Virus record (IMG/VR): IMGVR_UViG_3300012953_000144
Location: 1-29,703 of that record
Source: a virus
Lineage: Duplodnaviria > Caudoviricetes
Length of the DNA: 29,703 bases
Strand: one strand, 5' to 3'
Shown here: piece after piece, positions 1 to 29,703 of the stretch
Numbering within the stretch: position 1 is the first letter of the stretch
How the letters are laid out: every line of letters starts with the position of its first letter
Notes under the pieces: model-generated
The model's database searches: none
Seen by the model: the letters and a program-made list of their open reading frames with translations, nothing else
Told to the model about the DNA's origin: nothing
Program-made: the position numbers and the translations under genes

Positions 1-603
1 CAAAGGAGGTCAAACAGCGCGTTCGCTACGTTTAGCACCGCAGTTACACAAGCACCTGACATTTATCTCATTAGAGCCTTGAAGCACGCTTGCGCTCAAA
101 ATAAAGGCTTCTTTGAAGTTATAGAAAGGATAGGCCTTGACGCGATTACAAAGGAACGCCAGATAATCAGAAGCACTAGGGAGCAGTTTGAAGAAGACTA
201 CAAACTCAAGCCATTAATGTTCGCAGGTTTAATCATGCAAGGTTCTGTGGTAGGATATGAGAGCAATGTAAAGTCAGGTGGCATAGGAGCAAGATATTTA
301 GGGATAGGTTCATCTCAAGAATATAGACAAGACACTGTCGTAGTATCTTTGCGTACCGTATCAGTAAGTACTGGTCGCATTCTATTGGAGGTCTTGGTTA
401 CGAAAACGATTCTGTCGGTTTCAAATAGCCAAGATGTATTTAGGTTCGTTGCAAACGGAACTGAACTGATAGAAATAGAGAAAGGCAAAGTTGAAAACGA
501 AAGCGTCAACATCGCCTTACAAGCAGCCATAGAGACTGCAGTACTCCAAACTATCAACGAAGGTCGTTTGGCGAATTTTTGGAGTATAAAAGATGAAGAC
601 TAA
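1..603 (+). CDS. csgG: Curli secretion channel CsgG-like protein (5'-truncated by window edge)
   Basis: Frame is open from base 1 (QRRSNSAFATFSTAVTQAPD...). CsgG motifs: FSTAVTQ, FEVIERIGL..I.KERQIIRS.R, GGIGARYLGIG.S.EYRQD.V.VSLR.VSV.TG.IL..V...KTILS, NESV.IALQAAIE.AV. Confidence 0.92.
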   Translation, partial: QRRSNSAFATFSTAVTQAPDIYLIRALKHACAQNKGFFEVIERIGLDAITKERQIIRSTREQFEEDYKLKPLMFAGLIMQGSVVGYESNVKSGGIGARYLGIGSSQEYRQDTVVVSLRTVSVSTGRILLEVLVTKTILSVSNSQDVFRFVANGTELIEIEKGKVENESVNIALQAAIETAVLQTINEGRLANFWSIKDED

Positions 604-1315
604 GTTAATACGATTATCATTGTTAGTTGTATGTTGTTATCCGTTTTCAGTCTATTCCGCAGATAACGAAATCTATATTCAACAATCTGGCGCAACGGCC
701 AATATAGATGTTGAACAATTAGGCTCAGGAAACCTCATCGGTGGTACAGATGCAATAGCAGGAACTATGACAGCACTTGACCTTGACGGCGCAAATATGA
801 CGCTTGATATAAATCTTATAGGAGACACTAATAAATTCCTAGGTGATATATGGGCTGATTCCTACACAGGTTTCTTTGAATTTGACGGTGATAGTAATAC
901 CTTCAATATCCAAACTGACCCCACAAACACTTTCGGAGCAGATAATTCAAACGTCAACGTGGATGTGACAGGTGGCTCAAACGCTATGACCTTGAATCAA
1001 GCAACATCTGCCCTTGCAAGTGGGTTAGATTTAGATTGGATAATACAAGGTTCTGACAACTCAATCACGGCAAGTATAGATTATGATGGGGCGACTAACT
1101 ATATGGATATAGATGGTTCGGACAACACCGTAACCTTTGATGGCGACGGATATGCAGGTGGTTATTTCAAACTGGAACAAGATGGCAGCAACAGAACATT
1201 CAATATCCAACAACAGTCAACGCTTGATAACGATTGGTTACGTATCATTTCTACTGGCAGCAACGGCACTATCTGCGTCATTCAGAACGACGGCGGAACC
1301 TCTACAAGCTGTTGA
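593..1315 (+). CDS. Secreted curlin-like (CsgA/CsgB-type) repeat protein
   Basis: Sec signal peptide (...FSVYSA/DN) followed by degenerate strand-G-x-x-N repeats (EQLGSGN, NLIGDTN, FDGDSN, VTGGSN, IQGSDN, IDGSDN, EQDGSN). Overlaps the csgG stop. Confidence 0.75.
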   Translation: MKTKLIRLSLLVVCCYPFSVYSADNEIYIQQSGATANIDVEQLGSGNLIGGTDAIAGTMTALDLDGANMTLDINLIGDTNKFLGDIWADSYTGFFEFDGDSNTFNIQTDPTNTFGADNSNVNVDVTGGSNAMTLNQATSALASGLDLDWIIQGSDNSITASIDYDGATNYMDIDGSDNTVTFDGDGYAGGYFKLEQDGSNRTFNIQQQSTLDNDWLRIISTGSNGTICVIQNDGGTSTSC

Positions 1316-2345
1316 CGTTGGTGAGATAAGCGAACTATCAGGCTACGCTAAAGTCATCAGAGATAAGGATTACGAAGGTAGTCTTAACTTTGATATACAG
1401 CAACTTGATGATGTGCGTACAAGCGCAGGCCGAGTTGCGATAACTTTTCTTGACGAATCAAAAGTTCGTTTGACTGAGCATTCCAAATTAGTCATAGATG
1501 AGTATATCTATGATCCTAACCCATCAAAGTCAAAGATGGCTCTCAAGTTCGCTAGTGGTACGGCTAGGTTCATAACAAGTTCTTTGAACCGAATAGACAA
1601 GCAAAACATTTCTTTAAAGACTCCAACTGCAGACATAGCTATAAGAGGGACAGATTTTACATGTACTGTTGATGAACTAGGGCGAAGCCTAATAATACTT
1701 TTACCAGATGCGAACGGAGATGCCTCAGGAGAAATAGTAGTTTCAACAATGATGGGAAGCGTTACGTTAAATAAGCCGTATGAAGCCACAACTGCGCAGC
1801 TTTCATTACAAGAACCCACGAAGCCTGTGATACTTGATTTGTCGCTTGAGTTTATTGACAACATGCTAATAGTAAATCCGCCTAGGGAAGATGAAAGATT
1901 TGTTGAGGAATCTATTGACTCTAGCAGAGGCGATTATCTAGATTTTAACGACCTTGATATAGACTTCCTTAACGAAGAGTTTCTTGATGATAGAGATTTG
2001 GAATTTACGGAACTTGATATCAACTATCTTGATGTGAACTTTTTGGAAGATTTATTAGATATTCTTGATGACCTAGCCATATCAGAAGAAGAGGATCAAT
2101 TAGCGCAAGTTGCAACGTCAATCGGTATAACAGGAACGGAAATAGGCCAAGATACAGACACTCAAATAACTACTATCATTACAGGACAAACAGTATCTTT
2201 GAGGCGTTCTGTTGGAGGCATAATAAGACTAGACGTTGACGGAAGTAATGCTTATACAATAATATTTATACAAAATGGAATATCGCGAGTAGTTAAAGTT
2301 AATGGAGGTAGCGATTCAACGATAACTATAACGCAATCAAACTAA
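1224..2345 (+). CDS. Secreted FecR-domain protein with acidic repeat linker
   Basis: FecR signature D.VRT..GR..I.F.D.S.V.L.EHS.L.IDEY.Y and L.TPTA.IAIRGTDF, preceded by a hydrophobic signal-like segment. Start uncertain: ATG 1137/1182 or TTG 1224. Confidence 0.8.
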   Translation: MITIGYVSFLLAATALSASFRTTAEPLQAVDVGEISELSGYAKVIRDKDYEGSLNFDIQQLDDVRTSAGRVAITFLDESKVRLTEHSKLVIDEYIYDPNPSKSKMALKFASGTARFITSSLNRIDKQNISLKTPTADIAIRGTDFTCTVDELGRSLIILLPDANGDASGEIVVSTMMGSVTLNKPYEATTAQLSLQEPTKPVILDLSLEFIDNMLIVNPPREDERFVEESIDSSRGDYLDFNDLDIDFLNEEFLDDRDLEFTELDINYLDVNFLEDLLDILDDLAISEEEDQLAQVATSIGITGTEIGQDTDTQITTIITGQTVSLRRSVGGIIRLDVDGSNAYTIIFIQNGISRVVKVNGGSDSTITITQSN

Positions 2346-2346
2346 T

Positions 2347-2679
2347 ATGAAGACGAGCAGTTGCAAAGCAAAAGGAAGAAGACTACAACAATGGTTCGTG
2401 TCAGTCTTGAATGAGCAGTTAGGATTGCCTGATATTGAATCAAGGCCTATGGGTAGCCAAGGCGAAGACATAATGATGGGCAACGAATCCCGTCGTGCGT
2501 TCCCGTACTCTATTGAGTGTAAAAACCAAGAAGCAGTCAATATATGGAAGGCTTATGACCAAGCGGAATACAACTCAGGCGATCACGAGCCTATAGTTGT
2601 TTTGAAGCGTAACCGCAGCAAACCTCTCGTCCTAGTAGACGCAGAGCATTTCGTGGCTTTGCACAAGAATGAAATATAA
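2347..2679 (+). CDS. PD-(D/E)xK Holliday junction resolvase-like nuclease
   Basis: S.KAKGRRLQ, GEDI, IECKN, W..Y.QA, P.VV.KRNR..PLV pattern of phage Hjc-like resolvases. Confidence 0.75.
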   Translation: MKTSSCKAKGRRLQQWFVSVLNEQLGLPDIESRPMGSQGEDIMMGNESRRAFPYSIECKNQEAVNIWKAYDQAEYNSGDHEPIVVLKRNRSKPLVLVDAEHFVALHKNEI

Positions 2680-4444
2680 GATTGGGTTATGTTTGTTGGT
2701 AGTATTATCACTGCCACTTATATTCCAATCAACGCCTACTGAAATACTCAAACTCAAGATATTTGATTCTTTAGTCATTACGCCAGAAGAATCAGGTTAT
2801 TTTGCAACGCTAAATATAACTGAAGACGATATCACCGCTGAAGGCGGTTACCCTCTAAGTCGCAGTCGCTTAGCCGAGATACACATACAACTCTTACAGC
2901 GAGGTGCTATAGGCGTTGGATGGGCACTTAGCTTCCCCCAAGAAGATAGATTCAAAGGCGATGATGACTTCGCTTATGCGTTATCGTTAGCTCCTTCCCT
3001 TCTTTCAAGTTTTGAAAACGACAAAGGAGATACACCTAAGACAGTTGGAACCGTAATTCTAGGTGATGAAGTGGGTGGTATTGAGATAGGCGGAGTGATC
3101 AGCAACTACTCAAAACTCAGTGATAACGCCATGGAAGGAGTATCTTCGGCGCGTATTGATGTTGATGGCTTAGTACGCAGGATGCCTCTCCTTTACAAAA
3201 CACAAGATGGTTGGACTCCCGCTTTTGGAACCCAGATATTGAAGTTGCTAACAGGTAGCGATACCTATGTGATTAAGACGAACCCTAATGGTATAGAAGA
3301 GGTGAGGGTGAAAGGCCTACCGCCTGTGAAGACTGATTCATATGGCCGAAAGTGGATTTCATGGATAGTTCCACGTGAAACAACCTTAGCGGAAATGAAT
3401 GTTGAAGGACGCTTCGTTATCGTTGGAGTTACTGCAAAAGGAGTTATGCCACAATTAGCTATACCTAATGGTCAACTTTTGGAACCGCATAAGATACAAG
3501 GCGCACTAGCTGAATCAATATTGCTTGAAAATAGCCCTTATATACCTGATTACGCTTTAGCTGTTGAGGTATTGACGTTATTAGCCTCTGTAATCGCCAT
3601 ATGGCTCTTTGTGAACGGATTAGGCATAACATGGGGCATTTCCCTAGCTTTTGTAGTTTTGGTCTCTACAGGCCTCTCAGGAGCTCTCCTGATACGCTCA
3701 GGATTATTGATTGATGTCAGTTGGGCTTTAATTTGTCAATTTATTACGGCAGCGGTCGCATTTTACCTTAACTTTAGAGACCAATATAAACTGCGCTTAC
3801 AAATCAAAAAGCAGTTTGAGCATTATCTTGATCCAAGGCAGGTCAAAAGATTGCAGTCAAATCCAGAAATACTGAGGTTAGGCGGAGAAAAGAAAGAAGC
3901 GACCTTCTTGTTCACTGATGTTAGAGGCTTCACTTCGTTGTCTGAAGCGTTACCGCCTGAACAAGTAGTATATATAATGAATCGCGCTCTTACAGCACAA
4001 GCTGATGCGGTGATGAAATATGAAGGAACGATAGATAAGTATATCGGTGATGCGATGATGGCGATATTCAATGCGCCATTTGATCAGGAAGACCATGAAA
4101 CAAGAGCGGTGCTTTGTGCGTGGCAGATAAATGAAAACATGAAAGAACTGAACGAGGAGTTGTCTGAGAAAAACTTGCCTCTGGTTGCAATCGGTATAGG
4201 TATAAATACAGGGGAAGCGGTGATAGGTAATATGGGATCAGAAAAAAGGTTTGATTACACAGCTATCGGCGACGCTGTAAATACCGCAGCAAGACTTGAA
4301 AGTGCGACTAAAGAACATGGTGCTAGTTTGTTGGTTGGAGAGCGAACTGCCATAAAAAGCAATTATGAGTTACACTATCATAAGGAAATAGAAGTGAAAG
4401 GTAAAAGTATAGGACTCAAGACATACACATGGGACTTAAATTGA
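2669..4444 (+). CDS. Membrane-bound CHASE2-domain class III adenylate cyclase
   Basis: N-terminal TM segment, CHASE2-like region (YPLSR, DVDGLVRRMPL), three TM helices, then cyclase motifs FTDVRGFT, DKYIGDAMMAIFNAP, GIGINTG, GNMGS..RFDYTAIGDAVNTAARLES, VKGK. Confidence 0.93.
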   Translation: MKYKIGLCLLVVLSLPLIFQSTPTEILKLKIFDSLVITPEESGYFATLNITEDDITAEGGYPLSRSRLAEIHIQLLQRGAIGVGWALSFPQEDRFKGDDDFAYALSLAPSLLSSFENDKGDTPKTVGTVILGDEVGGIEIGGVISNYSKLSDNAMEGVSSARIDVDGLVRRMPLLYKTQDGWTPAFGTQILKLLTGSDTYVIKTNPNGIEEVRVKGLPPVKTDSYGRKWISWIVPRETTLAEMNVEGRFVIVGVTAKGVMPQLAIPNGQLLEPHKIQGALAESILLENSPYIPDYALAVEVLTLLASVIAIWLFVNGLGITWGISLAFVVLVSTGLSGALLIRSGLLIDVSWALICQFITAAVAFYLNFRDQYKLRLQIKKQFEHYLDPRQVKRLQSNPEILRLGGEKKEATFLFTDVRGFTSLSEALPPEQVVYIMNRALTAQADAVMKYEGTIDKYIGDAMMAIFNAPFDQEDHETRAVLCAWQINENMKELNEELSEKNLPLVAIGIGINTGEAVIGNMGSEKRFDYTAIGDAVNTAARLESATKEHGASLLVGERTAIKSNYELHYHKEIEVKGKSIGLKTYTWDLN

Positions 4445-4836
4445 ACTTAATTTTAGGCGGTATGCTAGTTACTGTTACGGCAGTGTGTTGGTTCTACATA
4501 CAATACCAAGCGAAAGAAATAGCGCAGTTGAAAGCTAACGCAGTCGTTCTGGAAACGGAAATACAGAAACAAAACGAGTCTATAAAGAACCATCTAGCTG
4601 AACAAGAGCGTATCAATGGTCAGTTAAATATACTAGAAGAACAAAACCAAGAAGCGCAAAGACAGGTAACGCAACTACGCGACAAGTTTGCAAGACACGA
4701 TTTAAACAATTTAGCCCTGATGAAACCAGGATTGATAGAAAAAAGAGTTAACGCAGGTACTAAAAAGGTTATGCAAGACCTGATAGAACTCACGAACCCG
4801 AGACAATTTGAAGATGAAGCTATTACTAGCAACTAG
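4429..4836 (+). CDS. Putative inner-membrane spanin (Rz-like)
   Basis: Single N-terminal TM helix plus long coiled coil, overlapping a downstream lipoprotein gene, next to holin and endolysin. Confidence 0.7.
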   Translation: MGLKLNLILGGMLVTVTAVCWFYIQYQAKEIAQLKANAVVLETEIQKQNESIKNHLAEQERINGQLNILEEQNQEAQRQVTQLRDKFARHDLNNLALMKPGLIEKRVNAGTKKVMQDLIELTNPRQFEDEAITSN

Positions 4837-5194
4837 TTTTTTAATACTCCTCGGTGGGTGTTCTTTGTTGCCTACTTCAACAAAACCAGTAGAAGTCGTC
4901 ACCATTCAAGAAAAGGCACCGATGTATCACCCACCACTTCCTTTGGAGATGCAACTCACTGATGTTGTATTTGAAATACTAACGCCTGAACTCATGGCGG
5001 AATACTTAAAACTAGTTGAAGAAGGAAAGGCTCCTCCTAAACCTTACTACGCGCTGACTACTCAACAGTATCAAAATCTTTCTGTGAATATGGCGGAAAT
5101 AAAAAGATATACGAACAATATCTTGAGCATAATTGCTTATTATCGCGAATATGACAAAACGGAAGAAAAAGACGAAGATACTGAAAAAAAGTAA
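4808..5194 (+). CDS. Putative outer-membrane spanin lipoprotein (Rz1-like)
   Basis: Lipobox LLGG/C and Pro-rich segment (YHPPLP). Likely start is ATG 4814. Confidence 0.7.
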   Translation: MKMKLLLATSFLILLGGCSLLPTSTKPVEVVTIQEKAPMYHPPLPLEMQLTDVVFEILTPELMAEYLKLVEEGKAPPKPYYALTTQQYQNLSVNMAEIKRYTNNILSIIAYYREYDKTEEKDEDTEKK

Positions 5195-5200
5195 ATTATC

Positions 5201-5209
5201 TGTTAGACT
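5201..5209 (+). promoter_or_regulatory. Putative extended -10 element upstream of holin
   Basis: TGTTAGACT (TGnTAnnnT) in the short intergenic gap, followed by an AGGAG RBS. Confidence 0.35.
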
Positions 5210-5232
5210 CGGGACCAACATAGGAGAATATT

Positions 5233-5421
5233 ATGTTTGATATGATAGTGCAAATCGTTTCAGTAATAACCTCTATTGTTTGTGTTGCAAGTTTTATAGC
5301 AGCGATGACGCCTACTCCAAAAGATGATGATCTGTTGGGTAAGCTATATAAGGGAATAGAAATTCTCGCATTGAATATAGGAAAAGCGAAGATGTTACCG
5401 CCAAACAACAAAGATGGCTGA
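5233..5421 (+). CDS. Putative holin
   Basis: 62 aa with a hydrophobic helix, TPTPKDD turn and basic C-terminus. AGGAG RBS, lysis-cassette context. Confidence 0.6.
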   Translation: MFDMIVQIVSVITSIVCVASFIAAMTPTPKDDDLLGKLYKGIEILALNIGKAKMLPPNNKDG

Positions 5422-5785
5422 TCCGTATTACTACAACTGCAATTTAGATAGAGTTGTGGACGGAGATACGATAGACGTTGATATTGATTTAGGCTTCAAC
5501 GTGGTTCTTTCCAAAAGACGAGTAAGGCTTTTGGGGATAGACACTCCTGAATCTAGAACGCGGGACTTGGCAGAAAAGGCGTTAGGATTAAAAGCTAAAG
5601 AGAGGCTAATAGAATTATGTGGCGAAAAGCTACAACTAATGTCACAAGGAACGGACAAGTATGGGCGCGTATTAGGAATACCGCATACGATTGATGGCAA
5701 AGATATCTGTCAAATACTTATTGATGAAGGCCATGCAGTTCCTTATTTCGGTGGCAAGAAAACAAAAGTATGGGGGGATTATTAA
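5414..5785 (+). CDS. Thermonuclease (SNase-like) without signal peptide
   Basis: RVVDGDT, RVRLLGIDTPE, DKYGRVL, LIDEGHA motifs. Confidence 0.9.
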   Translation: MADPYYYNCNLDRVVDGDTIDVDIDLGFNVVLSKRRVRLLGIDTPESRTRDLAEKALGLKAKERLIELCGEKLQLMSQGTDKYGRVLGIPHTIDGKDICQILIDEGHAVPYFGGKKTKVWGDY

Positions 5786-5786
5786 A

Positions 5787-6230
5787 ATGGTTACGTCAGA
5801 AGAAGGAAAATCTTTATTAAAAAAATTTGAGGGATGTGAGCTAGAGGCCTACCAGTGCTCAGCTAACGTCTGGACGATTGGCTATGGCCATACCGCAGAT
5901 GTAAAAGAAGGCGATCAAATTAATCAGGACGAAGCGGAGCAGCTTCTGAAAGAAGATTTAGTAGAGTTTGAAGGATACGTGAATGACTGGGTGATGGTTC
6001 CTCTCAAACAGAATCAATTTGATGCTCTTGTGTGTTGGACATACAATCTTGGAGTCGGCAATCTCAAAAGTTCAACCATGTTGAAAGAACTCAACAATGG
6101 TAACTACGATAGAGTGCCTAGTGAAATGGCACGTTGGAACAAAGCTAATGGTGAAGTTCTTGAAGGTCTAGAAAGACGAAGAAAAGCGGAGGGACTACTC
6201 TTCAAAGGAGAGGAGTGGTATGAGATTTAA
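5787..6230 (+). CDS. Endolysin, GH24 phage lysozyme
   Basis: FEGC.L.AYQC...VWTIGYGHT, QNQFDALV.W.YNLG, GL.RRR.AE. True start is probably ATG 5787 rather than 5691. Confidence 0.93.
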   Translation: MVTSEEGKSLLKKFEGCELEAYQCSANVWTIGYGHTADVKEGDQINQDEAEQLLKEDLVEFEGYVNDWVMVPLKQNQFDALVCWTYNLGVGNLKSSTMLKELNNGNYDRVPSEMARWNKANGEVLEGLERRRKAEGLLFKGEEWYEI

Positions 6231-6460
6231 TGGCATTGAGCAAGACTCAGAATAAGCGATTAGGAGCGATCTTGTCCGTGATGTTCAAGGAAGAAGTTCC
6301 GCGCTGTGCTTTGGAAGAAGTTATTACCGAGGGTTTTGTAAAAGAAGAAAAAGAATCCTTCGCCTTGACTGAAAAAGGCTTAGATGAAAAAAACAGGCTA
6401 TGTACGTTAGCGGGATTGAATATCAAGTATCAATCAGAGATTACCTCTTCCCAATCCTAA
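6230..6460 (+). CDS. Hypothetical protein (possible winged-helix fold)
   Basis: TAATG-coupled to the lysozyme. GFV...LTEKG resembles a wHTH wing. Confidence 0.5.
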   Translation: MALSKTQNKRLGAILSVMFKEEVPRCALEEVITEGFVKEEKESFALTEKGLDEKNRLCTLAGLNIKYQSEITSSQS

Positions 6461-6650
6461 ACGGATTGAACTTAGCAATCTGCTTCCTTGCCATAACAAA
6501 CTTTGGAGCAAGGCGACGGAACATATCTTCCGCAGCCTCTTTTTCCAATCTAGCTTCATTCCACATTTCACGTTCAAGACTGTTCATATTCCACCAACGA
6601 CTAAAGTTATTTTCATAACTGTCATCTAGATCATATTCAAACATTTCCAT
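6441..6650 (-). CDS. Hypothetical early protein
   Basis: Last ORF of an overlapping - strand chain. Confidence 0.55.
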   Translation of the reverse strand: MEMFEYDLDDSYENNFSRWWNMNSLEREMWNEARLEKEAAEDMFRRLAPKFVMARKQIAKFNPFRIGKR

Positions 6651-6735
6651 CTTCTTCTTGCTGTTGCTCTTCCTCTTGTTGTTTCTGAATCCAAGTGTCG
6701 TCTTGGTCTTGTAGTGTCCACCACTCCTCGTTCAT
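6637..6735 (-). CDS. Small acidic Q/E-rich peptide (32 aa), not in ORF track
   Basis: MNEEWWTLQDQDDTWIQKQQEEEQQQEEDGNV*. ATGA overlap with the upstream gene, and it fills the gap exactly. Confidence 0.5.
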   Translation of the reverse strand: MNEEWWTLQDQDDTWIQKQQEEEQQQEEDGNV

Positions 6736-6983
6736 TTTGACACTTGCCTTACAACCATTGTAGGCATAGATTCCATTTCTGCAATCTGTTCCTTCAAGCC
6801 TTGGTTCTCTTCAAGAGTCAACTTGAAAGCATTTACCATATGAACCAAGTCCATAAATAAAATGTTTATGAACTGATCCTTAGACTGTGAATAATAAAAA
6901 GGCATAGTGTCATCATTCATGTTTGATGGCCTACGTCTGTTTTCAACTAAGGCCTGTAAATCCAAAAGTTTATCTACTTCCAT
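6732..6983 (-). CDS. Hypothetical early protein
   Basis: GAGGAG RBS, overlapping chain. Confidence 0.6.
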   Translation of the reverse strand: MEVDKLLDLQALVENRRRPSNMNDDTMPFYYSQSKDQFINILFMDLVHMVNAFKLTLEENQGLKEQIAEMESMPTMVVRQVSK

Positions 6984-7233
6984 TTTTGAACTCCTCTATG
7001 AACTCTCCATAGGTTTCATGGTTGCTCTGCAAGATAGCTTGATACTCGTCAAAGTATGGATGGTTATCATCACAGGGCAAACCCATATTATTAATTTCAG
7101 CTATACGGACGTCTTTCCAAGACATCTCATGTAACTCCTCTAATTGATCGCAAAGATTATTAACATCTTGCGCATAATCCTTTAGCTTTTCAGCAAACTG
7201 CTCAATCTGTTTCAACAACTCGTAAGTAGCCAT
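6970..7233 (-). CDS. Hypothetical acidic early protein
   Basis: GGAGG RBS, overlapping chain. Confidence 0.6.
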   Translation of the reverse strand: MATYELLKQIEQFAEKLKDYAQDVNNLCDQLEELHEMSWKDVRIAEINNMGLPCDDNHPYFDEYQAILQSNHETYGEFIEEFKNGSR

Positions 7234-7393
7234 TACGCTTCCTCCAATTTCCGTTAGGGTATTTCATGGCCTCTTCAAAGATTTCTTTATCTTCTTCAAG
7301 GGTTATTTTGTTAAGGGCATCACCTATGGTCATGTCCAGAGTTATGTTGTATTTCCTAAGCATTCTAGGAACTACGGCGTTCCAAAGTTTCAT
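7202..7393 (-). CDS. Hypothetical early protein
   Basis: GAGAGG RBS, overlapping chain. Confidence 0.55.
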   Translation of the reverse strand: MKLWNAVVPRMLRKYNITLDMTIGDALNKITLEEDKEIFEEAMKYPNGNWRKRNGYLRVVETD

Positions 7394-7551
7394 AATCCTC
7401 TCCCAATTTTGTCGTAAGTCTTTTCAAGTCGCGATGGCGCGTATCTTTTGACTTTATTAGTTTCCTCATCTAAGAACAAAACCTTTCCGCTCTTGCGGTC
7501 AGTACCCATATACTGACCGAAGAACGTGGTTCCTTTTACCCGAAGCCTCAC
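7390..7551 (-). CDS. Small hypothetical protein (53 aa), not in ORF track
   Basis: GTG start overlapping the ardC stop (GTGA), GGAGG RBS. MRLRVKGTTFFGQYMGTDRKSGKVLFLDEETNKVKRYAPSRLEKTYDKIGRGL* ends in an ATGA overlap with the next gene. Confidence 0.6.
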   Translation of the reverse strand: MRLRVKGTTFFGQYMGTDRKSGKVLFLDEETNKVKRYAPSRLEKTYDKIGRGL

Positions 7552-8432
7552 GCAGCCTCCTCTTTCTCTTTGACTAATGAGTCAAGATAGTCAACCGCTT
7601 TTTGTGCTTGAGAAAAGGCAGAGGAAAGAGCGTTATCACTTTCGCTGATAATCTCAATCCAATTATTAAGGTATTGTGCGTGGTCGGCACGAACAGTCTT
7701 CTCAACTCCTTGAAGTTGACATAAGAAAGCTGAACCAATCTCGGCGACAAGTTCTTCTTTAGCATATTCTTCTGAACCGAACATACTTCCTTTAAGTCTG
7801 TCGCAACGAGTTTTGTGGCCAGTCCAATGAGTTAGTTCGTGAAGTAAAGTAGAGTAGTAGTCAACGTCTGAAAAGAACGCTTTGATATGAGGCATACCGA
7901 TTGTATCGGTTGAAGGTCTGTAGTGCGGTTGATCATGTTCAGTGATTTTTGCACCTGTTTGATTAATGAAAGAATCAATACTCATAACCTCTTCAACAGT
8001 AAGTTCTTTAGTAGGATTCTTGACTACGTTAGTAGATTCATAACCTTCAATCTGGTCAGCGTTGAAGACGTTATAGACTTTCCAGAGAAAGTATTTAGGA
8101 AGGACGCCAGTAGCGTTGAAAGTTTCAAGTTCAGTTCCTTCTAACCACTCTTTTTTCTTAGGCTTTACTTCGCAAAACACTACGAAAGAAGATTTAGAAC
8201 CTTTTTTGATTTTGTAACCTTTACCGCTCCATTGCTTGAATGTTCCCCACTCATTAGATGAAAAGCCTTGCATAGCTAACCAAAAGTGGTTCATGCCACG
8301 ATATGCTTTTTTACTGAGGAAGTTAGTAGGAACGCCGTTCCCAATCCAAGACTTAGTCCAATTAGAGCCTTCAGTTTCCATTAACTGTATAACTCTTTCT
8401 CGTATCATTTGAAATGCTTCTGCTTTTTTCAT
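7548..8432 (-). CDS. ardC: ArdC-family antirestriction / ssDNA-binding protein
   Basis: N-terminal W.K.W, P.N..S.K.YRG.N, W.TFKQW...G..IKKG.K, VFNADQIEG. C-terminal zincin-like YYSTLLHELTHWTGH..R, YAKEELVAEIGSAFL, HAQYL.NW. Confidence 0.92.
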   Translation of the reverse strand: MKKAEAFQMIRERVIQLMETEGSNWTKSWIGNGVPTNFLSKKAYRGMNHFWLAMQGFSSNEWGTFKQWSGKGYKIKKGSKSSFVVFCEVKPKKKEWLEGTELETFNATGVLPKYFLWKVYNVFNADQIEGYESTNVVKNPTKELTVEEVMSIDSFINQTGAKITEHDQPHYRPSTDTIGMPHIKAFFSDVDYYSTLLHELTHWTGHKTRCDRLKGSMFGSEEYAKEELVAEIGSAFLCQLQGVEKTVRADHAQYLNNWIEIISESDNALSSAFSQAQKAVDYLDSLVKEKEEAA

Positions 8433-8453
8433 TTTATCTCCTTGCCTTTCGGC

Positions 8454-8512
8454 TCAATTTATACATTCATTATAATGGCTCTCTAGAGAATGACAACCCA
8501 TTTCGGAATAAA
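8454..8512 (-). promoter_or_regulatory. Early promoter/operator cassette, copy 1 (drives ardC operon)
   Basis: Minus strand TTATTCCGAAATGGG-TTGTCA-N16-TATAAT-N6-ATAAATTGA, repeated at 18650 and 18883. Confidence 0.8.
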
Positions 8513-8516
8513 TATA

Positions 8517-8852
8517 TCAAAAAGGTAGGTCATCAAAATCATCATAGTATTCGTAGGACATATACGTTTGCACACGCTTGAGTAGTTCCTCTTCTGTTCC
8601 GTATGCTTCAACGAATCTTTTTTTGTAAGGATGGCGAGAGATAGGCTCCTTGTCGCTACCTCTTCTGTGGTGATCAAAACATAGAGGGAGAACCTTGAAA
8701 TGCGAACCTTTCTTAGTCTTCCCGTCTATGTGGTGAATCTCAGCAGGCACTCTACCTAGGCCTTTCATACGGCAAACAACACAACCGACATCGGCAACCC
8801 GCGCCATGTGTTCTTTCTCCGCTACAGTAGGAGTTCTCCCTTTAAGTGCCAT
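8517..8852 (-). CDS. Ref/DUF968-like HNH-type nuclease
   Basis: GCVVC, AEIHHI.G, VLPLC..HHR Zn/HNH-like motif set. Likely start is ATG 8852. Confidence 0.75.
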   Translation of the reverse strand: MALKGRTPTVAEKEHMARVADVGCVVCRMKGLGRVPAEIHHIDGKTKKGSHFKVLPLCFDHHRRGSDKEPISRHPYKKRFVEAYGTEEELLKRVQTYMSYEYYDDFDDLPF

Positions 8853-9180
8853 ACCTCTTTTTCTCCTCACGATAGTTTACCATCTTGGTGCGCCATTCCT
8901 CAAAACCTACCTCTAAGGATTTCAGTTGCACCTTGAGTCCCATCAAGATTCCTTTGCATTTACCTATCTCTATACGAGCAGAATAAACGTCTTGAGAGTT
9001 CTCGGCGTAAACTTCTTGAGCAGCGACAGTACGGCAACCCTCAGCAGTAGCTTTCAACTTTAGTTGTGCTAATAGTCTTTTGAGGTTTGCCTCCGCAACG
9101 AATACGTCATTCTCAGCTTGTTGTAGTTGAGGTGCTAAGTTCCGTATACGGTGCATCCACTGTTCTTTTACCTCGTCCAT
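8842..9180 (-). CDS. Helical protein in recombination module (possible UvsY-like mediator)
   Basis: Coiled-coil pattern with C-terminal FEEWRT. Located between the SSB-like and nuclease genes. Confidence 0.4.
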   Translation of the reverse strand: MDEVKEQWMHRIRNLAPQLQQAENDVFVAEANLKRLLAQLKLKATAEGCRTVAAQEVYAENSQDVYSARIEIGKCKGILMGLKVQLKSLEVGFEEWRTKMVNYREEKKRYGT

Positions 9181-9554
9181 TAAAATTTAGAGGTAGTAGT
9201 TCGTGGTTGCGCATCAGATTGCTCGTCAACAGGAGTAAGTTTTACGCCTGTGTATTCTTTACCGCTATCTGTTACGTTCGCCCAACCACCAAACTTCATA
9301 ACCTCGTCTTCCCAAGTAATCTTGCCGTATATATCAGGCGACTTAGGAGAACGCTTTTCTTCTGGAGAGTTGTAATGAAGCAGGCCAACAGAAACGGCTA
9401 GTTCATATTTCTCTTCGCCTTCCCTGTTCTCAAACTTCAATATAGAGCAGTATTTTGTTTCATCGCCAAATTTGATAGTTCCCTTACGAACTACCTTCAC
9501 ATTTGACTCATGCCACAAGCTACCGCTATTAGGTTTGCTTTGATAATCACTCAT
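9180..9554 (-). CDS. Putative single-stranded DNA-binding protein
   Basis: NSGSL, KSPD..G.I and GW....SGKEY..V motifs, C-terminal Phe, recombination context. Confidence 0.55.
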   Translation of the reverse strand: MSDYQSKPNSGSLWHESNVKVVRKGTIKFGDETKYCSILKFENREGEEKYELAVSVGLLHYNSPEEKRSPKSPDIYGKITWEDEVMKFGGWANVTDSGKEYTGVKLTPVDEQSDAQPRTTTSKF

Positions 9555-9819
9555 AGTTAAGTCCTATTAATTTGTACTCATAACCCTTTCTGTTATGAAT
9601 ACGTCGTTTTTCTACAACCTCAGGCATATTAGGATCAATCCCATATTTAGCGCGGAAAGGAGGTTTCCTTAAATCACGTATCGCAGCGGACAAAGAGGGT
9701 TCCCCGTAAAAGCGATCAGTCTTTTCTTTGATCACGTTTTGCAGTTCCCAAAATGTCCACCACTTGCCATCCCTCATACAGAGGAAGACAAAATCATTGA
9801 TACTATTCGGACGGCTCAT
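9547..9819 (-). CDS. Winged-helix DNA-binding protein
   Basis: W.T..EL, E.S.SA..RDLRK, VEKR...G.EY.L. Confidence 0.6.
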   Translation of the reverse strand: MSRPNSINDFVFLCMRDGKWWTFWELQNVIKEKTDRFYGEPSLSAAIRDLRKPPFRAKYGIDPNMPEVVEKRRIHNRKGYEYKLIGLNYE

Positions 9820-10459
9820 CGTCTTGATACAAAGCTATGAGTTTAGCGTAGGCATCAACATCCTTTTTAGCTGACGCTCCCTCTTGTGCTTTTAGTATCT
9901 GCTCTTTGTTGATTGTGAATATATCAACTGAGCCATCAGCGTCAGGATCGCCTAAGTAGTTGCGCAGGTGCTTCAAAAATGTTGCGCTATCAGGAGCGAA
10001 CTCCAAGACGTTACCACTAGCGTTGCGGATGCTGAATCCGTTCTTCAAGTCAGGTGCTTGAGGTTTTGCATTGATGGCGTTATCAACCTCAAAGCTAGAG
10101 GCATACTCACCACCACCAAGACCACAGCAAGCTAAAGCACGGCCTATCGCAGACGTAGTGCAGTTTTCTAGGGCAGAGGTTTTATTAACCATACCCATAG
10201 ACCTGAACTCTTCTGCGCAGTCATTACCTAACTCAATCCATTCGCCATCTTGTTTGACGAGGATGCTTGCCTCAACAACTACTCTTTCAAGGTCGTTGAG
10301 TATTACGTTGGTTTTCACTCTACTGTAAGAACCAAAATGTTTACGGAAAATCTGTAACCGCTTATCAACAGTCGTGTAGAACTTTCCTTTGATATTAACC
10401 TTATCCTCGTTAGTGAGGTTGGCTATCTCGTTTATGCAAAGATTCAATATATCTTTCAT
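9803..10459 (-). CDS. Single-strand annealing recombinase (Sak/Rad52-like)
   Basis: IKGK.Y..V..R...FR, NKTSALENC.TSAIGRALA..G.G..EYAS..EV. Directly downstream of an exonuclease. Confidence 0.7.
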   Translation of the reverse strand: MKDILNLCINEIANLTNEDKVNIKGKFYTTVDKRLQIFRKHFGSYSRVKTNVILNDLERVVVEASILVKQDGEWIELGNDCAEEFRSMGMVNKTSALENCTTSAIGRALACCGLGGGEYASSFEVDNAINAKPQAPDLKNGFSIRNASGNVLEFAPDSATFLKHLRNYLGDPDADGSVDIFTINKEQILKAQEGASAKKDVDAYAKLIALYQDDEPSE

Positions 10460-10460
10460 T

Positions 10461-11258
10461 TTACATACTCCATATGGTCTTCGCGAAACGCTTCTCGTCC
10501 TCTCCCCACATCCAAGATGAAGTGTCAGGATAAAAGCATTTAGCTATGACCGATTTGTCATTAGAAATAGATAGAAGATTCATGATCGCCAGAGCGATAT
10601 CCTCTACCACCTTGATGTGACCATCTATATTGAGAACAGGCATTGAAACAACTTCTTGCTTTTTGGCAGAAGCGACAACGTAGTCCAACATAGCATGATT
10701 ACTATCTGTTGCTTTAGCATAAACAGAAACCTGTCTAGCATGAGCATCAGATACACTGCTAGGGAGTCTCATAGTAGTCTTGATATCCCTAATAATGTCT
10801 CCGTATTGAAGGTCTATATATCCTGTTATCGGCACAGGTATAGAATCAATATTCAATTCAATTTGTTTTTGATACTCATCGGGTTCGCCTAAACGACTAT
10901 AGAAGTCTATGGCAGTCTCTGTGAAAGAGCCGATAAGTTTTTGTTCGCGACCAAACTTCACATCATCAATTATTTGGTCAGGGTATTCTTTGTGGCAGAA
11001 GTGAAGCAGTCGTTGATACTCTATTTCAGCTTCTTTGATGGCCTCTGGTTTTGTCAAAGGCTTTTCTTTGGTTCCCCTTCCGTAAAAATGACCAACTGCA
11101 TGGTCAACGCAAGTGCCTCGCCACATAGCGGGACCTCCGCCATTACGAAAGCCGTATAGGTATCTCATAATCCAGATACAAGGATCATTGATATAAGCGT
11201 TAATAGAACTAGGGGAAAGATGGTCAATGCCGTGATCGGCGAATGGATCATTACTCAT
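10461..11258 (-). CDS. PD-(D/E)xK exonuclease
   Basis: HLSPSSIN.Y, RGT.V, GYID, DIKT, H.RQV..Y. GAGGAG RBS. Confidence 0.85.
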   Translation of the reverse strand: MSNDPFADHGIDHLSPSSINAYINDPCIWIMRYLYGFRNGGGPAMWRGTCVDHAVGHFYGRGTKEKPLTKPEAIKEAEIEYQRLLHFCHKEYPDQIIDDVKFGREQKLIGSFTETAIDFYSRLGEPDEYQKQIELNIDSIPVPITGYIDLQYGDIIRDIKTTMRLPSSVSDAHARQVSVYAKATDSNHAMLDYVVASAKKQEVVSMPVLNIDGHIKVVEDIALAIMNLLSISNDKSVIAKCFYPDTSSWMWGEDEKRFAKTIWSM

Positions 11259-11283
11259 TATATACTCCTCATTGTATTGTCAT

Positions 11284-11334
11284 TTGACTAAATAGTACGT
11301 TTCAGTATAATTCCATAAAGGAATAAAAACAAGT
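11284..11334. promoter_or_regulatory. Overlapping divergent promoters with palindromic operator
   Basis: + strand TTGACT-N16-TATAAT (11284-11311). - strand TTGTTT-N17-TATACT sharing the same AGTATAAT core. Palindrome TTCC-ATAAA-GGAA at 11311-11323. Confidence 0.7.
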
Positions 11335-11339
11335 GAAAG

Positions 11340-11552
11340 ATGACACTACAAGATTACTTGAAAAGTAGGAACCTAACGCAGATGGCTTTTATTCAACAAG
11401 TCAACACAGCGACAGGCGAACACATTCCGCAGGGTACTTTAGCTAAGTATGTTTTGGGCGAGCGTATACCTAAGAAACGACAAATGCTTCTGATACATGA
11501 AGCGACAGAGGGTGAGGTATCGCCTAATGATTTCTACTTGGAGGAAAAATGA
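11340..11552 (+). CDS. Cro-like HTH transcriptional regulator
   Basis: M.L.DYL....LTQ..F, TL.KY..GERIP, I...T.G.V.PNDFY. Confidence 0.85.
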   Translation: MTLQDYLKSRNLTQMAFIQQVNTATGEHIPQGTLAKYVLGERIPKKRQMLLIHEATEGEVSPNDFYLEEK

Positions 11553-12193
11553 GCTACGAAGTAACTATGATGAAAACCGAAGACCTTATACCTTATGAGG
11601 ACAATCCTAGAGTAAACGACAAAGCTGTGCAAAAGGTCGTGCAGAGCATAGAGGCTGTTGGGTGGAAGGTGCCTATTATAGTTGATGAAAACCTAATAAT
11701 ACTAGCAGGTCACACAAGGCTCAAAGCAGCGCAGGTTTTAGGCCATGAAGAAGTTCCCGTTCATATTGGCGAAGGCCTAACGAACGAACAAAGAACAGCG
11801 TTCAGAATAATGGATAACAAGAGCGCGGATTTTTCAGAGTGGGACAGAGATTTATTAGCGTCAGAGTTCGCTAAATTGACTGATGCAGATTTTGATCTAA
11901 AGTTAACAGGGTTTGATCTTGATGAAATAGCCAAGCTAACGCAAGGCGCACTCATGGAGTTTGATGATCCTGAGGTTGACGAGATACTAGATGGTATAGA
12001 TACCGCAGATGCGATTGACTTGTTAGAAACGAACATAAAACAGTTTTCGCTTTTGTTTGATAAAGACAAGCACGCAGAGTTTTCTGTTTGGGTAGACTAT
12101 CTAATGTCCGCATACGAAATGACGAATCCCTCGGAAGCTGTTTTCCAAGCTGTGAGGAGCGAGTATGAAAAGTATTCCAACATACAAACTTAA
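11549..12193 (+). CDS. ParB/Srx N-terminal domain protein
   Basis: L.PY..NPR.N, SI...GW..PIIVDE, AGHTRLKAA, FRIMDNK, LTGF. Confidence 0.88.
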   Translation: MSYEVTMMKTEDLIPYEDNPRVNDKAVQKVVQSIEAVGWKVPIIVDENLIILAGHTRLKAAQVLGHEEVPVHIGEGLTNEQRTAFRIMDNKSADFSEWDRDLLASEFAKLTDADFDLKLTGFDLDEIAKLTQGALMEFDDPEVDEILDGIDTADAIDLLETNIKQFSLLFDKDKHAEFSVWVDYLMSAYEMTNPSEAVFQAVRSEYEKYSNIQT

Positions 12194-13082
12194 ACCTAAA
12201 TGTTCTTTTGAAGAATCCAGAGAGTATTTTGGTAAATTTGCTACTGATAAAGATTATTCAATTTTAATCAACGATGACTGCGATGCCTATAAAGAGAATG
12301 GTGAACCATTGTTCTTCTTTCGTAAGCGCAAGATACCTAGTGAAATATGTCGTGAGGCTTATCATGGCTTCAAAGCAGCAGCGGTTAAAACGGAGAACAG
12401 AGGCGCAGCAGCAGGCAGCTTAACTGACACTGAAAAGAGTCATGTTGCAACAAGCAACCTAAGGTACAAGCGGATCAAAAAAGACGGAACGATGTCCAAA
12501 ACGACCAGAGCAGTTCAGGTCAGTTCAGGTATCGCAGGTTTCTTTGATAGAAATACTAGGCATCCGTACTGCAGGCAGACAAGATATACAGAGTTAGAAC
12601 GGGAGAAGTATCTGCGCGGTGTTCCTTTCCTACAATATATCAGCGCACTTTTTGAGGACGCGTGCCCTGAAAGGTATGAAGCACAAAAAGAAATGATAGA
12701 AAAGACTCATAAGGATTTTGTTATTGGAGGAACAGTTTTCACCACAGTTACTGTCAACAAAAACTTTAGGACTGCATATCATACTGACGCGGGAGATTTG
12801 AAGGAAGGGTTAGGCAACTTGGCTGTTTTAAGGGCAGGTAAATATGAAGGCGGGTATACCGTTATGCCACGCTATGACTGTGCTTTTGATTTGGGCAGTG
12901 GTGATGTTTGTTTTTTTGATGTTCATGAGTTTCACGGGAATACAGAGATAGTTGCGAAGAGCCCTTACGAGAGAATATCAATAGTTGCGTACTACAGAGA
13001 GAATATGAAGTTTTGTGATTCAATGGAAGAAGAACTGAAACGCGCACAACATCGGGTTATTGGAGATAAGCTAAACGCATGA
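12165..13082 (+). CDS. TET/JBP-family 2OG-Fe(II) dioxygenase (5-methylpyrimidine oxygenase)
   Basis: NRG.AAG, SGIAGFFDR, CRQT, FTTVTVNKNFRTAYHTDAGD (HxD), HEFHGNT (distal H), ERISIVAYYRE (2OG-binding R). Confidence 0.88.
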   Translation: MKSIPTYKLKPKCSFEESREYFGKFATDKDYSILINDDCDAYKENGEPLFFFRKRKIPSEICREAYHGFKAAAVKTENRGAAAGSLTDTEKSHVATSNLRYKRIKKDGTMSKTTRAVQVSSGIAGFFDRNTRHPYCRQTRYTELEREKYLRGVPFLQYISALFEDACPERYEAQKEMIEKTHKDFVIGGTVFTTVTVNKNFRTAYHTDAGDLKEGLGNLAVLRAGKYEGGYTVMPRYDCAFDLGSGDVCFFDVHEFHGNTEIVAKSPYERISIVAYYRENMKFCDSMEEELKRAQHRVIGDKLNA

Positions 13083-13612
13083 AAGCAGTAGCGATTGGAG
13101 GAGTTCCCGCGACAGGAAAATCAACCCTCATGAAGCACATACTGAAAAAAGCGAAGGTTGAAAAGAAGTTCGCGTACGGTTTATTAAGAGGCTATACAGT
13201 TGGTGATACTGCGTTCTTAGGCCTATATCCCGCAGGCGATAAGTTTGGCGGTACTGATAAGCTTTCCATGGCGGTACAAAAGGATTACGACAAATTCGTT
13301 GATGAACTTAAATACAACATCGTTTTTGAAGGCGATAGACTATTTACCGCACACAATCTTTTAGCCTTGCAAATCACCCATACGGCGCGGATTATCATTC
13401 TAAATAATAACGCTATGACGTTAGCGCATAGACACATTGACAGAGAGGACACTCAGAGCGAGAAGTTTCTGAAAGGTCGCACCACGAAAATCAAAAATAT
13501 AAAGGAAAACGAATATATAACGCATGAGCCTTATGAGTTGACTAACTTGCAAGAAACAGAAGATTTAGCTGATGATATTTTAGGCTTTCTTGACTTGGGT
13601 GGTTCTGACTAA
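13079..13612 (+). CDS. P-loop kinase, 5-hydroxymethylpyrimidine DNA kinase-like
   Basis: GGVPATGKST Walker A, F.GTDKLSMAVQ, FEGDRL, Q...FL.GR.TK. Coupled to TET. Confidence 0.75.
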   Translation: MKAVAIGGVPATGKSTLMKHILKKAKVEKKFAYGLLRGYTVGDTAFLGLYPAGDKFGGTDKLSMAVQKDYDKFVDELKYNIVFEGDRLFTAHNLLALQITHTARIIILNNNAMTLAHRHIDREDTQSEKFLKGRTTKIKNIKENEYITHEPYELTNLQETEDLADDILGFLDLGGSD

Positions 13613-14713
13613 ATCGTTATATTCATTCTTAAAACAATCAAACATAGTGTCCATCATCACAGGCTGACCTGTTAAGCGGTAGTGGTTCTGCTTAATTTTT
13701 GTTACGCCAACATCACTTGGATTCTTTTCTAATAATAGTTCGTCAGGCAAACACTCGTCCCGCATCTGCCAAAAAATATCAAACTCATTTCCCCATTGAC
13801 TTTCAGCATATTTAATCCTGTCGTGAAACATATCCGCGTAGACGTTGGGATATCTTCTGTCAGGCCTGTGCCATGATTTGTAATTACATAAGGTGCTTTC
13901 AAGGGTAAAGTAACTTACGTCCTCGTGGTCAATACGTTCTCTAGCTTCTTCTAGAAGTTTTTCTCCTTCTTCTGTAAGCCATGAAATAGTTTGTTCGTCA
14001 TAGGTGACCTCATCTTTCCACCAATCAAGGTCATCACGTCCTAAGACTTTGCATATCCCGTTTCTATGAGAGCGCGAACCTTTTATATCATCAAGGTAAA
14101 GTTCATCACAATCTACGTTCAGGCCAACTATGCGCAGATACTCAATGTAACTGAACGCAGACAACCGACCAAAAGTTACAAAACATTCGCGAACGTATTT
14201 CCAAACTTGGCGATAGTTCTCATATTTGTCATTGGAACGACATAAGTCTTTGAACATATTAGTTTGACTTCCATAAACACGCACAAGCGTTTGATACCTT
14301 TCAACGCAAGCAGGGAATCCTGTTTTGCCTAATTTGAAGTACCGCCTATCTAAATCCCAACCACCGCCAACTTTGAACTTTTGGTGAACGCTGTTCCACC
14401 AAGTATTAAGTTCGTGAAGGTCTATCTCCATTACGTCAGGGTATCTATTGAATATCAGATTGGTCGTTACGATGTTTTGTGAGCAGCCATTGATGAAAGC
14501 CATCCATAACATTTGCTCGTGATTGAGTTGATGATATTTTTCTAGCCATGGGAAAGCGAAGTAGACGCAACCAGGATGTGTCTTGTGTATCAGATGAAAC
14601 TCATAGAAGCGCATAAACACTTCACGGCGGTATTTAGGCTCACGAAAGTCCATTCCAAACGCTAAGTCTTTTACTGGCGTTTCATTATTGAGTTCGCAGT
14701 ATGAACCGATCAT
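13580..14713 (-). CDS. Amino acid:DNA transferase (aGPT-Pplase2-like, HhH glycosylase fold)
   Basis: DRRY, FGRLSAFSYIEYL, GSRSHRNG, LESTLCNYKS motifs typical of thymidine-hypermodification transferases. Adjacent to the kinase. Confidence 0.78.
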   Translation of the reverse strand: MIGSYCELNNETPVKDLAFGMDFREPKYRREVFMRFYEFHLIHKTHPGCVYFAFPWLEKYHQLNHEQMLWMAFINGCSQNIVTTNLIFNRYPDVMEIDLHELNTWWNSVHQKFKVGGGWDLDRRYFKLGKTGFPACVERYQTLVRVYGSQTNMFKDLCRSNDKYENYRQVWKYVRECFVTFGRLSAFSYIEYLRIVGLNVDCDELYLDDIKGSRSHRNGICKVLGRDDLDWWKDEVTYDEQTISWLTEEGEKLLEEARERIDHEDVSYFTLESTLCNYKSWHRPDRRYPNVYADMFHDRIKYAESQWGNEFDIFWQMRDECLPDELLLEKNPSDVGVTKIKQNHYRLTGQPVMMDTMFDCFKNEYNDLVRTTQVKKA

Positions 14714-15456
14714 GATAACAATATGAACCCGTCGGAGTTCCCTTTTACATGAAAGTGCTTTTCTTCAAGGCCGTGTTTGCCTTTCATAGCTAGGCAGTAT
14801 CCTGTAGCTTTAGCTTTTTCTGATTTGTATCTATAACCTACCTTTATTATTGAATATCCGTGGCGTTTATAAAGCCATTCTGAGAAGGCTTGAAAGTAAT
14901 CGGTATGATCATGTAGGTCTTGGCCTAATAACGCCTCATATCGCGTTCTATTGATGCTCAGAGGGTATGATACTGAGGTGTCTGTCCAGTAAACATACAA
15001 AGGCTCTTGACTGAACACGCTATCATACTGTTTTGACCACGCTTTGCTCATCGTTATAGCTGAACTACTAGGACAATCACATATTCTTAAGTCATGATGA
15101 TCTATATCCAACATTGCTTGTTTTGCATCTTCGTGAACGGCAATCCAACGATCATCTCCGCTGAGTTGCTCAACACACTCTTCATCTAACTCACCTACTT
15201 TGTGGTCAGTAATGTTTAGAGTGTTTTGAAGAATCACGGACATTAATCCAACGCCACCAAAATACTCTCTTACTGATACAGGTTCAGAAACTAGGCCGTC
15301 AAAAAGCCAATGTGTCGCCCAACATTTCGCGCCTAGTATATGTTGGTGTTCAGCAAGATAATGAATATAGGAACGCTTATGAACATCTACGCTTGATTCT
15401 GCGTTCATTTCAACGCGGATGGGTAGGTCATACTTTAGGCATATTCTCGCTTTCAT
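14710..15456 (-). CDS. Divergent SAM-dependent methyltransferase-like protein
   Basis: VREYFGGVG (motif I-like), ELD (motif II), EDA (motif III), DLRICDCP (motif IV-like). Likely start ATG 15456 in a TAATG overlap. Confidence 0.5.
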   Translation of the reverse strand: MKARICLKYDLPIRVEMNAESSVDVHKRSYIHYLAEHQHILGAKCWATHWLFDGLVSEPVSVREYFGGVGLMSVILQNTLNITDHKVGELDEECVEQLSGDDRWIAVHEDAKQAMLDIDHHDLRICDCPSSSAITMSKAWSKQYDSVFSQEPLYVYWTDTSVSYPLSINRTRYEALLGQDLHDHTDYFQAFSEWLYKRHGYSIIKVGYRYKSEKAKATGYCLAMKGKHGLEEKHFHVKGNSDGFILLS

Positions 15457-17177
15457 TAGTATTCGTCCTTGAAGCGATAGTCTTTCCAATTCTCAGCCAT
15501 CACTTCCTTTACGTGGGGTTTGAACGATCTCTTAGACATATCGTATTCAAACTTCACCTCACCTATTTTACCGTATAGGTCTTGTTCACGTATCTTTCTT
15601 GTTATTACTTTTGTCGTGTTGTCCTCAAAATCCCTGTGTACTGTAAGAACTGCATCGGCTTGGTTATGCCAATGAGCAGCACCGCTTATGTCGTAAGCAG
15701 TTGGTGGTGCGTATGCTCCATTATCGGATTTAGGTAGCTTTGTAGGGTGAGCAACTACCCAACAAACAATCTCGTATACTCTGGCGAACCTCTTACAAAG
15801 AGATATGAAGTCTCGTATATGCTCATCTTCTCTTGTATTACCAGTTCGCTTAGCGTTCACTTCGTTGTAAGGATCAATGACTAGGCCGTTGATTCCATAT
15901 TTGAAAACGCTTGACTTAGCGATATTCAAAATCATGTCTATATCAGGAACACTATCTCTCGTTTCAATGAAGTAAAAATGATTCTGTATGAACTCTACGG
16001 CGTTACTCAGTTCGTCTCTGTCCATACGATTCTCAAAGCCTTCATCAAAAGACTTTTGTTTATACATTTGCACCAAGCGTCTGATGTGCATAGCGGTTGA
16101 ATGTTCAGGTGAGAAGATTGCGAACTTCCAATCATGGTTGATAGCTAGATTGAGAAGTATTTGATCAAGGAAGATTGACTTACCATGATTCGGTATACCA
16201 GTTATCGTATGAAACGTACCCGTCATAATCTTGTAGATTTCATCAAGACCTTTCATTCCAATCTCTATAGGCTTGATGTAGTTACCATCATACAAGTCCA
16301 TTATCTGTGAGTAATAATCGTTGGCGGTATATAGGCCATCAACAGGGTATGGAGTAGCTTCTGATATCAACTTCCTGAGAGCGTCAACGCCATGCTTCAT
16401 AAGAACATCGTTGGCGTCCTTACAATCATCAGGCGGTAGAACGTACCAACATATATCTTTACCGAACCTGTGAAGCAGTTCCTTATGCAAAGACTTCCCC
16501 GCTTGATCCATGTCAGTAAACAAAATTATCTTCTTAGCTTGTAACGGACAGTTCTCTAATGCTTTGTATCTCGCATCGTTTTTTCTGTACGTGGCTTCTT
16601 TAGGTGCGCCGTTAGGTAAGGAAGTAGCATGGAACCCAGTCATGTCTACGCTCAAGACGTCCATTTCACCTTCAACGAATACGACTGTGTTTTGATTATG
16701 AACGCGATTGTAATTGTATAAGACTTGTTCGGCGTCCTTTTCCTGACGGAACTTCTTATCAAAGGAGCGGTACTTTATATTGGCAAGGTTGCCGTTCGCC
16801 TTAAAGTATTGAAACGCTATCCAACCATTGTCATCAAGAACTATGTTATAGGCATCAACTGTTTCTTTGTTTATGCCTCGCTTAGTGAAGAACTCATATA
16901 GGCCGTTCGTGTTTTTTGCTTTAGGTGCTTCGGGTACGGTATATCGTTTAGGCTTGTGAGCAGAGTAGCTTGGTCTGTCGTATTTGAAACAACTACCTTT
17001 GAAGCCACAATGATGGCAAAGCCAGACTGTTCCTTCTTCATTGATAGTTACTGATAGAGGATTGTCGCGCGGGTTGTGATTGTGCGGTTGACATTCAGGA
17101 CATTTAATCTTCTGAGTTCCGTGATCAAATGACCTTAGTTTTATTCCATAATCAATAGGCTCTTTTCGTTCGTTCAT
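15456..17177 (-). CDS. Twinkle/T7 gp4-like primase-helicase
   Basis: Zn finger CPEC..CHHC, TOPRIM VEGEMD..DMD..KDAND, Walker A GIPNHGKS, Walker B LVIDP, VAHPTK, DISGAA. Confidence 0.95.
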   Translation of the reverse strand: MNERKEPIDYGIKLRSFDHGTQKIKCPECQPHNHNPRDNPLSVTINEEGTVWLCHHCGFKGSCFKYDRPSYSAHKPKRYTVPEAPKAKNTNGLYEFFTKRGINKETVDAYNIVLDDNGWIAFQYFKANGNLANIKYRSFDKKFRQEKDAEQVLYNYNRVHNQNTVVFVEGEMDVLSVDMTGFHATSLPNGAPKEATYRKNDARYKALENCPLQAKKIILFTDMDQAGKSLHKELLHRFGKDICWYVLPPDDCKDANDVLMKHGVDALRKLISEATPYPVDGLYTANDYYSQIMDLYDGNYIKPIEIGMKGLDEIYKIMTGTFHTITGIPNHGKSIFLDQILLNLAINHDWKFAIFSPEHSTAMHIRRLVQMYKQKSFDEGFENRMDRDELSNAVEFIQNHFYFIETRDSVPDIDMILNIAKSSVFKYGINGLVIDPYNEVNAKRTGNTREDEHIRDFISLCKRFARVYEIVCWVVAHPTKLPKSDNGAYAPPTAYDISGAAHWHNQADAVLTVHRDFEDNTTKVITRKIREQDLYGKIGEVKFEYDMSKRSFKPHVKEVMAENWKDYRFKDEY

Positions 17178-17186
17178 TTTATCTCC

Positions 17187-17828
17187 TTACCCTGCACTAG
17201 AGTTCAAGTTATCTTCTTTGATTTCCTTCACACCGATAATGTAACCATGTTCATCAGTTACAAACGCATCAAGCCAACGCTCTTGATTAAGCCAAGTTGA
17301 GGCGTGGGGTATGAATCGTTCCTCAGTTTGTTCATTAAGACGTGCAAAGTGTTTAGCACCATGAATGATCTTGTCGTAATGTTTTTCATCAAACTTCAGG
17401 AAACTTTTATATGCGTGTTTCTTAGCCACATTCCTTGGATAGTGTTTCCAAAATTCTTGAAATGCGTCGTTATATATTTTTGTATCTTCTTTAGTATTAG
17501 TGGGTTCTGGAACCCTCTCCCTCGGGGTTACTGTGACCCTAGGGGTTTCTGCACTACCACCTAGTGTTAGGTGATATCGGTTTGAGGTGTAGCCACCATT
17601 TTCAGCTATTCTGTTTTCTATCCTGAGTAAGCCGAGTTGCTCAAACTCTTTGATGGCTTTCTTTACTCCTCCTGAATCTTTCAGGCCTACCATCTTGGCT
17701 ATGTGCTTGTATGACGGGTAACAGGTTCCTTGCTCATCACAGTAGTTCGCTAAGATAACCAGTATGAATTTCTTTGTTGGGGTTAGTCCCTCAGTTCGTA
17801 GTGCTTGGTTTAGGCATTCAATAGACAT
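17187..17828 (-). CDS. Phage replication initiator-like protein (N-terminal wHTH)
   Basis: K.IL..LANY.DE.G.CYPS...IA, SN.Y.L, C-terminal F.EFW..YPR...K..A, FIPHASTWLNQERW. Likely start ATG 17828. Confidence 0.8.
   Translation of the reverse strand: MSIECLNQALRTEGLTPTKKFILVILANYCDEQGTCYPSYKHIAKMVGLKDSGGVKKAIKEFEQLGLLRIENRIAENGGYTSNRYHLTLGGSAETPRVTVTPRERVPEPTNTKEDTKIYNDAFQEFWKHYPRNVAKKHAYKSFLKFDEKHYDKIIHGAKHFARLNEQTEERFIPHASTWLNQERWLDAFVTDEHGYIIGVKEIKEDNLNSSAG
17470..17560. repeat. Iteron-like palindromic repeats plus AT-rich tract (putative replication origin)
   Basis: GGGTTCTGGAACCCT (17502), GGGTTACTGTGACCCT (17525), GGGGTTTCTGCACTACC (17542), next to AT-rich 17470-17500, within the initiator linker. 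Confidence 0.55.
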
Positions 17829-17831
17829 AAT

Positions 17832-17877
17832 TTCAGTATACCTCCTCTCTATAAAAAGAAAACCCAAAACGGAATAT
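17832..17877 (-). promoter_or_regulatory. Degenerate promoter/operator cassette, copy 4 (upstream of initiator)
   Basis: TTCAGTATA-N16-AGAAAA-CCCAAAACGGAATA aligns without gaps to the other copies and shares CTCTATAAAA with copy 2. The -35 is degenerate. Confidence 0.55.
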
Positions 17878-18401
17878 CATGAAACTAACCTCAGTTTCTT
17901 TTTCCTCTTTCGGCGTTTGTTATGTGTTACGTTTAGTAATGGTGACAAAGCGTCTATCAGCTTTTGTTCCCAGTAGTTCATGCGGTCTTTACGGCAAGTC
18001 ATAATCCGTATATGTGTGAATTCTTTGTCCCGTAGGTGTTGGCTCATTCTTTGGTAAGCGTTTACAGACTGACCAACATAAATGACTCGTTGTTCTCGGT
18101 AGAGTATATATATGGAAGGACGAGCTAAATCCGTAACGCGAACCATTTTGCGATGTAGTCGCGTGGTTTCTGAGGGCGGAGTGGTGTCAGATAGGTTTTC
18201 CTCTAATATCGTTTTCTCACGTCTTCTAGAGTTAGCTATCCTTGGATCTATACACCCAAGACCAGTAGTTCCTGTATTATAGATTAGTAGGCCAGATGCT
18301 GACGTTCCTACCGCGACTGTCCCGCTTGTTGTAATGGCATTTGAAGGGCAACCTATAGTCAAAGTTCCTGTAGTAGAATTGCTTAGGAACGTAGTAGTCA
18401 T
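17877..18401 (-). CDS. GIY-YIG nuclease domain protein
   Basis: SIYIL..IYVGQS...RM.QH...E..LI....P.LN, with a T/G/S-rich N-terminal extension. Confidence 0.75.
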   Translation of the reverse strand: MTTTFLSNSTTGTLTIGCPSNAITTSGTVAVGTSASGLLIYNTGTTGLGCIDPRIANSRRREKTILEENLSDTTPPSETTRLHRKMVRVTDLARPSIYILYREQRVIYVGQSVNAYQRMSQHLRDKEFTHIRIMTCRKDRMNYWEQKLIDALSPLLNVTHNKRRKRKKKLRLVS

Positions 18402-18637
18402 TATTTAACTCTGTATTCCTTAACAGTCTCAGTAGTTTGAGGAACATAGTCATAGACTTGTATATCTCCGCGATGACCAGACCAACCGATAAGCATGTCG
18501 TCAACATCTTTGATGATCCAACCACCCATACGGCATGATGAAAGGTCTTCGCTAGGAACTTTGTCGTAGGAAGGGTAAAGCTCTTGCGCTTTAGTTAGGA
18601 AAGCATTGATTGCTTCATTGTAAGTTAAGTGATTCAT
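18401..18637 (-). CDS. Hypothetical early protein
   Basis: GGAG RBS directly downstream of promoter copy 2. Confidence 0.65.
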   Translation of the reverse strand: MNHLTYNEAINAFLTKAQELYPSYDKVPSEDLSSCRMGGWIIKDVDDMLIGWSGHRGDIQVYDYVPQTTETVKEYRVK

Positions 18638-18649
18638 TGTATCTCCGTG

Positions 18650-18708
18650 TCAATTTATATATTCAGTATAATGGTTCTCTATAAAATGACAACCCATTTC
18701 GGAATAAA
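18650..18708 (-). promoter_or_regulatory. Early promoter/operator cassette, copy 2
   Basis: Minus strand TTATTCCGAAATGGG-TTGTCA-N16-TATACT-N6-ATAAATTGA. Confidence 0.8.
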
Positions 18709-18709
18709 G

Positions 18710-18862
18710 TTATTTAGAGTCTTGCTTCAACAACCATTCACTCAACAAAGTCAAAGCTGTTTTTTCATGCTCTTGCAAACCTTCAGCAGCACATTTAGCC
18801 CACAAAGCATCACACTCTTTTTGAGCGCGTTCCTTCAATTCCTGTGTAGTTGCTGTTTTCAT
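18710..18862 (-). CDS. Small early protein (50 aa), not in ORF track
   Basis: MKTATTQELKERAQKECDALWAKCAAEGLQEHEKTALTLLSEWLLKQDSK*. AAGGA RBS, fits exactly between promoter copies 3 and 2. Confidence 0.65.
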   Translation of the reverse strand: MKTATTQELKERAQKECDALWAKCAAEGLQEHEKTALTLLSEWLLKQDSK

Positions 18863-18882
18863 TTTATTTCCTTGTCAAGTTA

Positions 18883-18941
18883 TCAATTTATGAATTCAGT
18901 ATAACGGTGCTCTGAACAATGACAACCCTTTTTGGAATAAA
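18883..18941 (-). promoter_or_regulatory. Early promoter/operator cassette, copy 3
   Basis: Minus strand TTATTCCAAAAAGGG-TTGTCA-N16-TATACT-N6-ATAAATTGA. Confidence 0.8.
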
Positions 18942-18956
18942 TATTATTGAGTATTC

Positions 18957-18973
18957 TTCCTTTTTGGTATATT
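18957..18973 (+). promoter_or_regulatory. Putative terminase-operon promoter (extended -10) overlapping a CC-N5-GG box
   Basis: TTCCTTTTTGGTATATT contains TGGTATATT. Confidence 0.45.
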
Positions 18974-19005
18974 TTAGATTACCATGTGAGAAAATCTGAG
19001 AATTT

Positions 19006-19572
19006 ATGAACAAAAAATCCCGCAATGTGAAGCTAACTGATACCCTCAAAACCGCGATGAGGAATGAGTTTGTTCAGGGCATACAAGATGAAAAAGGGTT
19101 GGTCAGATACCCTACTCTTGAAGAGTTGCACAAGGTTCATAACGTCGCCAAATCAACGCTTTACAGAACCGCGAACAAAGAGAACTGGAAGTTTGAGAGG
19201 GAGAAATATCAACAGGAATTAGTAGCCAAGCTAGACGAACAAGACATAGAGCAAAAGGCTACCGAATCAAAGAAGTTTGATACAACTAGTCTCAATATCG
19301 CAAAATCACTAATGGCTACAGTCGGACAAGCCATCAACAAGAACGCCGTTGACATCAACGAAGGCAAGAAAGGATTGATACCTTCACAGATGCACGCTTT
19401 AGCAAACACTGCGTTCACCGCACAAAGATTAGCAAAACTCGCATTAGGCGAGATAACCCATAACGTAAATATAAATGCAAATATCCAGCAAGAAGCATTC
19501 AGAGAAGCTATGGAACTCCTTGACGAGCTTGAAGCAGCCAAGCGAGATAGCAGCCTTCCAACTACGCACTAA
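19006..19572 (+). CDS. Terminase small subunit (putative)
   Basis: N-terminal HTH (TLEEL...HNV..STLY...NKENW) and helical C-terminus, immediately upstream of TerL. Confidence 0.7.
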   Translation: MNKKSRNVKLTDTLKTAMRNEFVQGIQDEKGLVRYPTLEELHKVHNVAKSTLYRTANKENWKFEREKYQQELVAKLDEQDIEQKATESKKFDTTSLNIAKSLMATVGQAINKNAVDINEGKKGLIPSQMHALANTAFTAQRLAKLALGEITHNVNINANIQQEAFREAMELLDELEAAKRDSSLPTTH

Positions 19573-20776
19573 GTGGGGAAGGTCTGCAAGACCGAAGCAA
19601 CTGAAGCCTACCGATGACCATAATTTGTGGTTGATACTAGCGGGACGCGGATGGGGTAAGACGAGAACAGGCGCACAGGATATCGCAGCTTACGCTCTGA
19701 CGCACCCTAACGTAGTTTGCGCAGTTGTGGCTCCGACGCATGGTGACTTGCGCAGAGTATGCTTCAACGGACCAAGTGGCCTCATGTCTATTATCCCTGA
19801 CGATTGCCTCGCAAAGAGCCGAGACTTCAAAGGGTACTCCGCTTCAACCTCTGAGATAAGATTGTTCAACGGCTCAAAGATAGTCGGATATGCAGCGATT
19901 GATCCTGACAGGCTCAGGGGACCGCAGTTTCATAGAGCATGGTGCGATGAGTTAGCAGCATGGAGATATCCAGAAGCATTTGACCAGTTGATGTTTGGTT
20001 TACGTTTAGGAGATAAACCGCAGGCAGTGATAACTACAACACCGAAACCAACCGCTTTGATAAAAAAGCTAGTTGAACGTGAAGATGTTCATGTTACCAG
20101 AGGGAACACTTTTGAGAACGAAGCTAACTTGGCACAGTCTGCCTTGGATATGCTCAAAGAAAGATATGAAGGAACTACGTTAGGCCGTCAAGAGTTATAC
20201 GCGGAAATCGTTGACAATGTTGAAGGCGCGTTGTGGAACTCAAAGATGATTGATGAAACGAGATTAATTAATGAGGAGAGAGAGCTAACTCAGATTATTG
20301 TTGCCATTGATCCCGCAGTTACTGCAAATCCTAACAGCGATGAAACAGGTATAGTAGTTGTCGGAAGAGACGCACAAAATAGGTATTATGTGCTTGAGGA
20401 TTTATCAGGGAGGTATTCTGCCGATAAATGGGGTAGAATATCAGTCAATGCTTTTTATGATTGGGAGGCAGATAGAATTGTAGCAGAGGTAAATAATGGC
20501 GGTGATCTTGTGGAGAGACTTTTAAGAAGTATAGATACAAACATACCATTCCGTTCGGTTCATGCAACCAGAGGTAAGATATTGCGTGCCGAACCCATTT
20601 CTGCTTTATACGAACAAAAAAAAGTGCATCATATGGGAACATTCCCAGAACTTGAGTCACAAATGTGCACCTATACGGGAGAGTCAGGCTCTAGTCCAGA
20701 CAGGCTTGACGCTCTAGTATGGGGTTTATCTGAACTTAGCAGATCAAGAGGAACCGTACAATGGAGGATTAGCTAA
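19475..20776 (+). CDS. terL: Terminase large subunit
   Basis: AGRGWGKT Walker A, LRGPQF..AWCDE Walker B, ITTTP, IDPA, DETG, SPDRLDA. Start uncertain (ATG 19475 or TTG 19520/19529). Confidence 0.96.
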   Translation: MQISSKKHSEKLWNSLTSLKQPSEIAAFQLRTKWGRSARPKQLKPTDDHNLWLILAGRGWGKTRTGAQDIAAYALTHPNVVCAVVAPTHGDLRRVCFNGPSGLMSIIPDDCLAKSRDFKGYSASTSEIRLFNGSKIVGYAAIDPDRLRGPQFHRAWCDELAAWRYPEAFDQLMFGLRLGDKPQAVITTTPKPTALIKKLVEREDVHVTRGNTFENEANLAQSALDMLKERYEGTTLGRQELYAEIVDNVEGALWNSKMIDETRLINEERELTQIIVAIDPAVTANPNSDETGIVVVGRDAQNRYYVLEDLSGRYSADKWGRISVNAFYDWEADRIVAEVNNGGDLVERLLRSIDTNIPFRSVHATRGKILRAEPISALYEQKKVHHMGTFPELESQMCTYTGESGSSPDRLDALVWGLSELSRSRGTVQWRIS

Positions 20777-22776
20777 TGGCAGACAACAGGAACTTTTTTC
20801 AACGCTTGTTCAATGTTCAAACTCAAGAACTAAAACAAGTTGGCTCAATGGTTGGATATTTTGGTATAGGAGCAGGTGAAGCCAAGAGATACAAATATGA
20901 AGATTTAGCCGAAGAAGGCTACATGAAGAACGCTATCGTTTATAAATGCGTAAACGAAATATCAAAAGGAGCAGCCTCAGTTCCTTTTATGTTGAAAGCG
21001 GGAGACAACGTAATAGAAGACCATCCCGCTATAGATTTGCTCAAAAGACCTAACCCGCTCCAATCCTACAACGAATTCTTCAATAGTTTGTTTGGTTACT
21101 TGCTACTAAGCGGTAACAACTACACGTTACGTGTGGGACCAGAACGTGGCGTACCATCTGAACTTCACCTAATGCGACCAGATAGAATGGTTATCAAAGG
21201 CGGTGGGAGACCTATCCCTGACAGATATGAGTATATACTTAACGGAAGAATACAAGACACTTACTTAGTAGACCAGAACACAGGCGAATCAGAAATCAAA
21301 CACACAAAGCTGTGGAACCCGCTTGATGATTTTTATGGATGCTCTCCGTTATCTGCAGCAGCAGTAGAGGTTGATCAACACAACTTATCCTCTAAACACA
21401 ATATCAATCTCTTGAATAATGGAGCGCGTCCGAGTGGTGCTGTTGTTTTCAAACCAAAAGACGATTCAGGCATGCAAGTCAATTTATCTGAATCTCAAAG
21501 ACAGCAATTACTAACAGACTTAAATAATAGATTCAGCGGTACTCAAAACACTGGAAGGCCGATGTTGCTTGAAGGAGACTTTGATTGGAAAGAGATGGGA
21601 CTTAGTCCTAAAGACATGGACTTCCTAAACCTTAAGCATATGTCAGCGACAGATATAGCGATGTGCTTTGGAGTACCTAGTCAATTAGTAGGCGTACCTG
21701 ATGCGCAAACTTATGCAAACGTAGCAGAAGCAAGACTTGCCTTGTATGAAGAAACAATCATACCTTTATTAAGGCTTGTTGAGTCTGACATGAACGAGTG
21801 GTTATTCCCTCAGTATGATGAAAGGCTCTCGTTTGAATATGACATTGACAAGATACCCGCGTTAGCTGAGAGAAGAAGAAGGATATATGAAAATATCTCA
21901 CAAGCGGTACAACATGGGATCATAACTAGAAACGAAGCAAGGGAACAGATTGGTCTTTCACCGATAGAAGGCGGAGATGACATTTATATATCAGCAACTT
22001 TATTCCCGCTCGGTAGTGAAGTTCCAGAAGAACCAGATGATCCATTATTAGACGAAGTTGAAGATGAAGAAGAGGAAGAAAAGGCGTTATCTGACATTGA
22101 CACAGTTCCAACAGATGGAATGGTCACAGAAGCCGAAAGAGGACTCAACTGGAACCGAGAGTTCGGGAGAGGAGGAACAAGAATTGGACTCACAAGAGCA
22201 AACCAAATCAAGAACAAAGAAACCCTCTCAATAGATACAATCAAGCGTATGCACAGTTTTTTCTCACGTCACGAAGTTGACAAGCAAGCCGAAGGGTTTA
22301 GACAGGGGGAAGACGGATATCCGAGCAACGGAAGGATAGCGTGGGCATTATGGGGTGGCGACGCAGGTCAGTCATGGGCGAGAAAAAAACGGGATCAGAT
22401 AGAAAGAGAAGAGTCAAAGGCCGAAGATGATTTTGATGAACTTGAGACGCACGTAGAGGCTCCTGAGGACGACAAAGCATTAAGCGGTAAGGTAAAGGAA
22501 GGGTTGAAGAACAAGGTCGCTAAACACAATGAAAAGTATGGCGACAAACCCACCAAAAAAGCGACCTTGAGAATGTTGGAGGCCGTCTTTAGGAGAGGAG
22601 TGGGTGCTTACAATACAAACCCGCAGTCAGTTAGGCCTTCCGTTAATAGTAGTGACCAGTGGGCGTATGCCAGAGTAAATTCATTCCTTAGTGCGTTGAG
22701 GACGGGAAGATTCAGAGGAGGCAAGCATGATCAAGACTTATTTCCAAAAGGTCACCCACTAAGCTCAAAAAAATGA
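20776..22776 (+). CDS. HK97-family portal protein with ~230-aa C-terminal extension
   Basis: LL.RPNP, LLSGN.Y, YG.SPL.AA, NGARPSG, FGVP..L.G, T.NEARE..GL.PIEGGD, followed by two extra domains. Confidence 0.95.
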   Translation: MADNRNFFQRLFNVQTQELKQVGSMVGYFGIGAGEAKRYKYEDLAEEGYMKNAIVYKCVNEISKGAASVPFMLKAGDNVIEDHPAIDLLKRPNPLQSYNEFFNSLFGYLLLSGNNYTLRVGPERGVPSELHLMRPDRMVIKGGGRPIPDRYEYILNGRIQDTYLVDQNTGESEIKHTKLWNPLDDFYGCSPLSAAAVEVDQHNLSSKHNINLLNNGARPSGAVVFKPKDDSGMQVNLSESQRQQLLTDLNNRFSGTQNTGRPMLLEGDFDWKEMGLSPKDMDFLNLKHMSATDIAMCFGVPSQLVGVPDAQTYANVAEARLALYEETIIPLLRLVESDMNEWLFPQYDERLSFEYDIDKIPALAERRRRIYENISQAVQHGIITRNEAREQIGLSPIEGGDDIYISATLFPLGSEVPEEPDDPLLDEVEDEEEEEKALSDIDTVPTDGMVTEAERGLNWNREFGRGGTRIGLTRANQIKNKETLSIDTIKRMHSFFSRHEVDKQAEGFRQGEDGYPSNGRIAWALWGGDAGQSWARKKRDQIEREESKAEDDFDELETHVEAPEDDKALSGKVKEGLKNKVAKHNEKYGDKPTKKATLRMLEAVFRRGVGAYNTNPQSVRPSVNSSDQWAYARVNSFLSALRTGRFRGGKHDQDLFPKGHPLSSKK

Positions 22777-22777
22777 A

Positions 22778-22870
22778 GTGGCACAGCAACAGCAACAACA
22801 AAAGACAAAGACCAAGAAGCAACTTGAAGAATGGGTACGTCAACAGAAACTTAGGTCGCATAATCAATGA
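22778..22870 (+). CDS. Small poly-Q basic peptide (30 aa), not in ORF track
   Basis: GTG 1 nt after the portal stop. MAQQQQQQKTKTKKQLEEWVRQQKLRSHNQ* ends in an ATGA overlap with the next gene. Confidence 0.45.
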   Translation: MAQQQQQQKTKTKKQLEEWVRQQKLRSHNQ

Positions 22871-23706
22871 CGGCTCTTAGGAAGCTGACTCAAAAGGAGT
22901 TTCATAGCTTTCGCAGAGGGCGTGTCAGAACGCGCACCGAAATTAGAAGGAACATAGCATTACGCAAAAACCTAGAGAGATTAATTTATAGCAGGCTGTT
23001 CAAAGCATTCAGCAAGATAATCAAATCAAGAGCTTACTTGTATGGTGAGTTCATGACGTTTGAACGCTCGTCAACGATTAGAGATTTGAACGAAGAGATG
23101 ATGCCCGTGTTGGAGGAGTTTTACAGAACTGTTTTTCAGAGGGTATACGCAAGCAACACAGAAACATATGACCTAGGAACAAAACAAGATGATTTAGAAG
23201 CGGTTGTATTTGGAAGAAACGTGAATGTTGAAAGGGAGGTGCGAAGATTCTTCAGGGAAAGGCAACTTGTCTTAGCAGGTATATCAGTACGCATCGCAAA
23301 CAAGATAGATCAGATTATAAAAAAAGGAAGGGCAGACAATCTCACGTTGCAACAAATCGCTAGGAACATCGCGCAATTTGCAATGCCTTTCGCTAGAAGT
23401 CGGGCAGCAATGATTGCAAGAACGGAAACTCATAACGCAGCAGGTTATGCAAATCATAGGTATCATTCTACCGTGAAAGATAACCTAGATATTGATATGG
23501 TGAAGCGATGGGTTTCAGTTGCAGATGGCCGAACGCGGGACAACCACAGGTTCGCGAATGGTCAGACGCGCAAAATGGAAGAAGATTTTATGATAGGGGG
23601 GATGCCGATGGCGCACGTTGGTGATCCTAGAGGCGGTGCAAAAAACACGATAAATTGCAGGTGTGTAATAGTTTACGCAGATCAGCAAGATATTGTGGTA
23701 AACTAA
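22867..23706 (+). CDS. Head morphogenesis / minor head protein (SPP1 gp7 / Mu F-like)
   Basis: RA..IARTE, K.W....D.RTR..H...NG, GDP......INCRC. Confidence 0.9.
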   Translation: MTALRKLTQKEFHSFRRGRVRTRTEIRRNIALRKNLERLIYSRLFKAFSKIIKSRAYLYGEFMTFERSSTIRDLNEEMMPVLEEFYRTVFQRVYASNTETYDLGTKQDDLEAVVFGRNVNVEREVRRFFRERQLVLAGISVRIANKIDQIIKKGRADNLTLQQIARNIAQFAMPFARSRAAMIARTETHNAAGYANHRYHSTVKDNLDIDMVKRWVSVADGRTRDNHRFANGQTRKMEEDFMIGGMPMAHVGDPRGGAKNTINCRCVIVYADQQDIVVN

Positions 23707-23710
23707 GAAA

Positions 23711-23765
23711 TTGGTTATATTGTATTACCAAACCTATTATGAAAAGGGGATGTTATACTATAATA
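23711..23765 (+). promoter_or_regulatory. Putative late promoter: inverted repeat plus extended -10
   Basis: Imperfect palindrome TTGGTTATATTGTATTACCAA (23711-23731). TGTTATACT (23751) overlapped by TATAAT. Confidence 0.45.
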
Positions 23766-23783
23766 TGATTTGGAGACAGAAAT

Positions 23784-24752
23784 ATGAGCAGCGATTATTC
23801 AGAAACTAATCAAGAGCTAACTGTCTGTAGTAGTGACTACGATTCCGACGAAGATTCTAAACAGAATGAAGTTAAAGAGCAAATAAGACGAGATGTCTTT
23901 ACAACTGAAGCCGAAGCAAATGCAAGAGCGGAGGAGATCGGTTGCGTTGGTAGTCATTCACACGATGAAGATGGAAATGAAATCTTCATGCCTTGCGAAA
24001 CCCATGATGAATACGTTGAGCTAGTCGGAAGAGACGTAACGGGTTACAAGCCTAAAAAACCAAACAAAAAAGAAGAGAGCGAAGAGATTGAAAGTGAATA
24101 TCTAGACGTTCTCTCTGAAATCAAAGCGTACGAGGAAGATGAAGACGACAAACAATATGGTCGTTTTGAAGGGTACGCATCAGTATTTAATAACACCGAT
24201 CTTGGTAACGATGTCATCAAGACGGGCGCATTCAAAAAATCCCTTCGGGCGCGAGGCGTCAAGGGAATCAAACTTCTTTATCAACATAAGTCAGATATGC
24301 CCATAGGCATACTTGAAGATATTAAAGAAGACAATAACGGATTATATGTGAAGGGTAGACTTGCGTTGAAGACAACGGCAGGTCGTGACGCTTATGAACT
24401 TCTCAAGATGGGAGCGATTGATGGAATGTCAATCGGGTTCAGAGCAAATCCTGATGAGGTTTCTTACGACAAGCGTTCAAGAAAACGCATGATCGGTGAG
24501 GTAGATTTAATGGAAGTATCTCTCGTTACATTTCCGATGAATCCTAGCGCAAGGATTCGTAGTGTGAAAGGCGAGGTTATTTCTATTAGGGAATGGGAAA
24601 ACGGAATGCGAGACGCTTTCTCTCTTTCTCGTTCAGAAGCAAAAATGGCAGCAAAAGCTGTACATGAAGTATTTATTCAACGAGATGTTGAGCAAAATAC
24701 TGAATTGGTAGACGCCATTAAACACTTAACTTTAACCTTAAAAAATATCTAA
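23784..24752 (+). CDS. HK97-family prohead protease with N-terminal Cys/His domain
   Basis: FEGYASVF, LLYQH, PIG, GMSIGF, EVSLVTFPMN. Confidence 0.95.
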   Translation: MSSDYSETNQELTVCSSDYDSDEDSKQNEVKEQIRRDVFTTEAEANARAEEIGCVGSHSHDEDGNEIFMPCETHDEYVELVGRDVTGYKPKKPNKKEESEEIESEYLDVLSEIKAYEEDEDDKQYGRFEGYASVFNNTDLGNDVIKTGAFKKSLRARGVKGIKLLYQHKSDMPIGILEDIKEDNNGLYVKGRLALKTTAGRDAYELLKMGAIDGMSIGFRANPDEVSYDKRSRKRMIGEVDLMEVSLVTFPMNPSARIRSVKGEVISIREWENGMRDAFSLSRSEAKMAAKAVHEVFIQRDVEQNTELVDAIKHLTLTLKNI

Positions 24753-24763
24753 TAGGAGGCATT

Positions 24764-25981
24764 ATGTCAGAAGATATTAAATCGGTTATCAGTGAGTTAG
24801 GTCAGACGTTTCAAGAGTTCAAGAAAACGAATGACGAGCGCATTGATAAGATTGAAAAAGGCGAAAGTGTGGATGCTTTACTGGAGAGCAAGTTAGAAAA
24901 CATCAACGCGAAGTTGGACGAACTAGCAGATAGTAAAGAAGCCATACATGAAGCCAAAGAGCAGAGTGCTCAAATCAATGAAAAGGTAGCAAAGATTGAA
25001 ACTGTTCTTTCAAGACCAGGATCAGGACTTGATGCGAAAAGCATTGACGAGCATACGGCAGCATTTGACAAGTATTGCAGAAAAGGCATTGATAATCTTG
25101 ATCAAATGGAAAAGAAAGCGTTGACTGTCAGTAATGACAGCACAGGCGGATATTTAGCACCACCTGAGTACGTGAGAGAGTTACTTAAAACAGTAACTGA
25201 AATCTCGCCTATTCGTGGCTTAGCTAGAGTTCGTTCTACTGGGCAAAGAAGCATCCAAGTTCCTAAAAGAACAGGACAATTCGCAGCACAGTGGGTCGCT
25301 GAAAGCGGTACCAGAAGCGAAACAACTGGTTACACAGTAGGCCTTGAAGAAATCCCTGCGCACGAGCAATACGCTCTGGTGGACATTTCTGAGCAAGACC
25401 TAGAAGACACAGTCTTCAACTTAGAAGCAGAAATGCAATCTGAGTTCAGTGAGCAGTTCGCTAAAGCTGAAGGTGCAGCGTTCGTAAGCGGTGATGCTGT
25501 TGGTAAGCCAGAAGGTCTATTGACTAACTCTAATGTTAGCTCAGTAAACTCTGGTCATGCGTCAACATTGTTGGCAGACGGACTAATCACTTTAGTACAC
25601 AGCATTAAGTCTGAGTACGGAAGGAATGGTACGTTTGTATTCAACAGAAGCACATTAGCTGCCATCAGAAAGCTGAAAGATACTGCAGGTCAGTATGTAT
25701 TTCAGGCCAACATGTCCTTAACTGGCGGAGCCACAGGAACTATCCTTGGTTATCCTTTCGTTGAGGCAACAGATATGCCAGATGTAGGTGCGGGTGCTAA
25801 GCCCATCATCTTCGGTGATTTCAACAGGGCATATATGATTGTTGATAGGGTGTCTCTTGCAGTATTGCGTGACCCATTCACTCAAGCTACAACTGGTAAT
25901 GTTAGATACATTGCTAGACGTAGGGTAGGTGGACAGGTCGTTCAAGCAGAGGCGATAGTTAAACAAAACATCTCAGCGTAA
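24764..25981 (+). CDS. HK97-fold major capsid protein with N-terminal delta domain
   Basis: Coiled-coil N-terminus, GGYL.P, F..G.G..KP.G, LKD..G.Y, I.FGDF, R.GG. AGGAGG RBS. Confidence 0.96.
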   Translation: MSEDIKSVISELGQTFQEFKKTNDERIDKIEKGESVDALLESKLENINAKLDELADSKEAIHEAKEQSAQINEKVAKIETVLSRPGSGLDAKSIDEHTAAFDKYCRKGIDNLDQMEKKALTVSNDSTGGYLAPPEYVRELLKTVTEISPIRGLARVRSTGQRSIQVPKRTGQFAAQWVAESGTRSETTGYTVGLEEIPAHEQYALVDISEQDLEDTVFNLEAEMQSEFSEQFAKAEGAAFVSGDAVGKPEGLLTNSNVSSVNSGHASTLLADGLITLVHSIKSEYGRNGTFVFNRSTLAAIRKLKDTAGQYVFQANMSLTGGATGTILGYPFVEATDMPDVGAGAKPIIFGDFNRAYMIVDRVSLAVLRDPFTQATTGNVRYIARRRVGGQVVQAEAIVKQNISA

Positions 25982-25991
25982 GGGGGACATA

Positions 25992-26423
25992 ATGAAAGAT
26001 TTAGCAAATAATATTGCAGTGATCCAATCATTGGCTCCTGCTGTGAGAACCGCAGACGCTAATGGTACTGGAGTAGACCTTCAAGGTTTTGAAAGTGCTA
26101 TGGTGTTGGTTGATATGGGTGCAGAGGGAGATACTCTGTCTACTTCAGTCAAGATTGATTTCAAACTTGAAGAGAGTTCAGACAACAGTACTTTCACCGC
26201 AGTTTCATCAAGCACAGCGGTTACAGAAGGAACAGTAGACAGCGACGGCATTTTTGCAACTTTTGATGCAAATGGCGAAGCTCCTGCTGTTGCCACCATC
26301 GGTTATGTCGGCGGTGCAAGGTATATCAGAGTTGTTGCAGACCACACAGGTACGCACAGCAATGGTACTCCTTACGGCGTTAGCGTAGTCAAGGGTGCAG
26401 CTAGACACAGCAGCGATGCTTAA
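25992..26423 (+). CDS. Putative capsid decoration/cement protein
   Basis: Beta-rich (GVDL.G, L.ES.D...FT.V, GY.G..RYIRV), between the major capsid gene and its terminator. Confidence 0.55.
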   Translation: MKDLANNIAVIQSLAPAVRTADANGTGVDLQGFESAMVLVDMGAEGDTLSTSVKIDFKLEESSDNSTFTAVSSSTAVTEGTVDSDGIFATFDANGEAPAVATIGYVGGARYIRVVADHTGTHSNGTPYGVSVVKGAARHSSDA

Positions 26424-26435
26424 TTGTGTTAACTC

Positions 26436-26471
26436 AGAGGTCGGGGAGGCAACTCCCCTTCCTCTTTTTTT
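26436..26471 (+). terminator. Rho-independent terminator
   Basis: GAGGtcGGGGAG-GCAA-CTCCCCttCCTC followed by T7, with a GNRA loop. Confidence 0.9.
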
Positions 26472-26488
26472 GAAAAGGAAGGTAAGTT

Positions 26489-26845
26489 ATGGCGTATAAA
26501 ATTTTAGTACCTAAACCAGCAGCTTCCAATTCACACGGGACGGAGACAAAATTGTATGAAGCGGGTGAAGTGGTTGATGCTAAAGAAGATTGGCAGAAAT
26601 CAATCATGGACTCGTTCGTAGACAATGGATGGGCGATTGAAACGAAAGACGTTCAATCTGAGAATGTTGTAGAAGAAGGCGAAGTAGAGCCTGTTGAAGA
26701 GCCTAAAAGGGCAAGAGACGACAAAGGACACTACAAAGCTGATGACCCTTCAACTCCTGAAGTGAATGAAGCATATGAGGGTGGTAAAGCTCCTAAGAAG
26801 AAACGCACTTACAAGAAAAGAACGACTAAGAAAAAAGATTCTTAA
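26489..26845 (+). CDS. Hypothetical virion-associated protein
   Basis: AGGAAGGT RBS. Acidic middle, RARDDKGHYKADDPSTPEVNEAY motif, Lys-rich tail. Confidence 0.65.
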   Translation: MAYKILVPKPAASNSHGTETKLYEAGEVVDAKEDWQKSIMDSFVDNGWAIETKDVQSENVVEEGEVEPVEEPKRARDDKGHYKADDPSTPEVNEAYEGGKAPKKKRTYKKRTTKKKDS

Positions 26846-26920
26846 GTCAAAGAGTGTTAATATTAGGTATGCAGAAGCATAGGATGGTAGATGCCATGAC
26901 GACTATAGGAATATGTATTT

Positions 26921-27274
26921 ATGAGCGCAGGCTATCATCATTTTGTAATAGAACAAGGAGCGACATTCGGTCAGACGTTGACCTTAAAAGACTCTTCTGA
27001 TTCCCTCATCAATTTGACTGGGTACACCTCTGCCGAAATGGATTTGAGGACTGACCCTGAACAATCAAGCACTGTTCTCACTCTCACCACAGGCAACAGC
27101 CGAATAGCATTAGGCGGTACTGCGGGTACTGTCACATTAACTCTCACAGCAAGCGAAACAGATGCCTTGACTGCGGGAGACGGATATTACGATTTAGAAA
27201 TAACAAACTCTGCGGGATTCGTAACTCGGCTACTTGAGGGAACCTACAGCGTCAGGAGGAACGTGTCTAGATGA
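26921..27274 (+). CDS. Virion structural protein (Ig-like, BppU-N/LtfC-like)
   Basis: I.QGATF...L, NLTGY.....R, G.V.L.L.A..T..L, YDLE, RLLEG...V. Confidence 0.65.
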   Translation: MSAGYHHFVIEQGATFGQTLTLKDSSDSLINLTGYTSAEMDLRTDPEQSSTVLTLTTGNSRIALGGTAGTVTLTLTASETDALTAGDGYYDLEITNSAGFVTRLLEGTYSVRRNVSR

Positions 27275-29703
27275 GCACAGTAAATAGCATAACTGTTTCT
27301 GACGTTTCCAATATATCGGTAACGACAGTAGGAACACAAGGTGTTGCGGGACCGAATACAATACTTGGTAGGTCGGTCGCAGACAGCACAGCTTCAACCG
27401 CAGGAAGCCTTTTAGTTTATGATCACGGAAATACTCAATGGGTAGATTCGCAATCAACAGCAGCGCAATCCCTGACGGCCAAATTATATAATCTTCAATT
27501 CACTACTGGTGGTGCTTCTGTTACAGGAATACTTGATGAAGATAACATGGGTAGTAACAGCAATACTAAACTTGCTACTCAACAATCAATAAAAAGCTAT
27601 GTTGACGCTCAGAACGCAGCACAGGCCATCAGCTTCCAAGGAGATACTGGCGGTAATCAAAGCGTAACGATCAACTCAGAAGTCATGAACATCCTTGGCG
27701 GGACAGGTCTTGACTCAGTAGGTAGTGATGACACGATAACCTTCAACATTGACTCAACAGTTACTACTCTAACTGGAACGCAAACATTAACTAATAAAAC
27801 GCTTACGAGTCCTGTAATCAACACAGGGGATATCAATAACCCTGATATTGACGGAGGTAGTTTAGTAGGCGCAGCGATTGATAACTCAGTCATTGGGGCG
27901 AATACTGCCGTAGCCATCACGGGTACTGTTATCACCGCTACGAGTTTTGTAATAGGTAACGCGACGATCACGGAAGCTGAACTTGAGATACTTGATGGCG
28001 CAACTCTAACTACAGCTGAAATAAATCTACTTGACGGGACTACAACAGGAACAGTAGTTGCTTCCAAAGCATTAGCCGTAGACTCAAACAAAGACATAAC
28101 AGGGTTCAGGAATGTAACTCTAACAGGGGAACTTGACGCAGGAAGCCTTGATGTTTCAGGTGATGCCGATATAGACGGAACGCTTGAAGCCGACGCTATC
28201 ACGGTCAACGGAACAGCTTTAGCAGAAGTAATACAAGATACCGTAGGCGGTATGATCACAAGCAATACCGAGTCAGGTATAGCTGTCACATACGAAGACT
28301 CAGACGGGACGCTTGACTTCAATGTTGACGATTTCACGATTTCTTTAGCAGGGGATTTGTCAGGCTCCGTAACTATTACGGACTTAGCAAGTGCTTCACT
28401 TACGGCCACTATAGTAAATAATGCCGTAGCGTTAGGGACTGATACGACAGGAAATTATGTAGCCACTATAACGCAGAGCAACACAGGTATTGATGTTGCA
28501 AACTCTGGAAGCGAAACAGCAGCGATAACACTAGGCCTGAACACAGAGCATGTTCAAGATTTAGTTGGAGCGATGTTCAGTAGTAATACTGAAAGTGGTA
28601 TAGCGGTTACCTACCAAGATTCAGATGGGACAATAGACCTAGATGTTGATGACTTTGACATAACTCTTAGTGGAGATGTTGCAGGTAGCGGGACTATCAC
28701 TAACTTAGGTGATGTCACCATATCAACGACCATACAGGCTAATTCGGTGGCTCTTGGTACTGATACAACGGGTAACTACGTTGCTACGATTTCCGCAGGA
28801 GAAGGAATAGATGTTTCTGGAAGTGGTAGTGAGTCTGCAGGAGTTACTATCAGCGCGGAAGATGCCACCGACTCTAACAAAGGTATCGCCTCATTTGATG
28901 CAACAGACTTCACAGTTAGTTCAGGTGATGTAACTGTCAACGCAGAAAGAATCCAAGATATTGTAGGAGCTATGCTTTCCTCAAACACGGAAAGCGGTAT
29001 ATCACTAACGTATCAAGATAGTGACGGAACCATAGATGCGAACGTAGATGATTTCACTATTACTCTCGCGGGTGATCTTGGAGGTTCAGTAACAGTAACA
29101 GATTTAGCATCGGGAACGCTGACAGCAACGATACAAGCAAACTCAGTTGCGTTAGGCACAGATACTACAGGGAACTATGTCGCTACGATTGCTGATTCAG
29201 GCGATGGCACGATAACAGTTGCCAATAGTGGCTCTGAGTCAGCAGCAGTAACGCTAGACGTTGCAGATGATTCTATAGGCAACAACCACATTAAAAATAA
29301 TGCTGTTACTTTAGGGACACAAAGTACAGGAAACTACGTTGCAACTATTGCTGGAACGTCAAACGAGATAACTGTTTCAGGCTCAGGCTCAGAGACCGCA
29401 GCTGTAACTATCTCGCTACCTGATGATGTAACGATAGGTAACGATTTAACAGTTACTACAGATGCAACAGTAAGCCAAGACCTAACAGTTACGAGAGATA
29501 TAGCAGTAGGTAGAAACGCCGTAATCACTGGCAACCTAACTGTAAACGGAACAACAACGACAATAAACACAGCGAACCTTGACGTTGAAGATACTACGAT
29601 AAGGTTTGCAAAGAATGCCTCGTCATTAGCAGCTACGGACGGAGCGGGACTTGAGTTTGGTGGTTCAACAAGCAAGCCTACTATACTTTGGAACAACACG
29701 GCA
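27271..29703 (+). CDS. Long repeat-rich tail fibre / baseplate protein (3'-truncated, >810 aa, not in ORF track)
   Basis: ATGA overlap with the upstream gene; no stop seen in the in-frame stretches translated. Motifs DEDNM.S.S...LATQQSIK.YVD, QTLTNKTLTSP, GNLTVNGTTTTIN. Confidence 0.85.
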   Translation, partial: MSTVNSITVSDVSNISVTTVGTQGVAGPNTILGRSVADSTASTAGSLLVYDHGNTQWVDSQSTAAQSLTAKLYNLQFTTGGASVTGILDEDNMGSNSNTKLATQQSIKSYVDAQNAAQAISFQGDTGGNQSVTINSEVMNILGGTGLDSVGSDDTITFNIDSTVTTLTGTQTLTNKTLTSPVINTGDINNPDIDGGSLVGAAIDNSVIGANTAVAITGTVITATSFVIGNATITEAELEILDGATLTTAEINLLDGTTTGTVVASKALAVDSNKDITGFRNVTLTGELDAGSLDVSGDADIDGTLEADAITVNGTALAEVIQDTVGGMITSNTESGIAVTYEDSDGTLDFNVDDFTISLAGDLSGSVTITDLASASLTATIVNNAVALGTDTTGNYVATITQSNTGIDVANSGSETAAITLGLNTEHVQDLVGAMFSSNTESGIAVTYQDSDGTIDLDVDDFDITLSGDVAGSGTITNLGDVTISTTIQANSVALGTDTTGNYVATISAGEGIDVSGSGSESAGVTISAEDATDSNKGIASFDATDFTVSSGDVTVNAERIQDIVGAMLSSNTESGISLTYQDSDGTIDANVDDFTITLAGDLGGSVTVTDLASGTLTATIQANSVALGTDTTGNYVATIADSGDGTITVANSGSESAAVTLDVADDSIGNNHIKNNAVTLGTQSTGNYVATIAGTSNEITVSGSGSETAAVTISLPDDVTIGNDLTVTTDATVSQDLTVTRDIAVGRNAVITGNLTVNGTTTTINTANLDVEDTTIRFAKNASSLAATDGAGLEFGGSTSKPTILWNNTA
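28231..29410 (+). repeat. Protein-level tandem repeats in fibre gene
   Basis: QD.VG.M..SNTESGI..TY.DSDGT.D..VDDF at 28231, 28552, 28951. (A/T)LGT..TGNYVATI...SGSE.A at 28429, 28750, 29149, 29308. Confidence 0.9.

Follow-up and report, generated by a model that had tools for sequence, protein, structure and literature searches.

A phage locus joining a ParB-aided thymine dioxygenase, a kinase and an amino acid:DNA transferase to a methyltransferase-fold protein of predicted tailoring function

The window, a 29,703-nucleotide stretch of a caudovirus, is part of a phage genome and holds no recognisable tail module. Five adjacent genes in two convergent operons had been described in it by the initial annotation (Table 1), and this arrangement was confirmed by the ORF calls, by Pfam and PHROG matches and by a relative, the independent contig L001, whose proteins are 92-95% identical. 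Because L001 shares the gene order, the convergent arrangement is not an assembly artefact. On the plus strand the stop codon of a small HTH gene overlaps the ParB ATG, and the ParB gene overlaps the start of the TET gene; on the minus strand the ATG of orf5 (15456) overlaps the stop of a primase-helicase gene, and the orf5 stop overlaps the ATG of the amino acid:DNA transferase (AADT) gene. The two operons themselves share 33 bp at 13580-13612. An HTH gene lies 5' of ParB in 10 of 11 TET loci, the remaining locus (L003) starting too near to judge, and its product is probably a regulator rather than a pathway enzyme.

Table 1. Coordinates and supporting matches of the genes at the locus.
Feature	Position	Strand	Basis
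Small HTH protein, first in the + operon	11340..11552	+	HTH_3 E 0.0036
ParB-like activator of T-dioxygenase	11549..12193	+	phrog_620 E 5e-49
TET/JBP Fe(II)/2OG thymine dioxygenase, 5mYOX clade C1	12165..13082	+	PF12851 E 9.7e-26
P-loop kinase (Ploopntkinase3), predicted 5-hmU DNA kinase	13079..13612	+	PF18751 27.7 bits, E 2.4e-6
AADT (aGPT-Pplase2), ViI gp247-like, predicted serine O-transferase	13580..14713	-	PF18724 E 1e-22
orf5, class I SAM-dependent methyltransferase-fold protein, predicted tailoring enzyme	14710..15456	-	predicted fold

The same annotation had noted the lack of a hydroxymethylase, C5-cytosine methyltransferase (C5-MTase), glycosyltransferase or DNA polymerase. Pfam and PHROG searches of the 43 window ORFs returned no thymidylate synthase, C5-MTase, glycosyltransferase or DNA polymerase, an open-ended ORF at 27271 being compared with NCBIfam only. 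The phage does encode a lambda-O-like initiator and the primase-helicase, and since no polymerase was detected it is likely to replicate with host enzymes.

The TET carries the residues H206-T-D208 and H257, presumably the iron triad (HxD...H), and R270-I-S272, which we take to be the 2OG motif (RxS). Its Tet_JBP domain (PF12851, 90.4 bits) with these motifs, the neighbouring ParB gene, the lack of an adjoining C5-MTase and a C-terminal extension place it in 5mYOX clade C1. The extension comprises 21 residues after C284, the last conserved cysteine, which by its motif would be the equivalent of C280 in 5mYOX176. The Pfam match of ParB to ParB_N (E 1.8e-5) falls slightly below the cut-off, and its PHROG match is ParB-like. 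Compared by eye, TET (305 aa) and ParB (214 aa) read letter for letter as the published 5mYOX168 and ParB168 of clade C1 (O'Toole et al., PNAS 2026, PMC13229309). In E. coli 5mYOX168 alone produced 0.45 and 0.33% 5-hydroxymethyluracil (5hmU) in two replicates, and together with ParB168 it produced 2.21 and 2.24%, a low activity (Datasets S2 and S11 of that paper). ParB168 alone gave 0% in 4/4 replicates, and pairing 5mYOX168 with noncognate ParBs gave 0-1.3% among 14 of 31 such rows. The proposed oxidation of T to 5hmU on DNA has thus been shown for a published pair identical to that of the window.

The kinase scores slightly above the Pfam cut-off for PF18751 (27 bits). Encoded with an AADT, it has an N-terminal Walker A motif (G8-S15) and G-x-D and EG motifs, of which D60 and E84-G85 are common to M6 gp54 and PaMx11 gp49. 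A profile built from 46 cassette kinases matched these two proteins at E 6.6e-6 and 8.4e-6. Pfam assigns it to Ploopntkinase3, whereas the kinases that have been assayed, M6 gp54 and ViI gp243, fall in HMUDK_HMUD1 and HMUD2 respectively. The AADT (PF18724, 81.4 bits) keeps the catalytic E-x-x-x-C motif, its E272, S273 and C276 aligning with E243, T244 and C247 of PaMx11 gp46; mutation of the catalytic Glu or Cys abolishes the activity of M6 gp51 and ViI gp247. On these motifs the kinase and AADT very probably make an adduct.

For the AADT, BLAST, profile and tree all gave ViI gp247 as the nearest assayed relative, yet at 26% identity (E 3e-19) and on a long branch (6.5); the match to PaMx11 gp46 had E 0.98. 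When orf5-linked AADTs were built into a profile, it matched ViI gp247 with E 3.4e-35, whereas E exceeded 1 for the enzymes of M6, PaMx11 and PhiW-14; in the tree the window group and ViI split from these three at 100/100. A glycine:DNA transferase like M6 gp51 or PaMx11 gp46 was rejected on profile and tree and also on its residues: D24, W146 and K150, which bind glycine in PaMx11 gp46 (PMC11472151), correspond by sequence alignment to G48, L184 and S188 in the window, and ViI has L and N at the last two positions. Profile and tree likewise exclude a putrescine transferase. A sequence search of the PDB with the AADT returned chance matches only, and its single-sequence AlphaFold model (pLDDT 37) was set aside.

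In L010 the AADT, 62% identical to that of the window, is fused to a PLP domain resembling ViI gp226 (38%, E 1e-51) rather than M6 gp52 (22%). A search for radical SAM genes returned nothing from the L010 record, which is 67% complete, or from a PLP-AADT record that is complete. Decarboxylases of the ViI gp226 type require a free alpha-amine, which an O-serine linkage leaves free. Given the ViI-like AADT and the ViI-type decarboxylase fused to its near relative, the adduct is likely to be O-serinyl-thymine. With 26% identity and a long branch to ViI gp247 the assignment of serine is a weak one, and on these sequence comparisons we rate a serine attached through oxygen somewhat above even odds. 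The nucleophile might instead be a polyol, an amine or the side chain of a different amino acid, again with methylation by orf5 afterwards. Only one close relative has been assayed, and the window AADT is far from it and differs at PUGT K150 (S in the window, N in ViI), which leaves room for this, but near relatives of the AADT pair with a gp226-type serine decarboxylase and the glycine and putrescine enzymes are excluded, so that we consider a nucleophile other than serine possible and distinctly less probable.

The product of orf5 matched nothing in Pfam, PHROG or NCBIfam, and a profile search of the PDB returned chance matches only. Its AlphaFold2 model (pLDDT 90.3) has a class I SAM-dependent methyltransferase fold, with VIA Z scores of 15.3 to Trm1 (rmsd 3.9, 210 aligned) and 14.0 to RlmKL, RsmD-like, RlmO and Trm5. 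A shared fold shows no function, and enzymes that methylate N, O or C all occur among the matches, separated by no more than about 3 Z units. Methyltransferase-named ESM Atlas feature matches scored 0.87 and serve as leads only. The protein has a Rossmann-like core with motif I E64-Y-F-G-G68-V-G70 and acidic strand ends at D110 and D127; the SAM-binding glycines G68 and G70 and the residues D110, D122, D127 and D159 are invariant in homologues down to 16% identity. C5-cytosine DNA methyltransferases have a catalytic Pro-Cys in motif IV. The motif of orf5 reads D-[F/L/C/H]-P with a Cys that is not conserved, and there is no match to PF00145, so a C5-MTase was rejected. N6-adenine and N4-cytosine DNA methyltransferases have (D/N/S)-P-P-(Y/F/W) in motif IV; orf5 keeps D127 and usually P129, and the residue in fourth place varies, being S in the window, so this class was rejected as well. 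Spermidine synthase is absent from the 50 best fold rows for orf5, although an aminopropyl-type transfer could occur even so.

The initial annotation had called the methyltransferase an orphan, which understates a gene conserved as part of the cassette: of 57 orf5-family loci, 54 have an AADT, directly downstream in 52, and the other three are truncated contigs. At 70% identity all 13 clusters of the family include an AADT, and the orf5-linked cassette occurs in at least 50 viral contigs. A complete relative, G001 (50 kb with terminal repeats), encodes ParB, TET, orf5, AADT and kinase, and among its 56 ORFs there is no thymidylate synthase, C5-MTase (PF00145) or DNA polymerase. The gene is also found in thymidylate-synthase-type clusters that lack a TET nearby, at the two loci L082 and L083 and as a distant homologue in L020, so that orf5 tracks the AADT step. 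It is not obligatory beside an AADT, since its profile found nothing in the complete PLP-AADT record G006, mycobacteriophage Prince, ViI or Montesquieu, all of which have an AADT. Nor did tblastn find a homologue of orf5 (best E 0.2) or of the distant L020 protein in cultured phages. Mutual exclusion of orf5 and a PLP decarboxylase was considered and rejected: none of the 57 close loci has a PLP gene, but distant homologues co-occur with one. On its genomic linkage, orf5 probably acts within the AADT pathway.

Its chemistry there could differ from N-methylation of an amine on DNA: orf5 might form a carboxyl methyl ester, O-methylate leftover 5hmU, methylate the co-substrate before transfer or transfer the aminocarboxypropyl group of SAM. 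The carboxyl/O-methyltransferases BioC and ChlM, together with TYW2, are among its fold neighbours (Z 12.5-13.1) and rank high in Foldseek, and the two remotest homologues have lost the proline of D-x-P. Most of the leading VIA rows, however, are nucleic-acid nitrogen methyltransferases (Trm1, RlmKL, RsmD-like, Trm5 and TrmM), and direct capping of 5hmU fits poorly with a linkage that follows AADT rather than TET. Such alternatives together seem rather unlikely, if only a little more so than a different nucleophile.

An orf5 acting independently, as an anti-restriction N6-adenine or N4-cytosine methyltransferase carried as a passenger in the cassette, would agree with the Rossmann fold, the F-x-G-x-G motif I and the Asp ending strand 4, and in some records a homologue does lie away from AADT, one distant example between terS and terL. 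We regard this as improbable given the missing (D/N/S)PP(Y/F/W) motif and the AADT in 54 of the 54 loci that have downstream sequence. The window moreover contains no TCGA (about 60 expected) and no CCGG (about 34 expected), and since there are none of either, such sites seem avoided rather than protected.

A pathway that modifies cytosine, with TET acting on 5mC from orf5 or from a C5-MTase encoded beyond the window, is very improbable: the genome is incomplete and 5mYOX176, the best-studied clade C1 member, oxidises 5mC in vitro to an extent comparable with T, but 5mYOX168 yields 5hmU in vivo, orf5 does not conserve Pro-Cys (homologues have F, L or H at C128), PF00145 finds no match in G001, one C5-MTase query found nothing within 5 kb of the 57 loci, and the AADT mechanism is known solely for uracil substrates.

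The reading we prefer, at a probability of roughly 55%, is a ParB-aided TET, a kinase, a serine AADT and methylation of the adduct amine by orf5. TET, with the help of ParB, oxidises thymine in finished DNA to 5hmU, as the identical published pair does in E. coli; the kinase would likely phosphorylate 5hmU in DNA, and the AADT would likely replace the phosphate by serine via its side-chain oxygen. For orf5 the predicted role is then to transfer methyl from SAM to the amine left free on the serine adduct; that it N-methylates this amine specifically we hold at a little under an even chance. The phage likely copies its DNA with host enzymes and decorates a fraction of T afterwards, probably for nuclease defence or packaging. 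Tentatively, orf5 could be the founder of an unnamed family of phage methyltransferases acting on the nitrogen of an amino acid linked to DNA. O-serinyl-thymine would then carry one, two or three methyl groups, the trimethyl form being a betaine, and in relatives that also have a ViI-type decarboxylase, such as L010 and L020, the result would be a choline-like, permanently cationic thymine.

The route drawn up in the initial annotation is well supported in its mechanism, by the oxidation shown for the identical pair, the retained kinase and AADT motifs and the travelling of orf5 with AADT; its final methylation and new base are predictions, and its premise of novelty is out of date. Metavirome clusters of TET_JBP, 5-HMUDK and aGPT-Pplase2 without a dUMP hydroxymethylase were described in 2021 (Lee et al., NAR 2021, PMC8989533, Fig. 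2, sequences 22-25) and share the logic of a TET making 5hmU in DNA for a kinase and AADT. For the ParB-dependent subclass of T-dioxygenases, a consistent association with AADTs and P-loop kinases was reported in 2025-26 (PMC13229309; bioRxiv 10.1101/2025.08.14.668559). The tailoring enzymes in the accessible text of Lee et al. are radical SAM, PLP, flavin, acetyltransferase, amidoligase and GATase proteins, with no methyltransferase among them. In the accessible parts of PMC13229309 the assays cover the oxidation step, with none of a kinase, AADT or orf5-like enzyme, and the methyltransferase Pfams used for annotation there do not hit orf5.

ViI, a Salmonella phage, employs the kinase gp243, the serine:DNA transferase gp247 and the decarboxylase gp226 to make 5-NeOmdU. 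Its gp247 and the window AADT are alike in the catalytic Glu/Cys and an FGRLSA motif, but in ViI the 5hmU arises in the nucleotide pool and the adduct is decarboxylated, whereas the window uses a TET and has a methyltransferase fold and, in its sequenced part, no PLP enzyme. Among cultured phages, genes 1-4 of mycobacteriophage Prince and related records encode the same four core proteins (ParB, a 'thymidine hydroxylase', an AADT 41% identical to that of the window and a P-loop kinase), followed by terminase; Prince differs in having its core genes in one co-directional operon and no orf5 homologue that we could find.

The locus is thus mostly a published pathway with one uncharacterised tailoring enzyme and a predicted end product. 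No earlier description of a methylated adduct or orf5-like enzyme was found in the open-access literature searched; we treat orf5 as undescribed only provisionally, since a methylase next to aGPT-Pplases may be on record in Iyer et al. 2013. The papers found describe the TET-fed route but give no chemical identity for its end products. If orf5 does methylate the adduct, SAM-dependent methylation would join decarboxylation, radical isomerisation, flavin cleavage and acetylation as a tailoring reaction, and a widespread cassette would hold a DNA base and a tailoring chemistry that are both new. The locus is unusually tractable, as the TET/ParB pair works in E. coli and three added genes would complete the predicted pathway. 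Close relatives have the same TET with glycosyltransferases instead, and the family therefore amounts to a natural experiment in the swapping of DNA-modification modules.

The window is a partial phage genome (29.7 kb, tail region missing) with genes for terminase, portal, prohead protease, capsid, a lambda-O-like initiator and a primase-helicase. As the initial annotation held, ParB, the TET/JBP dioxygenase, the kinase, the amino acid:DNA transferase (AADT) and the methyltransferase-fold protein orf5 are encoded on two convergent operons. Stops and starts overlap within each operon, and the operons share a 33-bp overlap where they meet. The independent viral contig L001 has the same arrangement, with proteins 92-95% identical. 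The reported lack of a hydroxymethylase, C5-MTase, glycosyltransferase or DNA polymerase also held for the sequence at hand, which lacks the tail region: a scan of 43 ORFs detected neither a thymidylate synthase or C5-MTase nor a glycosyltransferase or polymerase. CsgG-like, FecR-domain and CHASE2-adenylate/guanylate cyclase genes adjoin the lysis genes (79-4444, +), the CHASE2-cyclase gene also occurring in the related loci L004 and L005. An ArdC-like anti-restriction protein (ArdcN + MPTase-PolyVal; 7548-8432, -) is shared with L001, L010 and L011. An open-ended, repetitive Thr/Asp/Gly-rich ORF (27271-29703, +; >811 aa), cut by the contig end, is probably a fibre or decoration protein.

Coordinates of the five cassette genes in the window and the basis of their assignment
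Gene	Position	Strand	Assignment
ParB	11549-12193	+	PHROGs E 5e-49
TET/JBP	12165-13082	+	Pfam Tet_JBP E 9.7e-26
Kinase	13079-13612	+	Pfam Ploopntkinase3 E 2.4e-6
AADT	13580-14713	-	Pfam ADDT E 1e-22
orf5	14710-15456	-	class I methyltransferase fold; without Pfam, PHROGs or NCBIfam match

O'Toole et al. 2026 (PMC13229309) define a class of phage thymine dioxygenases that depend on ParB, and describe a consistent linkage of this class with GATases, P-loop kinases and AADTs. Compared by eye with their Dataset S11, the window TET and ParB read the same, letter for letter, as 5mYOX168 (305 aa) and ParB168 (214 aa). In E. coli, 5mYOX168 alone yielded 0.45 and 0.33% 5hmU, and co-expression with ParB168 2.21 and 2.24%; ParB168 alone gave 0 in four of four replicates, and 5mYOX168 with other ParBs gave 0-1.3% among the rows listed, 14 of 31 (PMC13229309). 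The activity is low but real, and the first proposed step, ParB-enhanced oxidation of T to 5hmU in DNA, has been published for proteins that read identically to those of the window. The first T-oxidising phage TET was reported by Burke et al. 2021 (PMC8256090).

The route itself, which in the initial annotation would lead to a possibly new base, has precedent. Lee et al. 2021 (PMC8989533) describe clusters from metaviromes that combine TET_JBP with kinase and AADT genes but lack a dUMP hydroxymethylase, and draw the same inference. The cultured mycobacteriophage Prince carries the same core genes as the window (genes 1-4: ParB, 'thymidine hydroxylase', AADT, kinase). We also searched for thymidylate synthase and C5-MTase genes in a complete relative, G001 (50,057 bp with terminal repeats; terminase 59% and portal 60% identical to the window's), where ParB-TET-orf5-AADT-kinase form one run. 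Neither Thymidylat_synt nor DNA_methylase matched G001, and a scan of 56 ORFs revealed no polymerase, which supports a polymerase-independent, TET-fed route in the phage family of the window, whose own genome is partial.

The second step would be phosphorylation of 5hmU in DNA. A Walker A motif occupies residues 8-15 of the predicted 5-hmU DNA kinase, and D60 and E84-G85 of this protein recur in M6 gp54 and PaMx11 gp49, whose activity as 5-hmU DNA kinases has been assayed. A profile of 46 cassette kinases matched these enzymes at E 6.6e-6 and 8.4e-6, respectively, versus 0.004 for a helicase control. The window protein belongs to Ploopntkinase3, a different Pfam family from those of M6 gp54 and ViI gp243, so that its activity is a prediction. 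Its closest cultured homologue is in the marine Methylophilales phage Melnitz-3 (L030 2448-6528), in which a C5-MTase, TET/JBP, an unknown gene and the kinase lie in a row.

In the third step AADT would displace the phosphate with an amino acid, probably O-linked serine, through a cysteine. E272, S273 and C276 of the window AADT align with E243, T244 and C247 of PaMx11 gp46, which serve as metal ligands and nucleophile in its crystal structure (PMC11472151). Of four assayed enzymes, the serine O-transferase ViI gp247 alone showed detectable similarity (26%, E 3e-19, versus E 0.98 for PaMx11 gp46). Scored with a profile of AADTs linked to orf5, gp247 reached E 3.4e-35, whereas the enzymes that use glycine or putrescine stayed at E > 1. 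The same split was recovered at 100/100 in a 24-row tree, with the window group and gp247, on a long branch, apart from the glycine/putrescine enzymes. In the alignment the glycine-binding W146 and K150 are replaced by L and S. The 62%-identical AADT of L010 carries a fused PLP domain, which shares 38% identity with gp226, the serine decarboxylase of ViI, and 22% with M6 gp52. Neither the L010 record nor four others, two of which are complete, yielded a radical SAM gene. The decarboxylase requires the alpha-amine to be free, as it is when serine is O-linked (PMC8989533). Together, the gp247 similarity, the profile and tree split, the gp226-like fusion and the O-linkage make O-serinyl-thymine the likeliest adduct, at slightly better than even odds (roughly 0.55); a nucleophile other than serine is the principal rival.

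With the pathway known, interest centres on one uncharacterised enzyme family, orf5, and on a product that lends itself to testing. Neither orf5 nor a methylated adduct is described in the literature searched, which excluded Iyer et al. 2013, figures and bioRxiv supplements. An AlphaFold model (11-sequence alignment; pLDDT 90.3, pTM 0.90) had a class I methyltransferase fold, in agreement with Foldseek. It was closest to Trm1 (Z 15.3, rmsd 3.9, 210 aligned), followed by RlmKL, an RsmD-like protein, RlmO and Trm5 (Z 14.0), with O- and C-methyltransferases close behind. Motif I (E64-Y-F-G-G68-V-G70), D110, D122, D127 and D159 are kept even in homologues at 16-23% identity. We propose that orf5 would carry out a fourth step, SAM-dependent methylation of the adduct, probably at its free amine; a rival reading is a methyl or alkyl transfer of a different kind. 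A further rival, an independent DNA methyltransferase, would share the fold, but the orf5 family alignment contains no DPPY-type motif, the mark of N6-adenine/N4-cytosine methyltransferases, and no conserved Pro-Cys, that of C5-cytosine methyltransferases.

Scanning viral contigs with an orf5 profile gave 57 loci. AADT was present in 54, directly downstream in 52, and the three others end within 5 bases of orf5; at 70% identity the family forms 13 clusters, all 13 with AADT. TET was found in 53/57, kinase in 48/57 (tblastn) and ParB in 21/57. The usual order is TET-orf5-AADT-kinase, and the window is therefore a rearranged form. In the near-identical L082 and L083, orf5 is surrounded by kinases, AADT and a gene of the thymidylate-synthase family, and the 4-5 kb flanks contain no TET; L020 holds a distant homologue (hhalign 95.6%) in the same kind of cluster. 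Since these loci pair orf5 with AADT and have no nearby TET, orf5 follows the AADT step and not the TET step, which counts against orf5 supplying 5mC. The weakest rival, TET acting on 5mC, can draw on in vitro oxidation of 5mC by the well-studied 5mYOX176 (PMC13229309), but in its form with orf5 as the 5mC source is disfavoured by this association and the missing Pro-Cys. orf5 is optional beside AADT: close homologues flank 10 of 16 AADT loci, and its profile had no match in the complete record G006, Prince, ViI or Montesquieu. Distant homologues also occur away from AADT (L098 1297-2097; L097 1450-2223, -), one between a probable small terminase gene and the large terminase gene and the other beside a 2OG-Fe(II) oxygenase. 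One cassette type has a 346-aa gene without Pfam match between AADT and kinase (L069 1977-3017).

Close relatives of the TET (63-95%) occur in 11 loci, of which only L001 matches the window layout. L002, L006 and L009 combine a TET-associated glycosyltransferase with a nucleotidyltransferase and a HAD/kinase-like gene (L007 and L008 resemble them by gene spacing alone), L003-L005 a nucleotidyltransferase-cupin and glycosyltransferase, and L010 and L011 a PLP-AADT fusion and kinase. ParB-TET is the constant primer, while the chemistry that follows it is swapped, as would be the case with 5hmU as the intermediate common to all. At least four different modules lie between TET and primase-helicase in close relatives (slots: L002 7087-9296; L003 1587-3120; L010 8908-11564), and the replication block of L010/L011 is inverted relative to the window.

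TCGA is absent from the window (0 versus ~60 expected), G001 (0 versus 47), L001, L004, L006, L009 and L010. CCGG is also absent (0 versus 34) and GATC is halved, which suggests that host restriction or methylation sites are avoided across the family despite its T-modification genes.
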